Notes under the pieces: model-generated
Told to the model about the DNA's origin: nothing
What the model saw: only the letters and a program-made list of their open reading frames with translations
The model's database searches: none
Made by a program: the position numbers and the translations under genes
Part shown: positions 1 through 64,000 of the stretch, piece by piece
Layout: the number at the start of each line of letters is the position of its first letter
How positions within the stretch are numbered: the stretch's first letter is position 1
IMG/VR virus record: IMGVR_UViG_3300021387_001614
Location: 1-64,000 of that record
From: a virus
Taxonomy: Duplodnaviria > Caudoviricetes
Length of the DNA: 64,000 nt
Strand: one strand, 5' to 3'

Positions 1-793
1 TGAGTTCTATTTTAGCCTTTTCGACTGCCTCAAGTACTCGTGTCATTGCCTGTGCATCACCGGCAACATTAGTTCCATTTTCTTTATCAAACTCACCAAC
101 GATATAATCCGCCAATAATTTATCAATGTCAGAACCACCAAGATAAACATCGCCATTTGTAGATAGAATTTCAACGACACCATCAGAAATATCAGCGATA
201 GAATTATCTTCTGTTGAGCCACCAAAGTCTACCACCATGTATTTTCCACCTTTTTGCATATCTATATTAGAAGAAAGAATGGCGGCTGTTGGCTCTGCAA
301 TTACACGAAGAACATTAAGTCCCGCAATTTCACCGGCCGTTTTTGTTGCTTGTCGTGCGGCATCATTGAAAAATGCAGGAACAGTTATCACAGCATCTTT
401 AACCTCAGTTCCAAGATAATCTTCTGCTATTTTTTTCATTTTTGCAACGATATAGGAAGAAATCTCTTCAGGACTAAACTTTCTACCGTCAACGCTCACG
501 TTTGCCTTACCATTCTCATTAACAACGTCATACTGAACATGCTTTATTGCTTCCGCACTTTCATCATATGACCTACCCATAAATCTTTTAATGAGGTAAA
601 TAGTATTTTTAGGGTTTACAATCTGCTGACGTTTTGCCATCGCCCCAACTTTTCTTTCACCATTCATAAAAGAAACTACTGATGGGGTTGTATAACTACC
701 ATCTTCATTTACAACCACAACCGGTTTACCGTTTTCTATGACCGCGCATTCTGATAATGTGCTACCAAGGTCGATACCTATTACTTTTCCCAT
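1..793 (-). CDS. dnaK: Hsp70 chaperone DnaK, N-terminal part; runs off the left edge and is not in the ORF track
   Basis: Manual translation from ATG at 793: MGKVIGIDLGSTLSECAV...TTPSVVSF...AVITVPAFFNDAARQATKTAGEIAGLNVLRVIAEPTAA...VVDFGGST...YLGGSDID, all Hsp70 signature motifs. Confidence 0.95.
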   Translation of the reverse strand, partial: MGKVIGIDLGSTLSECAVIENGKPVVVVNEDGSYTTPSVVSFMNGERKVGAMAKRQQIVNPKNTIYLIKRFMGRSYDESAEAIKHVQYDVVNENGKANVSVDGRKFSPEEISSYIVAKMKKIAEDYLGTEVKDAVITVPAFFNDAARQATKTAGEIAGLNVLRVIAEPTAAILSSNIDMQKGGKYMVVDFGGSTEDNSIADISDGVVEILSTNGDVYLGGSDIDKLLADYIVGEFDKENGTNVAGDAQAMTRVLEAVEKAKIEL

Positions 794-1132
794 TTATATT
801 TCCTCTTCTTTTTTTGCAAGTTTTTTTCTAAGTTCCTTATTCTCTTTCTTAAGTTTCTTGAAAACTTTTTTATAGGACTCGATTGTTTTTCTCAAGTCAT
901 CAACCGTTTCATCAACGTCTTTATTTTCCTCCTTTTTGTTTGTAAGGCATTTAGTAGTAGCAACATCTTTCAATACCTTTCCATCTTTTACTTCTTTTTC
1001 CTTGTGTGAAACGTGTTCACCATTTTCATACTCATCTGCTACCTCATGAAAATATGAGTGCTCTAAATCTGACGACTCCTTAAACAAATCATCAAAGTGT
1101 CTAAAACTATCAATAAAAAATCTATCAAACAT
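794..1132 (-). CDS. hypothetical protein with C-terminal coiled coil
   Basis: 112-aa ORF abutting dnaK, K/E-rich C-terminus. Confidence 0.7.
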   Translation of the reverse strand: MFDRFFIDSFRHFDDLFKESSDLEHSYFHEVADEYENGEHVSHKEKEVKDGKVLKDVATTKCLTNKKEENKDVDETVDDLRKTIESYKKVFKKLKKENKELRKKLAKKEEEI

Positions 1133-1208
1133 AATGTATATATTTTTTAAAAATTATTTTCTATATATAACACAGCAAAAAGCGTGCCAAACTCAAAAAA
1201 TCCACCCC

Positions 1209-1616
1209 TTATTTAGAGATGAATTTTTCAATATTGTCCTTAATGTAAGATAATTTACCAAAAAGAATAACTTGTATTAAGTCCTTTGTGAGCATCGTTA
1301 CGTTATTTGTTGTTAGTGTGCCGGCATCTTCACCATTTTCAATTCGTCTCTTTGCGAGTTTGATGCCATACTCTTCATTAAACTCATCTGACGGATGACA
1401 AATTGAAACACCCACTATTAATTTTCGTTCAATACCCTTCTTATTAAAAATTGTTTTACCACGCATTTCCTTACCATTATCAAGGAAAACCGATGTTGGT
1501 GTTTCTACTCGTTCCTTAATTCTCTTCTGCACAAATTTTCCCACTACCGTGATGATGTGGCGGTTACCGTCTGAATCAATTGCCTGTGCGTGCATACTGT
1601 AAAATTTTGTCTTCAT
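1209..1616 (-). CDS. hypothetical phage protein
   Basis: 135-aa ORF with GVSICHPSDEFNEEYGIKLAKRR, a motif type common in phage proteins. Confidence 0.7.
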   Translation of the reverse strand: MKTKFYSMHAQAIDSDGNRHIITVVGKFVQKRIKERVETPTSVFLDNGKEMRGKTIFNKKGIERKLIVGVSICHPSDEFNEEYGIKLAKRRIENGEDAGTLTTNNVTMLTKDLIQVILFGKLSYIKDNIEKFISK

Positions 1617-1623
1617 AATATTC

Positions 1624-1854
1624 TTAAATTTTATTCTGAATTACTTTTCTTTTTGAAACATATTCCTCGTTTTGAATGAGTGTTTTCAAAACATCCATAT
1701 ATTGTGGCGAAACCATGCCACCATTAAAATACAAGGCGCCTCTTACCTCTCTTATTGTGCTTCCTTCGGGCAGTGTACCCAAATCACAAGTGTACGGCTT
1801 TTTTAAAACATATTCTATCATATTATTATCTATTTTTATTTCAAAAACAAACAA
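1624..1854 (-). CDS. hypothetical protein; start may be the downstream ATG of MIEYV
   Basis: ORF in the same-strand run. Confidence 0.6.
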   Translation of the reverse strand: MFVFEIKIDNNMIEYVLKKPYTCDLGTLPEGSTIREVRGALYFNGGMVSPQYMDVLKTLIQNEEYVSKRKVIQNKI

Positions 1855-1953
1855 ACGAAAGCAAATGCTAAAACTATAATATAAACTATTCCCATTAAGA
1901 AAGTAATAATATTACTAATTATGGGGTTTGGCTTTTTCTCTTTATTTTCCATG

Positions 1954-2478
1954 TTAATAACTATTTTTAAGACATTCTGCTTTTTCTTTTAATACTTCAT
2001 CCTCCATTTCTGTTATTTCTTTACAAATAACCTCAAGACGCGGTGACAAAAATTCATCAACTTTTTTCCAATCAATATATGGTCTCATACCTTCTTTATA
2101 AATTAGCGGCGCATTAACGCTTTTATCGTCAATGTCAAAAAGAGAAAATATTTTATTAGATACATCTTTTTCCCCTTCCTGCAAAGGATTCTTTCCTATG
2201 CCATATAAATTAATTCCGCCGTTTTTTACAAAATCAACTGCACGTTTAAGGTTGTTACCCGTTCTCATGGTATTAAGTATAAATCCGACATTGTACTTTT
2301 CCTGTAATTTTTTCATAACATCAAAGCACCCATCATTTTCATACATTTTACCACTTACCCAATCCGAATGTGATGTTATTGTAAAATCAAAATCTACAGA
2401 AATGGGAATAACATACTTGCCGTTTGGCGACTTGTTTGAGTACCAAATGATTTCTTTCGCATAACCTTTCATTGCCAT
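1954..2478 (-). CDS. HAD-superfamily hydrolase (BT0820-like)
   Basis: Motif I ISVDFDFTI (DxDxT), LNTMR, and DIDDKS (motif IV). Start placed at MAMKG to avoid overlap. Confidence 0.7.
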   Translation of the reverse strand: MAMKGYAKEIIWYSNKSPNGKYVIPISVDFDFTITSHSDWVSGKMYENDGCFDVMKKLQEKYNVGFILNTMRTGNNLKRAVDFVKNGGINLYGIGKNPLQEGEKDVSNKIFSLFDIDDKSVNAPLIYKEGMRPYIDWKKVDEFLSPRLEVICKEITEMEDEVLKEKAECLKNSY

Positions 2479-2479
2479 A

Positions 2480-2986
2480 TTAAAGCCCATTTTCAAAAAA
2501 ATTATTGTTTTTTTCGCGGAACGCCTTAGTAAGTTTTCTGTTAACACAATGATTCATTGTGTCAAATTTATAATTAACATCAGTATGTAAGTCTCTGTAG
2601 TAAGTGTATATAAAATTAGCAATTGCCACCGAACGGGAATGTCCCGCACGACAATGAATAAGAAACTTCTTTTCTTTGTTCTTTTCCACGAAATCAACAA
2701 TGGCACTTGCCTGTTCGTCCGTTATTGCCTTAATTTTATACCCCTCAAATTCAAAATCCTCATCAACATCGTCAAATGCAAGGTTTAAAACATTATCATG
2801 CTGTTTTTTAAAATAATGCGTTGTGTCTTCCTCGTTTAGATATTTTAAACAATCCTGTGTTCCAATAACGCTAATAAATGCATAATCTGATGGAACGTTA
2901 TCATCGTTCCAATTGTTTATTTTACACACCTCTTCAAACTTACGCTGTGGCAGCGCCTGAATTGATTCAAAATGTAACAGTTCCAT
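2480..2986 (-). CDS. protein tyrosine / dual-specificity phosphatase-like protein
   Basis: CX5R active site IHCRAGHSRS with upstream LAFDD. Confidence 0.85.
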   Translation of the reverse strand: MELLHFESIQALPQRKFEEVCKINNWNDDNVPSDYAFISVIGTQDCLKYLNEEDTTHYFKKQHDNVLNLAFDDVDEDFEFEGYKIKAITDEQASAIVDFVEKNKEKKFLIHCRAGHSRSVAIANFIYTYYRDLHTDVNYKFDTMNHCVNRKLTKAFREKNNNFFENGL

Positions 2987-3338
2987 TATCCTTTTCTTCA
3001 AAAAATGTTTGTATTGTATCAATTAAATAAACAACAGCACCCGTTATTACCATATCGAAAATCATTATTGTAAACCAACCAACACCGTATGTTGCCCATA
3101 ATATGTTAAATGGTGTTATACTGACTGACGTAAGCACAAATGTGTCGATTAAAGAAATTATCCAACCTATGTTTGTTGGTGTGCAAAAGCAACATGAAAG
3201 AAGTTCTTGAAATTGTGGGTGTATGTTTCCAAGCCTTTCTCGCAATTTTAAAAATATGTGAAAGGGACCGTTAGAATACACCAACATAAACGTTATTCCG
3301 TAAACAGCAAGAAAATAAAGTATAATATTAATCGTCAT
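2967..3338 (-). CDS. membrane protein, DUF1360-like
   Basis: Three hydrophobic segments and ELLSCCFC motif. Confidence 0.55.
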   Translation of the reverse strand: MTINIILYFLAVYGITFMLVYSNGPFHIFLKLRERLGNIHPQFQELLSCCFCTPTNIGWIISLIDTFVLTSVSITPFNILWATYGVGWFTIMIFDMVITGAVVYLIDTIQTFFEEKDNGTVTF

Positions 3339-3795
3339 TTTTCTTTTCCTCCGTTATTTCTACATTTTCTGCTTCCGCTTTTTTTTCTTCTTTCTTTTTA
3401 ACCGTTGACTTTTTTACAGCCCTTTTCTTTGTTTCTTTCTTTTTTGGTTTTTCTATTACAAACTTAAGATTTTCAAGGTCACTTATTGGTAAGTCATTAA
3501 ACAATTGTTTAAGTTCCTCTACTCTTTCTTTTAACATTTGTATTTTTAAGGCGACACTTTTATTTGTCTCAATTGTATTATTAATTAAGGCAAATATGTC
3601 TTCAAGTTTAACCCCATCATTAATATTACCAAAATAAAATATTGACCCGTCCTTTTCTGTAACCCTTACTTTTCCATCATCTGATGGGTAAGTTATCCAT
3701 TTTTGCGGGAATGTGACTTTTACAATTAAGCCGTCGCCGTAATGTTCTATCGAATTAAAATATTCGCCAATTTTAAGTATTTCGTCTTGTAACAT
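3328..3795 (-). CDS. hypothetical protein, coiled coil with K-rich tail
   Basis: 155-aa ORF, tightly packed. Confidence 0.7.
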   Translation of the reverse strand: MLQDEILKIGEYFNSIEHYGDGLIVKVTFPQKWITYPSDDGKVRVTEKDGSIFYFGNINDGVKLEDIFALINNTIETNKSVALKIQMLKERVEELKQLFNDLPISDLENLKFVIEKPKKKETKKRAVKKSTVKKKEEKKAEAENVEITEEKKNDD

Positions 3796-3798
3796 ATA

Positions 3799-3993
3799 TT
3801 ATATTCCTAAAATTAAAACTGTTATTATATAAGATAACGCCAAGCCTATGGCAATTAACGTATCCCTTGATGTATCTATCTTCCCCTCCTTTAACCTTAA
3901 CACTCTCACAACGTTTAAAATGCGTGATATAATGTAAAGTATCGCAAAGACGAATACAAAAATTTTTAAACCAAATAAAAATGATGTTAACAT
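3799..3993 (-). CDS. small two-TM membrane protein
   Basis: Two hydrophobic helices, tightly packed. Confidence 0.65.
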   Translation of the reverse strand: MLTSFLFGLKIFVFVFAILYIISRILNVVRVLRLKEGKIDTSRDTLIAIGLALSYIITVLILGI

Positions 3994-3996
3994 ATA

Positions 3997-4386
3997 TTAA
4001 TACTCTTTTTTATTGGGAATTACTCCCCTTATTCCTCCTCGTGGGTTTTCTACGTCCCCTTTATATCTCGGTATTATGTGCATGTGGCAATGATTTATCG
4101 TTTGCCCACCACTTTCGCCACAATTAAAACCTATATTATATCCATCAGGTGAAAACTTTTTCTCTATTTCTTCCTTTGCCTTCATCACTGCGTAATACAT
4201 CTTTTCCACCTCATAAGGTTTTAAATCAAAACACGTCTCGATGTGACGTTTTGGTATGACAAGCACATGTCCGGGATTTACGGGGTATTTATCATATACC
4301 GCAGCACACGCATCGTTTTCGTAAATAGTCTCAAACCATTTTAAATTACAAAAAATGCAATCTTTATTTTCTACATTACCAAGCAT
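3997..4386 (-). CDS. HIT-family nucleotide hydrolase
   Basis: CIFC, PVNPGHVLVIPKRH, GQTINHCHMHIIPR (histidine triad). Confidence 0.92.
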   Translation of the reverse strand: MLGNVENKDCIFCNLKWFETIYENDACAAVYDKYPVNPGHVLVIPKRHIETCFDLKPYEVEKMYYAVMKAKEEIEKKFSPDGYNIGFNCGESGGQTINHCHMHIIPRYKGDVENPRGGIRGVIPNKKEY

Positions 4387-5227
4387 TTTTAAACCAAGAT
4401 TTATCGTATATTATTTCTATCGGTATCAACTCGTAAGTTCCATCGTTTTTAAGCCATATTACCCTACAGCCTTTAACTTTTAGTCCTATTCCCTTTAAAC
4501 ATAAAGAATATAAGTTTAATTGCAACTTATAATACGATAAAGGTTCTTCGTACAAATCATTAAACGGTGGCAACAATAATCTATTATGTTCGTGGCTAAA
4601 TGGCTTTATAAGGTCTTTATTAGTTTTGTAATCCATAAGCACCAAGCCACTATTATTGTCATCAACAGGGTCTTTATAATACATTAAAAGGTCAAACGTT
4701 CCACAGAAAGGCGTCGATACTGTTGATTCTTCGCTTTTATTAGAATAAACTTTCGCCTCTGCAAGTACAAAATGCAACGATGGATGCAGTTCATCATAAA
4801 ACTTAAGAATTGCCTCTTCCTTTGGTCTTGTAGGTATAAGCCACCCCTTATCCTCTACATATTTATACTTACAACTTTCTGTTATGAGTTCAGGATGTCC
4901 ATTTCTCAACCAACCAAGAGATTCTCCATACTCATGCACCAAACTTCCACTTGTTGTAGCCATGAGGTTAGTGAATTTCCATTTATCTTTCCAATATTCA
5001 GCAGTTTCGCCATGTTCTGCTGCATACACCTCCGCCCTTACATCGGTATCAAACGGATAATGACAGAACTTATGGGTGATTGTTGTAACTGATGGCAACG
5101 TCTCCCCGTTTAGAAAATATTTATGACCGTCTTCTACGAAAACAAGGTCTTTAAATTCTTCTAATATCTTATGTCTTATCTCTGTTACCTCTGTAGGTTC
5201 GTTTTTTATTTTTAGATTTAAGTCCAC
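4376..5227 (-). CDS. PD-(D/E)XK exonuclease
   Basis: LPSVTT, GSLVH, LAEAKV, GTFDLL, LMDYKT, QLNLY. GTG start at 5227 chosen because the promoter lies at 5243-5250. Confidence 0.85.
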   Translation of the reverse strand: MDLNLKIKNEPTEVTEIRHKILEEFKDLVFVEDGHKYFLNGETLPSVTTITHKFCHYPFDTDVRAEVYAAEHGETAEYWKDKWKFTNLMATTSGSLVHEYGESLGWLRNGHPELITESCKYKYVEDKGWLIPTRPKEEAILKFYDELHPSLHFVLAEAKVYSNKSEESTVSTPFCGTFDLLMYYKDPVDDNNSGLVLMDYKTNKDLIKPFSHEHNRLLLPPFNDLYEEPLSYYKLQLNLYSLCLKGIGLKVKGCRVIWLKNDGTYELIPIEIIYDKSWFKNAW

Positions 5228-5242
5228 TTTTAACAGTTTTTG

Positions 5243-5250
5243 CAAATATA
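5243..5250 (-). promoter_or_regulatory. Bacteroidota sigma-A -7 promoter element TATATTTG
   Basis: Identical TATATTTG also at 16545-16552(-), 18384-18391(+), 48743-48750(-) and 53646-53653(-), each just upstream of a gene. Matches the TAnnTTTG consensus, with an upstream TTTG in at least two copies. Confidence 0.8.
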
Positions 5251-5273
5251 CAAAAAATTTTTTAAAAAACAAA

Positions 5274-5302
5274 AAAATGTAACCATTTTCTGATTACATT
5301 TT
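5274..5302 (-). terminator. intrinsic terminator after the methylase gene
   Basis: AAAATGTAACC-attttct-GATTACATTTT hairpin followed by a T-run on the minus strand. Confidence 0.75.
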
Positions 5303-5305
5303 TCT

Positions 5306-6040
5306 CTATACCTTAAACAATTTCTCAATGGGCTTCTTAGTTACTTGCTGATTCAGCGCATTTGTCAGTTCTTTTTCCCAAATACACTCGAAATCGTCAG
5401 GACATTCATATTCCGAAATAAACACGGTGTGCCCTTTTTCTTTCATATTTCTACACCAAGTATAAAACGCTTCGTAATCGAAACCCTTAGAAAAATCATA
5501 TGGTGTTGTGTTTTTATATGGAATGTCGCAATATATTAACGAATTTTCAGGGAGTGGAATGTTAAAATAATCTGTTGCATACCAAGTAATACCTTGTAGA
5601 TTATGTTCTGAAATCTGCCTATTTATATTTCTTATGTTTTCATCAATATAATTTCTCGCCCTTCCATTCTTTCCCATTACATGATGACCACTATAGCCAC
5701 CCGAAAAGAATTTTCCATTAAAGGATGCCATATAGCCAACCCACCCCTTTAAATCATCAGAATATTTATCTGTTTCATTTCTAAAGGATTCTTTTACGTC
5801 TGTATAAAATTCTTTGGTGATTGTTGTTGGAAAGTCGTTTTTGCCGGATGTTAATGACTGCCACATGGCTATAAGATATTTGTTCTTATCGTTTGCAATT
5901 CTATTATAGTCTATTGGAACGTCCTCAATAACTGAACAACTGCCACAAAACGCATCAACAAATGTATCTCCACTATAATTTTCCAACATTATCGGTAATA
6001 TCTCACCAACAATGCGCCTTTTATTTCCTTGATATTTCAT
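5306..6040 (-). CDS. DNA adenine methyltransferase (D12/Dam-like class)
   Basis: KYQGNK, FVDAFCGSCSV (SAM motif I), ANDKN, YCDIPY (DPPY variant), VFISEY. Confidence 0.88.
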   Translation of the reverse strand: MKYQGNKRRIVGEILPIMLENYSGDTFVDAFCGSCSVIEDVPIDYNRIANDKNKYLIAMWQSLTSGKNDFPTTITKEFYTDVKESFRNETDKYSDDLKGWVGYMASFNGKFFSGGYSGHHVMGKNGRARNYIDENIRNINRQISEHNLQGITWYATDYFNIPLPENSLIYCDIPYKNTTPYDFSKGFDYEAFYTWCRNMKEKGHTVFISEYECPDDFECIWEKELTNALNQQVTKKPIEKLFKV

Positions 6041-6076
6041 GCAAATTCTTTTTTTTAAAAGATAATAAAAAGAAGC

Positions 6077-6104
6077 AAAAATGCAACCATTTCTGGTTGC
6101 ATTT
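6077..6104 (-). terminator. intrinsic terminator with GAAA tetraloop
   Basis: Minus strand reads AAATGCAACCA-GAAA-TGGTTGCATTT-TT. Confidence 0.8.
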
Positions 6105-6124
6105 ATTATAAAATATTTAAATTA

Positions 6125-7771
6125 TTAAGTCCCTGAAGTCCCCGATGTTGTGTTTCTAAATTCAACTATAAAACTGTTATTACCGAGTTTAATAATTTCA
6201 ATAATTGATGTCTTAAAATTCATCGCCCTTGATGCTTTACCCACTAAAAATGTCTCAACATTACCATTATAATGTCCATAAATTGTTATGCCATCATAAT
6301 TAGTATCTATGGCTCTAATTTGTTGTGGGTTGGTAAAATATAAAGTAATTTTCTGTCCATCAACCATTGTGTTTGTTGATGATATGTAAACCACACCGTC
6401 ACCCGTGGCGGCACTATTGTCAATAAAAATCATTTTTGTACCATCACTAACACCTAAACCACTTGTAATACCGCTTAATGAAGAAGCACCCGTTGTTGAT
6501 GATATGGTTTTTGTTTCATAATGCTTGTCATTACCCCTCACCTTTTCAATTATATCGAACATTGTTATGTATTCTGCAACTCCCGGTGTTGTTTGATATT
6601 GTGTAGCACCTGTTGCAGCATAACTTTGGTCACCCATATCTGCTGATGCATCAGCATAACGGAAATACGTTTTTCTACTATTTAACAGTGTTTGTCCCTG
6701 TCTTGTCACTTCAAAAGCATTTATGGGTTGTGAAACAGTGCCGTATCCAATCGAGAAGAGTGTTGTTGTGCCAGTAAAAGCTGAAACTGTTGTCGTGGCT
6801 GTAGTTGTTCCTTGCAAATCAGCCCAATCAGCAGCGGCTGTCCCGCTATGTGATTTATTATAGAAACCAGAAGCGTGCTCCGCTTTTTGTGTAGCCACAG
6901 TGCCAGAACCTTCCGCGTGAGAAGCTTCTGCATTTGCTTTTGTTGAATAACCTTCTGCGTGAGAAAATTTTCCAGTGGCATATGTCATATTTCCTTCCGC
7001 GTGAGCACAGTCTCCGCTTACCACAGTACTCTGTCCTTCCGCGTGAGCATTATTTCCATAAGCCCTTGCATTCCACCCTTCTGCGTGCGAATAATTTCCG
7101 CCAGCCATAGATATATAACCTTCCGCGTGAGCAGCTGCTCCGCTTGCGATTGTTCCATTGCCTTCAGCGTGAGCCGCTTCTGCCGATGCACTTGTTCCGC
7201 TACCCTCTGCGTGCGCTTCAAATGTGGTTGCACTTGTTGCTCTACCTTCTGCGTGAGAATATGCGCCAGTGGCTTCGGTTTCATATCCTTCTGCGTGAGC
7301 CGCATTGCTATTTGCGTGAGTATCAAGTCCTTCAGCGTGCGTTGCAATGCCTTGGGCATAGGTGTTTTGTCCTTCAGCGTGAGAGTAATGTCCCCCACCT
7401 GTCGTGCTATCTCCTTCTGCGTGAGCACAGTTTCCGCTTGCAGTTGTTCCACTTCCTTCCGCGTGAGAGTAGGCACCACTTGCTGTTGTTCCGTCACCCA
7501 TTGCAAATGATTTGTCGCCACCTGCGGTACAACTTGTACCTTTTTGCTGAATGGAATTTGCACCTGAGCCTTTTTCAAATAACGCAAGGTTATCCGAACT
7601 GAATTTAATAACGTCGCCATTTTCGTTTCTCGTTACAAGAAACTCTTGGCCTTGGTATAAATTAACAGCAAGTTCCCCTGCTTTTATACCGTTATCGTTT
7701 TCTGCTGAATACGCACTTGGTACTGCACCTGATGTGGTGTTGTACGGTAATTTTGTATGTTGATTTGCCAT
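6125..7771 (-). CDS. tail fibre / adhesin with YadA-head-like HAEG repeats
   Basis: N-terminal GELAVN fibre motif and 14 tandem 14-aa x-H-A-E-G repeats (beta-roll type). Confidence 0.8.
   Translation of the reverse strand: MANQHTKLPYNTTSGAVPSAYSAENDNGIKAGELAVNLYQGQEFLVTRNENGDVIKFSSDNLALFEKGSGANSIQQKGTSCTAGGDKSFAMGDGTTASGAYSHAEGSGTTASGNCAHAEGDSTTGGGHYSHAEGQNTYAQGIATHAEGLDTHANSNAAHAEGYETEATGAYSHAEGRATSATTFEAHAEGSGTSASAEAAHAEGNGTIASGAAAHAEGYISMAGGNYSHAEGWNARAYGNNAHAEGQSTVVSGDCAHAEGNMTYATGKFSHAEGYSTKANAEASHAEGSGTVATQKAEHASGFYNKSHSGTAAADWADLQGTTTATTTVSAFTGTTTLFSIGYGTVSQPINAFEVTRQGQTLLNSRKTYFRYADASADMGDQSYAATGATQYQTTPGVAEYITMFDIIEKVRGNDKHYETKTISSTTGASSLSGITSGLGVSDGTKMIFIDNSAATGDGVVYISSTNTMVDGQKITLYFTNPQQIRAIDTNYDGITIYGHYNGNVETFLVGKASRAMNFKTSIIEIIKLGNNSFIVEFRNTTSGTSGT
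6870..7510 (-). repeat. 42-bp coding tandem repeat (HAEG units)
   Basis: Recurrent CCTTC(C/T/A)GCGTGAG at 42-bp spacing. Confidence 0.85.
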
Positions 7772-7787
7772 TTTAAAAAAATATTTT

Positions 7788-8468
7788 TTATCTTATTGTT
7801 ACACCTACGCCAATCATTACACCCCATTGTTTGTTAATTGGGTCATATCCTGCTGTGACACTTGGTCCCACATGAAAATGTTGGAAAAAGGTTTTCTTTT
7901 GTTTCTTTTTAAATGTTGTAACGTCTGATATACTGCCATTATTCTGAGGGTCTATCGTAATAACATTTAAGCCATTATCATCTGACTTATTAACGATGGT
8001 AAATCTATCTGACATTTTAACATTAAGCGAATACCAATTCGGTTCTCTTGATGAATTAACTTGCAGTTTATACATCATGGTGTCATTTGGTACGCTCGAA
8101 TACGTATAGGTACTGTCTTTTTCTTCTATTGTTGGTATAATCGTTTGCTCTGTGGATGCTTGGTTTTTATCCTTAACATGAACCACACCCGTTGTATACT
8201 CCTTTTGATACTTAAATTGTAAAAGATACGAGACCTTATCCCTATTTACCTGTAAAGAATCATATAATTCTTTATTTTTCTTTTTAAGGTTAGAAATCTC
8301 TGTATCATAATATACTTTCGAATAGGTGTTGGTGCTGTCAATCGCTTCCACCCCGTCCACAAGTTCCTTTGTATGGTCAGATTTTTTACATACAAAGAAC
8401 ATCATTCCAATAATTAGCCCTAATATGATAACATTCAGTATTTTAAAGGCTTTCTCTTTACTTATCAT
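7788..8468 (-). CDS. membrane-anchored protein, possibly spanin-like
   Basis: N-terminal TM, coiled coil, C-terminal amphipathic beta strands (VGPSVTAGYDP...GVMIGVGVT). ATGA-coupled to the upstream TM protein. Confidence 0.45.
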   Translation of the reverse strand: MISKEKAFKILNVIILGLIIGMMFFVCKKSDHTKELVDGVEAIDSTNTYSKVYYDTEISNLKKKNKELYDSLQVNRDKVSYLLQFKYQKEYTTGVVHVKDKNQASTEQTIIPTIEEKDSTYTYSSVPNDTMMYKLQVNSSREPNWYSLNVKMSDRFTIVNKSDDNGLNVITIDPQNNGSISDVTTFKKKQKKTFFQHFHVGPSVTAGYDPINKQWGVMIGVGVTIR

Positions 8469-9214
8469 TCTTCGGTTTCGTTAGTAGTTTTTATTTCAAG
8501 GTCAACTTGTTTGTCCAAATCAAGCAGCGGTGAAATAATCTGTCCATATTCTATCAGTGCCTCTTGTATGTCCTTTTTATCGGGTACTTTTTCAGAATCA
8601 AATGCAACCCCTAAGAAGCCAATTTCCTTTCCGCCACTTTTAAGAAACACAAATCCACCGTATGCCCCGCCAAATTTAGTGAAATTTTCACCAAAGTTAT
8701 TATCTATTTCATTTATTTCTGCGGCATTTCCGATAAACATAAAATGTCGCTCAAGATAATACGGCAATTTAAATGTACTAATATTAACATTCTGAAAATT
8801 TTGCGCTATGCGCTCGGTGCCATTTCTTTTGTTAACCTCTTCGTATGTCATATCATAATAAAGAAACGGCAAATATGTAGCGTTTTCCTTACCATTGTGT
8901 AACTCTATAATAAATGTTCTATCAGCATCAATCTGAAATAACATTTTTTCAAGTTCATAATTAATCTGCGGGGTAACCCTTTGTCTCACTAAAAGTTTTT
9001 TGTGCTCGTACTTGTTGATTGTTGATACTCTTTGTGCCACTGCACGCATGATTTCATCGCTATTAACAACCTTATATCCCGTATACATCATGAAACAGAA
9101 CATAAGGACAAGCGCCGCCAACATATAATCAGCAAAACTATATTTCTTTACCACCCCTAAAAATTTTTCCATTGTCGAAACAATGATGCCCCCCTTTGAA
9201 GAATTTTCCATCAC
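8465..9214 (-). CDS. single-TM protein with GAF-like domain, possibly a T4 gpT-type holin
   Basis: One TM at about aa 30-48, then ADRTFIIELHNG...IGFLGVAF GAF-like pattern. Confidence 0.45.
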   Translation of the reverse strand: MMENSSKGGIIVSTMEKFLGVVKKYSFADYMLAALVLMFCFMMYTGYKVVNSDEIMRAVAQRVSTINKYEHKKLLVRQRVTPQINYELEKMLFQIDADRTFIIELHNGKENATYLPFLYYDMTYEEVNKRNGTERIAQNFQNVNISTFKLPYYLERHFMFIGNAAEINEIDNNFGENFTKFGGAYGGFVFLKSGGKEIGFLGVAFDSEKVPDKKDIQEALIEYGQIISPLLDLDKQVDLEIKTTNETEE

Positions 9215-9235
9215 TTCGTAATCTATTTTTATTAA

Positions 9236-10042
9236 TTAGTTTTTCATGAGTTCTCTTGCCTTTTCAAGAACATCAGTAAAATTTTTGTTTTCATCAACAC
9301 GCTTGCCACATGTGGTTATTTTATTTTTATCCTTTGGGTTATAATTAAATAACTCTTTTATTCTGTTAAATTCCTCATTTACTAATTTCTTGCTTAGTCT
9401 CTTTTCCACTAATGGCTTATCATCTTTATGCCATTCGACAATATATGATGTGCCATCAGAATCGCTCATGATAAACTTATTGCCATCAACCTTATAATGG
9501 TCGGGAATTTTTGACAGCATATGTCCTTCTGAAAGAAACTTCGTGTTTTTAAAATTTAACTTGTCAATTCTTTTTGACTCAAACATCGTTTCATTGTCAT
9601 CTTCCACATCCTTCATTGAAAGTGTGCGACCCGTAAGACCCTGCAACTTAATAGTATCCTTAATTTTTTTACTGTCTTTTGCATGGTCTTTAAACCGTTT
9701 AATGTCATTGTCAAAGATTGCATTTCCAAACTCATCGTTCTTATGCAAATCTTCTGCTTGTTTAGAAGGGTAACCCTTTATCTGTGATTGTGTCCTTTTC
9801 TTAAATTCATCGGACGTTTTATCATAGCGTATGTCACTCATACCCTGATTCATATCAGGTGTGACTGCTGCACCCTTCGCTCTTCCTAATCCACCATCAT
9901 AATCCTTGGTAGAATTGCTAACTGACTTGTAAGCCTCTCCGTTGATTTTTTTGTTATCCTTATTACCAACAACAGGTTTAAATTCGTTAGCACTTTCCTT
10001 GATAACTTTTCTCAAATCACCTACTCTGTAAATTTTAGCCAT
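9236..10042 (-). CDS. putative internal head / prohead core protein
   Basis: Several hydrophobic-x-E sites (VIKES, MFESK, LSEG, VNEE) and EFNRIKEL. Confidence 0.55.
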   Translation of the reverse strand: MAKIYRVGDLRKVIKESANEFKPVVGNKDNKKINGEAYKSVSNSTKDYDGGLGRAKGAAVTPDMNQGMSDIRYDKTSDEFKKRTQSQIKGYPSKQAEDLHKNDEFGNAIFDNDIKRFKDHAKDSKKIKDTIKLQGLTGRTLSMKDVEDDNETMFESKRIDKLNFKNTKFLSEGHMLSKIPDHYKVDGNKFIMSDSDGTSYIVEWHKDDKPLVEKRLSKKLVNEEFNRIKELFNYNPKDKNKITTCGKRVDENKNFTDVLEKARELMKN

Positions 10043-10064
10043 TTTTTTTAATTATTATAATATA

Positions 10065-10241
10065 TTAATTTCTAAACGGGTCTTGGGTTATTGCCATTCC
10101 TCTAAGTAACTGCTCAAACCTTAGTCTCGTTATTTTATCTTTGTCTCTGTTATTTCCTTTGTTTATCTCGTCTTGTATTTTTTCGTCGATTTCCATAACC
10201 GACTTAATCATTTCTGATTGTTCTTGTGTAGTATATTCCAT
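10065..10241 (-). CDS. small hypothetical protein (58 aa, below the track cutoff)
   Basis: MEYTTQEQSEMIKSVMEIDEKIQDEINKG...QDPFRN; fills the gap in the operon. Confidence 0.65.
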   Translation of the reverse strand: MEYTTQEQSEMIKSVMEIDEKIQDEINKGNNRDKDKITRLRFEQLLRGMAITQDPFRN

Positions 10242-10247
10242 ATTCTA

Positions 10248-10829
10248 TTACTTTTTGCGATTCATAGAAATTGACTTGTTTTTCCCACCTTTTCTATCCA
10301 TTGCGTCTTTCATAAAGTCGTTATACCCTTTTCTTCTTTGCACTGAGCCAAATGGAACTGTATATTGTCCCGCATCAGGGTTTGCGCCACCACCTTGCAT
10401 TGCCCCTGCCGCATTTGTTGCGCCTCCGCCACCACATGCACCATCACATTCTCTGATAACACTTTCATCACATGTTCCACCCCAATCATTTTTAACGAGG
10501 AAATAGTACCCTGCACCATAATCATGATACAATTCCGCACCTATAGACGGAATATCCATTACAAACTCTCTGTGATGTGGCATGGGATTTTTGAGAAAAT
10601 TATATTCATCCCCTACAGCGCTTTTAAACCACATTGCTGCCCCTTCTTCTTCACTTACGCCATATTCTTCAGCGATTTCTTCCGCCTCGTTATCATCTAT
10701 GATGCCGTTATACATCAACTTTTCACAGTCATCCGGTTCACCATGTGACTCTTTTATAATTCTTTTCACTGAATTTTTAATGATTTTATGTAAATCATTT
10801 TCAGTAAGTCTAATTATTCTTTTTCTCAT
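10248..10829 (-). CDS. putative internal head protein with LTExDLH leader
   Basis: N-terminal RIIRLTENDLHKIIKNSVKRIIKES and Gly-rich C-terminus. Confidence 0.6.
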   Translation of the reverse strand: MRKRIIRLTENDLHKIIKNSVKRIIKESHGEPDDCEKLMYNGIIDDNEAEEIAEEYGVSEEEGAAMWFKSAVGDEYNFLKNPMPHHREFVMDIPSIGAELYHDYGAGYYFLVKNDWGGTCDESVIRECDGACGGGGATNAAGAMQGGGANPDAGQYTVPFGSVQRRKGYNDFMKDAMDRKGGKNKSISMNRKK

Positions 10830-11605
10830 AACAATTTTACTATATTATGTATTTTTTTATTCATGTTAAATGCCCACTCTAATTTATCAACAGCACTTAT
10901 TGGAATCCATCTAAATCTGTCGTTTTCACCGTCACCCATTCCCGTTCTGTATTCGTTAGTTGTGCCATTTAATATTACCATAAAATTTTTTCCTACACCA
11001 ATTCCATATCTACTCGAATATTCCTCGTCGCCTATGTCCTTGAGTAAAGATTTGGGTAAACTAATGCCACTTTCTTCTTTTACTTCTCTTACGGCTGCAT
11101 CTAAAACGCTCTCATTAAAATACGTATCGCCAACACATCCTGTGGGTACATTATATTTTCCTCCATTATTATTTCCCCTTCTTTTTCCGCCTAAAACGCA
11201 AATCTCACCATTATCGTTTCTACAAAAAATATATGTGGCTACTGAATCATATTCTTGATTAGGGTTCCATTTGGATTCATTTATTTTCTTTCTTTTTCCA
11301 TTTTCAAAGAAATATGTGTAAAGCCTTCTTATTTTTCTTTCGAAATTTTTCTTCGGTATTTTATATTGTAAATGATGGTAAGATTTTAAGTTTCCATCGT
11401 CATCGGTTATTTCCTTTATGTCCTCGTCTTTATGAATTATGTCTCTGTCCATCATTTTATTCATGAGCATACCCTTGGTTATTCCTTGTTTTCTAAAGAA
11501 AACATCGGGTTTTGCCTCTATCGGGTTGTTAAGTAGTTCTTTTAAAAAACCTTTCACCTTAACAAAAAACTCATAGAATGTCACTTCATCTTTATTAGTT
11601 TCCAT
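10826..11605 (-). CDS. NUDIX hydrolase fused to an unknown N-terminal domain
   Basis: Nudix box PTGCVG...NESVLDAAVREVKEESG in the C-terminal half. Confidence 0.85.
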   Translation of the reverse strand: METNKDEVTFYEFFVKVKGFLKELLNNPIEAKPDVFFRKQGITKGMLMNKMMDRDIIHKDEDIKEITDDDGNLKSYHHLQYKIPKKNFERKIRRLYTYFFENGKRKKINESKWNPNQEYDSVATYIFCRNDNGEICVLGGKRRGNNNGGKYNVPTGCVGDTYFNESVLDAAVREVKEESGISLPKSLLKDIGDEEYSSRYGIGVGKNFMVILNGTTNEYRTGMGDGENDRFRWIPISAVDKLEWAFNMNKKIHNIVKLL

Positions 11606-11812
11606 TTATGCAGACACATTTGGTTTCCATATGCCATTCTTTTGCCACAATACCTTATACAACTCACTGATAGCATCAGCCACGATTTCTTTAACATTCT
11701 TTTTAAAGTCTCGTGACGAATACATACTGTTGATTTTATTAGAGACAATAGAATTGACATCTGACTTATTCAGTTCTTCTCTTATTATTTGTCTTATACG
11801 ATAATCGTTCAT
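11606..11812 (-). CDS. small putative virion/head protein
   Basis: IRQIIREEL motif, preceded by TATTTAT. Confidence 0.6.
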   Translation of the reverse strand: MNDYRIRQIIREELNKSDVNSIVSNKINSMYSSRDFKKNVKEIVADAISELYKVLWQKNGIWKPNVSA

Positions 11813-11826
11813 TATGTACTTTTTTT

Positions 11827-11833
11827 ATAAATA
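11827..11833 (-). promoter_or_regulatory. putative phage late promoter motif TATTTAT
   Basis: Same motif 14-51 nt upstream of starts at 11812, 12468, 18333, 42462, 42539, 44405, 50888 and 52934. Confidence 0.6.
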
Positions 11834-11845
11834 CCACTAAACAAC

Positions 11846-11873
11846 AAAAAATGCAGCCATTTCTGACTGCATT
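11846..11873 (-). terminator. intrinsic terminator with GAAA tetraloop
   Basis: Minus strand reads AATGCAGTCA-GAAA-TGGCTGCATT-TTTT. Confidence 0.75.
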
Positions 11874-11895
11874 CTTAAAAATTGTTAAACACCCA

Positions 11896-12468
11896 TTATT
11901 CGGGGTTTTCTTTTTTTCTTTTAGCTGCGTTTTCCAAGTCGCTCATTAGTTTACCATCTTCAGTAATACTTGATTTCCAATTCTGAAATGCAGCCCTTAT
12001 TTTCTCTATTGTCTTTGTGTTGGCATCTGAAAGTTGCGTTTCTCCCATTGTGACATAAACGCCATCACCGGTTCCGTCATTTAATCTAAACTGAAACTTA
12101 ATATTAACACCTTTTATCATGCCGTTTAAAACAATATCGTCTATATCAGGGTAGTACACCAAGGCATCGTCTTTAAGTTCGACATCACCAATCGTTTTTC
12201 TTATCATGTCTTCCTGACTTGCTCTTAAGTTTCCAAATTGCGGGTCAGATGCATGAATCACATATTCATTTTTACCGTCTTCCTCTTTTAAAAGACACGC
12301 TTTTTTTTCGGTCTCTTCCATTAAGATTTTTGACCTTGTAAGGAAATTATCATCCTCTTTTAACACAGTTTCTTCGTTAAGAGGCTTTGCTGTATATTTT
12401 CTGTTCGCTTCTTGTATTCCCCTTATTTTACTGAGCATGCTTTTTGTGTTATTATATTCTTTTCCCAT
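11896..12468 (-). CDS. putative head-associated protein
   Basis: Repeated L-x-E sites (LNEE, LKED, LMEE, LKEE) and TATTTAT upstream. Confidence 0.55.
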   Translation of the reverse strand: MGKEYNNTKSMLSKIRGIQEANRKYTAKPLNEETVLKEDDNFLTRSKILMEETEKKACLLKEEDGKNEYVIHASDPQFGNLRASQEDMIRKTIGDVELKDDALVYYPDIDDIVLNGMIKGVNIKFQFRLNDGTGDGVYVTMGETQLSDANTKTIEKIRAAFQNWKSSITEDGKLMSDLENAAKRKKENPE

Positions 12469-12503
12469 TTTTCTAAAACTTTATATATAAATAGTTTTAA
12501 ATA

Positions 12504-12947
12504 CTAAAATGCGTCATTTTCCATGCCATTCCACGAATTATAAATATATCTAATCTTTTTCACAGCTTTTTTAACCTGTTTTTTAATTGGATTTGATGAC
12601 TTTACAATTTCCTCTTTTTTTGCCTCCACCTTATTAACTATAGGTTTTTCTTCGGCTTTAACAGGGGTTTCATTGGTCTCTACTACTAATTCATCATCAG
12701 TATTATTAATAATGTGTGCATCTTCATTCACATTCTCCTTGACATTGGTGTCATTTTCATTTGTTTCTAATACCGTAATTAATGGATTAATGGTTGCTGT
12801 TTCTATGGTATCCTCAGTTGATAGTTCTTCATTTACCACATCACTGTCGTTAATAATCTCCACTTTTACATTATCTGTTTTTGTGGTTGCCTTTGGCGTT
12901 GACTTTTTCTTTGTTCTTGTTGTCGTTTTTTTCTTTTTCTCTGCCAT
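12504..12947 (-). CDS. low-complexity K/T/E-rich hypothetical protein
   Basis: 147-aa ORF. Confidence 0.7.
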   Translation of the reverse strand: MAEKKKKTTTRTKKKSTPKATTKTDNVKVEIINDSDVVNEELSTEDTIETATINPLITVLETNENDTNVKENVNEDAHIINNTDDELVVETNETPVKAEEKPIVNKVEAKKEEIVKSSNPIKKQVKKAVKKIRYIYNSWNGMENDAF

Positions 12948-12978
12948 TTTATTTTTTGTTTCTCTATGTTATTTTCTT

Positions 12979-13728
12979 TTATACAACTTGTGAAATTGCA
13001 CCCTTTCCACTATAAAGTGATTTATACCCACCACTTACTGCAATTTCAAATTTAAGTTTTTTGAGTGAAGATGCCTTAATTTGGCGTACTCGTTCTTTTG
13101 TAATACCAAGGTCACGGCCTATTTCTTCAAGGTTCTTCTCCTTTTTACCGTTAAGTCCATAATATTTCTCTAAAATAATTTTTTCCCTACCATCAAGTTT
13201 AACTAATAAACTATCAACAATAACCTTGCAGTTTTGCTCACGTTCTCTCTTAATTTCATCCTCTTCATTAGACATTACAATTTCAGACTTATTTATTTTT
13301 TCGTCCTCATTATCTATTAATGAATTGGCTTTGACAAAAAAGTTTATTGTGTCTTCACCTTTTTCAACTTCCTTGCATTTCTGCGCCTTTTTAATGGCTG
13401 CTTGCATGGCTTGTTTTATCCACCACACGGCATAAGAAAGGAATTTATTGTCATATTCCATGTTAAATTTTTTAATAGCCTTAACCATCCCCAAATTTCC
13501 CTCAGAGATTAGTTCTCCCATAGAAACGCCTAATCCTTTATATCTTTTAGCAGTGTCAAAAACAAACCTCAAATGTGATGTAAGCAGTTCGTTTTGTGAA
13601 ATTAAATCGCCGTCTTTAGCCTTTTTTAATAATTCCTTTTCTCTTTCGGGTGATAATGGCTTGCATTTTTCTAACTCATGGTAGTATATTTTTGTAGTTT
13701 CGTTAAAATCGTTAATATAGTCATTCAT
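12979..13728 (-). CDS. phage-encoded sigma70-family RNA polymerase sigma factor
   Basis: Region 2 HLRFV...ELISEGNLGMVKAIKKF...KFLSYAVWWIKQ and region 4 NLEEIGRDLGITKERVRQI. Confidence 0.93.
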   Translation of the reverse strand: MNDYINDFNETTKIYYHELEKCKPLSPEREKELLKKAKDGDLISQNELLTSHLRFVFDTAKRYKGLGVSMGELISEGNLGMVKAIKKFNMEYDNKFLSYAVWWIKQAMQAAIKKAQKCKEVEKGEDTINFFVKANSLIDNEDEKINKSEIVMSNEEDEIKREREQNCKVIVDSLLVKLDGREKIILEKYYGLNGKKEKNLEEIGRDLGITKERVRQIKASSLKKLKFEIAVSGGYKSLYSGKGAISQVV

Positions 13729-13753
13729 TTATTCTTTAAAGTTAAACATAGGG

Positions 13754-16126
13754 TTATTTTCGAGAAATAGTTACTTTTGAAACGTTGTCTATTTTCTCTA
13801 TCTCAATTATGGTGTTAAACCAATCTTTACATTCTTTAATGTGATTAACAGATAAAATGTAATCATATCCATTAAGCATCTTATTCATAAGGTTGTGCAT
13901 GTTATCATAATTTTCTTCATCTACACGCCCCATTACCTCGTCAACTAATATTCCGTTGTTTCTCGGCATTGTGGAAATATCTGCCAACACTGAACGTAAA
14001 GCCAATGATGCTGCTGTTTTTTCGAAGCCACTTCCACCTGATAAGTCTGATTTGATTCCATTCTTTATGATAAAGAATGCCACCTCATTTCTTGCATTCA
14101 TATCAAGTTCTACGTCGAAATCGCAAACATCTGAAAGCAGTTGTGCCAACCTCGCATTTATGATAGGTAAAGTTTTTCTTAACACCATTTTACTTATTCC
14201 GTTCTTACCAACCATATCAAGGTATATTTTCCAATTCTTAACCAATATGGTTTCTTCTTCTATCTTTTTAATAAGTTCTTCTCTTGCAGCAATTTCCTTC
14301 TTGTGTTGGTCTATGATGTTTTCATTATTTACAATGTATCTGTTATTTGTGTCCTTGTTAGACCGTTTTTCTTTTATAGCCAACTCAGTATTACGAATCT
14401 GTATGTCGAGTTTATTATTAATGTCTATCGCCTCGCTATTTTTTTCATATTCCTTTAAAATGTTACGCTTTTCGATTAGTTGTCCCCTTAATTTTTCTAT
14501 ATTTAATTCATATGCAGATTTTTGAACTGTTAAATTAGATTTTCGGGTATATTTCTCTCTCGCATCTTTCATACTGTTGATTTTTGCCTCATTTTCATCA
14601 ATCAGTTTCTTTAACGAAATACCTTCATCTGTAATATTTTTAAGGGTTTCCTTTAATTCGTTTATTTTTGCGGTGTTATCAACGTTATCTAATTTTTTAC
14701 CGCATGTAGGGCAAAATTCACTTGATTTTAAATGTTCGATGTTATGCGTTAGGTTTTTATATTGTTCGGCTATAACACCACGTTTAACACTCAGTTTATT
14801 TGTTTCAGAAACTAAATTATCGTAAGCGTTTACTGAAAATTCTACGTCACCAATTTCATTTATTTCGCTAATGACTTTATCGAGTTCGAATTTTTTCTTT
14901 TTTCCTTCATCCGTAATAGTCTCAATTGTTCTATTAAGCGTTGTAATATCAATTTTTAGAAGGGTGTCGTCAATTTTCTGCTTTGATTGCATAAGGGTGT
15001 TTCTACTTTCTTCAAGTTGTCCTATTTCCTTTTCAATTGTCTCGTTTTGTTTCTTATACGTCTTTTGACGTTTCTCTAAATCGCTAATTAAAACATTATA
15101 CGCACCTATTTCCTGCTTAACTGTCTCTATGTCATATTTATTTGACATTAGATACGGCTTTATCTCTTGATTAAATTTTTCCCTTGCAAGTGCATCTTTT
15201 TCTTCAATAGGTAATAAGCCAATCCATCTTGAAAATAATCTGCCTCTCTCAGTATCTTTTTTTTCGATTAAGGAATCAAGCGTTGCATCGGTTACTGACA
15301 TAACAAGGTCAAAGTCTTCTTCCCTTCCTATGATTTCCTTAATCTTTTTATTTGTCTGAACACTATTTTCCTCTTGTTGATTGTCAGCGTAATCCTCAAG
15401 TTCCTCTTTTGAGCCGTTTATTATTCTATAATATTCGACTTTTTGATTAACTTTGCTCTTTGTTGTACGTCTTTCAAGTGATGGTCTATTAAGAGTTCTT
15501 TTGATAATATAATCGCAATCATCAATGGTTATGCACCCCTCCACTTCAACTTTCGTTGCTTCGGGAATAAATTTATTAAATATTTTATCTTGTGTTTGGT
15601 ATTTGGTGATATTGCCAAATAGTAAAAACCTAACCAAATCAAGTGCTAATGTTGTTTTTCCACTCTGATTTCTACCATTTAACAGAACTAACCCATGAAG
15701 CCCACTAAAATCAAAAAAATTATCTCCCCCATAAGATAGGAAATTGGACCAGCGTACCCATTTAATAGCATATCTACGATATTTATCGTAAATTTTGTAA
15801 TCAATTTTTCCATTTATCTCAGAATCTATTTTTTTTATTAACTCGAAATCATAATCCTCGATTTTATTTACATCTAAATAATCGTTAAAAAGTTTTATTT
15901 GGAATAATGGGTCTTGTATGTTCGAAATTATATCATTCGTAAGAGAGAATTTTTCACCCTTTTCATCAACCATGATAAAATCCGGAACAACCCTAATATT
16001 ATTCTTTGGTAAATTGTATTTTTTACTTGCCTTTGCGATTATTCTATTTAGTTTCTCTTTGGAAAAATCATAAGGTGATACTTTCCAATGAAAATTAAGT
16101 TTTGCTTTTTTACCTACTTCGGTCAT
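13754..16126 (-). CDS. SbcC/Rad50-like recombination ATPase (T4 gp46-like)
   Basis: Walker A GRNQSGKTT, zinc hook CPTC in the coiled coil, signature SGGSGFEK, Walker B LVDEV. Confidence 0.92.
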   Translation of the reverse strand: MTEVGKKAKLNFHWKVSPYDFSKEKLNRIIAKASKKYNLPKNNIRVVPDFIMVDEKGEKFSLTNDIISNIQDPLFQIKLFNDYLDVNKIEDYDFELIKKIDSEINGKIDYKIYDKYRRYAIKWVRWSNFLSYGGDNFFDFSGLHGLVLLNGRNQSGKTTLALDLVRFLLFGNITKYQTQDKIFNKFIPEATKVEVEGCITIDDCDYIIKRTLNRPSLERRTTKSKVNQKVEYYRIINGSKEELEDYADNQQEENSVQTNKKIKEIIGREEDFDLVMSVTDATLDSLIEKKDTERGRLFSRWIGLLPIEEKDALAREKFNQEIKPYLMSNKYDIETVKQEIGAYNVLISDLEKRQKTYKKQNETIEKEIGQLEESRNTLMQSKQKIDDTLLKIDITTLNRTIETITDEGKKKKFELDKVISEINEIGDVEFSVNAYDNLVSETNKLSVKRGVIAEQYKNLTHNIEHLKSSEFCPTCGKKLDNVDNTAKINELKETLKNITDEGISLKKLIDENEAKINSMKDAREKYTRKSNLTVQKSAYELNIEKLRGQLIEKRNILKEYEKNSEAIDINNKLDIQIRNTELAIKEKRSNKDTNNRYIVNNENIIDQHKKEIAAREELIKKIEEETILVKNWKIYLDMVGKNGISKMVLRKTLPIINARLAQLLSDVCDFDVELDMNARNEVAFFIIKNGIKSDLSGGSGFEKTAASLALRSVLADISTMPRNNGILVDEVMGRVDEENYDNMHNLMNKMLNGYDYILSVNHIKECKDWFNTIIEIEKIDNVSKVTISRK

Positions 16127-16130
16127 TTTA

Positions 16131-16502
16131 CTACTTTTTGATTATTTTTATTCTACTTCTTTTAACTGTCTCTTTCTTTTTCGGTTCCGTTTCAGTTGCA
16201 ACTTCATCTTTTTTAGATTCGGCTGCACTTGTTGTTTCTGCTGCGTTATTTTCTTCTTTCTTTACAACGTCTTGCACAGATTTTTTCGGTCTACCTGAGC
16301 GCTTCTTAGGTGCAACATTGTCTTTATTTTCTTCCACTCGTTCGATAATATTGTTTTGCTTTAAGAAATTATCTTTTGGCGAGTTTCCAAATCTCACAAC
16401 ATTAAACCCCACCTCCATACATTCTTTCTTAAAGGCATCAAATATTATATTATTATATTTACAATATTCTTTCATTAAAGTAATTAACTCCGAATATTTC
16501 AT
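16131..16502 (-). CDS. basic hypothetical protein with AT-hook-like motif
   Basis: KKRSGRPKK. Start MKYSEL placed downstream of the promoter at 16545-16552. Confidence 0.65.
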   Translation of the reverse strand: MKYSELITLMKEYCKYNNIIFDAFKKECMEVGFNVVRFGNSPKDNFLKQNNIIERVEENKDNVAPKKRSGRPKKSVQDVVKKEENNAAETTSAAESKKDEVATETEPKKKETVKRSRIKIIKK

Positions 16503-16628
16503 TATATTTTCCGGTATTATTAATATATTAATATTATTTTTTTGCAAATATACAAAAAAATATTTAAAAAAAGAAATAATATTACCTTTTTTTAACAAAA
16601 ATGTTATCTTTTAAATAAAAAGAGAACA

Positions 16629-17384
16629 ATGGATAGCAATAATAGTAAAATTTCTTTAGGGTTGGATGTGTCAACCCAATGTATTGGCGTTTGTCTTTTG
16701 CTTGATGACGGTTCTGATTATGGTAAAATTATAGAACTAACGCATATTAATCCAAAAATACCAAAAAGTGTTAAGGGTATAGAGCAACTTTTTCTTAAGA
16801 AAAAAATATTTGAAGAGTTTATTATAAAGTATAAAGACTTTAACATTGATACTGTTGTAATAGAAGAGCCTCTTTTAAGGTCTAATAATGTAAATACAGT
16901 ATCAACGCTATTAAGATTTAACGGTATGATATCTGACTGCATATATAATATTTTAGGTGTTGTTCCGGTATACATTTCAAGTTATGATGCCCGAAAATAT
17001 TCTTTCCCTGAATTAATGGCAATTAGAAAATATGATAAGAACGAGTCACAATACGATAGTAAAAAAATACTGAAAGAAATAAAGGATTCAAAAGTTGTCT
17101 TATTTGGTGCATATCCATGGACGATAGATAAAAAGAGTGTTCTTCAGCAAAAAGTATCGAAAATTTTTCCGGATATTCCTTGGGTTTATAATAAAAAGGG
17201 TGAACTAAAAAAAGAAAACTTTGACGCAACGGATTCTTATGTTGCGTGTTTGGGATATATTAACAAAACCAAGAACGGTGAGTTAGACTTTAAAATAGAA
17301 AATATTATTGAAAGTGAAAATGAAATAAACTATGACATAAAATATTGGGATAAATCTGAACATAGGACAACTTATCTCAAGTGA
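16629..17384 (+). CDS. RuvC-like Holliday junction resolvase / RNase H-fold nuclease
   Basis: LGLDVSTQCIG, VVIEEP and FDATDS acidic motifs. Confidence 0.8.
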   Translation: MDSNNSKISLGLDVSTQCIGVCLLLDDGSDYGKIIELTHINPKIPKSVKGIEQLFLKKKIFEEFIIKYKDFNIDTVVIEEPLLRSNNVNTVSTLLRFNGMISDCIYNILGVVPVYISSYDARKYSFPELMAIRKYDKNESQYDSKKILKEIKDSKVVLFGAYPWTIDKKSVLQQKVSKIFPDIPWVYNKKGELKKENFDATDSYVACLGYINKTKNGELDFKIENIIESENEINYDIKYWDKSEHRTTYLK

Positions 17385-17399
17385 TGTAATATTTAATAC

Positions 17400-17433
17400 A
17401 AAATGGGCGAACTAAAAAGATTCGCCCATTTTT
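17400..17433. terminator. bidirectional terminator
   Basis: AAAATGGGCGAA...TTCGCCCATTTT between convergent genes. Confidence 0.85.
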
Positions 17434-17454
17434 TATATATCATTTCATCTCATT

Positions 17455-18105
17455 TTAACGATATGGGCTATAAGAAAACGGGTCTTTACCGTTCTTAATA
17501 AGCCTTTCTATTTTCATCGAAAGGTTGCTTAAATTAATAAGCCCTACCCTTGCGTCACCCACAATTCTTGTTATACCAATGTCTTTTCCACCATTACCTC
17601 CGTTAATTGCGGTGATGCTACTACCCGGGTCTGTCATTCCTGACCTCTTAATTACATCAGCCATGGCTTCAACAATTGTGTAGATTTCCATTAAATGAAT
17701 GTTAAATTCATCAAGTTTTTGGAAACCGCCATAATTTGCTTTTGCAAGATTAATTGTTTCATAATAGTGCTTATTAAGTTTCGCTAAAAGTCCGTCAAAT
17801 TCGGGCATTTTTGACTTTAAAACACTATATATCAAGTTTTTACCACCAACATGGTTACGCTTTGGGTCAAAAAACTTAACAAGTTTATGAATTGGTGCAA
17901 ATGGACATTTCTTGGCATTTATATCACCAACAATTGCCCTAATTATCGTTTTTACGTCACCCGGTTTAATATAATCCAATTCATCGAGTATAGACAAGTC
18001 CATATATGTAGTCGGCTTTTTAGCAACTTCCATTAACACACCCCTAACAGCACTTTCTACAATTCGATGAAGATTCTCTTCTGTTAATTTAACTCTCTTT
18101 ACCAT
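17455..18105 (-). CDS. putative internal head protein with LTExxLH leader
   Basis: N-terminal MVKRVKLTEENLHRIVESAVRGVLME. Confidence 0.6.
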   Translation of the reverse strand: MVKRVKLTEENLHRIVESAVRGVLMEVAKKPTTYMDLSILDELDYIKPGDVKTIIRAIVGDINAKKCPFAPIHKLVKFFDPKRNHVGGKNLIYSVLKSKMPEFDGLLAKLNKHYYETINLAKANYGGFQKLDEFNIHLMEIYTIVEAMADVIKRSGMTDPGSSITAINGGNGGKDIGITRIVGDARVGLINLSNLSMKIERLIKNGKDPFSYSPYR

Positions 18106-18123
18106 TTTATTTAATATTGCTTT

Positions 18124-18333
18124 TTAAATATACGCCATCCACATATAATCAGGGTGTGGACAACTATTTTTTTCTTCTATACTTTCAATGTCTATGTTAA
18201 AACCATCGTTTTGTACGAGGTATCCCTCCCTTATTGCATAATGGGCGGCTTGTCCCCAAGCAAAAATATCATGGTCAAGCCTTTCTTCCATCATAATCAA
18301 TAAATCACTATCTTTAATAATGTTTTTGTCCAT
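18124..18333 (-). CDS. small hypothetical protein
   Basis: 69-aa ORF with TATTTAT upstream. Confidence 0.6.
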   Translation of the reverse strand: MDKNIIKDSDLLIMMEERLDHDIFAWGQAAHYAIREGYLVQNDGFNIDIESIEEKNSCPHPDYMWMAYI

Positions 18334-18408
18334 ATTTTCGGCACTTTTTAAATAAATAGTTTGTTTTTCTTATTTTTTTTGTGTATATTTGCCAAAAACT
18401 TTAATGAG

Positions 18409-19422
18409 ATGATAATTCCTGAAGAACTTTACAGGATTAAAGCGATATTGGATTCATTTTTAGGTGAATCTAAACAAGATTTGGATGCTTCATGCCAATT
18501 GGAGTATCCTTGTCCGAGATGTGTGGAAAAATACGGAAACAAAGAAATACGAAAATACAACTTAAGTATTTCTTTATCGGGTGGTGTTTATAATTGTTGG
18601 AAATGTTCGGATGAGTCTGATGATGAAATGCACGGTTCTCTAATCAAACTTATAAAGATTTACGGCAATGAGCGGCTGCTTAAAGAATATAAAGAAGAAA
18701 TACGGTCGTTAAGGGACAGTAAACTTTATAAAATAGGGTATGCCAAAGAACTAAATATCAACACTACTTTTGCCGAAAGGGATGATATTAAATTACCCAC
18801 ATCTTATAGACCATTTAAAGAAGGTAAATATTATCCAAGCGAAGCGTTAGAATATTTACAAAAACGTGGAATTTCGTGGGATATTATTAATGAATACAAC
18901 ATCGGGTTTACAACCTTTAACCCTGAGAATAAAATTGTTTCCAATAGAATAATAATACCATCATATAATAAATTTGGTGAATTAAATTATTGGACGGGTA
19001 GGGATTTTACGGGAAAAAAGAAACAAAAGTATTTTAATCCTGTTGCAGAAAGAAAAGAAATAATTTTCAACGAGGAAAAGGTTCAGTGGGATGCCGACGT
19101 AACATTGGTTGAGGGGCCGTTCGACCACATTGTCGTTCCAAATTCCATTCCATTATTGGGTAAATGAATAAATAAGGATTTTAAATTGTATTGGGAAATA
19201 ATAAAAAATGCCAATGCACATATAATTTTATGGTTAGACGATGATGCTATGGATTCAATAAAGTCCATTTATAAGGAATTAAATCATGGCAGACTTTATG
19301 ATAAGATTAGAATAATAACAACCGATTTAGGTAAAGACCCAAGTGAAATATATGAAAACTATGGAAACAAGGGGATAATAAACGCTTTGCGGTCAGCAAA
19401 AAAAGTAAATTTAATATTTTAA
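18409..19422 (+). CDS. DNA primase (zinc finger + TOPRIM), interrupted by an in-frame TGA at 19165-19167
   Basis: CPRC...CWKC zinc finger, YLQKRGI, RIIIPS, TGR, KYFNP, LVEGPFD. After the TGA the same frame continues INKDFKLYWEII...LWLDDDA...GKDPSE to TAA at 19422, supplying the DxD and KDP motifs. Confidence 0.88.
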
Positions 19423-19428
19423 GATAAC

Positions 19429-20253
19429 ATGATAAAATTAGTAATCCATTGTAGCGATATTCATATAAGAAACAAAATTCGTTTTGAAGAATACGCCGAA
19501 CAGTTAACAAAGTTTAGGAATAAGTGTGAGGAAATTACCAAGCCTTATAAGCCCGAAGAGGTAAGAATTCTTATTTCAGGCGATATTATGCACAATAAAA
19601 ATACAATTTCACCCGAACTTTATTCTTTTACAAGTACATTTATTCGTGACCTACAGACAATTGCACAAGTTTTGGTAATTGCCGGAAATCACGACCTTGT
19701 TGTTAATAATACAAACAGAAAAGACGCAATAACAGGATTGTTTGATACTGCGGGATTTGAAAACACATTGTTCCTCGATAATTTTCTTGGATACCAAAGC
19801 GGCACTGTTATAGATGACAATATAACGTGGGCGCTCTATTCCATATATGATGATTTCAAAAGACCCGATATCGAAAATGCACGGAAAGAAAATCCCGATA
19901 ATCTTGTGGTAGGATTATATCATGGGACTATTGTCGGTGCATCATTAAATAATGGAACTGTTATTGAAGACGGTACAAGTGGCGATATTTTTGAGGGTTG
20001 TGATTGTGTGATGGCAGGTGATATACATAAACGGCAAGATTTTAAGCGAGGAGACGTAAAAATTGTATATCCCGGTTCATTGATACAGCAGACGTTTGGC
20101 GAAACGGTCACCCAACATGGGTTTGTTGTGTGGGATGTTGAAACTTGTTCATTTAAATACGTCGATTTAGAAAGTGATTACGGCATGTATGATTTTGAAA
20201 TTAAAAATGTTGATGATATTGATGAGGATAAAGAAGTTTTAATAAATTATTAA
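19429..20253 (+). CDS. SbcD/Mre11-like metallophosphoesterase nuclease (T4 gp47-like)
   Basis: SDIH, GDIMH, AGNHD, YHG, AGDIHKRQ, YPGSLIQQTFGE. Confidence 0.92.
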   Translation: MIKLVIHCSDIHIRNKIRFEEYAEQLTKFRNKCEEITKPYKPEEVRILISGDIMHNKNTISPELYSFTSTFIRDLQTIAQVLVIAGNHDLVVNNTNRKDAITGLFDTAGFENTLFLDNFLGYQSGTVIDDNITWALYSIYDDFKRPDIENARKENPDNLVVGLYHGTIVGASLNNGTVIEDGTSGDIFEGCDCVMAGDIHKRQDFKRGDVKIVYPGSLIQQTFGETVTQHGFVVWDVETCSFKYVDLESDYGMYDFEIKNVDDIDEDKEVLINY

Positions 20254-20257
20254 AATC

Positions 20258-20288
20258 AAAAATGAGCGAATTAAATTCGCTCATTTTT
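20258..20288. terminator. bidirectional terminator
   Basis: AAAAATGAGCGAAT...ATTCGCTCATTTTT between convergent genes. Confidence 0.85.
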
Positions 20289-20289
20289 G

Positions 20290-23200
20290 TTAAAGTACAT
20301 TATACTGACCATCAGTCATAAAGAACGGTCTTACAACGCCATAAGAGTCGTTATTTTGTGAAACCACGTTATATAAACCATTAGTGTTAGATTTTAATAC
20401 CCATGGGAAATCCTCATGTTCTCCATGATTTCTTATCACAGTGCACGATAGAATAGGTATGTTTGTTGGTAATTTGGTTGCCCCATAGTTTGCGGACAAA
20501 GCGCCTAAAACATTATTTATTGTTGATAAGTTATTGTTAGTCGTACCACTACTATTTGATACCTTAACAAGTTCACTCATAGCAGGCATATACCATTTAC
20601 CTTTTGTAACAAACGGCGTGCTGCCAAAGGTATAATTAGACGCAGCTATATATGAATGGAAATCGTTTTTACTTCTTCCGCTTGCTGCAATTTTATCTCG
20701 TGTTTCTTTTCCGGTATTTAAACCTATACTGATTGCTGCGCTTGCCGTTTCTGCCTTTTCACAATGGGTACGCGAGTCAGAATCATGATACCACCCTGTT
20801 GAAAATTTATATGACGATGAGCCATTATATTTAGCATCAGTTAATGCCATAAAACTCATATTCGTGGTACCCGTTACTATAAGAACGCCAACCGGACTAC
20901 TTCCCTCACCCGGATATCCGTCTGTTGTTGGATTTGCAAAGAACTTGTTTTGCGACGCATTAACATATAATACATCAAATTTCTCAGGTGTAACAGCATC
21001 TTGAGTAATTTCAAGTTTTATCTCTTTGTTGGTTTCCGCTTGTCTGAAAACAATAAAACCACTTCTACCATTTATTGATGAATTTCTATTATAAGTAATT
21101 CTTACCGTGCCACCATCTTTTGATACATTACCAATGCAGTTTCCACTACTATCTGATACGGTATAATTAATAAACGCGCCATTAAACGTACTTTCTATTA
21201 AATTAGAATAAACTAAAGTGTGTGCGTTATATGATACTCTTTTTGATAAAACCGGGAGTTCAGTCTCATTAAATTTAAACACGTAGAAACTTTGGTCTTG
21301 TGTTATCATAATAACAAACTCACCAACATTATCATCACCGTCATATGCAGTAAGTGTTACATAACCCGTTCGTTTAGTACTGGTTTCGTTAGCATCTACT
21401 GTTATGGAAAGCGTTTTATTAAAACCTTCGCCATCAGAAATTGAACAGTGTATCCAATTTGACACGTTTGGTTCGGCGGTAGCACTAAGGCGATAATCAT
21501 TTGTTGTTACATTTGGTACTATTGTGGCTGTGCCATTTCTTTCAACAGATTCTATGCCCACAATTCTTTCTCTAATGTATGTTTGTTCTGTTACTGTCTT
21601 TTTAGCAACAAATTCTATATCTGTTGCACCCGAATTATTGTTAAAATTATAAGAGTCTATACCCGCATTGTTAAGAGCAAATTCATATACTACTGTTTCA
21701 TTTTTTAGTTTTCCCGTTTCAGTAACAGTTAAACTATCCTTACTACCATATTGCGGACACGTATATTTTACAATATACGAATAAACATTATCAGTATCTA
21801 TCGAAATAATACCGTTTTCCTTATATACTTCACCCGTTTCAACGTTACCTGAAGCAACGGTAATACCACTTTCGTCAGTGAATACAAATGTCTCAAGACT
21901 AAACTCATCACTTACTATAATGTAATCAACGGTTGATGTATCAGGCGTTTGAACTATTGTCATACTTTCATTTACACTCTGTTCATCGTCGCCATAAGTG
22001 AATACAAATGTAACATCTCTATCGTTTTCAGCAGTACTTCCGTTCGTTTCAATTTGGAATATTGTGCAGCCTTCACCTTCTGTTTGTGTGACATTTTTTA
22101 TCATTGGGTTTTCGTCATCATCACCAATTATTTCAAAACTTAAATTAGCCGGTTTAGACTCTACTTTGGATTTAAATGTTAAACATACATCACTATTACT
22201 GGTAACTGTACCGGTTTCTGATTCAATACCATTTTCAGTAACAAATTTTGTTTCCTCATAATTTGTGTATGCACTTAATGTGATAGTATTTTCATTGTAA
22301 TCAACAGTAACGTAACTGTCTGATAAATAGAGATATATATCGTCTATTGGTTCACCAACCTTTACGGTGTAAGTATCATCTTGTGACATATCTTCCTTTG
22401 CATCTATTTTAATTGTGCATTTTCCTTGCTCGATGTATCCCATAGTTACCCATTCGCCATTAACAAGGAACTTAACGGGCTGACCTTCAATAACATTATC
22501 TACACCACAAACCTTATAAATATTAGTAATTTGACCAAGATATCTATATTCTATGTCGCAAATAACACCCGATGGCAGCATTTGCTCTATGTAAGGAACT
22601 ATAACAGAGTCTATATATTTAATCTCACTAATTCCCTCTTTCGAATAAAAACTGTCATTCTTCATATAGAATATAATAGACATTCGTTTGTTGTTAATAA
22701 TCTGGTTTGTAATTCCATCCACAACCTCAGAATCGTCATATTCATATTCGTCGCCATAATAATGAGGCGTTAAAACACCCCTTTTCAGTGACTCTCTGTT
22801 AGGTACAATATTTTCAAGATTATAAATAAGGTTTTTTGTGTTTTTGGTATTATCGTCAGCAGATATGTGTTCGATACTATAAGTATATGAACTCATCTCT
22901 TTGTTTGTACCATCATTGTATTGTGGCTGATTCGTATATGCATCAAACTCTTTTATGCCACCCTCATTAGTAAATGTGTTTGTATAATAGTTGCCAAAAT
23001 AGTGTATCTTGGTGTCTTCAACAAGAAAATCGTCATAATCTAACTTACAAACATCGTCTCTTATAATACCATGAAAACCTAATTTACCTATTGCTTCTTC
23101 TTCATCTATGTCGATGTTTAATTGTGACATATCGAACAAGTCATTTTCATATGCATATTTAAACAAATATCTGAAATATGTAAAATATTCATGACCATTG

Positions 23201-26200
23201 TCATATTGCATATTTCCTGTGTGTGGGTTATTACCGTTATAGTAATTAATAATGGTATTTAGCCTACGATAATCATTATCAGTAACTGACATTTGTTCCC
23301 ACCCGGAAGTGCTTAATTCATTAGCGTAATCGCGGTTATTAATACGGAAATAGTTTGTCTTTTTACCTTCCTTAATGTACTCTTCGCCTTTAAACAATGT
23401 AAATGTTGTAATTGTCGTGCTATCTGAATAAGCATCAATCGTATATTCACCTGTTTCGGTTTCCATAAGGTATATTCTTATGGGCATATCATTAAATTCA
23501 CCACTGTTAACGTCATATCTCAAAGCACTTGTATCGGAATAAGGTGTACTTACAATTATATAATCATAAAAATAAGCGTGCCCAACAACAACATAACTAT
23601 TTTTAACTACAACCTCAATATAGTAGAACGTGTTTACACCATCACTGTCGGTTTGCAGTTCGTAAGCAACACCGTCAACAACAGCATACGTTTTACTCAA
23701 GTCATCAACATGGAATATGTCACCATTATTTAATGACTGTGTTGGAATTTTAAATAAATCAGATATATTATCTACAACCCTAATATTCCTTAACGTTTCT
23801 TTATTAAGACTCTTATCTTCTTTTAAGACAATATTTTCATCCCTATCAAATGTATATGGTTTTTTGTTTAACCAACCACCTTTCATTTGATAGTAAACAT
23901 TGCCATCATATATTTCGCCATTTTGGAATGCCGGATATATGTATCTGGTTTTTATTAATTCACCTGTTTCAGCATTGACTAAGGCTTTATCTTTATCTTT
24001 AGCACTAACAATACTGCCATCATATGATTCAGCCTCATATGCAATGGTTGATTCACGATACGCCACAGTTAAGCCACGATACGGGTCATATATACCGTTT
24101 TTAAAATTCTCAGTGTCATACGCTATACTTTTGGCTGAATTGTAAAAATCATAAGTATAGTCATTATATAAAGGACTCCATGGGTCTCTTATTCGTTTTG
24201 TAAATGACGTATATTCTTTAATTTCATAATCATACGGTTTATTTTCATCGTCATCATATCCGTATTTGGCTTTAACATAATCAGGCAAAGCGTCATACCA
24301 ACGCCTACTCTTCATACCAAAGAAACTAAGCATCATTTCAACAGAATCAATTGTGCCTTTATGCCTCAGTATATATCTTGAGTTTATTGCAAGACGCTTC
24401 ATGAATTCATTGTTTACTTCAGCCATAGTCCATGTGGACTCAGAAGAATAAACATTAATTCTATTTCTAAGTACATTGCACCCATCAAGGAAATAATTTC
24501 CAACAATTTTTTCACCATCTCGTGTGTCAAATTTGCCAAAACCGTATTCTGTTATGTACTCGGCAGTAGATGACACATCAGTCGTATCAACAGTTTTCCC
24601 AAATCCTTCAAATTCCATAGATGATGGGTCAGCACTAATTGCGCATGTTCCACTATCAACCCTTTGTACATCACCCCATCCATAGAAATAACCATTTTCC
24701 CATGAATCGAACGCCTTTGAGTAAGGAATAATCAAGTCTTCGTCTTTTTGTGAAAAAATTCTATGCAAAGTCTTTCCCGAATATGTATTTGTTTTTTCAT
24801 CTGTTTCGGTTGCATCATTAATGGGCGTAAAGGCATCTTCCCCTGCATATTCATACAGAGTAAATGGAATAATTTGTTTCAAATCCCACCCATCGTTTTC
24901 TAACTTGTCAGTAAAGAAATAGTCAGAAAGATTATTTACGTCATTGTAAGATATTGTGTTGGTAAAAGAAATGGCATCTGTGTATGCTTTTATTTCATCA
25001 AACTCTCTACCAAACAAACGTATCAATTTCTGTATTTTTGATGTGCCCTCGTTTATCGCATCCTCATCTTCAACCATTCTTCGTTCATAAGTCCAATCGA
25101 AATTCTTAATGGATTCGTGAGTTAAAGAACGATATAAATTATCGGAAAATCTCTCATCATAGAACGTGGCTATATTGGATAACCTTGATACGTATGTTTC
25201 AAACTCAAAACCACTAGAACCTAAATTATAGCCACCATAAGTTGTTGGGAATGTAAAATCTTGTAAGGTATCAAAATAACCAAATTCATTTTCATCCACA
25301 ACTCTCAAAGTTGCCGTATAAAGTGGCGAAGACTTTGTATTCATTAATATTTGTTCGAAAATATCAAGTTCAGTGATAAATTTGTCAAAAAACTCCTTTT
25401 TCGGTCTAAATCTATACTTATATGCTGCCTTCGCACTATAGGGCATAAACGAATCATCTTTTTTTGATATAACTTGCCTAATACTACCTTTAGTGCCGCT
25501 AATATCATATAAAGACTGCTCTACATCGAAGAAATACGACATACCAAAGTCAGTGTCGTTTATGAGATATACGCGTTTATAATCGTTACCAACATATACA
25601 TTTACTATAACATTATCTTTTGGTGTATCTTTAATTTGTGATACCACCCCCACGCTATCATCTTGAGAAAAACCCGCATAATCAAACGTAAGACTATTGT
25701 CATCTAAAGTTAAATCACAGTCTTTAGAATAAATGCTTATCGCAACCTCACCGAGTTTGCTTCCAACACAAGGGACATAATCGGCAGATATTATCTGTAA
25801 ATCAAATGATAAATAATCCAATAAAACAGTAAAAATGCCGTTTGGCTGAATAACAACCTTGTCACTTTTAGAATAATAAACAACGTCTTCACCTTCAACA
25901 ACCGTTCCCGAAATCTCATAAATCACCTCAATGGGTGTGTATTGCACAACATGCCCCGTTTGATTTGTGGTGATATTTCTTATCGTAACTAAGTTAGTGT
26001 CAGCGTCTCTTTCTATTTTAATAAAATCTTTTGCGTCAGGCAACGGAGTATATGTAATATTATATGTTACGCCACTTATGTCTATTGCTTCATAGTTTGC
26101 GTATCCCCCATTTGCAAAAAACTTCAAAACCTTTTCATCAGTATAGTCTTTCGGGAGTTTACCTGAATGAATATCTATACCGAAAGGATTATCAAGCATC

Positions 26201-27003
26201 GAAAGTTTCTTATTATTTTCGATGTTGGCTTTTACTATATTATTATCATTATCAAAAATATAATTACCGTTATTATCCTTTACCGGTATCCACCCAAAAT
26301 CTAATGTTGCGACCTTGTTAATTTCGGGTGCATATACAATATCATAATTTAATTCTGTGCCGCCAATGACATCACCCTTTCTCCATCCATCATAGCCACT
26401 TCTTTCATAACCCGCAGACTTAGCAGATTCCTCACCATAAAAAACGTCTGTTGTGGTTTCTTCAACTGTTCCTGTAACAATAGTGTTACCTGATTCATCA
26501 AGAATTAAATTACCGTCTTCATCTGTCTTAGTAAGATAATTTGTTTCTACACGGTCGTGAAAAAACACATAATCATTATTATAGGGTGCGTATAATTCTC
26601 CCGGAAATTTTAATAATATATCATTAATTGATGCTCTTATCATTTCCGCACATGAACCATAATACGCAAAGTCGGCTAAATCGTAATAATCCTTTTTAAT
26701 ATTAATGGTTAAGTCATCTGAAGCAATTTCGTCTTTTTTATATTCTTTAAGATTATCTAATGTCCATATGTTACCTTCGGGGTTTTTCTCCCACCCAACA
26801 GTTTCGTGATTTTTAACATGGTTATTGTCATTGTTTATTGTTATGACAAAATTTCCACTCTTATAAACAGGAACTTGTCCCGGTGCAAAGTTATCCCTAC
26901 CGCCAATAGTGGTTATGTCTCTTTCGAAAATCGTACCTTTATTAGCAGTTTGGTGTTTTTTTCTTAATACATAATTACTGTGTGACTTGATGTATGATGG
27001 CAT
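20290..27003 (-). CDS. very large baseplate/tail structural protein with BACON-like domains and a C-terminal Lcl/CLec-like domain
   Basis: LRHKGTIDSVEMMLSFFG (baseplate-type KGT motif), BACON-like ANETSTKRTGYVTLT and NSSINGRSGFIVFRQ, C-terminal WYMPAMSEL...VRPF. Confidence 0.7.
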   Translation of the reverse strand: MPSYIKSHSNYVLRKKHQTANKGTIFERDITTIGGRDNFAPGQVPVYKSGNFVITINNDNNHVKNHETVGWEKNPEGNIWTLDNLKEYKKDEIASDDLTINIKKDYYDLADFAYYGSCAEMIRASINDILLKFPGELYAPYNNDYVFFHDRVETNYLTKTDEDGNLILDESGNTIVTGTVEETTTDVFYGEESAKSAGYERSGYDGWRKGDVIGGTELNYDIVYAPEINKVATLDFGWIPVKDNNGNYIFDNDNNIVKANIENNKKLSMLDNPFGIDIHSGKLPKDYTDEKVLKFFANGGYANYEAIDISGVTYNITYTPLPDAKDFIKIERDADTNLVTIRNITTNQTGHVVQYTPIEVIYEISGTVVEGEDVVYYSKSDKVVIQPNGIFTVLLDYLSFDLQIISADYVPCVGSKLGEVAISIYSKDCDLTLDDNSLTFDYAGFSQDDSVGVVSQIKDTPKDNVIVNVYVGNDYKRVYLINDTDFGMSYFFDVEQSLYDISGTKGSIRQVISKKDDSFMPYSAKAAYKYRFRPKKEFFDKFITELDIFEQILMNTKSSPLYTATLRVVDENEFGYFDTLQDFTFPTTYGGYNLGSSGFEFETYVSRLSNIATFYDERFSDNLYRSLTHESIKNFDWTYERRMVEDEDAINEGTSKIQKLIRLFGREFDEIKAYTDAISFTNTISYNDVNNLSDYFFTDKLENDGWDLKQIIPFTLYEYAGEDAFTPINDATETDEKTNTYSGKTLHRIFSQKDEDLIIPYSKAFDSWENGYFYGWGDVQRVDSGTCAISADPSSMEFEGFGKTVDTTDVSSTAEYITEYGFGKFDTRDGEKIVGNYFLDGCNVLRNRINVYSSESTWTMAEVNNEFMKRLAINSRYILRHKGTIDSVEMMLSFFGMKSRRWYDALPDYVKAKYGYDDDENKPYDYEIKEYTSFTKRIRDPWSPLYNDYTYDFYNSAKSIAYDTENFKNGIYDPYRGLTVAYRESTIAYEAESYDGSIVSAKDKDKALVNAETGELIKTRYIYPAFQNGEIYDGNVYYQMKGGWLNKKPYTFDRDENIVLKEDKSLNKETLRNIRVVDNISDLFKIPTQSLNNGDIFHVDDLSKTYAVVDGVAYELQTDSDGVNTFYYIEVVVKNSYVVVGHAYFYDYIIVSTPYSDTSALRYDVNSGEFNDMPIRIYLMETETGEYTIDAYSDSTTITTFTLFKGEEYIKEGKKTNYFRINNRDYANELSTSGWEQMSVTDNDYRRLNTIINYYNGNNPHTGNMQYDNGHEYFTYFRYLFKYAYENDLFDMSQLNIDIDEEEAIGKLGFHGIIRDDVCKLDYDDFLVEDTKIHYFGNYYTNTFTNEGGIKEFDAYTNQPQYNDGTNKEMSSYTYSIEHISADDNTKNTKNLIYNLENIVPNRESLKRGVLTPHYYGDEYEYDDSEVVDGITNQIINNKRMSIIFYMKNDSFYSKEGISEIKYIDSVIVPYIEQMLPSGVICDIEYRYLGQITNIYKVCGVDNVIEGQPVKFLVNGEWVTMGYIEQGKCTIKIDAKEDMSQDDTYTVKVGEPIDDIYLYLSDSYVTVDYNENTITLSAYTNYEETKFVTENGIESETGTVTSNSDVCLTFKSKVESKPANLSFEIIGDDDENPMIKNVTQTEGEGCTIFQIETNGSTAENDRDVTFVFTYGDDEQSVNESMTIVQTPDTSTVDYIIVSDEFSLETFVFTDESGITVASGNVETGEVYKENGIISIDTDNVYSYIVKYTCPQYGSKDSLTVTETGKLKNETVVYEFALNNAGIDSYNFNNNSGATDIEFVAKKTVTEQTYIRERIVGIESVERNGTATIVPNVTTNDYRLSATAEPNVSNWIHCSISDGEGFNKTLSITVDANETSTKRTGYVTLTAYDGDDNVGEFVIMITQDQSFYVFKFNETELPVLSKRVSYNAHTLVYSNLIESTFNGAFINYTVSDSSGNCIGNVSKDGGTVRITYNRNSSINGRSGFIVFRQAETNKEIKLEITQDAVTPEKFDVLYVNASQNKFFANPTTDGYPGEGSSPVGVLIVTGTTNMSFMALTDAKYNGSSSYKFSTGWYHDSDSRTHCEKAETASAAISIGLNTGKETRDKIAASGRSKNDFHSYIAASNYTFGSTPFVTKGKWYMPAMSELVKVSNSSGTTNNNLSTINNVLGALSANYGATKLPTNIPILSCTVIRNHGEHEDFPWVLKSNTNGLYNVVSQNNDSYGVVRPFFMTDGQYNVL

Positions 27004-27022
27004 ATTAATATTGTTTTATAGA

Positions 27023-27925
27023 TTAAACCTTATCTTCAAGCGTCTGACTATAGTCAATGTTGTTAACCCTCTTTTCCTTGACCTCATAAACTGGGTCACC
27101 CGTTTCTGTGTTCTTTAACGTAAAGTGTTCAGATTGATGATATATTTCATTGTTTTCATTAAATGTTGTCACCAAACCATTGTCCAAATCACGTAACTGA
27201 CTGCCTTCAAGCATGTTAGAAATCGTATCTGCATCGTGGTCTGTCATTTCAATATCAAGCATCACGGGTTCAAACTCAGTATTTACTAAAAGTATTCTTT
27301 GTGCAACGTTACCAATAAACGGCAGTGCATTTGATTTAAAACTTGGTGCGCTCGATGGCGTTAACGTTAAAAAAGTAAGTGTTGCACTCTCATTATATCT
27401 GTATGTATACGATTTTTCATACGATGCAGATGATGCTTGCACTATAGGCTCACACTTATTATTACTTGTAACAAGCCTAAAGAAATTTTCACGGTTGCCA
27501 TTAGAATCAAGGTATATTATTCTATAGCCAACTAAAGCGTTATTAGTGAGTACTTTATTTCTGAATGTTGCATCTTCAATTGACGACGCATCAAGAACAA
27601 TACCCCTAACGTTAGGATAAGCAGAAAGGGTACTAACATCAGAAATAACGACAGGTATTTCCTTGGGTTTTATATAAACAGTATAAAACCCTTTTTTACT
27701 GAAATATTGTAGTGGCAGTTTAAGATTATACAACCCCTCAAGTACGTTATCCGTGGCATCACCGCCATCGTATAAAACATTCGTTAAAATGTTTGAATCT
27801 AACTTAGTAAAAATAGCATTTTCCGTGCTGTCACTGTTTCTTGTCTCATGATAGGCATAATAAATATCCACCATGGAATTGTCTATCATTGCAGGAATAT
27901 TTGTTCCGTAAACACCTGAACTCAT
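27023..27925 (-). CDS. putative virion structural protein
   Basis: 300-aa ORF in the structural operon. Confidence 0.65.
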   Translation of the reverse strand: MSSGVYGTNIPAMIDNSMVDIYYAYHETRNSDSTENAIFTKLDSNILTNVLYDGGDATDNVLEGLYNLKLPLQYFSKKGFYTVYIKPKEIPVVISDVSTLSAYPNVRGIVLDASSIEDATFRNKVLTNNALVGYRIIYLDSNGNRENFFRLVTSNNKCEPIVQASSASYEKSYTYRYNESATLTFLTLTPSSAPSFKSNALPFIGNVAQRILLVNTEFEPVMLDIEMTDHDADTISNMLEGSQLRDLDNGLVTTFNENNEIYHQSEHFTLKNTETGDPVYEVKEKRVNNIDYSQTLEDKV

Positions 27926-27958
27926 TTTAAATTTCTTTTTGTGGTGCTAATGGTGCAT

Positions 27959-30900
27959 TTATTCAAACATGCTGCCATTGCCGTAATTTTCAAGTGACTC
28001 CATTGTATTGATTTCTTGGAGTCTGATGTGCTTATCTAAAGCCTTTTGTATCCCTCTGTCTATATAAATATCGCCACTCACGTTTTGGGGTGTTGCAACC
28101 CCGATATTATATTCTTGTCTGAAAACGGGTGCAACGTATGTACCGTTATCCTCATCAAAACATCTATCCCCTAAGAAAACATTGTTTGTTGGTATCATAT
28201 CTTTATCATATAAAAGAACGGGCATAGAGAAAACGGTATCCGTTACTGTTTCATTATCACCATTATCTAAGATAACATTTCTTGTGGTTGGTGTAAGTTT
28301 ATAATATTTTAATGAATATTTTTCTCCATTATACATTTCATATAAACATACATCATCGGTTAATGTATAGACATCGGTGTATGTTATACCCGGATGGTAT
28401 TTATACCAACCCAAAGAATTTTCTTTTTCAAGTTCATACCCATCGTAAACTGTCATGTCTTCCACAAATTTTACCTTTAGATGGACAACTGCATTTATGT
28501 GATACTCTATTTCACAGAAAATATTTTCAGACAAACTATAATCGCCATAATCATTATTATCTTCGTCATTGTTCCAATATTCATAATTTGCAAAATATTC
28601 ACCAAGTTTCTTACATAAATGTATGGCTGACAGCACATTATCTTTTTTGATATAAAACGCATATTCGTGGGCATCTTTGTATGTGCCGGTTTTTTCATCA
28701 TAAAAATAAGTGCCATAAGTGTTTACAAAATATTTCTCATTATCTAAAGATGTAAAGCCATCATTAGAAATTTCCACTAAAGTATTTTTAAAAATTTCAC
28801 CCGTTAAGTTATCTTTATAATAGAATTTCATTTTTTCGATTATTCCACCATCGAAATATTGTTTTTTCGGGTTATTTTCTTGCGTTAAACACTCATTTTT
28901 TGATAAGGTTGATACGTTTCCCACCTTAAAATATAAATCAAGTCTTGCGCCATTATAAGGCGTAAAAAACTTACTATTGGCTCTTGTATCTTCATCCATA
29001 CCGCCTTCAACCCACTCTTCTTCACCCTCAACGTCTGCGTGATATTCATAATATCCGGGCATAACATTACCCAAGTCATCAGTTAAGAGTTTTGGTGACC
29101 TCAATGTATAAAGTTTAGAATTTGTGTGCCCTGTTATTGTATCGCAACGAAAAACGGTATATGGAAACAGTATATTAACTGAATTTGACGATATTTTTGG
29201 GTAATAAAGATTATTCACCCAATCATCTGTCACCTCTTTAAAAGTACAGTCATATACTCCATCGTCCTCATTGTAAATAAATTCATAATCATGATAAACC
29301 TTTTCATTTAACGATTTACCACCCACATAATAAACTTTATCACCGATGTTGAAATAGCCATTTAATTTCGAATACCTTTTATTAGTATATCCATCGAAAA
29401 TAGTAACCATGCCATTTTCCACCACCAACACCTCGTCATTATATTCTACACAGAATATTTCATTTTCAAGTCTTGTTTTATAATCGTTTTTTGGTATGCA
29501 GTTCTTTTGCTTGGTGAAATTAAAGTAGAATACGCCGTTTCTTTCAAGCGCATAATACGTTTGTCCATTAACAACAACATAATATCTGCCATCGTTTGTT
29601 TTATTTGCGAGAAATTTTTTACCATTAATAAGGTAATTTTCACGCCCATTATCAAATATCACGTATCTTCTACGCTGTATTTCATAAATTTTATCATTAA
29701 TAACAACAAAACCGTTAATGGGGCGTGTTAATGGATATGGAACTGACATTTTATCGTCGGTTGGATTATAAATCACTTTATCTAAAACATTAAATGAATA
29801 AGACGTAACCGATTGGGTAAAGTTGTCAGCGTTATTTATTTTATAATATTTCGTATAGTCTTCGAAGTCATCTTCATTAAAAGCAAATTCTTTATATTCA
29901 TCGTATATATAGCCCGTATGCCCTACTCCACCTTTAATAAGGTAGGTTTTGCCATTTTCAGGTAAAGACACAACTGTGCCATAAGGCATATCAGTGCCAT
30001 AATCAACGCCACCTTCCCACTCAGGCGCCAACGATGTAACCATTCCAAGGTCGTCAATATTTTTTTCGAGTAACACGGGCAAAACAACCGATGCTGATTT
30101 GGTAGAAACCATGGGGTCTTCTGCATTAAGAATGAAATCTTTAAGAATCTCATACATATCATTTCCGCCTAATCTATAGTAATCCCTGCAATCACAGCAA
30201 TTGTCAGCATCAACACATTCATGTGGTTCGGTGATTGCCGAATATTTTTCATGCATATCATTAAACCACCCAAACCATTTTTTAGCATCGGGAAAATCTA
30301 AATGGTCTCTTTTCCACTCATTAGTAAGTTCTACCGGTATTTTTAATTTAAGGAAAAGCCTATTAACAATAAAATTATAAAAATCCCATCCACCCCTTGA
30401 TAAAAAGAGTTTATCCATTTTTACCGCCTCGTCGTAGGTTATTGTGGCGTTTTCTTCATATTTCGAATATTCTTCGGCGTTTTTATATGGCACAGAATTA
30501 CCTGAGTTGTTTAATAAAGCATCATACTCCTTGAAAAATTTAAGCCACTTTTTTAGTGTGGGGTATGTTATGTATTTTTTCTTTTTAGCTTTATTTATTA
30601 TGTCGTTTTTATTTGCAAATGTCTCATTAATAACATTTTCAATATAATAAATGTCCCTACCATAGCAAAAATAGTAATCCACGGTTGTTATGTCGGGATA
30701 TATGTCAGACTTTTCTTCAAATAATTCCTTTAAATTATTAATTACAGATAACGATGGTTCTTCTATTAAATAAAAATCTTCACCCATCACCACCCTATGA
30801 AATGATTCTTCTTCTGTGGGTATATTGATATAAACGTCAGTATAATCAGTTATTCCACTAAAATCAGATATATCAATATCACTCACGACCATTCCATAGT

Positions 30901-31129
30901 TAGATGCATTTTCTGCATATTTCTCATCAAAAAAACTTGTAAATTCCCTATTCTTTATAATACTTCTTGGGGATTTAGCGTTTAACAATGCGGCGTTTAT
31001 TACCTCACTTTGTGTGTAATAAACACCACTTAATGATGGAACACGATAAACATCCCTTAACCCCTGAATAACTCCCGGGGTTCTTGAAATAAAGTTTTCG
31101 AGCGATATTTTTCTAGTAATTAGTTTCAT
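27959..31129 (-). CDS. putative baseplate/tail structural protein
   Basis: 1056-aa ORF with C-terminal DIYIDRG...LENYGNG. Confidence 0.6.
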   Translation of the reverse strand: MKLITRKISLENFISRTPGVIQGLRDVYRVPSLSGVYYTQSEVINAALLNAKSPRSIIKNREFTSFFDEKYAENASNYGMVVSDIDISDFSGITDYTDVYINIPTEEESFHRVVMGEDFYLIEEPSLSVINNLKELFEEKSDIYPDITTVDYYFCYGRDIYYIENVINETFANKNDIINKAKKKKYITYPTLKKWLKFFKEYDALLNNSGNSVPYKNAEEYSKYEENATITYDEAVKMDKLFLSRGGWDFYNFIVNRLFLKLKIPVELTNEWKRDHLDFPDAKKWFGWFNDMHEKYSAITEPHECVDADNCCDCRDYYRLGGNDMYEILKDFILNAEDPMVSTKSASVVLPVLLEKNIDDLGMVTSLAPEWEGGVDYGTDMPYGTVVSLPENGKTYLIKGGVGHTGYIYDEYKEFAFNEDDFEDYTKYYKINNADNFTQSVTSYSFNVLDKVIYNPTDDKMSVPYPLTRPINGFVVINDKIYEIQRRRYVIFDNGRENYLINGKKFLANKTNDGRYYVVVNGQTYYALERNGVFYFNFTKQKNCIPKNDYKTRLENEIFCVEYNDEVLVVENGMVTIFDGYTNKRYSKLNGYFNIGDKVYYVGGKSLNEKVYHDYEFIYNEDDGVYDCTFKEVTDDWVNNLYYPKISSNSVNILFPYTVFRCDTITGHTNSKLYTLRSPKLLTDDLGNVMPGYYEYHADVEGEEEWVEGGMDEDTRANSKFFTPYNGARLDLYFKVGNVSTLSKNECLTQENNPKKQYFDGGIIEKMKFYYKDNLTGEIFKNTLVEISNDGFTSLDNEKYFVNTYGTYFYDEKTGTYKDAHEYAFYIKKDNVLSAIHLCKKLGEYFANYEYWNNDEDNNDYGDYSLSENIFCEIEYHINAVVHLKVKFVEDMTVYDGYELEKENSLGWYKYHPGITYTDVYTLTDDVCLYEMYNGEKYSLKYYKLTPTTRNVILDNGDNETVTDTVFSMPVLLYDKDMIPTNNVFLGDRCFDEDNGTYVAPVFRQEYNIGVATPQNVSGDIYIDRGIQKALDKHIRLQEINTMESLENYGNGSMFE

Positions 31130-34100
31130 TGGATTCGTTTTTAATTTTTACCTCAAACAAATTAAATTCCATTATGTTGTTATCTGTTTCAGTAATACTG
31201 TTTTCCCTATAATTATCTGGAAGATAATAAACGTATCGCTTATTTTCGTCATTATATATTAAATTAACAGGAATAAACATTTGTCTATTAAGGTCGCTCA
31301 TAGGCACACCTTTTTTTAACTCTTCAATATCACCGTCATTTGACAAAAACAGTGGTCTATATATGTATTTATCAACTGTGGTCATTGGCATTATAAATGG
31401 GAAAACCCTTCCAACGCCTGCATGATAAAAATCAATTTTAAGATATACCGTTGACGGCTTTAATCCGGTGGAGTATTCTTTAAACATATAAAGATAAAAA
31501 CCTTCAGATGAAGTTGTTGTCTCGTATTTATTTTTAACTGTTATGTTGCACCCTAACCTTGATTCGTCATCAAACGTAAATTTTTCATTTTTATAAACCT
31601 CGCCAAAAACACTTATTGTGTGGGATAATTCATCGCTATTAATGTTTTTATACGTTAACTCACTCTCGTCATATTTAATCTTCTTATTGAAATATTCATT
31701 TTCATTTAAAAAGATTGTAGATGTTGCAAGCAGCATTTGGTCTTGCGGGTTGTTAGTGCTGTAAAATGATAATCTTAAAAATGACTTTGAAATTCGTTTT
31801 TTTCTGTATTTTACATCATCATCAGTGAAATTAACAAGGCCGAGCAAGTCGGGCGACTTATGTAAAACAAGCCTATCAGCAGAATCTAAGTTTTTATATT
31901 CTTCAATATCGGTTACAAACCAATTATTATCATTGTTGTCGATGCTCATCACCAAAGAATTATTAAAATTCGTTTCGGTGTACTCAAGTCTGCCATTATA
32001 GTTGGTATTAGTAAAGTCAAGACTTTTGGTTAACCCTATTTCCTCTGCTTCATTTTTACTTATTTTCCAACTATCTTTATCTCTCGTTCTAAAATGAAGA
32101 TTAAACCGTATTTCTTTTATATCACAAAAAACATTATCACCACTTGCATTTTTAGTGAGATAAACGGGATAATAAACATCCTTTTCCATATCAACAATGT
32201 CATTGACACGCGAATCAACCACATCAGACAACGCTTCGTTTATTATTAAGTCCTCACGATTAATGCCGAGTTGTTTATTGTTTACGAGTGGAAATTTTAT
32301 TGACGTTGAATCATTAACAATACTAACCTCAACAATACCAAGTGGGTCTAATGCCGCATTAGATGATACCGGCATTTCAGCCATTGAAAGAAGCATGTCC
32401 GCATTAACCGGCTCATACCCAAACGCACCATTGAAAATAAAGAATGAAAAAGATGAAAAATCTTCCATTATGTGCATACAAACGGTGTTTTTGGCACTAC
32501 TTGTTATTGTTATGGGCTTGCCAAAATATTCATCGCCAATTATAGGCTCACATATTATCATATTAGAGCCTGCGATTTTAAACACATTTAATTCATACTT
32601 TTCTTGTCCATAAACATTAGCGTATTCTATAATTCGTTCATAATCATCATTTGTAAAAGTGTAAGATTCTATTCTGTATCTCACGCCGTCTATTGTTACA
32701 CCACTATATTCTGTAATTGGAAATGACGGATATACGGATGCGTCTGTTTGTGGTAAAATATCCATAAGTTCTTTATCTTCACTTATTTTTACAAGGATGT
32801 CATGATTAAACACACCTGTTCTGCCACTCTCTGTCTCGATTATATCGAATGTTACCTCTTCATCATTAATATACGCAACCGCTTTATTGCCAATGTTATT
32901 ATATGTTAAGTCATAATCAACGTCTAACACGTTAATTGTATCACACAAGTTCTTTTTGGCATAATGTTTTTTGCCGTTAAAGAAAATATACGGGTTTTCG
33001 TCACCGTTTTCATATTCAATATTAACTCGATGATAACTACTCTTGCCCATGGCGATTATTTTATTATTTTCAGCCAAAGGATACCCAAAATCGTTATTAA
33101 TAAAGAGGGAAATAAAACTGCCATTATTATCAGTAACGTATTTATATTTTATATTTACGGGGTTGTTAACAACATCCATACCACCATCAACGATTCCGTC
33201 ATATATTGACGGGTATTCTACTTGGTCACTATAAAAACAGTCAGCCCTATAAAAAACATCATCAATTTCAACGCCAAAACCTAAATTACGATATTCTATT
33301 TTCTCTCTTTCACCATCATCATAATATTTATAAGGTTTAACAACATTGTTAATTTCATAAACATTTCCACCATATTCTACATATGGTTGATAATATCCTA
33401 TTTCGCCCTTATTAACAAGTATTTCTTCATTACCGTCGATATGCACCACAACTTTTAGAACATTGTGCCATTTTGCGTATTCATAATCTGAAATTGTGAA
33501 CGTGTCATTGTTTTCAAGTACTGTTAACGGTTCACTATATTTATTTAATCTAACAGACGGAACTTGATACCCGCCAATTATTGTATCATCTTTGGCTAAA
33601 TCTGTGTCAACCACATATGTTACACCCTTTATGGTTACACTGCCATTCTCAATCCAATGTATTGTTGGTATTCTTATAAATGATGGCGATATTGTCTCGT
33701 AAAAAACATCATCAATTACAAAGCCGTCCACACCATCCCTTTTTACCATGTATATTTGGATGTTGTTATATAAAATATAATAAATCTCAGTCTTTATTGA
33801 AACAGCAATGTCTTTTTCGTCATAATAATACTTTTCACCATCAATAGTGAAAGAAAATTCATCATCGTTTTTATAAACAGCACTGCCATTATAGTTTATA
33901 AACGTTCTACCGCTTGCATCTGTCTCAATATTACGATTGACGTTTCCAATTAGGGTGTTTATTGTATAGTTTTCGTTAACAGTTAAATAACCCTGCCTTG
34001 TGACTTTTTCAACACTTGCTTTTAAGTGTATTGGGGTGTTGGTGTAAGGGAAATTAACAATGACGTTATCACCGTCTTTAATATCATAGCATTGTTTTGT

Positions 34101-34202
34101 AACACCCGAAATATAAGTTAAATCGGGTGAAATAAACATCTCTGAAAAATCAAGCACGGTAGTGCCAAAACCGATATTTGTTTTAATTTTATATTTTAAC
34201 AT
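31113..34202 (-). CDS. putative baseplate/tail structural protein
   Basis: 1029-aa ORF overlapping both neighbours. Confidence 0.6.
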   Translation of the reverse strand: MLKYKIKTNIGFGTTVLDFSEMFISPDLTYISGVTKQCYDIKDGDNVIVNFPYTNTPIHLKASVEKVTRQGYLTVNENYTINTLIGNVNRNIETDASGRTFINYNGSAVYKNDDEFSFTIDGEKYYYDEKDIAVSIKTEIYYILYNNIQIYMVKRDGVDGFVIDDVFYETISPSFIRIPTIHWIENGSVTIKGVTYVVDTDLAKDDTIIGGYQVPSVRLNKYSEPLTVLENNDTFTISDYEYAKWHNVLKVVVHIDGNEEILVNKGEIGYYQPYVEYGGNVYEINNVVKPYKYYDDGEREKIEYRNLGFGVEIDDVFYRADCFYSDQVEYPSIYDGIVDGGMDVVNNPVNIKYKYVTDNNGSFISLFINNDFGYPLAENNKIIAMGKSSYHRVNIEYENGDENPYIFFNGKKHYAKKNLCDTINVLDVDYDLTYNNIGNKAVAYINDEEVTFDIIETESGRTGVFNHDILVKISEDKELMDILPQTDASVYPSFPITEYSGVTIDGVRYRIESYTFTNDDYERIIEYANVYGQEKYELNVFKIAGSNMIICEPIIGDEYFGKPITITSSAKNTVCMHIMEDFSSFSFFIFNGAFGYEPVNADMLLSMAEMPVSSNAALDPLGIVEVSIVNDSTSIKFPLVNNKQLGINREDLIINEALSDVVDSRVNDIVDMEKDVYYPVYLTKNASGDNVFCDIKEIRFNLHFRTRDKDSWKISKNEAEEIGLTKSLDFTNTNYNGRLEYTETNFNNSLVMSIDNNDNNWFVTDIEEYKNLDSADRLVLHKSPDLLGLVNFTDDDVKYRKKRISKSFLRLSFYSTNNPQDQMLLATSTIFLNENEYFNKKIKYDESELTYKNINSDELSHTISVFGEVYKNEKFTFDDESRLGCNITVKNKYETTTSSEGFYLYMFKEYSTGLKPSTVYLKIDFYHAGVGRVFPFIMPMTTVDKYIYRPLFLSNDGDIEELKKGVPMSDLNRQMFIPVNLIYNDENKRYVYYLPDNYRENSITETDNNIMEFNLFEVKIKNESNETNY

Positions 34203-36997
34203 TTTTTTATGTTCGATTCTAAGAAATAATTATCAACGTCAGTATTGACATTCTCTAACTCTTCAATGTATTCGCCATTCGGTTCATAATATGGTAATTC
34301 ACTGCTTGAGGGTTCTATATCATCATCATGAAATGGCTGTTGCCTTCTAAGATAAAAATTTATATTTTTGTAAATATAGAAGGCGCCGTTTGCAAATGGA
34401 TATGATTCAATGTTAGAAAAATCATCAAACCCGTTCGGTATCACGTTTCGCCACAAATAATTGCATGCACCGTCACTTGAAAGTTTGGCATATTGTGGTG
34501 TGACTTCATCACGAACACACGCTTTATAGTTATCAATATCAGAAAATGTCTTAGCGGTACTTATCGCTTTTCCATCATCTTCTGTTATGTTAATCAAAAA
34601 CTTTTTCTCACTTAAGCAGTTAATAACCAAACACTTGTATGATTTATTTTCGTTTATGGAATACATTGAAAATTCATCGTTAAGCACAAGATTAGGGTTA
34701 TCTGACAGTCCTATTTCAAACACATTATCACTAACCTTATAATTTATTGTCTCTTTGACAAGTAAAAGTATGTCATATGTTTTTGCTTTTTGTGTTGTGA
34801 GAACAGACGAAACGGTCTTAACTGTTATTTTATAATTCGGTTGATAATAATACCCTTCTTTTCTTGGCAAGGCTATCATCTTCTTATGTTCAACAGTAAA
34901 CCCACTAGACGAATAATCTCCGCTCTTTATATTGTCTATTGTTGTGGCGGAAAAATATTCATAACTTGTATCATCATTGTTAAGTTCTCTTTGTGCTGTG
35001 TTGAATCTGTTCATTACACTTTGTATCACTTGTTCCGAACATTCTGATGGAGAATAACAGCATAAATCCCCATAGAAGTTTATGGCATTATCAAAATCAA
35101 TGGCATATTGTGCCGTTTCTGTGTTCATATCATTTATAACTGCCATGTTCAGTCCATGATTTATTTCGTTATTATCTATGGAGTTGATTATCCTTATATC
35201 ATTCACTATGCCAACATTGTTCGCCTCATCTGAAAATCTAAGTCCACAGATATTTTCACCAAAACAGTGTGAAAACTCAATATTTTCGCTTTGTATGTTT
35301 ATTGGTGAGCCATTCTTGCCATACCACTCTTTATATCCTGCGTTCCGTTTAACTATTGTTAGATACATATCAGATAACGGTCTGCCTAAATTATCCTTTA
35401 GATATGATACATCGATGTCGTCAGTATAAACAATTTCAGATATTGGGTCACCATATATGTTTTTAGAGAATGCCAATTTGTTTATGTGGTTTTCGAAATC
35501 CACTTTAGAACATTCTTTTACATATTCTTTATCATTTTCAATTATTTCTGCGTTTGGTTTTTTATCCGAATATTTAAAGTTCGGTACACGTGAAAATATT
35601 CTAACATAATATTTGCAATCAATGCCATCTTCTGACACTCTTTTAAATGATATGTTTTGCCACTTGGGGTCTACATTAACCGTATCTGTTCCCTCTATGA
35701 CAAAAAATCTTTCGCCTGTTTCGGAAACAAGGATATTTTCATTATCATTGTCAACCGTTAATGTTTCTTCTTGCCCATTAATATTAACCCTTGTATAAGA
35801 CGTAACGCCACTTAAAAGGGTTATTTTTTGAGATGGAGAAGGTATTGACCCCCTTCTTATTTGGAAAATGTATTTATTGTAAACATTATAGACACTGACA
35901 GTTTCACATAAAACATTATTAATTGTTTTACCGCTGTTATTGGTATATGTTTGATAAATATTTACATAATCGCCCACATTTAGACCGTGTTGTGCTATGG
36001 AATAAATTGTAATGAGCGATACGCCGTTATCATCAACGGTTGCATCATCAATGTATACTACCTTTAATGAATTTAATTCCTCATTTAAAAACATGTCAAA
36101 CCCGCTAGTGGTTGATGAACTTGGGTAAGTTATGCAATAGTCCCAATTTTTTTCAATTCTGTTTCTATGGTTATTGTATTTCGGTGTAAACATAAAAAGC
36201 GACCTATCAGGATACATATCAATAAAATCACCTGCTTTCATCGAATTTATTGGCTTTGATATGTCAAGTGGTTTACTCTCACAATTTTGTGTTAACCCTT
36301 TAAAAACATCTTCGTGCGTTAAAAATCTAGAACTATTTTTAAAACCAAACCACCCATTTTCCTCAATAAGATTGTTTTTAATTGCATCATCGAAGTCGTA
36401 TATATCTAACGAACCGTAAAGATGCAACTTTTTTTCATCCGTGCCAAATTGAGTCATGCGCATCGCTTTCACTACCTTACCATCTATTCCCCTTAAGAAA
36501 TCCTCTATTGTATTAAAGTTGTCAACCGATAAGTCACCCTCTGTGGGAAAATTAACGGATTTAAAAGATGTGTTCCTCAATAAATGGTTATTAAAGATAT
36601 CTGCGCCGCAATTATATTTATAGCCACAAGTTTCATTAGAAAGTTGTGTGTCGCGTATGGCTTCGTTCTTATTCCATAATAATGTCGTTTTAACAACCGT
36701 GCCATCAATATAAATCCCATTCTGATAATTTAAAACCTCAACATCTTTGCTGCCCTCATTCTTTACAACCTCTGTTACCGGATTAAATAAAGCGTTTGTA
36801 CAAACAGGATTAAGTGTGCAAATAAGTCTAACCTTATTACATCCATATCTTTCACTATCATAATATTCATACGCATTAAAAGAAGGTGCAACAGGCATCT
36901 CGGGCAACATTTTTTTGTCACCCTTTAAATTCACCGATAACGTTTTAATTTTATCGGTGTTCTTTTTACTTAATGCGGAATCTAAAATAATTTTCAT
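34196..36997 (-). CDS. putative baseplate/tail structural protein
   Basis: 933-aa ORF in the structural operon. Confidence 0.6.
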   Translation of the reverse strand: MKIILDSALSKKNTDKIKTLSVNLKGDKKMLPEMPVAPSFNAYEYYDSERYGCNKVRLICTLNPVCTNALFNPVTEVVKNEGSKDVEVLNYQNGIYIDGTVVKTTLLWNKNEAIRDTQLSNETCGYKYNCGADIFNNHLLRNTSFKSVNFPTEGDLSVDNFNTIEDFLRGIDGKVVKAMRMTQFGTDEKKLHLYGSLDIYDFDDAIKNNLIEENGWFGFKNSSRFLTHEDVFKGLTQNCESKPLDISKPINSMKAGDFIDMYPDRSLFMFTPKYNNHRNRIEKNWDYCITYPSSSTTSGFDMFLNEELNSLKVVYIDDATVDDNGVSLITIYSIAQHGLNVGDYVNIYQTYTNNSGKTINNVLCETVSVYNVYNKYIFQIRRGSIPSPSQKITLLSGVTSYTRVNINGQEETLTVDNDNENILVSETGERFFVIEGTDTVNVDPKWQNISFKRVSEDGIDCKYYVRIFSRVPNFKYSDKKPNAEIIENDKEYVKECSKVDFENHINKLAFSKNIYGDPISEIVYTDDIDVSYLKDNLGRPLSDMYLTIVKRNAGYKEWYGKNGSPINIQSENIEFSHCFGENICGLRFSDEANNVGIVNDIRIINSIDNNEINHGLNMAVINDMNTETAQYAIDFDNAINFYGDLCCYSPSECSEQVIQSVMNRFNTAQRELNNDDTSYEYFSATTIDNIKSGDYSSSGFTVEHKKMIALPRKEGYYYQPNYKITVKTVSSVLTTQKAKTYDILLLVKETINYKVSDNVFEIGLSDNPNLVLNDEFSMYSINENKSYKCLVINCLSEKKFLINITEDDGKAISTAKTFSDIDNYKACVRDEVTPQYAKLSSDGACNYLWRNVIPNGFDDFSNIESYPFANGAFYIYKNINFYLRRQQPFHDDDIEPSSSELPYYEPNGEYIEELENVNTDVDNYFLESNIKKC

Positions 36998-39996
36998 ACT
37001 GTATTATCGTTGTTTTTAGTACACCCTGCAAAAAACTTTTCTCTAAATGTATCAATTGCAGTCTTGCCATTGTTTAAACCAAAGTAGAAATAAAAAGAGT
37101 TTTCATATAAGGGAAAAACATACTTTTTGTTATCTCCGGTAATTATACAATAAAAATGACGTCCTCTTCCAAATTTTTCATAAAAAGCGTCTCTATTCGC
37201 ATTTTTTTCTCCTTCGCTTGACCCTCTTCTGAAATGTTTTATAAACGTCTTATTATATTCATCTAAATTGGTTTTTGTTCCCAAATCTTCTTTTGTGAGG
37301 CCGCCTAACCTAAAGAAACCATAGTCAAAATTTGGATAATCGTTTGCAATAATTCGGGGTTGGAATCCTTTACTATTATCACCATAATGTTCAATTGATG
37401 GTCCAAGTCTTCCGTCAAATGCCGATGGATATAGATAACTAAAATTATAAAATTTATAGCCAGTGTTTTTGTCTCTAATGGTAGCAACAAGTTTATTTGC
37501 ATTAAGTGTGGCAAACTTTGCCCTTGCATCATCATCAAAAATATCAGTATTTGTAATGAAACCATCAGGTTGCACAAACAAAAATTCACCCGGTGTGCTA
37601 ATAGTGTAACGTTCATCAGGACTAACACCAAGTTCGCACATTCTCTCTATGTTAACGTATGATTTTTGACGTGTGTGTAAATCCCACGCATCGCTACCGG
37701 TTCCGTATAATCCAAAAAATAATCCCGTGTCGTATTTATGCCCAAAATAAGTTTCTTCTTGCTGACTTTTCCACTTCATGCCCCAATTCATACCCGACGA
37801 ATCAATGTGGTTTGATGCAATCTGTGCACTACTGTCGTCTTTAGCCGCTAACATTGGCGGTATTGTGCAAGTTGTACGAGGCATATCACTTATTTGCGGT
37901 ATGCCGTTAATGTCGTTTTCCACTAAACTGCCAAGCAAAACAATATCCGTCGAAAATAATCTTTTATATCGTCTATAATATACTTTTTCGCCGTCTTCAT
38001 AGGTTTCATAAAACCCTTCTTCGTTTCCTGTTTCACCCGAATTAATATCTTTAAACCCACCACTACTGTCTTTAACGCCAAACGAGTAATAATAAACAAC
38101 GGTTTCATCGCTATTTGTCTTGGGGTAGATTAAGCCATCATTTATTTTAAGGTTAGACGTAAAACCACTAAGCACATTCTTTGTTGCAAAGTTTTCATCG
38201 CCATCAGCAAGGTCAATGCCAAACTTATCATCTTTGTATTCCAACGGCGTAGTATCCATTAAATATAAAGTGGTACCACTGCCATTATTCTTACATTGGC
38301 AATATTCACTGCTATAAGGACTTTGCCATTTTCTGTATTTTTTCTTTTGTTTTACTTTCCAAAACCACATTGGGAAATACAAACACCCGTTAATCCAATC
38401 ATTGAAAAATGATAAGCCAATTCTGTTTGACGCTGCCGCAAGTTCAGAATACGTTTCATCTACGTCATAGATATCTGAAGATGATGAAATAGACCCCTTT
38501 CTCCACAGGTCTTTTATTTTATCTATTACTCCTGTGTTGTTTCTTAAAATACCCTGTACAAAACTACTCCACAACTGTGCTTGAGGTCTAATTTTATTAT
38601 ATGGGAAGGGGTTTGTGGTTTCGGTATCTAACTTATTAACGTTTTTAATACCTATGCACTCACTCGTTCTATTGTTTGTTGTTCCTCTTTGGATTCTTGG
38701 TATATAACTTTTAACTGTATATACCTTATTCCAAAACAAATCCCTAAAACAATTGTCAGGTGTTTTCGAACCAAATTCGTAATAGTCATTAAAATCAATA
38801 CAATCACCTGACGTGGTTGCACTTATTGCAATAAACGGTACGGTTGTTCTCTCATAAAGGTCAGGATTGCACGGAACAAGGTATCTCGCCTTATGTTTGG
38901 TCATTGCGTCATCGTTCGTATCATCAAGCGTAAATCTAAATCTAACACTTGCCCTTGTTGCAATTCCTTTAGACGGGTCATTAGACGGAACAATGTTTCC
39001 ATACTCATCCATTGCCACATAATCAAGATTCATTGGTATCTGATAACACCAAACGCCATCACTATTAATTAATTCGTTTCCCTCTATTGTTTTTTCCTCA
39101 ATGCCACCATATATGTTCTTTTGAATCATCTCTATCCTTCCCGCACAAGTGTTAAGTTGTGAAGCGTCACCAAGCATCTCATCAACTTTGCAATTGTGGT
39201 TGATAGAATTGTTTACGTTGTCAGTTATTATGCTGCCCAAAAAGACACATGATGTTTCAAATTTGTATTGTAAATTAATATCCTTTCTTGTTATTGCAAT
39301 GTCGGAATAATCACTACTTCCCCAAAACGGTGAAACATTAACTGTCTCGTTTTGGCTAAATATTTGTGCAAGGTTATCCAAACTTTTGCCGCTTTTAAAC
39401 TGTGAAGCGTTCTGAAATTGATTTATATTGTACCCCTTTGAAATAAAATCCCTCGGTCTTTGAGAAAGCACACCAATATCAGAAAGGTCAACATCAACAT
39501 GCAGTTCTCTTTCACCCACAGGAACACCAAAAATCATGTAATCACCTGATTGATTGGTAGTTGTGGTGTATTTATAGTATGTGTCATAAACCTCTAACAT
39601 AGAATCATTGTCAAGTACCATTCTCTTGGTAGGAAACGTCCCTACTACTTGATAACATTCATCGTTACTCTTGCCCGGTAAAAGATTATACCTTATATTA
39701 TTTGGCGGCATATATGAAATTGACGAAAACCCATAAATTGATGTTAAATCGGTTCTTTGCTTATCTTCATTTGTTAGGGGGATAAAAACAGACACTTTAG
39801 CGTTAGGCACACCAAAGGCATCATTGGCAAGGATTCTACCAACAATAACACCATAATTCGACTTCTGCAACCTATACATGTCATTTTGATTTATTGACAT
39901 TGTTAATATCTCATATGAATCAATGTCGTTTTTCATATGCAGATTTATTGTTTGGTCAGAGCCGATATTTGCACTAATTCTATACGTTTTATCCAT
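36994..39996 (-). CDS. putative baseplate structural protein
   Basis: N-terminal GVPNAKVSVF...TNQSGDYMIFGVPVG beta-sandwich pattern; follows the wedge gene. Confidence 0.6.
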   Translation of the reverse strand: MDKTYRISANIGSDQTINLHMKNDIDSYEILTMSINQNDMYRLQKSNYGVIVGRILANDAFGVPNAKVSVFIPLTNEDKQRTDLTSIYGFSSISYMPPNNIRYNLLPGKSNDECYQVVGTFPTKRMVLDNDSMLEVYDTYYKYTTTTNQSGDYMIFGVPVGERELHVDVDLSDIGVLSQRPRDFISKGYNINQFQNASQFKSGKSLDNLAQIFSQNETVNVSPFWGSSDYSDIAITRKDINLQYKFETSCVFLGSIITDNVNNSINHNCKVDEMLGDASQLNTCAGRIEMIQKNIYGGIEEKTIEGNELINSDGVWCYQIPMNLDYVAMDEYGNIVPSNDPSKGIATRASVRFRFTLDDTNDDAMTKHKARYLVPCNPDLYERTTVPFIAISATTSGDCIDFNDYYEFGSKTPDNCFRDLFWNKVYTVKSYIPRIQRGTTNNRTSECIGIKNVNKLDTETTNPFPYNKIRPQAQLWSSFVQGILRNNTGVIDKIKDLWRKGSISSSSDIYDVDETYSELAAASNRIGLSFFNDWINGCLYFPMWFWKVKQKKKYRKWQSPYSSEYCQCKNNGSGTTLYLMDTTPLEYKDDKFGIDLADGDENFATKNVLSGFTSNLKINDGLIYPKTNSDETVVYYYSFGVKDSSGGFKDINSGETGNEEGFYETYEDGEKVYYRRYKRLFSTDIVLLGSLVENDINGIPQISDMPRTTCTIPPMLAAKDDSSAQIASNHIDSSGMNWGMKWKSQQEETYFGHKYDTGLFFGLYGTGSDAWDLHTRQKSYVNIERMCELGVSPDERYTISTPGEFLFVQPDGFITNTDIFDDDARAKFATLNANKLVATIRDKNTGYKFYNFSYLYPSAFDGRLGPSIEHYGDNSKGFQPRIIANDYPNFDYGFFRLGGLTKEDLGTKTNLDEYNKTFIKHFRRGSSEGEKNANRDAFYEKFGRGRHFYCIITGDNKKYVFPLYENSFYFYFGLNNGKTAIDTFREKFFAGCTKNNDNTV

Positions 39997-39998
39997 TT

Positions 39999-42020
39999 TT
40001 ACATCAATTTAACCTTGAGTTCGATATCAGAATCATTTAATACCTCAAACATTGAGTCATAGTCACTGTAGAGTACTTTATCTATTGCTTCTAAATCTAT
40101 TGGGAAAGCCTTGCAACCCTCAGGTGTTCTATACTCCAAAGATACATTATTGTTACAATTGTCAGTAACAACTAATTCGGGGAATGGACACTTATCTGAA
40201 CTATATTGCCCATCATATATATTATACACCCTTAATGATATTAAACTTATAACACCATCAACTAACGTTATTTCTTTTTCTAAGTCACCAACAAATATAT
40301 CATCACCCATGTTATGATTATTAATGTCCATATAATCTTTAATTTTTTCAATAACATTGGTTAATACTGTTGATACGTTATAGTTTTTATCGACAAAGAG
40401 GTCAATAAGGAAGCCGATGTTGTATATCTTGCCGCTTTTTATTTCAATATAATCATTAATTGTTTTATAATGTGACATCCATTCAATCACGTTTTCAACA
40501 AGCCTATCGGGTAGATACTTTGTCAATCTTCCGTTAGATTTAACACCTAAGAAACTCATGACTATTTTATTGTTTTCCTCTATAACACCCGACCTAAACG
40601 GTGCGCCATACTTAGGCGGCATTTGCATTAATTTAACTTGATAATCCTTAACGGTAACACATCTGTCTTGTGAAGATGTGTTATATTTTGTTAAATATTT
40701 TATTTCTTCTGTTGATGGTGCGTTTTTACCTGCAACCGATGCACTTGAGTTACGAACAGTGAATGAGTTTACCACAACACCTTTCTTTCTCGAATCCAAC
40801 CCAACATCATTTTTAAATTCCACGTTAATAAGCGAAAAACCGTTTATGGAATTTGGTGCAAGATTTGTCTCTATGCCGCCACCCACACGATAAAGGATGT
40901 ACATTGTCCACCCCTCACGAGGCAAAACACCAAGCATGTCGTTGTTTATTATTTTAGATGCTCTATATTCTGCATATTTGGTGGAACCGCTTGGTACTTC
41001 GTCGTATGAAACCCCCGCACCAAAAATCAACTTCATATACCCATTATCGGTATATTCAGTAATGAACTTTTGAGTCACGGGCTTCCATTGTCCGCGATAT
41101 ATTCTTGTAGTTCTCTGTGACTCGTAATTTACGTTTCTTTCGTCCGGTGTAATGGCGGGCGTTTCTGTATAATCATCGTATATTTCAGGATTATACTTAT
41201 CCATTATTACGGTATTATCAATATTTGTTGCAGTACCAAACCTATATTGGTCGGCTAAGCTCTCAACCTCGAAAAATCTGAACGTTGAAACGTCCTCAGT
41301 AGACAATTTATATTCTTCCTCGTCAAAATAATATTCTTGCATTGCCGGAGTTTCGTTGTATGACCCTGTTTCCTTACAAATGACCGATTCTACATTCATT
41401 ACATTAGTATCAGGTAAGACAATCTCCATAAACGGCGATAAATCTCTATCCATTATCACCTTTTTATATATTCGTGTCGTGCCATTAACAACAATTACGC
41501 TTTTTGTAACTGTATAACTCGTTATAGAGCCGTTACTGTTTCTATTTGGTGCGTATGTTCTGTTTGAAAAACCATCAGAATTAAATTGCTGCCCAAAATC
41601 CACATCTTCATCTAACTGAAAACTGTAATTACCCGCAGTTACCACAGATGAACGTTTAAGGATTGGTGCATAACGCCAATCGGGTTGTGATATGTTTTCG
41701 GGGTCAATGTCTATTGTGCAACTTATTCTAACCTCACACATACTTGCCTTTGCGCCGGGAACTTTCAGTCCATTTGTCCTCGCAAGGTTTAGAACTGAAC
41801 TTTTTAACTTCGCACTATTGACGTTTGTTTCTTGGTACATCCTATCAATATGATAACTAAGGTTATCAGCAACAGATGAAACCAAATCAACAAACCACGA
41901 CCCAACACTTGTGTCGCTGAAATCATCTGTCATTTCAGGATAGTACTTGTTACTAAAATTAATAAGTTCCGAACGATAATCTTCGAATGTCCTCGCAAGA
42001 TAGTTTATCTTTTTTTGCAT
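39999..42020 (-). CDS. baseplate wedge subunit (T4 gp6 / baseplate J-like)
   Basis: YLARTFEDYRSEL, DNLSYHID, YRVGGG, QDRCVTVKDY. Confidence 0.85.
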   Translation of the reverse strand: MQKKINYLARTFEDYRSELINFSNKYYPEMTDDFSDTSVGSWFVDLVSSVADNLSYHIDRMYQETNVNSAKLKSSVLNLARTNGLKVPGAKASMCEVRISCTIDIDPENISQPDWRYAPILKRSSVVTAGNYSFQLDEDVDFGQQFNSDGFSNRTYAPNRNSNGSITSYTVTKSVIVVNGTTRIYKKVIMDRDLSPFMEIVLPDTNVMNVESVICKETGSYNETPAMQEYYFDEEEYKLSTEDVSTFRFFEVESLADQYRFGTATNIDNTVIMDKYNPEIYDDYTETPAITPDERNVNYESQRTTRIYRGQWKPVTQKFITEYTDNGYMKLIFGAGVSYDEVPSGSTKYAEYRASKIINNDMLGVLPREGWTMYILYRVGGGIETNLAPNSINGFSLINVEFKNDVGLDSRKKGVVVNSFTVRNSSASVAGKNAPSTEEIKYLTKYNTSSQDRCVTVKDYQVKLMQMPPKYGAPFRSGVIEENNKIVMSFLGVKSNGRLTKYLPDRLVENVIEWMSHYKTINDYIEIKSGKIYNIGFLIDLFVDKNYNVSTVLTNVIEKIKDYMDINNHNMGDDIFVGDLEKEITLVDGVISLISLRVYNIYDGQYSSDKCPFPELVVTDNCNNNVSLEYRTPEGCKAFPIDLEAIDKVLYSDYDSMFEVLNDSDIELKVKLM

Positions 42021-42072
42021 TGTCTTCTTTTTTTAAAAAATAAAAATAATTTTTGATTTGACGAGTTTTTTG

Positions 42073-42462
42073 TTAAATTTCTGTTACAATACTGTCATTA
42101 GTTATAACGTTACCCTCCTTAACGGAATAATCTATCCTCACAAAAATTGCATTTGGATTTTCTTCACTTCTTGCCACTTGTATGTCATTTAATGACACGT
42201 TGTTAACATATCTCGAAACTGCTTCCGAAATCTCTGTTTTAACACTTTTCCAAGTGTTGCTTTCATTGGGTTCGAAAATATATTTAATCAAATCCGTGCC
42301 AAATTCGGGCATTCTAACTCTTTGCCCCTTTGGTGTAAATATAACGTGCATTATCTGACTCCTAACCTTGTTTTTCTTACTTGAATTAAGGTCTACAAAG
42401 TAATTTTCTATGTCAGTGGACGTAAATGGGTATTTTATACCAAAATATTGTTTTTTAATCAT
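42073..42462 (-). CDS. baseplate protein gp25/GPW-like
   Basis: GIKYPF, IFTPKGQRVRMPEFGTDLIKYIFEP. Confidence 0.9.
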   Translation of the reverse strand: MIKKQYFGIKYPFTSTDIENYFVDLNSSKKNKVRSQIMHVIFTPKGQRVRMPEFGTDLIKYIFEPNESNTWKSVKTEISEAVSRYVNNVSLNDIQVARSEENPNAIFVRIDYSVKEGNVITNDSIVTEI

Positions 42463-42538
42463 AAAAATAATATAATATTTTCCCCTATAAATATCACAGA
42501 ATAGGAAATACGCTATTTATTATCAAAAAAGCATTCAC

Positions 42539-44371
42539 ATGGATTTTAAAATTCTACCAACTGATGTCGTTTTATGCGCAATTGCTAAAAACGAAAACAA
42601 TTATATAGAAGAGTGGGTTCAGTGGTATTTTAACTTAGGTTTCGATAAAATTTACATTTTTGATGACAACGAGGACGAAAGAGCGTTGCCGTCACTTCCC
42701 CTTATTAATGAATATGTAGAAGCCGGTAAAATACATATAGAATATTGTGGTAAAGAAAAAATTAACTACAAGCAAATGGTAAAGTATAAAAGTTTTTATA
42801 CTCAAAACAAGTTTGCGTGGTGTGCGTTTTTTGATATTGATGAGTTTTTAGTATTAAAACAACACAAAAACATTAAAGAATATCTTTCGATGGACATTTT
42901 TTCGAATTTCTCAGCGATATCAATATGTTGGGAAATGTACGGTGATAACGGACATTTAAAAAAAGAAAAAGGCGGCGTTGTCGAAAGATTTCCTGAGCCA
43001 TTCACAGGTGACACTAACGGTATCAGCGATGTTTATAACGGTGACAAGATGTTAGTGAAGAAAATTATTCGTGGTGGAATTAAAAACATCGAATTTCCCA
43101 ATCCTCACGCCGTTAGGTGTGTAAATGTTATAAGATGTTGTGATGAAAAAGGGTCATCCGTAAGTTCAGCCAAATTTGCAATCGAAAAAACATATAAATA
43201 CGCTAAAATAAACCACTATTTTACAAAATCTGCTGAAGAATATGCAAATAAAGTAAAAAGAGGACGTGCTGCGCAAAAATCTAACGTGTTTAGAAAAATG
43301 GATGAGTATTTTTCCATAAACCCTAAAACACAAGACAGAATTGATGCGTTAAGGGAAGCCTTTGGATACGAAAAAAAGGATGAAACTGTTAAATATTTTG
43401 GAAACCAACCCATATCAAGCAAAAAAAAGATACTTTTCCTTGTAATGTCATGCAATAAACCCGATTTTATTAAAGAAGAAGATATTGTTAGAGAAACATG
43501 GGCAAAGGAAATTGTTAATAATGAATTCGAAAACATAGATTTATATTTTTATAGAGCCACAAAGGAAAAAGAAATACACGTTGATAAGGATGTTATTTTT
43601 ATCCCGTCAAGGGACGATTGGAACGGTACATATGATAAAACGCTGAAATGTTTTAAATACATATTAGCAAATAAAGATTTCGACTATGTGGTTAGAACAA
43701 ATACGAGCAACTATATAAATGTAAAATGTCTCGTTGACATGATTAACAACATACCCGAAAATGACACAAATATATACGGAACGAGACTTATAATTAACAA
43801 CACATCAAGGGGTTACACGTATTTTAGGGGAAATTGCCTCGTTTTAAAGAAAAGTATCGTTAAGGATATTGTGGATGCTGAAATATCATCAATCCGTGAG
43901 GCTGATGACGGTGCAATGGCATATACGCTTGTTGTTAAATATACAAAAAACGGTATTGATTATCATGAAAAATTAAGACAGTTCCCCATTTCTTATGTTT
44001 ATACAAGTCCGGAAAAATTCAAATATGATTTTGATACAATGAAAGATTCCGTTTGTTTTAGGCTTAAGACAAGTCCACAAGCAAACAGAAACTCTAAACT
44101 TATTATTAGCAAGATGAAAAAAATGGATGCGATAATAAGAGCCGAAGAAAGAAAATTCGTCGCACCAACCAAATTTAATACGGATTATGTGGAAAGTTTA
44201 TATGGAAGATTATCCTTTGATGATGCCATGAAACGTTCAAAAAAGAAATTAGTACAAAGAATGCCAACAGCCGCAAAGAAGATTAAATCAAACGGGAACG
44301 TAACTTACGGAAAAACTAATTTCATACCAAAAAGGCTCATTAATCATCATATAGGGAGGCTATTAGTTTAA
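42539..44371 (+). CDS. two-domain glycosyltransferase (GT2/GT92-like plus GT31/galactosyltransferase-like)
   Basis: CAIAKNENNYIEEWV, FFDIDEF, INHYFTKS in the first domain; VMSC...RETW...DKT...FDYVVRTNTSNYIN...ADD in the second. Confidence 0.8.
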   Translation: MDFKILPTDVVLCAIAKNENNYIEEWVQWYFNLGFDKIYIFDDNEDERALPSLPLINEYVEAGKIHIEYCGKEKINYKQMVKYKSFYTQNKFAWCAFFDIDEFLVLKQHKNIKEYLSMDIFSNFSAISICWEMYGDNGHLKKEKGGVVERFPEPFTGDTNGISDVYNGDKMLVKKIIRGGIKNIEFPNPHAVRCVNVIRCCDEKGSSVSSAKFAIEKTYKYAKINHYFTKSAEEYANKVKRGRAAQKSNVFRKMDEYFSINPKTQDRIDALREAFGYEKKDETVKYFGNQPISSKKKILFLVMSCNKPDFIKEEDIVRETWAKEIVNNEFENIDLYFYRATKEKEIHVDKDVIFIPSRDDWNGTYDKTLKCFKYILANKDFDYVVRTNTSNYINVKCLVDMINNIPENDTNIYGTRLIINNTSRGYTYFRGNCLVLKKSIVKDIVDAEISSIREADDGAMAYTLVVKYTKNGIDYHEKLRQFPISYVYTSPEKFKYDFDTMKDSVCFRLKTSPQANRNSKLIISKMKKMDAIIRAEERKFVAPTKFNTDYVESLYGRLSFDDAMKRSKKKLVQRMPTAAKKIKSNGNVTYGKTNFIPKRLINHHIGRLLV

Positions 44372-44404
44372 TAATTAGATATTTATATAGAAAAACACGA
44401 AAAA

Positions 44405-45757
44405 ATGAAAAAATACTTGACCTTATTTAATTCCCACGCTGAATACGAACAATACGTGAGCGGTAATTTTGAGAAGCCAAACGTATCACATTGCGTTCAG
44501 GAAGATGATGTACATTATAATCCTCTACATGACTATTCAAAGGATTATCTTACTTTTGTTGCCCTTGAAGACGGTACAATATCGTTTAACATATTGGACT
44601 CAATGGGAACTGATATGATTACCTCAATCAGTTATTCAACTGATAACGGTGAAACATGGACAACAACAGCAAATCAAAACAATAAACAAGAAAACCTTTC
44701 AATTGATGTTGATGTGAATGAAGGCGATAAAGTAATGTGGAAAGGCATCGCAACACAAACGGGATACTACTTTAACGATGACGATTTTGGTTATTATGTT
44801 GGCTCGTTTTTTAGTTCTGATTGCGAGTTTGATGCAAAGGGCAATGTGATGTCATTGCTTTATGGTGATGATTTCAAGGGTGAAACAACAATAGAGGAAG
44901 ATGCTACATTTTGCCGACTATTCTCTGATACTGATGAAGGAAAAACGTGTGGTGTTGTAAACGCCAAAGAATTATCATTACCTGCTACAACGTTGGCAAA
45001 TAATTGTTATGAAAATATGTTCTATTACTGTACAAGTCTAACATCAGCGCCTGAATTACCCGCCACTACATTGGCAAGTAGTTGTTATTTTGGTATGTTC
45101 TATGGTTGTACAGGTCTCACAACAGCACCTGAGTTACCTGCAACAACATTGGTATTTGGTTGTTATCGGAGTATGTTCGAAGGTTGCACAAGTCTTACAA
45201 CGGCACCTGTATTACCTGCAACGACATTGGCAGATTATTGTTATGCTTATATGTTCAATGGTTGTACAAGCCTTGTGACAGCACCCGAATTATCTGCTAC
45301 TACATTGGCATACCATTGTTATCAAGGTATGTTCGCAAATTGTTCAAGACTTACAACAGCACCTGAGTTACCTGCTACAACATTGGTAGGTTATTGTTAT
45401 AGTAATATGTTTAGAGGCTGTGTGGGTCTTATAACAGCACCTCAGTTACCTGCTACAACATTGGCAAGTTGGTGTTATGAAAGTATGTTCCAAGGTTGTA
45501 AAAGTCTAACAACAGCACCTCAGTTACCTGCCACTACACTGACAACTTATTGCTATCAGAATATGTTCAATGGTTGCACAAAACTTAATTACATCAAGGC
45601 AATGTTTACTACAACACCAAGTACAAGTTATACAAGTGGTTGGGTAAGTGGAGTTGCTGCAACAGGTACATTTGTAAAGAACAGTGCTGCAACATGGAAT
45701 GTTACAGGTGTTAATGGTGTTCCAAGTAGATGGACTGTTCAAACAGCAAGTGCATAA
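44405..45757 (+). CDS. leucine-rich-repeat (BspA/TpLRR-related) protein A with 8 x 26-aa repeats
   Basis: Repeat LPATTLxxxCYxxMFxGCTSLTTAPE and N-terminal YLTLF...PNVS...VHYNP module. Confidence 0.85.
   Translation: MKKYLTLFNSHAEYEQYVSGNFEKPNVSHCVQEDDVHYNPLHDYSKDYLTFVALEDGTISFNILDSMGTDMITSISYSTDNGETWTTTANQNNKQENLSIDVDVNEGDKVMWKGIATQTGYYFNDDDFGYYVGSFFSSDCEFDAKGNVMSLLYGDDFKGETTIEEDATFCRLFSDTDEGKTCGVVNAKELSLPATTLANNCYENMFYYCTSLTSAPELPATTLASSCYFGMFYGCTGLTTAPELPATTLVFGCYRSMFEGCTSLTTAPVLPATTLADYCYAYMFNGCTSLVTAPELSATTLAYHCYQGMFANCSRLTTAPELPATTLVGYCYSNMFRGCVGLITAPQLPATTLASWCYESMFQGCKSLTTAPQLPATTLTTYCYQNMFNGCTKLNYIKAMFTTTPSTSYTSGWVSGVAATGTFVKNSAATWNVTGVNGVPSRWTVQTASA
44978..45601 (+). repeat. 78-bp coding tandem repeat, 8 units
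   Basis: Recurrent TTACCTGC(T/A/C)AC(A/T/G)ACATTG...TGTTAT...ATGTTC at 78-bp period. Confidence 0.9.
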
Positions 45758-45780
45758 AAACATCTATATATCAAACACAC

Positions 45781-45842
45781 AAGTGGCATTTTAAGGGTAT
45801 TTATGTTAAAATATTAACGGAACCAACAGGTGTATAGTTCCC
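45781..45842 (+). mobile_element. orphan IS1595 right end (remnant)
   Basis: 52/62 ungapped identity to 51003-51064, ending in ...CAACAGGTGTATAGTTCCC. Confidence 0.85.
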
Positions 45843-45849
45843 ATTATAA

Positions 45850-45883
45850 AAAATGAGCAGCCAAATTAATGGTTGCTCATTTT
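45850..45883. terminator. bidirectional terminator
   Basis: AAAATGAGCAGCCA...TGGTTGCTCATTTT between convergent genes. Confidence 0.8.
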
Positions 45884-45885
45884 CT

Positions 45886-47085
45886 TTATTCATCAAGCGT
45901 TTCCTCTTCTCCGAATATAATATCCTCTGCCGACATTTCACCCTTATCATCGTCAGGTGAGTCCTTAATTTCTTCGAGTTTCGATAAAATATCCTTTATG
46001 TATGTCTTTTTATATTCCTCAAGTGACTCTTCGGGAATAATGCCGTTATGCACACAACACATTGTGCCTGAATACGTTATATTAAATGGTGTTGGTAGTT
46101 GATTCTTTGTCACCGCAATCTTTGTTATAATACCGTAATTATACGTATCGCCCTTTGCCGTTGCAGTGAGTTTCTTTGTTGCCGCCTTTGCAACACCACC
46201 CAAGTGAATAATCAGTCTTGCGCCATAGAAGAATGTCTTTCCACCCTTTAACTCGATTGATGGTATTCCCGGCATACCGTTCATACTGTCATTCCAAATC
46301 TTATTAACACAGAACATTGTGTTCGTGTATTTCTCACTAACTTTTCTCGATGTCGGTATTCTGTTGTTAATCAGACTGTTAAATGCCTGTGAAATTGCAC
46401 CTGCATCGAACATGTTGTTGTTCGATTTGCTTGAATATGACTTAAAGGATGTTATCGAACCAATACTATCCCATATGAAACATATTGGCTGCTTAATTTT
46501 TCCTTCATCCTGCATATCAAGGATTTCATTAATGGAAAGCGCAATATCCTCCAATACTGCAACATTTCTGCGTTTTGACACGCGCTTACCTGCTGAATGG
46601 TCAAAATCACCATATTTTTTCGTAAGCGTTTTCGTATCGAAATAAACAAAGTTGCCACGATACTTAATAATGTCAGTTGTTATTTCGCCCGTTTCTTCAT
46701 CAAGAATTTCGCCATAAACGGGAGTTGCATCAACGCCACAATCAATTGCATATTTCCAATCGAAATTGCCCTCAGTTTCATATATAACAGGTAAAATACC
46801 CTTCTTTTGACACGCTGCAATGAGACAGTTTTTAATTGTTGATTTTCCCGTATTAGACCATCCCGTTACCAAAGTCAGATATCCCATGGGGATTCCCGGC
46901 AATTTTAATGCATCTTCAAAAGCCTTTGGCAGTGGTATAAACTCTGTTGGTTTTTCCGCGTTTGACGTTTCCAAGTCGCTTCGCTTAATCGGCTTACTTG
47001 ATTCCTCTATTTCAAGTCCAAGTAACTTATTTATGTCATCAGCTGAAGGTATTACAAATGTTTTCTTTTTAATCGCTTGTTTCAT
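45886..47085 (-). CDS. RecA/UvsX-like recombinase
   Basis: GIPMGYLTLVTGWSNTGKST (Walker A), YETEG, IWDSIGS (Walker B), KGGKTFFY. Start taken at MKQAIK. Confidence 0.88.
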   Translation of the reverse strand: MKQAIKKKTFVIPSADDINKLLGLEIEESSKPIKRSDLETSNAEKPTEFIPLPKAFEDALKLPGIPMGYLTLVTGWSNTGKSTIKNCLIAACQKKGILPVIYETEGNFDWKYAIDCGVDATPVYGEILDEETGEITTDIIKYRGNFVYFDTKTLTKKYGDFDHSAGKRVSKRRNVAVLEDIALSINEILDMQDEGKIKQPICFIWDSIGSITSFKSYSSKSNNNMFDAGAISQAFNSLINNRIPTSRKVSEKYTNTMFCVNKIWNDSMNGMPGIPSIELKGGKTFFYGARLIIHLGGVAKAATKKLTATAKGDTYNYGIITKIAVTKNQLPTPFNITYSGTMCCVHNGIIPEESLEEYKKTYIKDILSKLEEIKDSPDDDKGEMSAEDIIFGEEETLDE

Positions 47086-47698
47086 ACTTTTTAACTCGTT
47101 GTTTTTCTCTAATTTTTTGTTTCCAGCATTTTCTACACATCGGTTGATAAATATCATCACCACCGACAAGAACTTGCTCACCCTCCGTTATTATATTTTC
47201 ATCCTTATCAAACCTTGCATTTATGGATGCCTTTTTGTTACATTTACAACTTGATTTTAATTCTTGAAACTCATCAGCTATTTCAAAAAGCCTTTTTGAT
47301 GCCGGAAAAAGTTTTGACCTAAAATCTGTGCGTAATCCATAACATAGAACGTTAACACCCATTAAATCAACAACGTCCGATAATTGGTCTACCTGTTCCT
47401 CAGTTAAAAACTGACATTCATCAACCAATACCCACATTAACGGTTTGGCTTGTTGTGCCATAAGAACGTTATTATATTGATGTATTGCCTCATATATATC
47501 AACGTTACTATTAACACTAACACACGCCCTTTTTAATCCTGCTCTTGATTTAATCATGTTCTTTCCATCTCGTGTATCAATGGATGGCTTAAGAACCATG
47601 AAAGGTATACCTTTTTCTTCAAAATTATACGCCGTTGCAAGGAGGTTTAGGGTTTTTGACGAACCCATTACACCATAAAAAAATCTTAGCTTAGCCAT
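47069..47698 (-). CDS. tdk: thymidine kinase
   Basis: YGVMGSSKT, KPSIDTR, LVDECQFL, YGLRTDF, CKC...CRKC. Confidence 0.95.
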   Translation of the reverse strand: MAKLRFFYGVMGSSKTLNLLATAYNFEEKGIPFMVLKPSIDTRDGKNMIKSRAGLKRACVSVNSNVDIYEAIHQYNNVLMAQQAKPLMWVLVDECQFLTEEQVDQLSDVVDLMGVNVLCYGLRTDFRSKLFPASKRLFEIADEFQELKSSCKCNKKASINARFDKDENIITEGEQVLVGGDDIYQPMCRKCWKQKIREKQRVKKYETSD

Positions 47699-47709
47699 TT
47701 ACATGTTTT

Positions 47710-48693
47710 TTAGAATGGTAACGCATCTTCTGCGTTATTATCTGTATCGGACTGAGTACCTGCCGTTATGGTATTTTTCTCAACCCAATTTGTAAAGTCG
47801 GAGTTTTCTTCTGTTAGATTTTCAGCAAGTTCCTTTTCATCTTCGATTTTTTGTTTTTCCTGCATCACAGATTTATCGACATATTTACCCAATTCTTTAT
47901 CGTAAACGGGAGTACCGCCCTCTACAATAACTGCCATATAGTCATAAGGTTTTACTGTAAATACGTCAGTCCATTTCTTTTCGTCGTTAACCCATGATTC
48001 TGCTTTATCAAAGTCGGTTGACAGTGGTGTGCTGATACTCTTGTCAGTTACCTGTACGCTTGTTTTGTTGTTAGAATCCTTTGTCAGAGTAATAACAAGG
48101 TCTTTTCCTGTATTAAGGTCAAAAATATTGTTTTCAATACCTTCTTCTTTACCTTCTTCCCACCTCGTTTTAAACAAGTTCATTATTTTATCATACACAC
48201 CATCCTTTTTTCTCGAATGAGTGAAAAGCCAAAACTTAACGCCGTCTTCCTCATGGCCACGTTCAATACATCTAACAATCCACGATTCCTTAACACGATT
48301 GAGAAATTCGATGTCACCATATTTCTTTTTCTCGATTTCCGAATTAGATGCAAACCTTAGTCGTTTAGCCTCTTCCGACGTTTCACAGAATGGGCACTTA
48401 TGTTTGTCATCTAAGTCATTTTTTTCGGGGCACACAAATGTCTTCCACCCGCTACTTGTAACTTCCTTGTTAACTTTAACGGTATGCATGTGCACCTTTT
48501 TAAATGGGCTTCCACCCTCAGGAGAAAATGGCAACAATCTGATTGTTATTTTCTTTGTGGTTTCGTCTGAACCTAACCTTGCTTGGAGATAATTTTTAAC
48601 ATTAAATTCAGTCTTCTTTTTTGGGACGTAAGTTTCCTGTTCGTTTTGGCTGATTACAGCAGCCGCATCAATGTTTACATTTAAATTACTCAT
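47710..48693 (-). CDS. single-stranded DNA-binding protein (T4 gp32-like)
   Basis: IRLLP, CP...CPFCE, IFDLNTGKDL, acidic tail ending DALPF. Confidence 0.85.
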   Translation of the reverse strand: MSNLNVNIDAAAVISQNEQETYVPKKKTEFNVKNYLQARLGSDETTKKITIRLLPFSPEGGSPFKKVHMHTVKVNKEVTSSGWKTFVCPEKNDLDDKHKCPFCETSEEAKRLRFASNSEIEKKKYGDIEFLNRVKESWIVRCIERGHEEDGVKFWLFTHSRKKDGVYDKIMNLFKTRWEEGKEEGIENNIFDLNTGKDLVITLTKDSNNKTSVQVTDKSISTPLSTDFDKAESWVNDEKKWTDVFTVKPYDYMAVIVEGGTPVYDKELGKYVDKSVMQEKQKIEDEKELAENLTEENSDFTNWVEKNTITAGTQSDTDNNAEDALPF

Positions 48694-48771
48694 AAAAAAT
48701 TAATATTTAAAAATGCGTATCAGTATACGCTTAAATTCAGTGCAAATATACATAAAAAATGTTAAAAAACC

Positions 48772-48811
48772 AAAATTCCGGCAAATTATTTTTTTAAAAT
48801 GCCGGAATTTT
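48772..48811 (-). terminator. hairpin/terminator upstream of the SSB promoter
   Basis: AAAATTCCGGCA...TGCCGGAATTTT. Confidence 0.65.
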
Positions 48812-49023
48812 TGTGTTGGCTTTAAGTACCATTGGCATTTACTGCCAACTGCTATATTATTATCGGGAACTATATACCTGTTGTCCCCGAACATAGCGAC
48901 TAGCAAACTTTAACTTTTGTCTAGCTATCCTTAACTTAAAAAATTCCCGTTTTACTGGAAAAATGCGTACCTTTGTATTACCTTTAAGACAAAGGAATAA
49001 CATTCAGTAAAACGGGAATAATT

Positions 49024-50019
49024 ATGATAGATTTCACAAATTTCAAGTCACTCAAATCGGTAATCAGACACTTCAACAATGAAGACATCTGCAAGCAAAC
49101 GCTTGTGGAGGCACGTTGGGGTGGCGATGTTGTTTGTCCTCATTGCGGACAGCACCATTGCACCATGCGCAAGGACGGACGTTATCGCTGCAACCATTGC
49201 AAGCATAACTTCTCTTGTACCACAGGTACAATATTTCAGAACACCAAGTTGCCACTTCAAACTTGGTTCATTGCCATGTATCAGGTGTCTTCACACAAGA
49301 AGGGCATTTCCTCATTGCAGATAATGCGTGACTGCGAGGTCACTCAGAAGACCGCTTGGTTCATTCTGCACAAGATTCGTGGTCTCTACGGCATTACCGA
49401 TGAGATTGCCCTTGACGGAGAGGTGGAGATGGACGAGATGTACCTTGGTGGACGTGAAATAAACAAGCACGAAAGCAAGAAGACTGAGGGTACACAGGGT
49501 CGCTCTACCAAGACCAAAACACCAATCTTCGGTATGATTCAGCGTGGTGGCAACGTTGTTGCAATGAAGGTGGACGATACAAAGGGTGCTACCTTGATGC
49601 CCATCGTGAGCCAATTCGTTGAGAGTGGTGCTACCACTTATACGGATGAAGCCAACATCTACCACAAGTTGTCAGAGAACGGCTATGAGCACCTTTTCGT
49701 TAATCACTCACAGCGTGAATACGTCCGTGCCAATGACATTCATACCAACGGAATTGAGGGGTTTTGGGCACATTTCAAGCGTGTCATTTTCTCTACCTAT
49801 CACAGCGTTTCCAAGGACTATGTACAGCGTTATATTGACGAGCAGTCATATCGTTGGAATACCCGTAAATGGAATGCTTCTGAGCGTTTTGAGGATATGT
49901 TCAAGAAGGCTGCAAAGTCCTTTGAGTATGCTGACGTTCTGAGCCTTTCAAGCGTTATTGACGTTGTTGCTTGGAAGACCAAGCACGATAGTTACTATTG
50001 GGCAGGAAAGGTTGCATAA
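49024..50019 (+). CDS. IS1595-family (ISXO2-like) DDE transposase
   Basis: Zinc ribbon CPHC...CNHC, TGTIFQNTKLPL, KKGISS HTH, EMDEMYLGG, YTDE, NHS, HTNGIEGFW, YIDEQSYRWN. GC visibly higher than the flanks. Confidence 0.95.
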   Translation: MIDFTNFKSLKSVIRHFNNEDICKQTLVEARWGGDVVCPHCGQHHCTMRKDGRYRCNHCKHNFSCTTGTIFQNTKLPLQTWFIAMYQVSSHKKGISSLQIMRDCEVTQKTAWFILHKIRGLYGITDEIALDGEVEMDEMYLGGREINKHESKKTEGTQGRSTKTKTPIFGMIQRGGNVVAMKVDDTKGATLMPIVSQFVESGATTYTDEANIYHKLSENGYEHLFVNHSQREYVRANDIHTNGIEGFWAHFKRVIFSTYHSVSKDYVQRYIDEQSYRWNTRKWNASERFEDMFKKAAKSFEYADVLSLSSVIDVVAWKTKHDSYYWAGKVA

Positions 50020-50022
50020 ATG

Positions 50023-50055
50023 AAATTGAGCAACCACTATTGGATTACTCAATTT
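50023..50055. terminator. hairpin between the convergent transposase and passenger genes
   Basis: AAATTGAG(caacca ctat tggatta)CTCAATTT. Confidence 0.6.
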
Positions 50056-50072
50056 GTATGTCATTATAGAAC

Positions 50073-50888
50073 TTAAAGTATTCCTTGTGAAGTCCAATTT
50101 CGATATCCAAGATTTCCATCATTTCCCATCCAAGACGAGTAATCACTACCACTTGGATAATATAATACTCCACCTTCTTTGACATATGCCCAAAAGCCTG
50201 ATTGTATTGTTGGTGCAATAGTTGGATATGCGTAGATGGTTTCAAGACTCGTACATCCTTGGAACGCATTAATAATCATTGTTGATACACTACTTGGTAT
50301 TGTTATGCTTTGTAAACTACTACAATTGTAGAAAGCACCACCATCAATACTTGTGACACTATTGCCCATTATTACATTTGTAAGACTTGTACAATGACCA
50401 AAAGCACTACCACCAATGCTTGTAACACTATTCGGTATTGTTATATTCAATAAGTTTGTACAACTATTAAACGTACCAGCCATAATTGCGGTAACATTAG
50501 TTGGAATATTTACATTTGTAAGACTTGTACAATATTCGAATACATTATAATTAAGGCTTGTAACACTATTTGATATTGTTGCCTCTGTAAGAGCGGAACA
50601 ATGGGAAAATGCACCGTTTCCAATACTTGTACATAATTCCCCAACCTCAACACTAACAAGCGTGTTTTTATATATATCACTTACCATTGCTTTTGTCAGT
50701 TCTCCGCTTCCTTCAAGTTCAACTACGCTGTCATCACTGAGTGTCAGTTTGCAGAAGAAAGGTGGCTTATTATAATGTACCGTATTATCTCCCTCTACAT
50801 ATGATACATAAGGTTCTATATATGTTTCACCATCTTCATAAGTCAGTCTTTCAGCATCGGTGCTGAATAGTTTTAAGTAATCTCCCAT
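50073..50888 (-). CDS. BspA/TpLRR leucine-rich-repeat protein B (IS passenger)
   Basis: About six 23-aa VTSIGxxAFxxCTSLTxIxIPNS repeats and N-terminal YLKLF...PYVS...VHYNKP module. Confidence 0.9.
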   Translation of the reverse strand: MGDYLKLFSTDAERLTYEDGETYIEPYVSYVEGDNTVHYNKPPFFCKLTLSDDSVVELEGSGELTKAMVSDIYKNTLVSVEVGELCTSIGNGAFSHCSALTEATISNSVTSLNYNVFEYCTSLTNVNIPTNVTAIMAGTFNSCTNLLNITIPNSVTSIGGSAFGHCTSLTNVIMGNSVTSIDGGAFYNCSSLQSITIPSSVSTMIINAFQGCTSLETIYAYPTIAPTIQSGFWAYVKEGGVLYYPSGSDYSSWMGNDGNLGYRNWTSQGIL

Positions 50889-51071
50889 ATTTATATATGA
50901 TATTAGTTATGTTATTATTCTACAATATAAATATCCCGACAAGAAGAGAAATTCCTGTTGGGATATTGTTTATTTTGATATTTTGTATTATATTTGTACC
51001 CGAAATGGTAATTTAAAGATATTTATGTTAAAACATTAACGGGGACAACAGGTATATAGTTCCCTTATTAT

Positions 51072-51632
51072 CTATTTTTTACGAAATCTTTTCGGGCGGT
51101 CTTTTAGGTTACGATTCCCATAATATGAATTCATCAAACCCTTTGTTCTTCTTTTGGCACTCCTTGAGAATCTTTTATAAAAATCTGATAATTCATCATT
51201 GGATAAATCATCGAAATTTTCATAATCATTGAAATGATACGAATCATACGCAAAAATACTATCCGGATTTTCTTTATAATGTCCAAAATCTATACTAATA
51301 TCATCATCACCTATTGGTTTTCTCCATTCTTCAAAGTCATCTCCGTGTATATAATTAGAAAGTGTCCCGACATAATTGTCTTTATCTTTCCACGAATATG
51401 ATTGGAATACTCCATAATCTTTGTCATCAGGCATACAATATTCAAGAGTTTCATCTTGGTCTTCAACCGCCCCATCTTCGAGTGACCTAAGAAAATTATA
51501 AAGGTCTTTGATTTTGTATTTATTCCACTCTCTATCTATCTCTTCCTTTGAAGCCTCTCTCAATATTTTTTTTACCGACCTCTTTACAATCTTATGCAAG
51601 TCAGACTCTGTTAATCTTACTCTTTTTTTCAT
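51072..51632 (-). CDS. putative internal head protein with LTESDLH leader
   Basis: MKKRVRLTESDLHKIVKRSVKKILREAS, acidic core, basic tail. Confidence 0.65.
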   Translation of the reverse strand: MKKRVRLTESDLHKIVKRSVKKILREASKEEIDREWNKYKIKDLYNFLRSLEDGAVEDQDETLEYCMPDDKDYGVFQSYSWKDKDNYVGTLSNYIHGDDFEEWRKPIGDDDISIDFGHYKENPDSIFAYDSYHFNDYENFDDLSNDELSDFYKRFSRSAKRRTKGLMNSYYGNRNLKDRPKRFRKK

Positions 51633-51662
51633 ATTGTTTTTATATGCATTCATCAAATTATT

Positions 51663-52496
51663 TTAATAACCAAATATCTTATTTATATCCTGCTTCAGGT
51701 CATCATCAACATAAAAACTTTGTGCCATATCTCTTTCTGTCATGTCATCAACGTCATTATTGGTGATTACATATTCTTTTGATGTTGGCTCTTGGTTGTC
51801 AAAATATGCGTCATAATTGCTTGTCATACCTTTTTGTTTCCAATAATCAACAGGATTAACGTTAAATGGATATGAATCGAGTGAACGCAAATTCAATTTT
51901 TCGGTTTGTGTCGGGTTTCTTTTTTGGAATTCCTGATTTAACGCCTCGATGTTATTATTATTGCTGTCAATCATGGTTTCCATTTTTTCGATTGCTGTTA
52001 AGAGTTGGTCGATTCGATGATTAACCTTAACCACATCACGCCCTACCGCATTAACTTTATCATTAACCTTTTCCTCTGCGTTGGTAATATCTTCGACATC
52101 AATAACTTCTTCTTCATCACCACCCATAGCGTCGTCCATTGGCATACCGTCATCCATTGGCATATCGCCACCCATGGAATCATCCATAGGGGGTTCATCC
52201 ATTGGCATACCGTCTGTATTTGGGTCGCCCATTGGTGCACCGCCCGCATTAGGGTCGCCCATTGGTGCACCGCCCGCATTGGTGTCATCCATTGGCATAC
52301 CGTCTGCATTTGGGTCGCCCATTGGTGCACCGCCTGCATCCTGAGGCTGTTCGCCGCCCATAGGGTCGTTATTATTCATGTCTTGGTCATCATCAGCCTC
52401 TTCAACAGTACCATAGCCAAAACCTTCTACAATTCTCTTAAAGTGCTTATGTGCCTCATAAAGATTGTTTTCCTTAAGATATTTTACGTTTGTCAT
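51663..52496 (-). CDS. putative prohead scaffold/core protein with acidic G/P/M/D repeats
   Basis: GGAPMGDPNA/DGMPMDD repeats, EEEVIDV, coiled coil, LRSLDSYPFN. Confidence 0.6.
   Translation of the reverse strand: MTNVKYLKENNLYEAHKHFKRIVEGFGYGTVEEADDDQDMNNNDPMGGEQPQDAGGAPMGDPNADGMPMDDTNAGGAPMGDPNAGGAPMGDPNTDGMPMDEPPMDDSMGGDMPMDDGMPMDDAMGGDEEEVIDVEDITNAEEKVNDKVNAVGRDVVKVNHRIDQLLTAIEKMETMIDSNNNNIEALNQEFQKRNPTQTEKLNLRSLDSYPFNVNPVDYWKQKGMTSNYDAYFDNQEPTSKEYVITNNDVDDMTERDMAQSFYVDDDLKQDINKIFGY
52141..52340 (-). repeat. 30-bp coding tandem repeats
   Basis: ATTGGTGCACCGCCCGCATT / ATTGGCATACCGTC units at 30-bp period. Confidence 0.8.
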
Positions 52497-52500
52497 TTCT

Positions 52501-52665
52501 TTAGTCAATCAATAATTCTTTATTATCTTCTGTTAAAACCGTTACTGAACTTTCAGTTCTCTCGATTAAGCCCCTATCTTTTTTGATACGCTTAAACTCT
52601 TGGCATAAAGTCTCGTTACCGAGAATTTCTTCTGCCATTTTAATTTTTTCTTTTGTATCCATCAT
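52501..52665 (-). CDS. small hypothetical protein (54 aa, below the track cutoff)
   Basis: MMDTKEKIKMAEEILG...KKDRGLIERTESSVTVLTEDNKELLID, coupled to both neighbours. Confidence 0.7.
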   Translation of the reverse strand: MMDTKEKIKMAEEILGNETLCQEFKRIKKDRGLIERTESSVTVLTEDNKELLID

Positions 52666-52934
52666 CATGATTGTGTTTCATTTTCAATCAAATCTTCATT
52701 GGATTTGTTATTTTTCTTCGACTTTGTTGTTTTTTTCTTTGTTGTTTCAACAACTACGTCATTTTCAATTTCTTCTACCACAGGTTTAGCAATCGCAATT
52801 TCTACCGGTTTCTCATTTTTTTCTATTTTAATGTTTTCGACTTTTTTTTCTTCTTTTGCCTCTACATTAACAATTTTTTTTACCGATTGCGGTTGTTTCT
52901 CTTGTGTTTTCTTATTTATAAAACGCATTCTCAT
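52665..52934 (-). CDS. K/E-rich hypothetical protein
   Basis: 89-aa ORF with TATTTAT upstream. Confidence 0.65.
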   Translation of the reverse strand: MRMRFINKKTQEKQPQSVKKIVNVEAKEEKKVENIKIEKNEKPVEIAIAKPVVEEIENDVVVETTKKKTTKSKKNNKSNEDLIENETQS

Positions 52935-53003
52935 ATTCTTAAAATTTTTTGTGAATGTTTAAGTGCGAAAAGCACATTTTTCTTTATAAATATCTGTATT
53001 TAC

Positions 53004-53032
53004 AAAAAATGCAACCTTTAAAGGGGTTGCAT
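53004..53032 (-). terminator. intrinsic terminator
   Basis: AAAAA-ATGCAACCTT...GGGGTTGCAT immediately after the stop at 53034. Confidence 0.7.
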
Positions 53033-53033
53033 A

Positions 53034-53630
53034 TTAAAAATCGTCTGAAACTGACATAAAATAAGGAATTATGTAACGGTTATTGTTTAGTCTCGTGCAA
53101 AGTTTTGAAGAAAATGGGCAATCATCTTCACATACAAGATTTTTTTCTTTTAATTTATTTATCACTTTATCCTTTTTTATCCCACAATATTCTAACATTG
53201 TAAGCGAAACCCCCAATATTGTGCCTTCATGTAAAACATAAGCCATATTATTACTAATATAAATGCATTTTTCACCTTCCGAAAATAATATGTTGTATAA
53301 TCTCTTTATTTTACTATATCTTAAAGTGATAATGTTAATATAATAATACTTTATAGTATTTAATACGTTTTGTATAATATATTTAGAAAATTCTTCCACA
53401 TCCCTTTCATAAAATTCACGTTTTTCAGTCTTCTTAAATGTCCAAAAAACATTTTCACTTAACTTCTTGTTAAGAATTGAAAAATTATCTGAATATTTTT
53501 TTGCATTTTCTAATCCTACAATAAGAATAGGCTTTGTTGGGTCAGCCAACGAAACATCACTAACCAACCCAACAAAATCGTCCAATCCCTTTATTTTAGA
53601 CGTACTAACAATATATCCAAGTTTCTCCAC
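53034..53630 (-). CDS. hypothetical protein
   Basis: ORF with GTG start downstream of TATATTTG at 53646-53653. Confidence 0.65.
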   Translation of the reverse strand: MEKLGYIVSTSKIKGLDDFVGLVSDVSLADPTKPILIVGLENAKKYSDNFSILNKKLSENVFWTFKKTEKREFYERDVEEFSKYIIQNVLNTIKYYYINIITLRYSKIKRLYNILFSEGEKCIYISNNMAYVLHEGTILGVSLTMLEYCGIKKDKVINKLKEKNLVCEDDCPFSSKLCTRLNNNRYIIPYFMSVSDDF

Positions 53631-53679
53631 TTTAACTATTTTTAGCAAATATACTAAAAAAAAATGAAAAAACCAAATA

Positions 53680-56600
53680 TTAGCTGCCACCAAGGAAACT
53701 AAAATGCATGGTGTCACCATAATCACCACCCCATCCAATGCCGTATTTGGCTAATATTTTAATAACGGGGTGTCCCCAATGCCATATACACTTCTGTGGG
53801 TCATAACCCCCACCGTACGGACATATTTTTTGTGCGCACCAACTGCTTGCCCTTGTACCAACAGATGGCTCTCGGTTTATCTTACTCTTAAATGGCACTT
53901 TATAGAAGAATGGGTTTCCGCCGCTTCCCGCGTTTATATCAAACGCCAATCCGAGTGCATGGTTAGATGCTCTATTAGACCGGCCATTTCCATTATTAAC
54001 ACATCTAATCTGTAGTCCTGAACCCGCATCGTGCACGTTAAAGTTCGTCGTGTTCTTAATCTCTTCGAACGCCCTCTTTACCGCTTCTGCGACTTTTTTA
54101 TGCAGCGTTATTTTTCTTTTACCGTTACGTGTTTCATATTCGAATTCGACGAACAAATTCTTTGTTAATTGCTTGTACCTATCCTGATTTGCCTTACTTC
54201 CAAACTTAGATAATAAATCTATTGCCTCTTGCGGGAAACCGTATTCCGTTATTAATTTTCTGTTTCTATTAGACCTGTCTTGTGCATTTCCGTCAAAGGG
54301 AATATACGGTCCATCGTAATTTCCACCATACAATAAACCATCACTCGAAGGTACAACAAGGGTGTTACAGTCTGTAATTTGTATACCCTTTTTCATATCA
54401 TCTGAGATAGGTGTTGTAATATATTTGGCGTTTCCACCTTTATTAAGATATTTTGTGATTGATTTAGCGTACTGCTCATTAACCTCAGAAGAATTGTAAA
54501 CACCCTTTGTGTCTTCCTTATATACACCCACAATTTTGTTTGTTCCCGGTTTTTCAGACGCTTTAACATAAATGTATGATGGATTACCTTTTGCACCATT
54601 ATCATTTGGTATCATCCATCTCAACTCCTCAATATAATTAAAATAATCAGTATTAAGGCATACATCGAATACTCCCGGTAGTTTTGTCTTGTCATCACAA
54701 GTAAACCTAATGGTATTCTCTGTTAAAGTTTTTTCATCGAAACCGACATTTCCTTGTATTGCAGAATTAGCACATGTATCGTGCACAGCCCTACCAAGCG
54801 CCTTTATAAATTCTTTTTCTTTTTTGTTTACATTGTCATTTTTAACAGGAACATCCTCTAATTTCCATACGGGTTGAAAGTTATTGTCCGGTGATGCAAT
54901 ATATACGCTATGTCGGTGATGGAACAAATACTTTCCTTTCCACCAAAATAAGTGTTCTCTCTCGTATCCTTTTGAAGTGACGGGGCATCCTGCACCCGGC
55001 TTGCCAATTAAAGCGTGGTCATATCCACAATCAACACAATACAACAACGCTGTTGACAACATTTCATATGTTAAGGTCACTGGCGACGAATATTCTTCTG
55101 TCTGTTTATCCAAAAACACCTTTCTCACTCTATGTGAATTATCAACTTGTGTGGTTTGCCCTATTAATTGTGCGGGACCGTTAAAATAAATAGATTTAAC
55201 AATATCTTTTGATGGCTTACCATCAACTAGTTTATCTTTATTTGCAACAAACGAATACGCCCAAGAAACCCTATTTTTTGTAAATAGCCAAGATTTATTA
55301 TGATGCCAATAATTACATTGAAAACCGGCATGGATTTTCATACCAAGTTCCCCTTCTATACCCGCTTCCTGATATGCCATTGCAGCAAGGGTTTCCCATA
55401 ATGGAAGGTCGTATAACCCATTATCCTTTATTGGTGAATAAGCTTTTATACCGTATTTTTGTATAACATCCCTTGTCTTCATCATTAAGTCTTCCGTTGG
55501 TATAGCACCACCCACACCGCCATTATTAAAGAGTGGATAAACAGGGTATGGACAGTCGTTGTCAACATTAGCCGCCTTATTCTTCATTGATTCAAGGTCT
55601 TGACTGCTATACCCACCCGTACTTGTAGGATTCTTAAGGACGCACCAATCCTGAACCTTACGAGTCATGTTGTTTGCCATTCTCACGCCCGTAAAGTTCG
55701 TTACCATGTTTCCGCGCTCGATGTGATGTGTTACTTTAACAATATAATACGTACCCTTAAACATCGGAACGTTTGTTAAACAGAAATACATAAGAGGCTG
55801 AACCCACGCACAACCCATCATTCTAACATTACATGTATAAGAGTTATTAGAATAGATTGTATACAAGTCCTGACCTATGGCTGTCATATTTTTCTCTGCA
55901 CCATCAGTGCTTTCGTTATTCATCGATGCAATCTGATAAATCGCCTTAAACGTCTGTTCTGTTGACATCGGCGCATCCATATTAACATCAATGTCGGTAA
56001 AATAACTCTGATACATTTTTCCATATGAAACGCCAAATGCGGGAATACTGTATCCTGCTTCCGCACTGTCGGTTAGTGCAACCGGGAAATTAGGACTAAC
56101 TTGAACGTTGTTTCCGTTTAAGCCGTTTATCATAAACGAATCGTCCTTATATTCACTATCCGGTCCCAAATCCAAATGTGAAGATGGCTCATATGGGTAT
56201 TGTATAATAAAATTAGGGTCTGATGACGGCGTTCCCATCTCAAGGTATGGTATCGGCGTAAACATTTTTTCCAAGTTTTCCTTTATTGATAAATCAAGGA
56301 AGTTGTTTATACAGAAAAAGTTAAATTTATTGTCTTGACACATGACCGACAAGAATGAAAGAAGCGTGTATTGTTCATTCATTCTGCAACTATCAATCTG
56401 TTGTCCTATTTTATCAATGTTAACCAAAAAATCTTTGCCTATTTTATGATAGAACGAATCTATAAAGATGAACACAGGTGCTTTGCCATTAACGCCCTCG
56501 AAGAAATACTCAAGACTGTATTTGTCCTTAATTGTGTCACCTGCTATCCACTTGTCATACAATAACTTAAGATAACGGTAAACACCAATCCTAATGTCTT

Positions 56601-59600
56601 CGGGCATTTCCGTTTCTTTAGTTCTGTCTATGTTTCCGCTATTATCACCATTGGCGGCTTCTGTTGGCTCACCATATTGTTTTTTAAGTTCATCACAGAA
56701 TGCAGATAAGAATACCTTGGCTTTATCACTGTTCATGGAAACGTCTGTTGTAGAGTCGGTTGTTGTGTACTTAGTAGGCGTAACAAGCGCATACATTTGC
56801 ATTGCCACCCTTGTAACCTCTTTGGCTGCGTTTGTTTTATCTCGCATACCCAAAAGCACACCGTACTCTAATGGTTGATGACCTTCTGTCTTTCGTGGGC
56901 CGACAACATCCTCGTCAACGGTAAGGTAGTTTTTAAAGAATCTATCACTGCTTGTGTGTTTTATAAAAAATTTCTCAACACCATTTATTGCCATTTGTCC
57001 AACACCAAGAATCCCATCTCTTTCGCTGTCCTGCATTTCTCTAAGTTCATTAAAGAACGCCGTTGTGCCACTTCTAAAGTCTATTTCAAGCCCACCAGCT
57101 ATCACAGGTTTAAATTTCTCATCCACCCATTTTTTAAACTCTGCAATGAATACATTTTTAACATCACGTCTAACGTTGGTGTTTAATCCAAAGTCTGATG
57201 GTTTAGATGGAATACTGTTCCAACGCCCTTCTCCTGTTGGCAATGGATTTGTTTCAAGCCAATATAAAGCGCCCGCCATTAATATTGATGCGTATGGAAC
57301 AAAAAGACATGGAGTGTTGTTTTTTAAAAGATTCTCAAATATACCTTTATACGTAATAAACCCATTCGCACTTTTTTCGAAATCGGAACCGAGTGCATAA
57401 AGGAACAAAAACGCCCTATGGTAATAATCACTATAGTTGTAATAACCTTGTTCACCGAAAAGTGAAACATTTTCATTATTAATTCCGTTTATCACATGCA
57501 AACTGCACTTTGTGATATCTAAATCTGCCCAAAAACTTTTATTTACACTTGTTTCAAACTCTAAATCATCATAATTTCCATGGTCGTCAATGTCAAAAAA
57601 TTCATAGCCACTACCAAACGCTTTGGTCTCATCCGCTTCTGTTTCCGTTCTTCTTGTTTCAGGAAATACATAACTGTTTTTTTTACATGTTGGCGTACCT
57701 TCCATTAAGTCAAACAAAAAATCATTTCTGCTATACCAACCCCCATAGCCACTTTTCGTGAGGTCGAACACATTCATCAAAGCGTCTTTCACAGCAGCGA
57801 TATTCTCATTGTCATCACCCTTCACACGCTCTTCTATAATCATCTTATATCTCTGAGGGAACGGGTCGATTTTTATGAGATTATTGGCACACTCATTGTT
57901 GTTTGTTGTATTGTCAATGCACTTTGTCGCTATATATGATTCACTATTACTTGGTTTATTATATACGTTTCCTGTTGGATTTAAATCACTGTTTATTTTT
58001 TCAAAACCAACACCTTGTACAGGCAAATACCGTCCACCGTTGCTATATCCAAACGTTTTTAATGAAAAGTTGCTATCAACCAAACCATCAACCGTTGATA
58101 AACGAGGGTTACTCCAAGCGTATTTGTTGTCTTTTCCATACGTTGCAACATACTCAGGTTTGCTGTTTGTCAACATATCAAAGGCTATATCGGCAAACTT
58201 ATTATTTTCATCCCCAAGTTTTTCTAAGAATTCATTAGATGGGTTAGGGAAGAATTTTCTAAAATTGCGTGCCTCTGCCCTTGCAATGGGTGAGATAAGT
58301 GTTTCTTTGTCAAGAGTGATACCGCTACTAACAGCACCGAATATCTGCAACATACGAAGACCAATTAATCCCACAACATCGCTGACATCATTAAAATTTA
58401 CACTGTTGCCATAAGGACTTGAAGATAATATCATGTCCATAGGACTAACAGGTATTTCCATTGGCGTGTTTGTGTTTATAACAGTGCCATCACCGGGAGT
58501 TGTTTCTGCCGCTTCTTCGATTTGTGTATTAACTATTTTAACACCGTTAATGAAGCCATTAACAAGTTCTTTCTCAAGCCAATTTCCATTAAGGTTACCA
58601 ATCCACGACTCTTCGTTTATCATCGACCCGTCGGAATTTGTTCGCTGTTCTGTAACTTTAGGGAACGGTGGAACAAATGCACTTTCACCATCCTTAAAAT
58701 CAGGCAAATTATCCGGACCAACACCAAGTGAGGACATGGTTCTCTTAGGTTCAGACGATTCAATCGAAATTGCAGTCTCACGAATCATATGAACATAGGT
58801 TTCAAAATGCGCCATGACTAATTTAGTGATGTTGCCCACACTCGGCACAAAACCAAGCGTATCAATAATAGCCTTTTGGTAAACTTTTGCTATTTCAGCC
58901 TCGTTTTCTTGTATTTTAATATCATTGTTCTCTTTTTCACTATTAAAAATCTTCAGAAAATCTGAACTAATGAAGACTATACCGCTATGAAGGCCAAAAC
59001 CCTCTATGAGATTACCATGAGATTTTTCTTTATCAAATAACAGGTTGTCATTGAAATGTCCAATGCGGTCAAGAATTTTAACATCAGTAATTTGAGTACT
59101 GTTTACTGATGTCATATTAGACCCCATCCAGTTTTCTAACTCAGGATAAGATGACGATAACCCCGTACCAAAAGTAATAACAGTTTTTCCATTGGCGTAG
59201 TCAAATATTTTTTTTGGCCTTAAATTTATGATTTCATTAATATTAACCGTCGGAATCATGTTATTTTCGTTTCCGCCGTTATATTCATTAATAGCCTCAT
59301 TTAATGTTTCAGCACCCTTGCAAATTTTATCTATAAGTCTGTCACCAAGAATTTCCCTCAGTGTTTTTTTAGAGTCTGAATCAGGAACCATTATAGCAAA
59401 AGCGCGTAAATATCCACCCGATTCGCCAATGAATTTCTGCGAAAATGTTACATTAGTGCCACCAAACTTGAAGTCCTTTGTTTCATTATACCCCGACAAC
59501 GCTTCTTTAACTGCATCAGAAAATGTCTTATATGCTGCGGCAACGCCATTTAACGCATCATTATTGATATCAAGTTCGGTTTTGACTTCCATTTCAGGAC

Positions 59601-60531
59601 TTGAATCTGTTATTGCTGAGGCTTGTACGGACGCTTTTTGTATCATCCCATAAAGTTCACTCAACGTTAACATTTTAGAACCGTCATCAAAAACAAATCT
59701 TCCTGCATCAACTTGTGCTTTCCAATAATCAGCACCTATCCAATCAGAATATGGTGCCGCCATGAGCGAATTCAGTGTAATATCACCCAAAAACGAGAAT
59801 TGGAATCCCACGAATTTAACCGTCACATTAAAATTACCTGTGTTTGATTGAAAGGATGCCCTAAAATCCTGAACTGTCAGTGTATAAGTTGTTGGCTTGC
59901 CGTAATACCCCTTCACAACGAGTTTATAAATAGGATAAGGCATTGTGAAAAAACTCTTAAAAAACGAGCCTGTGACATCGGGTCTTTTATATCCCTCCAT
60001 GCCATTTTCAGACCTAAATGATGCCATTTCCTCAGCAGAAAAAAGGGCAACACCCCTTACATCCACAAATTTCATAGTAACTTGTGGAACCATCATGTTA
60101 TTATACTCAATATCAATTGATTCTATACCGAAGAGTTCTGTACTCGGCTTTTCTTGAACGTCGTCAAAGAAAACGTTAGTATAATCAGTCGTTAAAACAT
60201 TTGATGTCTTATTTATACCATCAATGGTACTACCTTGTAAAAAACTAATCTTATCCTTACCTTGTTGTGACTCCCAATTAATGATATATGTGTGATTATC
60301 TTCACTTTCTGTTACGTTTATCGTCCTTCCTCTAACCTCAACCGAAAGATTAACAAAAGTCGAGTAATCCTCCAAATTATTTAGCATCTCGTTAGAATGT
60401 ACACCATGTGAACCTATTGTGGTGTAAGATGTTGTGTAATTTGGCTCAACGTAGTTAATTCTGGTAGAAGGTATGTTGTTATACACCTCTACGGTATCTG
60501 TCTCTGCTGAAATTATTTCGTTTTCTCTCAT
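53680..60531 (-). CDS. baseplate hub / tail-associated lysin with SleB-like segment and C-terminal M15 peptidase
   Basis: Hub-like segments (FGIESIDI; CNVRMMGCAWVQPLMYF...YYIVKVTHHI), LAAMAYQEAGIEGELGM, M15 motifs SNHALGLAFD and WGGDYGDTMHF. Confidence 0.75.
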   Translation of the reverse strand: MRENEIISAETDTVEVYNNIPSTRINYVEPNYTTSYTTIGSHGVHSNEMLNNLEDYSTFVNLSVEVRGRTINVTESEDNHTYIINWESQQGKDKISFLQGSTIDGINKTSNVLTTDYTNVFFDDVQEKPSTELFGIESIDIEYNNMMVPQVTMKFVDVRGVALFSAEEMASFRSENGMEGYKRPDVTGSFFKSFFTMPYPIYKLVVKGYYGKPTTYTLTVQDFRASFQSNTGNFNVTVKFVGFQFSFLGDITLNSLMAAPYSDWIGADYWKAQVDAGRFVFDDGSKMLTLSELYGMIQKASVQASAITDSSPEMEVKTELDINNDALNGVAAAYKTFSDAVKEALSGYNETKDFKFGGTNVTFSQKFIGESGGYLRAFAIMVPDSDSKKTLREILGDRLIDKICKGAETLNEAINEYNGGNENNMIPTVNINEIINLRPKKIFDYANGKTVITFGTGLSSSYPELENWMGSNMTSVNSTQITDVKILDRIGHFNDNLLFDKEKSHGNLIEGFGLHSGIVFISSDFLKIFNSEKENNDIKIQENEAEIAKVYQKAIIDTLGFVPSVGNITKLVMAHFETYVHMIRETAISIESSEPKRTMSSLGVGPDNLPDFKDGESAFVPPFPKVTEQRTNSDGSMINEESWIGNLNGNWLEKELVNGFINGVKIVNTQIEEAAETTPGDGTVINTNTPMEIPVSPMDMILSSSPYGNSVNFNDVSDVVGLIGLRMLQIFGAVSSGITLDKETLISPIARAEARNFRKFFPNPSNEFLEKLGDENNKFADIAFDMLTNSKPEYVATYGKDNKYAWSNPRLSTVDGLVDSNFSLKTFGYSNGGRYLPVQGVGFEKINSDLNPTGNVYNKPSNSESYIATKCIDNTTNNNECANNLIKIDPFPQRYKMIIEERVKGDDNENIAAVKDALMNVFDLTKSGYGGWYSRNDFLFDLMEGTPTCKKNSYVFPETRRTETEADETKAFGSGYEFFDIDDHGNYDDLEFETSVNKSFWADLDITKCSLHVINGINNENVSLFGEQGYYNYSDYYHRAFLFLYALGSDFEKSANGFITYKGIFENLLKNNTPCLFVPYASILMAGALYWLETNPLPTGEGRWNSIPSKPSDFGLNTNVRRDVKNVFIAEFKKWVDEKFKPVIAGGLEIDFRSGTTAFFNELREMQDSERDGILGVGQMAINGVEKFFIKHTSSDRFFKNYLTVDEDVVGPRKTEGHQPLEYGVLLGMRDKTNAAKEVTRVAMQMYALVTPTKYTTTDSTTDVSMNSDKAKVFLSAFCDELKKQYGEPTEAANGDNSGNIDRTKETEMPEDIRIGVYRYLKLLYDKWIAGDTIKDKYSLEYFFEGVNGKAPVFIFIDSFYHKIGKDFLVNIDKIGQQIDSCRMNEQYTLLSFLSVMCQDNKFNFFCINNFLDLSIKENLEKMFTPIPYLEMGTPSSDPNFIIQYPYEPSSHLDLGPDSEYKDDSFMINGLNGNNVQVSPNFPVALTDSAEAGYSIPAFGVSYGKMYQSYFTDIDVNMDAPMSTEQTFKAIYQIASMNNESTDGAEKNMTAIGQDLYTIYSNNSYTCNVRMMGCAWVQPLMYFCLTNVPMFKGTYYIVKVTHHIERGNMVTNFTGVRMANNMTRKVQDWCVLKNPTSTGGYSSQDLESMKNKAANVDNDCPYPVYPLFNNGGVGGAIPTEDLMMKTRDVIQKYGIKAYSPIKDNGLYDLPLWETLAAMAYQEAGIEGELGMKIHAGFQCNYWHHNKSWLFTKNRVSWAYSFVANKDKLVDGKPSKDIVKSIYFNGPAQLIGQTTQVDNSHRVRKVFLDKQTEEYSSPVTLTYEMLSTALLYCVDCGYDHALIGKPGAGCPVTSKGYEREHLFWWKGKYLFHHRHSVYIASPDNNFQPVWKLEDVPVKNDNVNKKEKEFIKALGRAVHDTCANSAIQGNVGFDEKTLTENTIRFTCDDKTKLPGVFDVCLNTDYFNYIEELRWMIPNDNGAKGNPSYIYVKASEKPGTNKIVGVYKEDTKGVYNSSEVNEQYAKSITKYLNKGGNAKYITTPISDDMKKGIQITDCNTLVVPSSDGLLYGGNYDGPYIPFDGNAQDRSNRNRKLITEYGFPQEAIDLLSKFGSKANQDRYKQLTKNLFVEFEYETRNGKRKITLHKKVAEAVKRAFEEIKNTTNFNVHDAGSGLQIRCVNNGNGRSNRASNHALGLAFDINAGSGGNPFFYKVPFKSKINREPSVGTRASSWCAQKICPYGGGYDPQKCIWHWGHPVIKILAKYGIGWGGDYGDTMHFSFLGGS

Positions 60532-60533
60532 TT

Positions 60534-60857
60534 TTAAGAGGGTTCTAATCCGTATAATTTATCATAAATATCTATATCCTCATTATATTGTGCTATTGTG
60601 GTTTCAAGCGGATAAGGTATTCTTAAAATCGCCCCTTGCGGTATTCTAAACTCTAATGAGCCATATTCGGGATTTGCTTGAAGTATTAGCCAATCATAAT
60701 TCGGGTCACCATAGTATTGATACGAGACTAAATCTAATCTCGTTTTTCCGGGTTCATATTGTACGTAAATATCAGAACTCTTTTTAGGAATGGATATATA
60801 AGGAACGCTCTTTATATATCCATTTTTTCTAAATTTCTTATAACGGTCGTATGACAT
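60534..60857 (-). CDS. LysM-like baseplate wedge protein (gp53 / tail-X-like)
   Basis: RLDLVSYQYYGDPNYDWLILQANP...GAILRIP. Confidence 0.85.
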   Translation of the reverse strand: MSYDRYKKFRKNGYIKSVPYISIPKKSSDIYVQYEPGKTRLDLVSYQYYGDPNYDWLILQANPEYGSLEFRIPQGAILRIPYPLETTIAQYNEDIDIYDKLYGLEPS

Positions 60858-60860
60858 AAA

Positions 60861-63800
60861 TTATGGGAACAATTTAATTTTATTTATTTTACCCGTATGG
60901 TCGTCATTATATTCGATTTGTTCAGCTCTGTCGTCATATACACCAGTATTGGCATAATAATTGAAAGAAACTGCGTTTTGAAGTCTTGCAATCGGTCCTG
61001 CAATATCGCTACCACCGATAAATATGAAGTTCATCTGAACATTTGCTATCATTGGCATAACGCCAATTCCTTCAGTATTTAAATCCCAAACCAATGGGTC
61101 ATATGTTATCGAAATACTTTCTATAATTATCTTAGTGTAGTAAAAATCACCAATTCTCAATACGCAAACAGGTTGTCTACCGAACGCAAGGTTATTCGCT
61201 GATTTAACAATCTCATCACTTGCACCCACTGTCGGTCCTTGTCTTGTACACTGATGTAAGAACGTTAATCTCGCATTAAAGCCCTCAGGACTTATTGAGT
61301 GGAATGCCGGGTCGAAATATTTTATTTTATCAGTAATTTTATGATGCATGAATGGGTCATTAACCTTTAATAACTTAAAGAATTCAGCCTCTTCATCATA
61401 TCTATGATAATCCCCAACGTCTTCAATAACTGTTGTTGTGCCCGATTCTGCCTTCATCTCAGGTTGTCCCGCCTTATCGTTGTTTTGTACCATCGTTGTT
61501 GAGCCATCGGTGTTCTTAATCGTTCTATTGCCCGTTGTTTGAGTATCATCCACTTTACTGTTTTTATCGGATTGTTCTTTATAGGTATCCTTAGCAGTAG
61601 TACCGTCTGCTTGTATATTAACGTTGCTGCTATTAGGCGGTGTTTCTTTTGTACCCTTTATTAGGTTGGTTGCACGTGCAAGGAATCCATCCTCCGTGAT
61701 GACATTATCCTCTGTCAGCGTTTGTTGTGCGGTTTTTGTATTTTCAACTTGTAAGTTTATTGTTATTTTCGCCGCTCTATAAAGTTTGGCGTTAAGGGCA
61801 CTTGCATCACCTCGTTTTCCTCCCGGACCACCTACACGACCTACGTTTGGCTCAGGCCATGAACCACATGACGACACTTTTTTACAGTTTTTAAGCCAAT
61901 TTAGAACTGTTTTTGCTCTATTTTTAATAAGTGTATTATTTCTTTCAAGGTTCACGTTCTCGTTAGGCGTATGTCCATGACTCGATGCATAGCCTACACC
62001 TTCTATACTGCCTATTTTATATTTTGACAGCATATCGTTTAAGGCTTTCACTCTTGTTGGGTCATAATACCCTGCAAGTACGTTTGCTGCGTCAGTGCCA
62101 ACCATTGCAACATAAACGTCAGTAAAACTATAAAGTGTATCTTCACTTATTCCGTAAGTTTCACAAATTTCTTTGCGATGTCCGCCACTATTAAGTTTAA
62201 AGCTCTGTCTATCAACATAATCAGCCGATTCGTCGAGTTTTTCATTTTTTCTCTTCTCATCAACTCTGTATGCCCACTTTGCATTTCTGTTCTTATCGCC
62301 AACTATTTTTCCAAGGCTTAGGCGTTTGTATGTCTTAGATGTATCATCAAGCCACCAAACATCAGTGATACTGCTGCTTTTTGTATCTGATGAACTCACA
62401 ATACTAACACCTACGCCGTCACGTACCTCATAGCCACCCACTTGTTTTGTGTGACCACTATCAGAATAAACCTTAACAAGCGGCAATATAGAATAATCAG
62501 TACCATTAGCACGCTTCATTGCACCAACACCGTTTGCCAAATACGCCATAGGGACATATGCTGATGGTCGTGCACTTCCGGGTTTTGTGCTTGTATCACT
62601 TTCACCACTATAATCATTAGGGTAGAAAACCATAAATGTGATACTCATTGTCTCGGGCTTTGGCACTGTGTCATCAAAGGCTACTTGGTTATCTTGCCTC
62701 AGTGGAATATCCTTTGCAGTTAACATGTCGCAACCCGCAAAAAACCTTAATAGTTGTTGTTCTGAACTATTTATGTCATCAACCGTAGATGACATCTCAT
62801 TATTATTACGGTTAGTCCAAAAATCAAGTATTGACGGGTGGTCTATTAATAATTTAAATGACAAGCCACCTCTTCTTGATGTATTTGTGTATGTGTAAAT
62901 ATCCTCGCCACGACCAATGAACTGCGTTGAATTCCATGAAACATTAACGCTTTCATTAAGTTGCAAACCATAAGGCGGAAACCACATTATTCTGCCACCA
63001 AACGGACCCCTTTGTTCATCGGATAATCTACCTTCACCATACATTCCTTTCCATGCAAGGTTTTCGATGGAGAACATACAGTTTTTAATGGAAATCTTAT
63101 TTTCACCATCATCAATTGGCGTTATATTAACGAGACCGTTAGGCGATGAGTGCATTGAGCCGTATTTGCTAAGGCGAGAGCCACCGCTACCTAATCCGCT
63201 ATCAGGTGTTCTAAATGATGAAAAATTGTATACATTCTCAAGGTCACCCTGTGAAACAACTTTATCGTTATCAATAAGCGGTCTAATGGCATCACTAAGT
63301 CTGTGATATTGATGATGATACGTCCATACACGACAATACGGGTTATCATATCCCTCTGACTTATCGGGAGTTACCTTTAAAAGGTTTCTACCCTTTGACA
63401 TGCCGTATTTCTTACTTATTGCGGTCTGTGTCGAGTCACCCATATCAATGTCAGTTGATTTGGTATGGAACCTCGCAACAAGTGTTTTGTATTTATCATT
63501 CCTAAAGTTATCGTTCGTCTTTTTAAGCAAGTCATTGGCTGACAATGTACTACCGCCATAACTTGTTACATAACCATAAGCAATTCCGCCATTGAAGCCG
63601 CCATTAATATCACCATTAACGCCATTTTCAGTTTCAGCATAACTCCACAACGCACCATTTATATCAATGTTTTTGTGGGCTGCTAATGTTTGAAATATGT
63701 GTCTTACTTGTGTGGAATTTAATGTTTCTGCACCGGGTGTGATTTTAAGGCTCGTTATATAATCGCTTCCTTCTATGAATTTAAATTTATTCCTCGAAAT

Positions 63801-64000
63801 ATTTTCATCAAAAAACGAACGGGTTTTTTCTGAGCCATTCCTATAAAAATCGTTGTAAGTACCAAGCGACTTAAAAGTGCCATAATTACTTTCATCAAGT
63901 GGTCCCACAATGTTTTTAAGAGGACTTAAATCTTCGAATCTACCGGTTTCTTGACTTTTCTTATCTGAGATTTCAAGGATTTTGTTTTCGAATGCCTTTG
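60861..64000 (-). CDS. large baseplate/tail-tube-initiator-like protein with an OmpA-like insert; extends beyond the right edge
   Basis: Frame open to the window end. SWNSTQFIGRGEDIYTYTNTSR and PVCVLRIGDFY...IESISITY tube-like motifs; GYASS...NNTLIKNRAKTV OmpA-like segment. Confidence 0.65.
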   Translation of the reverse strand, partial: KAFENKILEISDKKSQETGRFEDLSPLKNIVGPLDESNYGTFKSLGTYNDFYRNGSEKTRSFFDENISRNKFKFIEGSDYITSLKITPGAETLNSTQVRHIFQTLAAHKNIDINGALWSYAETENGVNGDINGGFNGGIAYGYVTSYGGSTLSANDLLKKTNDNFRNDKYKTLVARFHTKSTDIDMGDSTQTAISKKYGMSKGRNLLKVTPDKSEGYDNPYCRVWTYHHQYHRLSDAIRPLIDNDKVVSQGDLENVYNFSSFRTPDSGLGSGGSRLSKYGSMHSSPNGLVNITPIDDGENKISIKNCMFSIENLAWKGMYGEGRLSDEQRGPFGGRIMWFPPYGLQLNESVNVSWNSTQFIGRGEDIYTYTNTSRRGGLSFKLLIDHPSILDFWTNRNNNEMSSTVDDINSSEQQLLRFFAGCDMLTAKDIPLRQDNQVAFDDTVPKPETMSITFMVFYPNDYSGESDTSTKPGSARPSAYVPMAYLANGVGAMKRANGTDYSILPLVKVYSDSGHTKQVGGYEVRDGVGVSIVSSSDTKSSSITDVWWLDDTSKTYKRLSLGKIVGDKNRNAKWAYRVDEKRKNEKLDESADYVDRQSFKLNSGGHRKEICETYGISEDTLYSFTDVYVAMVGTDAANVLAGYYDPTRVKALNDMLSKYKIGSIEGVGYASSHGHTPNENVNLERNNTLIKNRAKTVLNWLKNCKKVSSCGSWPEPNVGRVGGPGGKRGDASALNAKLYRAAKITINLQVENTKTAQQTLTEDNVITEDGFLARATNLIKGTKETPPNSSNVNIQADGTTAKDTYKEQSDKNSKVDDTQTTGNRTIKNTDGSTTMVQNNDKAGQPEMKAESGTTTVIEDVGDYHRYDEEAEFFKLLKVNDPFMHHKITDKIKYFDPAFHSISPEGFNARLTFLHQCTRQGPTVGASDEIVKSANNLAFGRQPVCVLRIGDFYYTKIIIESISITYDPLVWDLNTEGIGVMPMIANVQMNFIFIGGSDIAGPIARLQNAVSFNYYANTGVYDDRAEQIEYNDDHTGKINKIKLFP

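What the first reader, a model, noticed from the sequence alone, without database searches (positions are those of the whole stretch)
44380..45850. Second LRR gene abuts an orphan copy of the same IS right end: candidate transposon-driven LRR cassette system
Seen: 23 bp after the stop of LRR gene A is a 62-bp sequence (45781-45842) that is 52/62 identical, without gaps, to the element's right end and finishes exactly at the IR terminus ...TAGTTCCC. I found no left IR, no transposase, and no upstream copy of the following ATTATAAA near the gene. So both LRR genes in the window sit against an end of this IS family, although gene A points toward the end and gene B points away from it. Inference: an older delivery event whose left part was lost or replaced, for example by recombination through the shared 5' module. 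Repeated IS delivery followed by domestication would give the phage a swappable repertoire of LRR binders. I do not know of such a system being described.
Basis: partly seen in the sequence, partly recalled or inferred. Interest (0 to 1): 0.85.

Follow-up and report, generated by a model that had tools for sequence, protein, structure and literature searches.

The report
Transposon scar beside phage LRR gene
A 62-base leftover of a jumping gene sits just after a variable binding-protein gene in a giant rumen phage; the leftover is probably only a scar, but its transposon family does ferry phage-type binder genes between giant phages and their Prevotella-type hosts.

Summary
Observation confirmed. 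Window 45781-45842 matches the right end of the intact IS1595-family element at 48865-51064 in 52 of 62 bases. It ends at the inverted-repeat terminus and has no transposase, left end or target duplication.

It is a real, old, decaying relic. A 97%-identical strain carries it unchanged. A second strain keeps only about 20 nt of the repeat at the same place.

The wider idea is largely supported. In IMG/VR jumbo-phage contigs and in rumen Prevotellaceae chromosomes this IS lineage carries cargo genes. Transposase-less 'end-gene-end' derivatives have perfect 8-bp duplications. Cargo is enriched for two N-terminal modules, one being gene A's YLxxF..PNVS..VHYNP module. That module was missing from 300 other genomes sampled from the family of one of those MAGs; in each of three MAG genomes searched whole, its only copy was the IS cargo.

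For gene A itself a scar beside a resident gene is more likely (about 0.6) than delivery (about 0.3):
- the polarity is wrong for this end type;
- the site is typical for insertion, an AT-rich 8-mer beside a terminator;
- eleven more distant A-family loci lack such ends;
- LRR-array variation between strains can occur without any change in the relic.

The scan had already noted cargo-carrying IS1595 elements in rumen jumbo phages on other DNA (e1-5482586, e1-5641737).

The parts
42539..44371 (+). Glycosyltransferase (610 aa), immediately upstream of gene A. A GT next to an A-family LRR gene recurs in two unrelated phage contexts.
   Evidence: Pfam Glyco_tranf_2_4 and Glyco_transf_92. 99% identical in strains L204 and L206. 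GT beside an A-like gene also in L207 and L065.
44405..45757 (+). LRR gene A (450 aa). N-terminal M1 module (about residues 1-41), beta-sandwich (about 48-147), eight 26-residue BspA-like repeats, and a C-terminal cap.
   Evidence: Pfam LRR_5 at 36 bits (cut-off 27.7). AF2 model with pLDDT 94; best PDB match 4fs7, a Bacteroides BspA-type LRR protein. More than 8000 homologues.
44977..45581 (+). 78-nt tandem array (7.8 copies) encoding the LRR units. This is the hypervariable part between near-identical strains.
   Evidence: TRF. Identity to strains L204 and L206 drops to 55-87% here against 97-100% in the flanks. Orthologues are 450, 476 and 425 aa.
45758..45780 (+). 23-nt spacer between gene A's stop and the relic. 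It holds the breakpoint where homology to the IS interior ends.
45781..45842 (-). Orphan right end of an IS1595-family element: terminal inverted repeat 45818-45842 plus 37 subterminal bases, terminus at 45842, former interior toward lower coordinates.
   Evidence: 52/62 to 51003-51064. 50-53/62 to other right ends of the same IS species (L211, L212, L215), and at most 38/62 to other ends. Identical in strain L204; reduced to a roughly 20-nt repeat-like relic in L206.
45843..45850 (.). ATTATAAA, the presumed surviving copy of the 8-bp target duplication. No second copy lies nearby.
   Evidence: The lineage makes AT-rich 8-bp duplications.
45850..45883 (+). 14-bp-stem terminator hairpin lying between the convergent gene A and recA, so placed to end both. 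The relic lies between gene A's stop and this hairpin.
   Evidence: Rfam shows only sub-threshold terminator-like hits.
45886..47181 (-). RecA/UvsX-like recombinase, a conserved flank (p281-gp32-TK-RecA block) in 46 related phage loci.
48813..48864 (-). 52-nt remnant of a second type of IS1595 end (IS-2 type). The intact IS inserted into its terminal 8 nt.
   Evidence: The whole block 48813-51655 is absent from strain L206.
48865..51064 (+). Intact sibling element (IS-1): transposase 49024-50019 (+), cargo LRR gene B 50073-50888 (-), 25-bp perfect repeats, duplications 48857-48864 and 51065-51072.
51072..51653 (-). p194, a gene with the second cargo-type N-terminal module (M2, ..RLTESDLHKIVK..). 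It abuts the IS block and is absent from strain L206.

Best explanation
The 62 bp is an inactive solo right end, a scar, of an IS1595-family transporter IS. It belongs to the same species group as the intact element 3 kb away.

Inferred history: an element landed in the AT-rich spacer between LRR gene A's stop codon and the terminator hairpin that separates it from recA. An internal deletion then removed the left end, the transposase, any cargo and one copy of the target duplication, leaving the last 62 nt. The relic cannot move and is eroding.

Gene A is most likely a resident phage gene. It belongs to a large BspA-like LRR family that often sits next to a glycosyltransferase. Its repeat array diversifies between strains by recombination among the 78-nt units, without help from the relic.

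The relic is still one visible trace of a real process. In rumen jumbo phages and their Prevotellaceae hosts, this IS lineage and its transposase-less 'end-gene-end' derivatives carry phage-type genes marked by the M1 or M2 N-terminal modules and insert them beside terminators.
For: Shown:
- Right-end-specific homology, far beyond chance.
- The nearest relatives are right ends of the same IS species (50-53/62).
- In IS-1, L212 and L215 homology runs on past 62 nt through a conserved hairpin. The 62-nt limit therefore looks like a deletion breakpoint.
- No partner end, transposase or duplication.
- The relic is identical in strain L204 and cut to a 16/19 repeat match in strain L206 at the same position.
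- The same spacer in L206 holds a different IS1595-type end plus an 85-aa ORF, so the spacer is a repeated landing site.
- Reconstructed empty sites of 13 TSD-flanked elements are A/T-rich 8-mers; about half (at least six) lie directly beside terminator-like hairpins. The relic abuts hairpin 45850-45883.
- All six copies of this right-end type with an adjacent cargo gene have its 5' end toward the end.
- Eleven more distant A-family loci lack such ends.
- A GT next to an A-family gene recurs without IS ends in L207 and L065.
- Between the window and L204 the LRR array differs while the relic is 100% identical.

Inferred: the order of events (insertion, then internal deletion).
Against: - Gene A lies on the former interior side of the end, 85 nt from the terminus. 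Genuine cargo genes in related elements end 50-226 nt from a terminus.
- In one copy (L211) the conserved right-end module is only about 50 nt long. The 62-nt limit could therefore be a natural module/cargo boundary rather than a breakpoint.
- An A-family gene with an IS end about 200 nt past its stop exists in L011.
- The glycosyltransferase and gene A are absent from the RecA-gp25 interval of more distant relatives, so the pair was acquired somehow.
- In L206 the divergent block runs from the LRR array through the relic to recA. The relic has therefore travelled with the gene's 3' half for a long time.
Confidence: 0.6

Rival explanations
1. Delivery model. Gene A, or its 3' LRR part, arrived as cargo of an IS1595 transporter element or of a transposase-less end-gene-end derivative. 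The 62 bp is the surviving end of that vehicle, and the other end was later lost or overwritten.
For: - M1-module genes are enriched as the first ORF inside IS ends: 13/65 against 3/60 outside, p = 0.015. For M1 plus M2 it is 26/65 against 8/60, p = 0.001.
- Transposase-less elements that carry only an M1 gene have perfect 8-bp duplications (L088, L120).
- Host-chromosome copies carry M1-LRR cargo (L131, L135).
- L011 has an A-family gene next to an IS end.
- Gene A's stop lies 85 nt from the terminus, a cargo-like distance.
- The GT and gene A pair is missing from more distant relatives.
Against: - The polarity is wrong for this end type.
- In cargo-only derivatives such as L120, the end next to the gene's 3' side is a left-type (transposase-proximal) end, not a right-type end.
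- There is no left end and no duplication.
- Most A-family genes, including paralogue A2 in the same genome, have no IS end.
- The GT stop to gene A start spacing of 34 nt leaves no room for an end, unless the GT was cargo too.
Confidence: 0.3
2. The relic is kept because it does something. It might be a cis site that the genome's own IS1595 transposase binds to promote exchange of the gene's 3' half, or a part of gene A's 3' UTR that affects its expression.
For: - It has persisted across alleles that differ by about 25%.
- An intact transposase of the same IS species is encoded 3 kb away.
- It lies inside gene A's transcript, upstream of the terminator.
Against: - Strain L206 has lost the 37-43 subterminal bases.
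- No structured-RNA family matches.
- As far as I know, IS1595-type DDE transposition needs two inverted ends.
- Array variation occurs without any change in the relic.
Confidence: 0.07
3. Chance similarity in AT-rich intergenic DNA.
For: None beyond the AT-richness of the region.
Against: E = 1e-12 within the genome. 0 of 100 shuffles reach the observed count of terminal-repeat matches. The match ends exactly at the terminus.
Confidence: 0.01

Closest known systems
Transporter insertion sequences (tIS) of the IS1595 family (Siguier, Gagnevin & Chandler 2009, Res Microbiol, cited in PMC7986276, which also defines tIS)
   Same: Zn-ribbon plus DDE_Tnp_IS1595 transposase, terminal inverted repeats, 8-bp AT-rich target duplications, and passenger genes between the transposase and one end.
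   Different: - These elements live in virulent-type jumbo phage genomes as well as in host chromosomes.
- Their cargo is phage-type, marked by the M1 or M2 N-terminal modules.
- Many transposase-less, cargo-only derivatives exist.
- The feature under review is only a 62-nt dead end of such an element.
Solo IS ends and MITEs (internal-deletion derivatives of insertion sequences)
   Same: A terminal inverted repeat plus subterminal sequence without a transposase. True two-ended MITEs of this lineage (165-516 bp, with duplications) occur in related phages (L087, L096, L081, L089, L213).
   Different: The relic has one end only and no duplication, so it is neither a MITE nor mobilisable. A comparable solo right end of about 48 nt occurs in L214.
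Cassette systems that vary phage receptor-binding proteins (invertible tail-fibre segments such as Mu Gin or P1 Cin, diversity-generating retroelements, tail-fibre module exchange)
   Same: A constant N-terminal part joined to a variable C-terminal binder, with several paralogues per genome. This rests on general knowledge and was not tested here.
   Different: No invertase or reverse transcriptase lies at the locus. The movement shown here is DDE transposition of whole genes. Variation in gene A lies within the array and can occur without any change in the relic.
BspA-type leucine-rich-repeat surface proteins of Bacteroidales (Pfam LRR_5; PDB 4fs7, 4fd0)
   Same: Gene A matches LRR_5 above the cut-off and folds as an LRR solenoid that best matches these structures.
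   Different: It has an unusually regular 26-residue unit, an N-terminal M1 module plus beta-sandwich, and a phage context. No signal peptide was tested for, and no binding partner is known.

Membership tests
IS1595 family (the orphan as a derivative of a member) | Terminal inverted repeat of the family type at the element boundary | tested here: met
   45818-45842 matches the intact element's 25-nt repeat at 21/25. The 19-nt terminal pattern matches with 0 mismatches (one N). The match ends at the terminus.
IS1595 family (the orphan as a derivative of a member) | DDE_Tnp_IS1595 transposase with N-terminal zinc ribbon between the ends | tested here: not met
   No transposase or remnant lies within several kb on the interior side (tblastn). 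It is present in the sibling at 49024-50019. The feature is therefore a relic, not an element.
IS1595 family (the orphan as a derivative of a member) | Second, inverted end and 8-bp direct target duplication | tested here: not met
   No partner end was found. ATTATAAA occurs once in 40000-46000. The sibling has both.
Transporter IS (tIS) with gene A as passenger | The gene lies between the two ends of one TSD-flanked element | tested here: inconclusive
   Only one end survives. Distance and side fit cargo, but the polarity relative to this end type does not.
BspA-type LRR proteins (Pfam LRR_5), gene A | Profile match above the curated cut-off and an LRR solenoid fold | tested here: met
   36 bits against a 27.7 cut-off. 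AF2 pLDDT 94; best PDB hits are Bacteroides LRR_5 proteins.
M1-module proteins (uncurated: N-terminal YLxxF..PNVS..VHYNP) | Module at residues 1 to about 45 of the protein | tested here: met
   Gene A and gene B align with 21 further module sequences in alignment A2. The profile finds 2853 clusters, with the module at or within a few residues of the N-terminus in nearly all of the 150 listed hits. No Pfam or PHROG family covers it.

The most novel reading that the evidence does not exclude
Rumen jumbo phages and their Prevotellaceae hosts share a transposon-borne cassette pool. IS1595 transporter elements, and cargo-only derivatives moved in trans, pick up phage genes that carry a virion-type N-terminal adaptor (M1 on LRR, lectin or Ig binders; M2 on others). 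They park these genes in host chromosomes and drop them beside terminators in other phages. This would give virulent phages a swappable binder repertoire. In this reading, gene A's 3' half plus its relic is one such old cassette.
Probability: 0.3. Interest if true: 0.8.

Novelty: new variant of a known kind. Interest (0 to 1): 0.55.

Why it matters
The 62-bp relic by itself is an ordinary IS scar. It matters because it led to a well-documented pattern.

- One IS1595 lineage, with identical terminal repeats and transposases 76-85% identical, occurs both in rumen Prevotellaceae chromosomes and in 300-400-kb phage genomes.
- It regularly carries passenger genes, and it has spawned transposase-less gene-carrying derivatives that still transpose.
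- The passenger genes bear N-terminal modules that are otherwise characteristic of the phages. M1 was found in 0 of 300 other genomes sampled from the family of one of those MAGs; in each of three MAG genomes searched whole, its only copy was the IS cargo.

This suggests a route for gene exchange between phages that have no integrase, with the host chromosome as a depot. It also offers a possible source of new receptor-binding or adhesion modules. I found no description of this in the papers I could search. Both ideas can be tested with long-read rumen metagenomes and with transposition assays.

Tried and rejected
- **Left end upstream of gene A or the GT.** Pattern search with up to 5 mismatches, an nhmmer profile of 59 ends, and a search for a second ATTATAAA found nothing. 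A GGGAACG heptamer at 44294, 111 nt upstream of gene A inside the GT's 3' end, matches only 9/19 of the repeat. I treat it as chance.
- **End-mimic targeting** (lead from note e1-4314604). The reconstructed empty sites of 13 TSD-flanked elements score no better against the end profile than random sites: mean -12.2 against -13.4. Only the intact IS in this window sits in another IS end.
- **Population series at the gene A-recA junction.** Exact-pattern scans for the junction gave no hits in metagenome or viral contigs. No empty site and no fully occupied site was recovered.
- **Cultured relatives.** The isolated-phage collection has no close relative and no M1 module hit.
- **Family libraries.** PHROGs gave no family for gene A, the M1 module, p194, the GT or the IS-2 cargo.
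- **Rfam.** Only sub-threshold terminator-like hits.
- **Recombination through the shared 5' module.** Rejected as the origin of this arrangement on geometry: it would put the IS end at a gene's 5' side.

Full report
**Context.** The window is bases 1-64000 of a 146,936-bp IMG/VR viral record that CheckV rates 44% complete. It encodes T4-like core proteins: gp25 baseplate wedge, gp32, a RecA/UvsX-like recombinase and thymidine kinase. Its relatives are contigs of 317-412 kb. It is therefore a fragment of a jumbo phage. The closest transposase relatives lie in rumen Prevotella and Prevotellaceae MAGs, which points to that host group by inference.

**Observation.**
- Gene A (44405-45757, +) ends with TAA at 45755-45757.
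- Bases 45781-45842 match 51003-51064 at 52/62 without gaps and stop at the terminus.
- The match covers the 25-nt inverted repeat (21/25) and 37 subterminal bases (31/37). The subterminal bases are specific to the right end; the left end shares only the repeat.
- Chance is excluded.
- The sibling at 48865-51064 is a complete IS1595-family element. It has perfect 25-bp repeats, the duplication TTATTATC, a Zn-ribbon plus DDE_Tnp_IS1595 transposase, and a convergent LRR_5 cargo gene B.
- No left end, transposase remnant or second ATTATAAA lies near gene A.

**Anatomy of the locus.** The order is gp25 (-), glycosyltransferase (+), gene A (+), a 23-nt spacer, the 62-nt relic, ATTATAAA, a 14-bp-stem terminator (45850-45883), then recA (-). 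The relic therefore lies inside gene A's 3' untranslated region, directly against the terminator.

Gene A folds with high confidence (pLDDT 94) into four parts: a short N-terminal module, a beta-sandwich, an LRR solenoid and a cap. Its best structural matches are Bacteroides BspA-type LRR proteins. The LRR part is a 78-nt tandem array of 7.8 copies.

**Strain comparison.** Two near-identical relatives were recovered through gene A's homologues.
- L204 (97% nt identity) has the same synteny and a relic identical base for base. Its LRR array nevertheless differs (75-87% identity, one extra repeat, 476 aa).
- L206 (96-98% in the flanks) has a diverged allele from about 44700 through the array, cap, spacer and terminator (425 aa).
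- At the relic's position L206 keeps only a repeat-like stretch of about 20 nt (16/19 to the terminal pattern).
- Between the terminator and recA, L206 also has about 540 extra bases. These hold an end of the second IS1595 type plus an 85-aa ORF.
- L206 lacks window 48813-51655: the 52-nt IS-2-type remnant, the intact IS and p194.

The flanks (GT, first third of gene A, recA) are 97-100% identical in both strains. Three conclusions follow. The relic is older than the split of these strains and is eroding. The spacer is a repeated landing site. Array variation can occur with no change in the relic.

**The IS lineage.** Transposase homologues at 54-69% identity occur in other jumbo-phage contigs. 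Their elements are 1.65-3.1 kb long and have GGGAAC(G/T)ATATAC... repeats, 8-bp duplications and cargo.

A scan of IMG/VR for the terminal pattern gave 56 loci. They comprise:
- autonomous elements;
- transposase-less 'end-gene-end' elements with perfect duplications: L078, L079, L081, L088, L089, L094, L097, L120 and L122;
- MITEs of 165-238 bp (L087, L096);
- many single ends.

Cargo is enriched for two N-terminal modules. M1 is the YLxxF..PNVS..VHYNP module of genes A and B. M2 is (R/K)LTESDLHRIVKESV-like, as in p194. The first ORF inside an end is M1 in 13/65 cases against 3/60 outside (p = 0.015). For M1 or M2 it is 26/65 against 8/60 (p = 0.001). Loci are not all independent, so these p-values are indicative only. 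In 46 RecA-anchored control loci I found one M1 ORF, no transposase and one repeat-like end, and that end lies next to the only substantial A-like gene (L011).

**Host copies.** Transposases up to 85% identical, with terminal repeats identical to the intact element here, lie in rumen Prevotellaceae MAG contigs. Their flanks are plainly bacterial: DcuB, phosphoglucomutase, a SusC-type receptor and serine dehydratase. They too carry cargo: M1-LRR (L131, L135), M1 with a lectin-like C-terminus (L133), or M2 (L124, L129, L171).

In three of these genomes the only M1 gene in the whole genome is the IS cargo. None of 300 other sampled genomes of that family has the module.

The M1 profile finds 2853 clusters among 1.84 billion representatives. 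In nearly all of the 150 listed hits the module starts at or within a few residues of residue 1. Of 109 sampled, 63 carry LRR_5, 8 Lcl_C and 3 Big_2. M1 is thus a module seen in the phage contigs on binder domains and missing from the bacterial genomes sampled. It has no curated family. That it anchors binders to the virion is my inference and was not tested.

**Was gene A delivered, or is the relic a scar beside it?**

For delivery:
- gene A lies on the former interior side, 85 nt from the terminus, a cargo-like distance;
- M1 genes are typical cargo;
- L011 shows an A-family gene next to an IS end;
- the GT and gene A are absent from this interval in more distant relatives;
- in L211 the conserved right-end module is only about 50 nt long.

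For a scar:
- the six copies of this right-end type that have an adjacent cargo gene (the intact IS here, the cargo-bearing L211, L212 and L215, and the related L053 and L054 layouts) all have its 5' end toward the end;
- in cargo-only derivatives the end next to the gene's 3' side is of the left, transposase-proximal type (L120 against L090), not the right type seen here;
- in IS-1, L212 and L215 homology continues beyond 62 nt;
- the lineage inserts in A/T 8-mers, about half of the 13 reconstructed sites lying beside terminator hairpins, which is exactly where the relic lies;
- eleven more distant A-family loci, and paralogue A2 in this genome, have no IS end;
- a GT next to an A-family gene recurs without IS ends.

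I put the scar reading at about 0.6 and delivery at about 0.3.

**Mechanism.** Shown: the relic's identity, its age relative to the strains, its erosion, the mobility of whole cargo genes in this lineage (duplications around cargo-only elements), and the sharing of the lineage between hosts and phages. Inferred: insertion beside the terminator followed by internal deletion, transposition between host chromosome and replicating phage DNA during infection, and repeat recombination as the source of array variation.

**Comparison and novelty.** Passenger-carrying IS1595 members (tIS) are known (PMC7986276, citing Siguier et al. 2009), and so are solo ends and MITEs. I found no paper describing such elements in jumbo phages or with phage-type cargo. 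The scan had already noted the same kind of element on other DNA (notes e1-5482586 and e1-5641737). This report adds:
- the relic's history across strains;
- the transposase-less cargo-only derivatives with duplications;
- the inside-versus-outside enrichment;
- the finding that M1 was found in the sampled bacterial genomes only as IS cargo.

**Caveats.**
- MAG binning could misplace phage contigs. I checked bacterial flanks for six loci only.
- ORF calls are mechanical.
- Module detection used profiles built here.
- No empty site specific to the relic was found.

Noticed in passing
genome 75086-77589 (L003:11086-13589), beyond the window: A second, different IS1595 element (IS-2). Its transposase is 53% identical to the first and its repeats are about 26 nt of the GGYAATRATATAGCAGTTGGCACAAA type. 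It carries two cargo genes (273 aa on the minus strand, 156 aa on the plus strand) and shows no clear duplication. The same cargo pair or the 273-aa gene accompanies related transposases in Prevotella genomes, including the isolates MA2016 and tf2-5.
   Followed up: partly
window 48813-48864 and 51072-51653: A 52-nt remnant of an IS-2-type end. The intact IS inserted into its terminal 8 nt, since the TSD TTATTATC is the reverse complement of the remnant's first 8 bases. The stop codon of p194 (M2 module) overlaps that terminus from outside. The whole block 48813-51655 is missing in strain L206.
   Followed up: partly
genome 100509-100533 (L004:4510-4534) and 106474-106497: Two more solo IS ends. 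One matches the IS-1 repeat 18/18, with a 240-aa gene starting 85 nt inside it. The other is GTAACGATATAACTGTTGACAC-like, with an M2 gene's stop codon a few nt outside the terminus, the same odd geometry as at p194.
   Followed up: partly
L078, L079, L081, L088, L089, L094, L097, L120, L122 (IMG/VR loci): Transposase-less elements of 476-2790 bp. They consist of two IS1595 ends around one to three genes (often M1 or M2 genes) and are flanked by perfect 8-bp duplications. They are gene-carrying non-autonomous transposons in jumbo phages.
   Followed up: partly
window 10248-10829, 17455-18105, 51072-51653; genome 74092, 106499, 107439, 124793, 138605, 139082: Nine genes in this 147-kb record start with the M2 module (..IRLTESDLHRIVKES..-like amphipathic helix). 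The same module marks much of the IS cargo in phages and in host chromosomes. Its function is unknown.
   Followed up: partly
genome 68742-70310 and 139340-143941, beyond the window: Two further M1 genes: a paralogue of gene A with 12 LRR units (57-68% identical, no IS end) and a 1533-aa LRR_5 giant. An M2 gene lies directly downstream of the giant.
   Followed up: partly
L206:7300-7920: In the close strain L206, the spacer between gene A's terminator and recA holds an IS-2-type end (GGCAATGATATAGCAGTTGACACAAA) and an 85-aa ORF that this window lacks.
   Followed up: partly
window 6867-7492: A 42-nt tandem periodicity (10 copies at 60-73% identity) inside the 548-aa ORF 6125-7771 on the minus strand. 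This is a repeat protein that I did not examine.
   Followed up: no
window 52131-52339: 30-nt repeats inside p281, encoding a Pro/Met/Gly/Asp-rich low-complexity stretch. p281 is conserved next to gp32 in all relatives.
   Followed up: no
window 5241, 16543, 48741, 53644 (and inverted at 18360): A recurrent motif of about 35 nt, TGCAAATATACA followed by an A-rich tract, in intergenic regions. On the opposite strand it reads like the Bacteroidetes -7 promoter box TAnnTTTG.
   Followed up: no

Follow-up and report, generated by a model that had tools for sequence, protein, structure and literature searches.

The question raised by this locus is how an intact IS1595-type transposon with an LRR gene on board came to lie in a phage genome, and whether it is there by accident or as part of a system adapted to phages. 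The window, i.e., the whole stretch of 64,000 nucleotides that was analysed, belongs to a virus contig of 146,936 bp judged 44% complete by CheckV. Relatives with the same gene order measure 280-412 kb, and the label jumbo phage is therefore reasonable. The transposon, ISa, and its immediate surroundings comprise the following features.

48857-48864: left copy of the 8-bp target duplication, TTATTATC, read from the sequence
48865-51064: ISa as a whole, a transposase gene and a convergent LRR passenger gene between 25-bp inverted repeats
48865-48889, plus strand: left terminal inverted repeat (IRL), GGGAACTATATACCTGTTGTCCCCG, located with a repeat finder
48943-48957 and 49005-49019, plus strand: perfect 15-bp inverted repeat that flanks the transposase promoter box and ends 4 nt before the ATG
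48968-48975, plus strand: transposase promoter box TACCTTTG, of the host type TAnnTTTG, inside the 15-bp inverted repeat
49024-50019, plus strand: full-length IS1595-family DDE transposase of 331 aa, assigned with Pfam
50073-50888, minus strand: passenger gene of 271 aa, convergent to the transposase gene
50926-50935, minus strand: phage late-type promoter motif GATATTTATA, its end 37 nt before the passenger ATG
50931-50966, minus strand: hairpin with 10 of 11 bp paired in the stem, upstream of and overlapping GATATTTATA, in the conserved slot leader, read from the sequence
51018-51027, plus strand: subterminal box GATATTTATG, pointing outward, about 12 nt inside IRR
51040-51064, minus strand: right terminal inverted repeat (IRR), located with a repeat finder
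51065-51072: right copy of the target duplication, TTATTATC, directly outside IRR
51072-51656, minus strand: 194-aa gene with an N-terminal RLTESDLHKIVK tag, a variable gene of the orf281-gp32 hot spot

The repeat finder gave IRL and IRR as 100% complementary over 25/25 nt, and beyond the duplication the sequence reads ...TGCTATA on the left and TATTTTTT... on the right. The last base of the right copy also serves as the first base of the stop codon of the 194-aa gene (CTA on the plus strand). The transposase matches DDE_Tnp_IS1595 (PF12762, ISXO2-like; E 8e-45, profile positions 2-153 of 153) and Zn_ribbon_IS1595 (PF12760; E 2e-12), and in an alignment of 23 copies D137, D208 and E245 as well as the zinc-ribbon cysteines 38, 41, 56 and 59 (CxxC...CxxC) are invariant. 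With a DDE domain, a zinc ribbon, short terminal inverted repeats and an 8-bp target duplication, ISa is a member of the IS1595 family. It is also a transporter IS (tIS), as the LRR_5 gene between the transposase gene and IRR is unrelated to transposition, and it is not a mobile insertion cassette (MIC), as it encodes its own transposase. The GC content is 45-49% in the transposase gene, about 34-36% in the cargo and 30-37% in the flanks. The initial annotation, which had described perfect repeats and an 8-bp duplication around an intact, GC-richer IS1595 transposase gene and a convergent, AT-rich BspA-type LRR gene, was thus correct with respect to anatomy, as judged by sequence, repeat finder, Pfam and GC content.

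ISa is a real insertion and probably a recent one. In about 45 relatives orf281 adjoins gp32, in many of them at a distance of about 170 bp, and neither an IS nor anything comparable was present at the orf281-gp32 site in any of these (0 of about 45). The insertion is considered recent because these relatives are without the element. That the unlike GC contents of transposase gene and phage reflect an assembly chimera, in which reads of a bacterial IS were joined to phage reads, is hardly credible, since the 8-bp duplication is exact and phage sequence lies on both sides, i.e., the conserved gp32 promoter on the left and the conserved orf194-orf281 block on the right. An intact ORF, perfect ends and absence from relatives are all compatible with activity, and ISa may be able to transpose at present; neither a second identical copy nor an empty-site read nor an excision product was found.

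The passenger protein consists of an N-terminal module of about 45 aa (N-module; YLKxF...P(N/Y)VS...VHYN), a PFFCKLTL segment, BspA-type LRR and a conserved C-terminal cap. It matches Pfam LRR_5 with an E-value of 4e-48 (163 bits vs. a cut-off of 27.7), and the best PDB matches of its structure model (pLDDT 92) are the BspA-type LRR entries 4gt6, 6mlx and 4fs7; the fold search returned generic LRR matches alone and nothing informative on the N-module. Repeat type and fold are thus those of the BspA-type LRR surface proteins of gut bacteria. Unlike these proteins, the cargo has neither a signal peptide nor a Por/T9SS tail and carries the N-module instead: its N-terminus, MGDYLKLFSTDAERLTYEDGE, contains no hydrophobic signal peptide, and the Pfam search found no Por_Secre_tail and no anchor domain. 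It could be a virion-associated or intracellular binder, a guess that we offer with some doubt. The N-module is common to phage LRR proteins and to lectin-like (Lcl_C) passengers. The resemblance of the passenger N-terminus to the resident gene at 44405-45757, noted earlier, could be confirmed but is weak (29% over 91 aa, E 2e-5), and a 1533-aa LRR protein of the same phage matches much better, with 40-51% identity over the N-module, the PFFCKLTL segment, the repeats and the C-terminus. The closest homologue of the passenger is found in L146 (91% nt, 89% aa), where it is partnered with a different transposase copy, and one homologue adjoins a Peptidase_S74 tail-fibre-type gene.

Altogether the 147-kb contig carries two elements, ISa and a second type, ISb, and three orphan ends. 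The following features of the window belong to this picture.

44405-45757, plus strand: resident LRR gene of 450 aa with the same N-module, GATATTTATA lying 17 nt upstream
45781-45842, plus strand: orphan right end of the ISa type, 84% identical over 66 nt, inverted repeat with 4 mismatches, directly after the resident LRR gene
48839-48865, plus strand: orphan right end of the ISb type, 22/27 identical to the ISb right inverted repeat

The resident LRR gene is probably the remnant of an older cassette. No left end to match the orphan at 45781-45842 was found within 7 mismatches, and the preceding gene lies just 33 nt from the LRR gene. ISa itself sits in the tip of the ISb-type orphan end, which is absent upstream of gp32 in the relatives L066, L113 and L069. 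No target duplication was recognisable around ISb.

The promoter motif in front of the passenger is informative with respect to the origin of the cargo. In the coding orientation GATATTTATA precedes 15 of 115 genes vs. 0.9 expected, and its reverse complement precedes 4. Among the genes preceded by the motif are those for the tail tube and the baseplate protein gp25 and a weakly tape-measure-like gene. GATATTTATA is a putative promoter of the late class, the timing being drawn from the genes downstream of it. The 110 bp before the passenger ATG (50886-50996), which include the motif, are 81-82% identical to the corresponding slot of the closest relatives, L024 and L050, and in L024 the same leader drives an unrelated tag protein of 131 aa. 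As relatives have the same leader before a different gene, the LRR gene was swapped into an existing slot and not captured together with its promoter, as had been proposed; on these alignments the promoter region is part of the transposon scaffold. In agreement with this, the homology to L146 covers the ORF, 33 nt downstream and 4 nt upstream and excludes the leader, the upstream region of L146 being a different one. From the likeness of the cargo to the 1533-aa LRR protein, and from the late motif in front of it, one might suppose that this IS took up a resident late LRR gene of the very same phage plus its promoter. This is quite improbable, as the leader is shared with L024 and L050 and stands before the unrelated tag protein in the former, the L146 homology stops short of it, and no donor gene close enough to the passenger exists in the 147-kb contig, where the best DNA match is 69-77% over repeat units.

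The same wiring recurs across the clade to which ISa belongs. TATTTAT is found upstream of about 24 of some 50 passenger ORFs, the first passenger usually having the motif, and upstream of none of the 23 transposase genes, many of which have the host-type TAnnTTTG instead. This arrangement is kept even in copies located between housekeeping genes of rumen Prevotella chromosomes. In ISa a hairpin formed by the 15-bp repeat would mask the ribosome site of the transposase gene in read-through transcripts.

About 23 complete relatives of 1.9-4.2 kb were found, most of them with AT-rich 8-bp duplications. The 25-mer of the ISa inverted repeat also bounds elements in L013, L024 and L030, and the core of the repeat is common to more than 30 related elements. 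In all complete relatives passengers of 27-38% GC follow a transposase gene of 42-49% GC, whatever the GC content of the flanks, and the frame in which passengers have been swapped is constant, consisting of the left end with the transposase gene, the slot leader and the right end. The commonest passenger class of the clade is the family with the tag seen in the 194-aa gene. Related phages also carry cassettes that lack a transposase gene but have these ends, flanked by perfect duplications (L013, L161, L168, L177, L208, L169, L185, and L210); several of these contigs have the gp32-TK-UvsX gene order of the ISa phage, and in the related jumbo phages the cassette cargo consists of other LRR, lectin-like, tag-bearing or TnpB genes. 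Related phages thus have different LRR cargos within ends of one kind, as would be expected of the phage-to-phage shuttle suggested in the initial annotation. The same cargo class (N-module plus LRR_5) is however also found in elements of L031 and L035, which are true bacterial chromosomes, and the traffic must therefore be between phage and host and not only from phage to phage. The bacterial copies lie between housekeeping genes with their duplications intact.

Known systems resemble this clade in part. The tIS of the IS1595 family (Siguier, Gagnevin and Chandler, 2009, as cited in PMC3129680 and PMC7986276) are described there as elements with short terminal inverted repeats that duplicate 8 bp of target, encode one DDE transposase with a zinc ribbon at its N-terminus and carry passengers without a role in transposition, all of which applies to ISa. 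As far as that description goes, the ISa clade differs in three ways: its passengers are of the phage type and their slot is coupled to a phage late-type motif; it occupies both the host chromosome and the genomes of lytic-type jumbo phages; and its passengers are swapped within a constant frame. In MICs, e.g., the IS231-MIC231 of Bacillus cereus (De Palmenaer et al., 2004, as cited in PMC3129680), one gene or a small number of genes lies between ends that match a cognate IS; a transposase is missing, and movement presumably takes place in trans. The cassettes of L013, L161, L168, L177, L208, and L210 fit this outline. They differ from MICs as cited there in being located in phage genomes with phage-type LRR, lectin-like or tag proteins or TnpB as cargo, and ISa differs in being autonomous.

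It was also asked whether such elements are primarily bacterial. The nearest transposases all come from MAG contigs (81-87% identity), the copies in rumen Prevotella MAGs being 85-87% identical over residues 1-325, and viral copies reach at most 69%. On the other hand the ends are rare in the host family, where 401 genomes (about 1.15 Gb) yielded 13 ends in 7 genomes, and dense in the phage group, and phage and bacterial copies interleave on a transposase tree obtained in a quick IQ-TREE run. The earlier label host-derived is consequently not demonstrated. Ends appear far denser in the phage group than in the sampled host-family genomes, a rough comparison, as MAG assemblies lose repeats, sampling is uneven and the viral contigs were gathered by pattern search. 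It is conceivable that an ordinary Prevotella transporter IS, devoid of any phage adaptation and with AT-rich bacterial accessory genes as passengers, hopped into the phage during infection; the closest transposases, the host-like GC content of the transposase gene and the passenger-carrying IS1595 members already known in bacteria (Siguier et al., 2009, as cited in PMC3129680) would fit. This is nevertheless unlikely, because the passengers bear the phage motif and not a host promoter, their families recur as resident phage genes, one homologue lies beside the Peptidase_S74 tail-fibre-type gene, many transposase-less cassettes with perfect duplications exist in related phages, and the ends are rare in the 401 host-family genomes while two elements and three orphan ends occur on a single phage contig. 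Highly improbable is a role in host defence, in which bacterial elements would encode mimics of virion or packaged proteins, triggered by phage late transcription to spoil assembly, and phage copies would be by-catch. The chromosomal copies do retain the phage motif and intact passengers, and four carrier MAGs have a single copy each; but there is no sign of interference, the same passenger families are resident and in cassettes of phages and are commoner there, and only 7 of 401 host-family genomes carry ends.

In deposited genomes there is little trace of these elements. Whole-element megablast against deposited phages and plasmids found nothing, and tblastn against deposited phage genomes gave no match for the N-module and just three weak matches (35-41%) for the transposase. 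From this it follows that the system is unrepresented among deposited phage genomes. Within the papers that could be searched on IS1595 in phages, phage mobile insertion cassettes and rumen jumbo phages it is undescribed, and one large jumbo-phage survey makes no mention of transposases.

Taken as a whole, it is likely that ISa is an intact, recently inserted tIS with its passenger slot wired to a phage motif. With a host-type Bacteroidota promoter driving its expression, the transposase would bind the two 25-bp ends, and insertion would be into 8-bp targets rich in A and T. Between transposase gene and right end the slot leader (hairpin, GATATTTATA and 5' UTR) would cause the passenger to be transcribed with the phage late genes, and the slot is now filled by the gene of the 271-aa BspA-type LRR protein, which bears the N-module of the phage's own LRR proteins. 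Passengers would be exchanged by recombination within the constant frame, and the transposase-less cassettes and miniature derivatives of the clade could move in trans. Rumen Prevotella jumbo phages would be the chief home of the clade, which also lands in host chromosomes. The MAG origin of the nearest transposases and the host-like GC content of the transposase gene are points against this reading.

A wider version, to which we give somewhat less than even credence, is that IS1595-type transposons and trans-mobilised cassettes form a phage-adapted system that is a main vehicle by which rumen Prevotella jumbo phages swap late-expressed accessory genes. The host chromosome would in that case store these genes silently, since expression of the cargo is tied to phage late transcription and that of the transposase to a host promoter. 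The accessory genes concerned include those for TnpB, for tag-bearing proteins and for binders of the LRR, lectin-like and Ig-like types that share an N-terminal adaptor. Phages are thought to tolerate IS poorly and to shuttle them poorly (Leclercq, Gilbert and Cordaux, PMC3429520). The present clade seems to do well in the large genomes of lytic-type phages, with phage genes aboard under phage control, and inserts without damage in intergenic hot spots. If this is true, a transposase would drive the exchange of binding and accessory modules between one uncultivated jumbo phage and another, and between these phages and their hosts. The gene flux would then also be directly testable, since pairs of inverted repeats are a simple handle for cataloguing this mobile pool of accessory genes.

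There is also a parallel to the PeSL promoter/stem-loop cassettes of T4-type phages (PMC2839356, PMC4122927), where variable accessory genes lie in hyperplastic spots between conserved core genes and are bordered by conserved motifs of promoter plus stem-loop, which serve as exchange points. PeSL have no transposase, terminal inverted repeats or target duplication, whereas the ISa clade would move by transposition and use recombination only for passenger swaps. The likeness lies in the hairpin and promoter-like box that elements of the ISa clade have at their ends and in the slot leader. Many relatives have, at one end or at both, a (T/G)ATATTTAT box that is similar to the subterminal box of ISa and equally far from the terminus.

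The repeat finder returned a single outstanding inverted-repeat pair, with arms of 25 nt that are 100% complementary and that are abutted on their outer sides by TTATTATC. Together with the domain matches this confirms the perfect 25-bp inverted repeats, the 8-bp target duplication, the intact IS1595 transposase and the enclosed BspA-type LRR gene described in the initial annotation. The features of this IS1595-family element (ISa, 48865–51064) and of the genes beside it are:

48857–48864 and 51065–51072, the two copies of TTATTATC forming the 8-bp duplication
48865–48889 and 51040–51064, inverted-repeat arms
49024–50019, plus strand, transposase ORF, 331 aa (DDE_Tnp_IS1595, 8e-45 over the full profile, and Zn_ribbon_IS1595)
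50073–50888, minus strand, cargo ORF, 271 aa (LRR_5, BspA type, 4e-48)
47710–48693, gp32-like SSB
47069–47698, thymidine kinase (TK)
45886–47181, UvsX-like recombinase

The neighbours of ISa are phage genes. The window spans the opening 64 kb of an IMG/VR virus record of 146,936 bp, which is 44% complete according to CheckV, and contigs sharing the gene order of this phage reach 280–412 kb. GC content is 45–49% in the transposase gene as against 34–36% in the cargo and 30–37% in the flanks. The transposase looks functional from its sequence; in an alignment of 23 copies D137, D208 and E245 are invariant, as are the four zinc-ribbon cysteines and R253, which adjoins K252, seven residues past E245 in ISa. 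Residues 1–325 align at 81–87% identity to copies in MAGs of rumen Prevotella or Prevotellaceae, and the length is 331 aa compared with 333–334 aa in close relatives. Upstream of the gene, TACCTTTG at 48968–48975 matches the Bacteroidota -7 box TAnnTTTG, and a 15-bp perfect inverted repeat encloses this promoter region, its end lying 4 nt short of the ATG.

On the cargo strand a different motif is found, GATATTTATA at 50926–50935. Over the whole contig 15 of the 115 genes have TATTTATA in coding orientation in the 60 nt before them, where 0.9 is predicted from its genome-wide density, and only 4 have its reverse complement there. The genes preceded by it include those for a gp19-like tail tube protein (73152–73640) and baseplate gp25 (42073–42462), both resident LRR genes, and that for a 1215-aa protein with a weak and local match to a tape-measure family. 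By contrast, the promoter of gp32 is of host type, TTTG...TATATTTG, and is kept in relatives. As the motif is enriched before genes such as those for tail tube and baseplate while gp32 uses a host-type promoter, TATTTATA is a candidate late-class promoter element. The region upstream of gp32 (48695–48800, and likewise in the related contigs L066, L069 and L113) has a hairpin 5' of the conserved promoter, and in these relatives a TATTTATAG box lies directly upstream of that promoter.

The cargo is phage-type. It corresponds to a shortened form of the 1533-aa LRR protein that the phage itself encodes (139340–143941 of the whole record), to which its N-terminus, PFFCKLTL segment, repeats and C-terminal cap each align at 40–51%. 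The N-terminal likeness to gene 44405–45757 that was first noticed is present but weak (27–29%), and falls below that to the 1533-aa protein. The cargo protein has no signal peptide, and its AlphaFold model (pLDDT 92.4) shows an LRR solenoid whose N-terminal module is folded; the best matches are LRR proteins, from uncultured gut phages and, of BspA type, from gut bacteria. Full-length homologues (50–56%) are located on AT-rich contigs of up to 348 kb; those in L155 and L157 have the same motif upstream, and the latter directly precedes a gene with a Peptidase_S74 domain, typical of tail fibres.

Of the loci reached by the transposase search, 42 are from prokaryote genomes and 10 from viral contigs; the features of the clade were drawn from the 23 elements with both ends located. 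Their consensus end is GGGAAC(T/G)ATATAC(C/T)TGTTG, exact AT-rich duplications of 8 bp flank most of them, and since their lengths are 1.9–4.2 kb all of them carry passengers. GC content is 42–49% in the transposase genes as against 27–38% in the passengers, regardless of whether the flanks have 31% or 55%. Recurrent passenger families comprise 16 proteins tagged N-terminally with RLTESDLHRIVKESV, seven (the window cargo included) that join a YLKxF...PNVS...VHYN N-terminal module (N-module) to LRR_5 or weak lectin-like (Lcl_C/Fib_succ) matches, and six of a 141-aa CWLxEDKLPP family; the DUF285 passenger of L045 lies outside the N-module cluster. TATTTAT precedes ~24 of ~50 passenger ORFs, including nearly all first passengers, and none of the 23 transposase genes, many of which have TAnnTTTG instead. 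The tag peptide, RLTESDLHRIVKESV(K/N)RVL, has no Pfam family and is N-terminal or sometimes internal on otherwise unrelated small proteins; it marks the commonest passenger class and is also seen on variable genes beside IS hot spots (51072–51656 in the window; 76197–77018 and 138605–139054 of the whole record; many passengers in L013, L024–L026, L029, L043, L044 and L168). In many elements (ends of ~20) an outward-facing TGTATATTTAT box follows a terminator-like hairpin at one end or at both, ~20–30 nt inward of the terminal repeat (51018–51027 in the window); its role may be to bind the transposase or, as an outward late promoter, to restore downstream transcription.

Between the left terminus and a point ~65 nt short of the transposase stop, ISa shares 80–87% identity with its closest relatives. 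The cargo ORF of ISa is unrelated to their passengers; the 110 bp upstream of its ATG, which include a hairpin and GATATTTATA, are 81–82% identical to the leader in these relatives, and the right end is again similar. The initial annotation held that the IS had captured the LRR gene together with its promoter. This is contradicted by locus L024, where the same leader stands in front of a 131-aa tag protein, and by the closest cargo homologue, P0001 (89% aa, 91% nt), which lies in L146 just inside the end of another element, has a different leader and neighbours a transposase gene with only 73% DNA identity to the ISa gene. As the leader is shared before different passengers while the closest cargo has another one, the promoter is a part of the transposon, and the LRR ORF was placed into a pre-existing slot. 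The same swap pattern was seen in the phage/bacterial pairs L018/L037, L016/L033 and L017/L034.

The exact 25-mer end is present in two viral contigs, both from one sample, and in L013 this 25-mer flanks an element of 1279 bp that has the duplication TACATTAT and two small tag-protein genes and lacks a transposase. A total of 56 stretches on ~40 viral contigs, many of these 235–412 kb long, contain the 19-nt consensus end, and three of the contigs also carry the gp32-TK-UvsX block of this phage group. End pairs with exact 8-bp duplications and without a transposase are:

L161, 1028 bp, N-module plus Lcl_C-like
L168, 902 bp, tag protein
L177, 1842 bp, 542-aa LRR_5
L208, 1747 bp, Big_2 plus LRR_5
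L169:9438–11553, TnpB (OrfB_IS605 plus Cas12f1-like TNB), without IS1595 transposase
L185:10572–12129, TnpB (OrfB_IS605 plus Cas12f1-like TNB), without IS1595 transposase
L210, three ORFs

A table of what lies between such ends was called for in the initial annotation, and differing LRR cargos are indeed found there in phages. The L169 cassette also has a 251-aa ORF with a GIY-YIG-like start and no Pfam match. The same ends bound miniature, MITE-like pairs of 165–560 bp (L176:1541–1705, L184:5851–6088, L159:2900–3289, L166:607–985 and L171:3615–4130), and some miniatures are on viral contigs of 43–50% GC.

Transporter insertion sequences of the IS1595 family (PMC3129680, PMC7986276) and mobile insertion cassettes (PMC3129680) are treated as established concepts. 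These are the known kinds to which the ISa system belongs; what it adds, and where the interest of the finding lies, is their adaptation to phages. At promoter/stem-loop cassettes, T4-type phages exchange accessory genes with no transposase (PMC2839356, PMC4122927), and phages are reported as poor IS carriers (PMC3429520). Within the collection of papers that we searched, no account was found of jumbo phages carrying IS1595-type transposons or cassettes whose cargo is phage-wired, and sequence searches did not find the element in deposited phage genomes.

Several elements are inserted between housekeeping genes of bacterial chromosomes with intact duplications, flanked by:

L035, DcuA/B transporter and phosphoglucomutase
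L043, Na/alanine symporter and superoxide dismutase
L029, GH53 and D-Ala-D-Ala peptidase
L044, TonB receptor and acetyl-xylan esterase
L065, peptidase C1
L031, serine dehydratase

Both L031 and L035 have N-module plus LRR_5 passengers, preceded by the phage motif in L031 and by TAnnTTTG at -60 without TATTTAT in L035. Of the refuting condition set in the initial annotation, the same element common in bacteria and free of any phage association, only one half holds: this element class is indeed present in bacteria, but most first passengers in chromosomes are still phage-wired. The initial interpretation was right in spirit, except that the promoter belongs to the transposon scaffold and that the traffic takes in host chromosomes too. 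Four carrier MAGs have one copy per genome, and the consensus end is found in 7 of 401 genomes from the family of L024's genome (13 ends in ~1.15 Gb), while two elements and three orphan ends (terminal repeats without a partner) lie on the phage contig of 0.147 Mb and several related contigs have at least three ends, a comparison that is rough as repeats are lost from MAGs and viral matches are unevenly sampled. In a quick maximum-likelihood tree viral and MAG transposases interleave near the tips, and a well-supported group of 11 rows unites ISa with MAG copies and only two viral-contig ones, L019 and L020, whose flank GC is bacterial-like. The direction of ISa's own transfer aside, the clade as a whole looks phage-centred, spilling over into hosts.

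The gene order orf234-orf281-gp32-TK-UvsX is found in ~45 related phages, with an orf281-gp32 gap of ~170 bp in many of them. In the window this interval holds the tag gene 51072–51656 (194 aa), ISa and an orphan end of a second type (48839–48865). The nearest relative, L066 (gp32 75% identical), has a 468-aa tag-containing ORF in the interval and neither an IS nor an orphan end. In keeping with the earlier suggestion, the insertion thus appears recent, and it lies in a hot spot; ISa lies at the exact stop codon of the tag gene, leaving both neighbours and the gp32 promoter unbroken. The adjacent orf281 (51663–52508), kept beside gp32 in the ~45 phages, contains a GC-rich (~50%) degenerate PMGD/GGAPMGDPN repeat run whose length differs between relatives. 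A second IS1595-type element, ISb (75084–77587 of the whole record; L010:3085–5588), has 27-bp ends that are 93% complementary and no recognisable target duplication around it. Its transposase (339 aa) shares 53% identity with the ISa enzyme, and of its two passengers, 273 and 156 aa and without Pfam match, one has the motif 6 nt before it. Immediately 3' of LRR gene 44405–45757 is an orphan right end of ISa type. Another orphan end (100509–100533 of the whole record; L009:4510–4534), with 5 mismatches to the ISa repeat, extends over the final codons of a 649-aa ORF. Insertion may favour the ends of related elements. ISa is inserted exactly in the tip of the orphan ISb-type right end 48839–48865, and in L160 two ends stand back to back, 7 nt apart.
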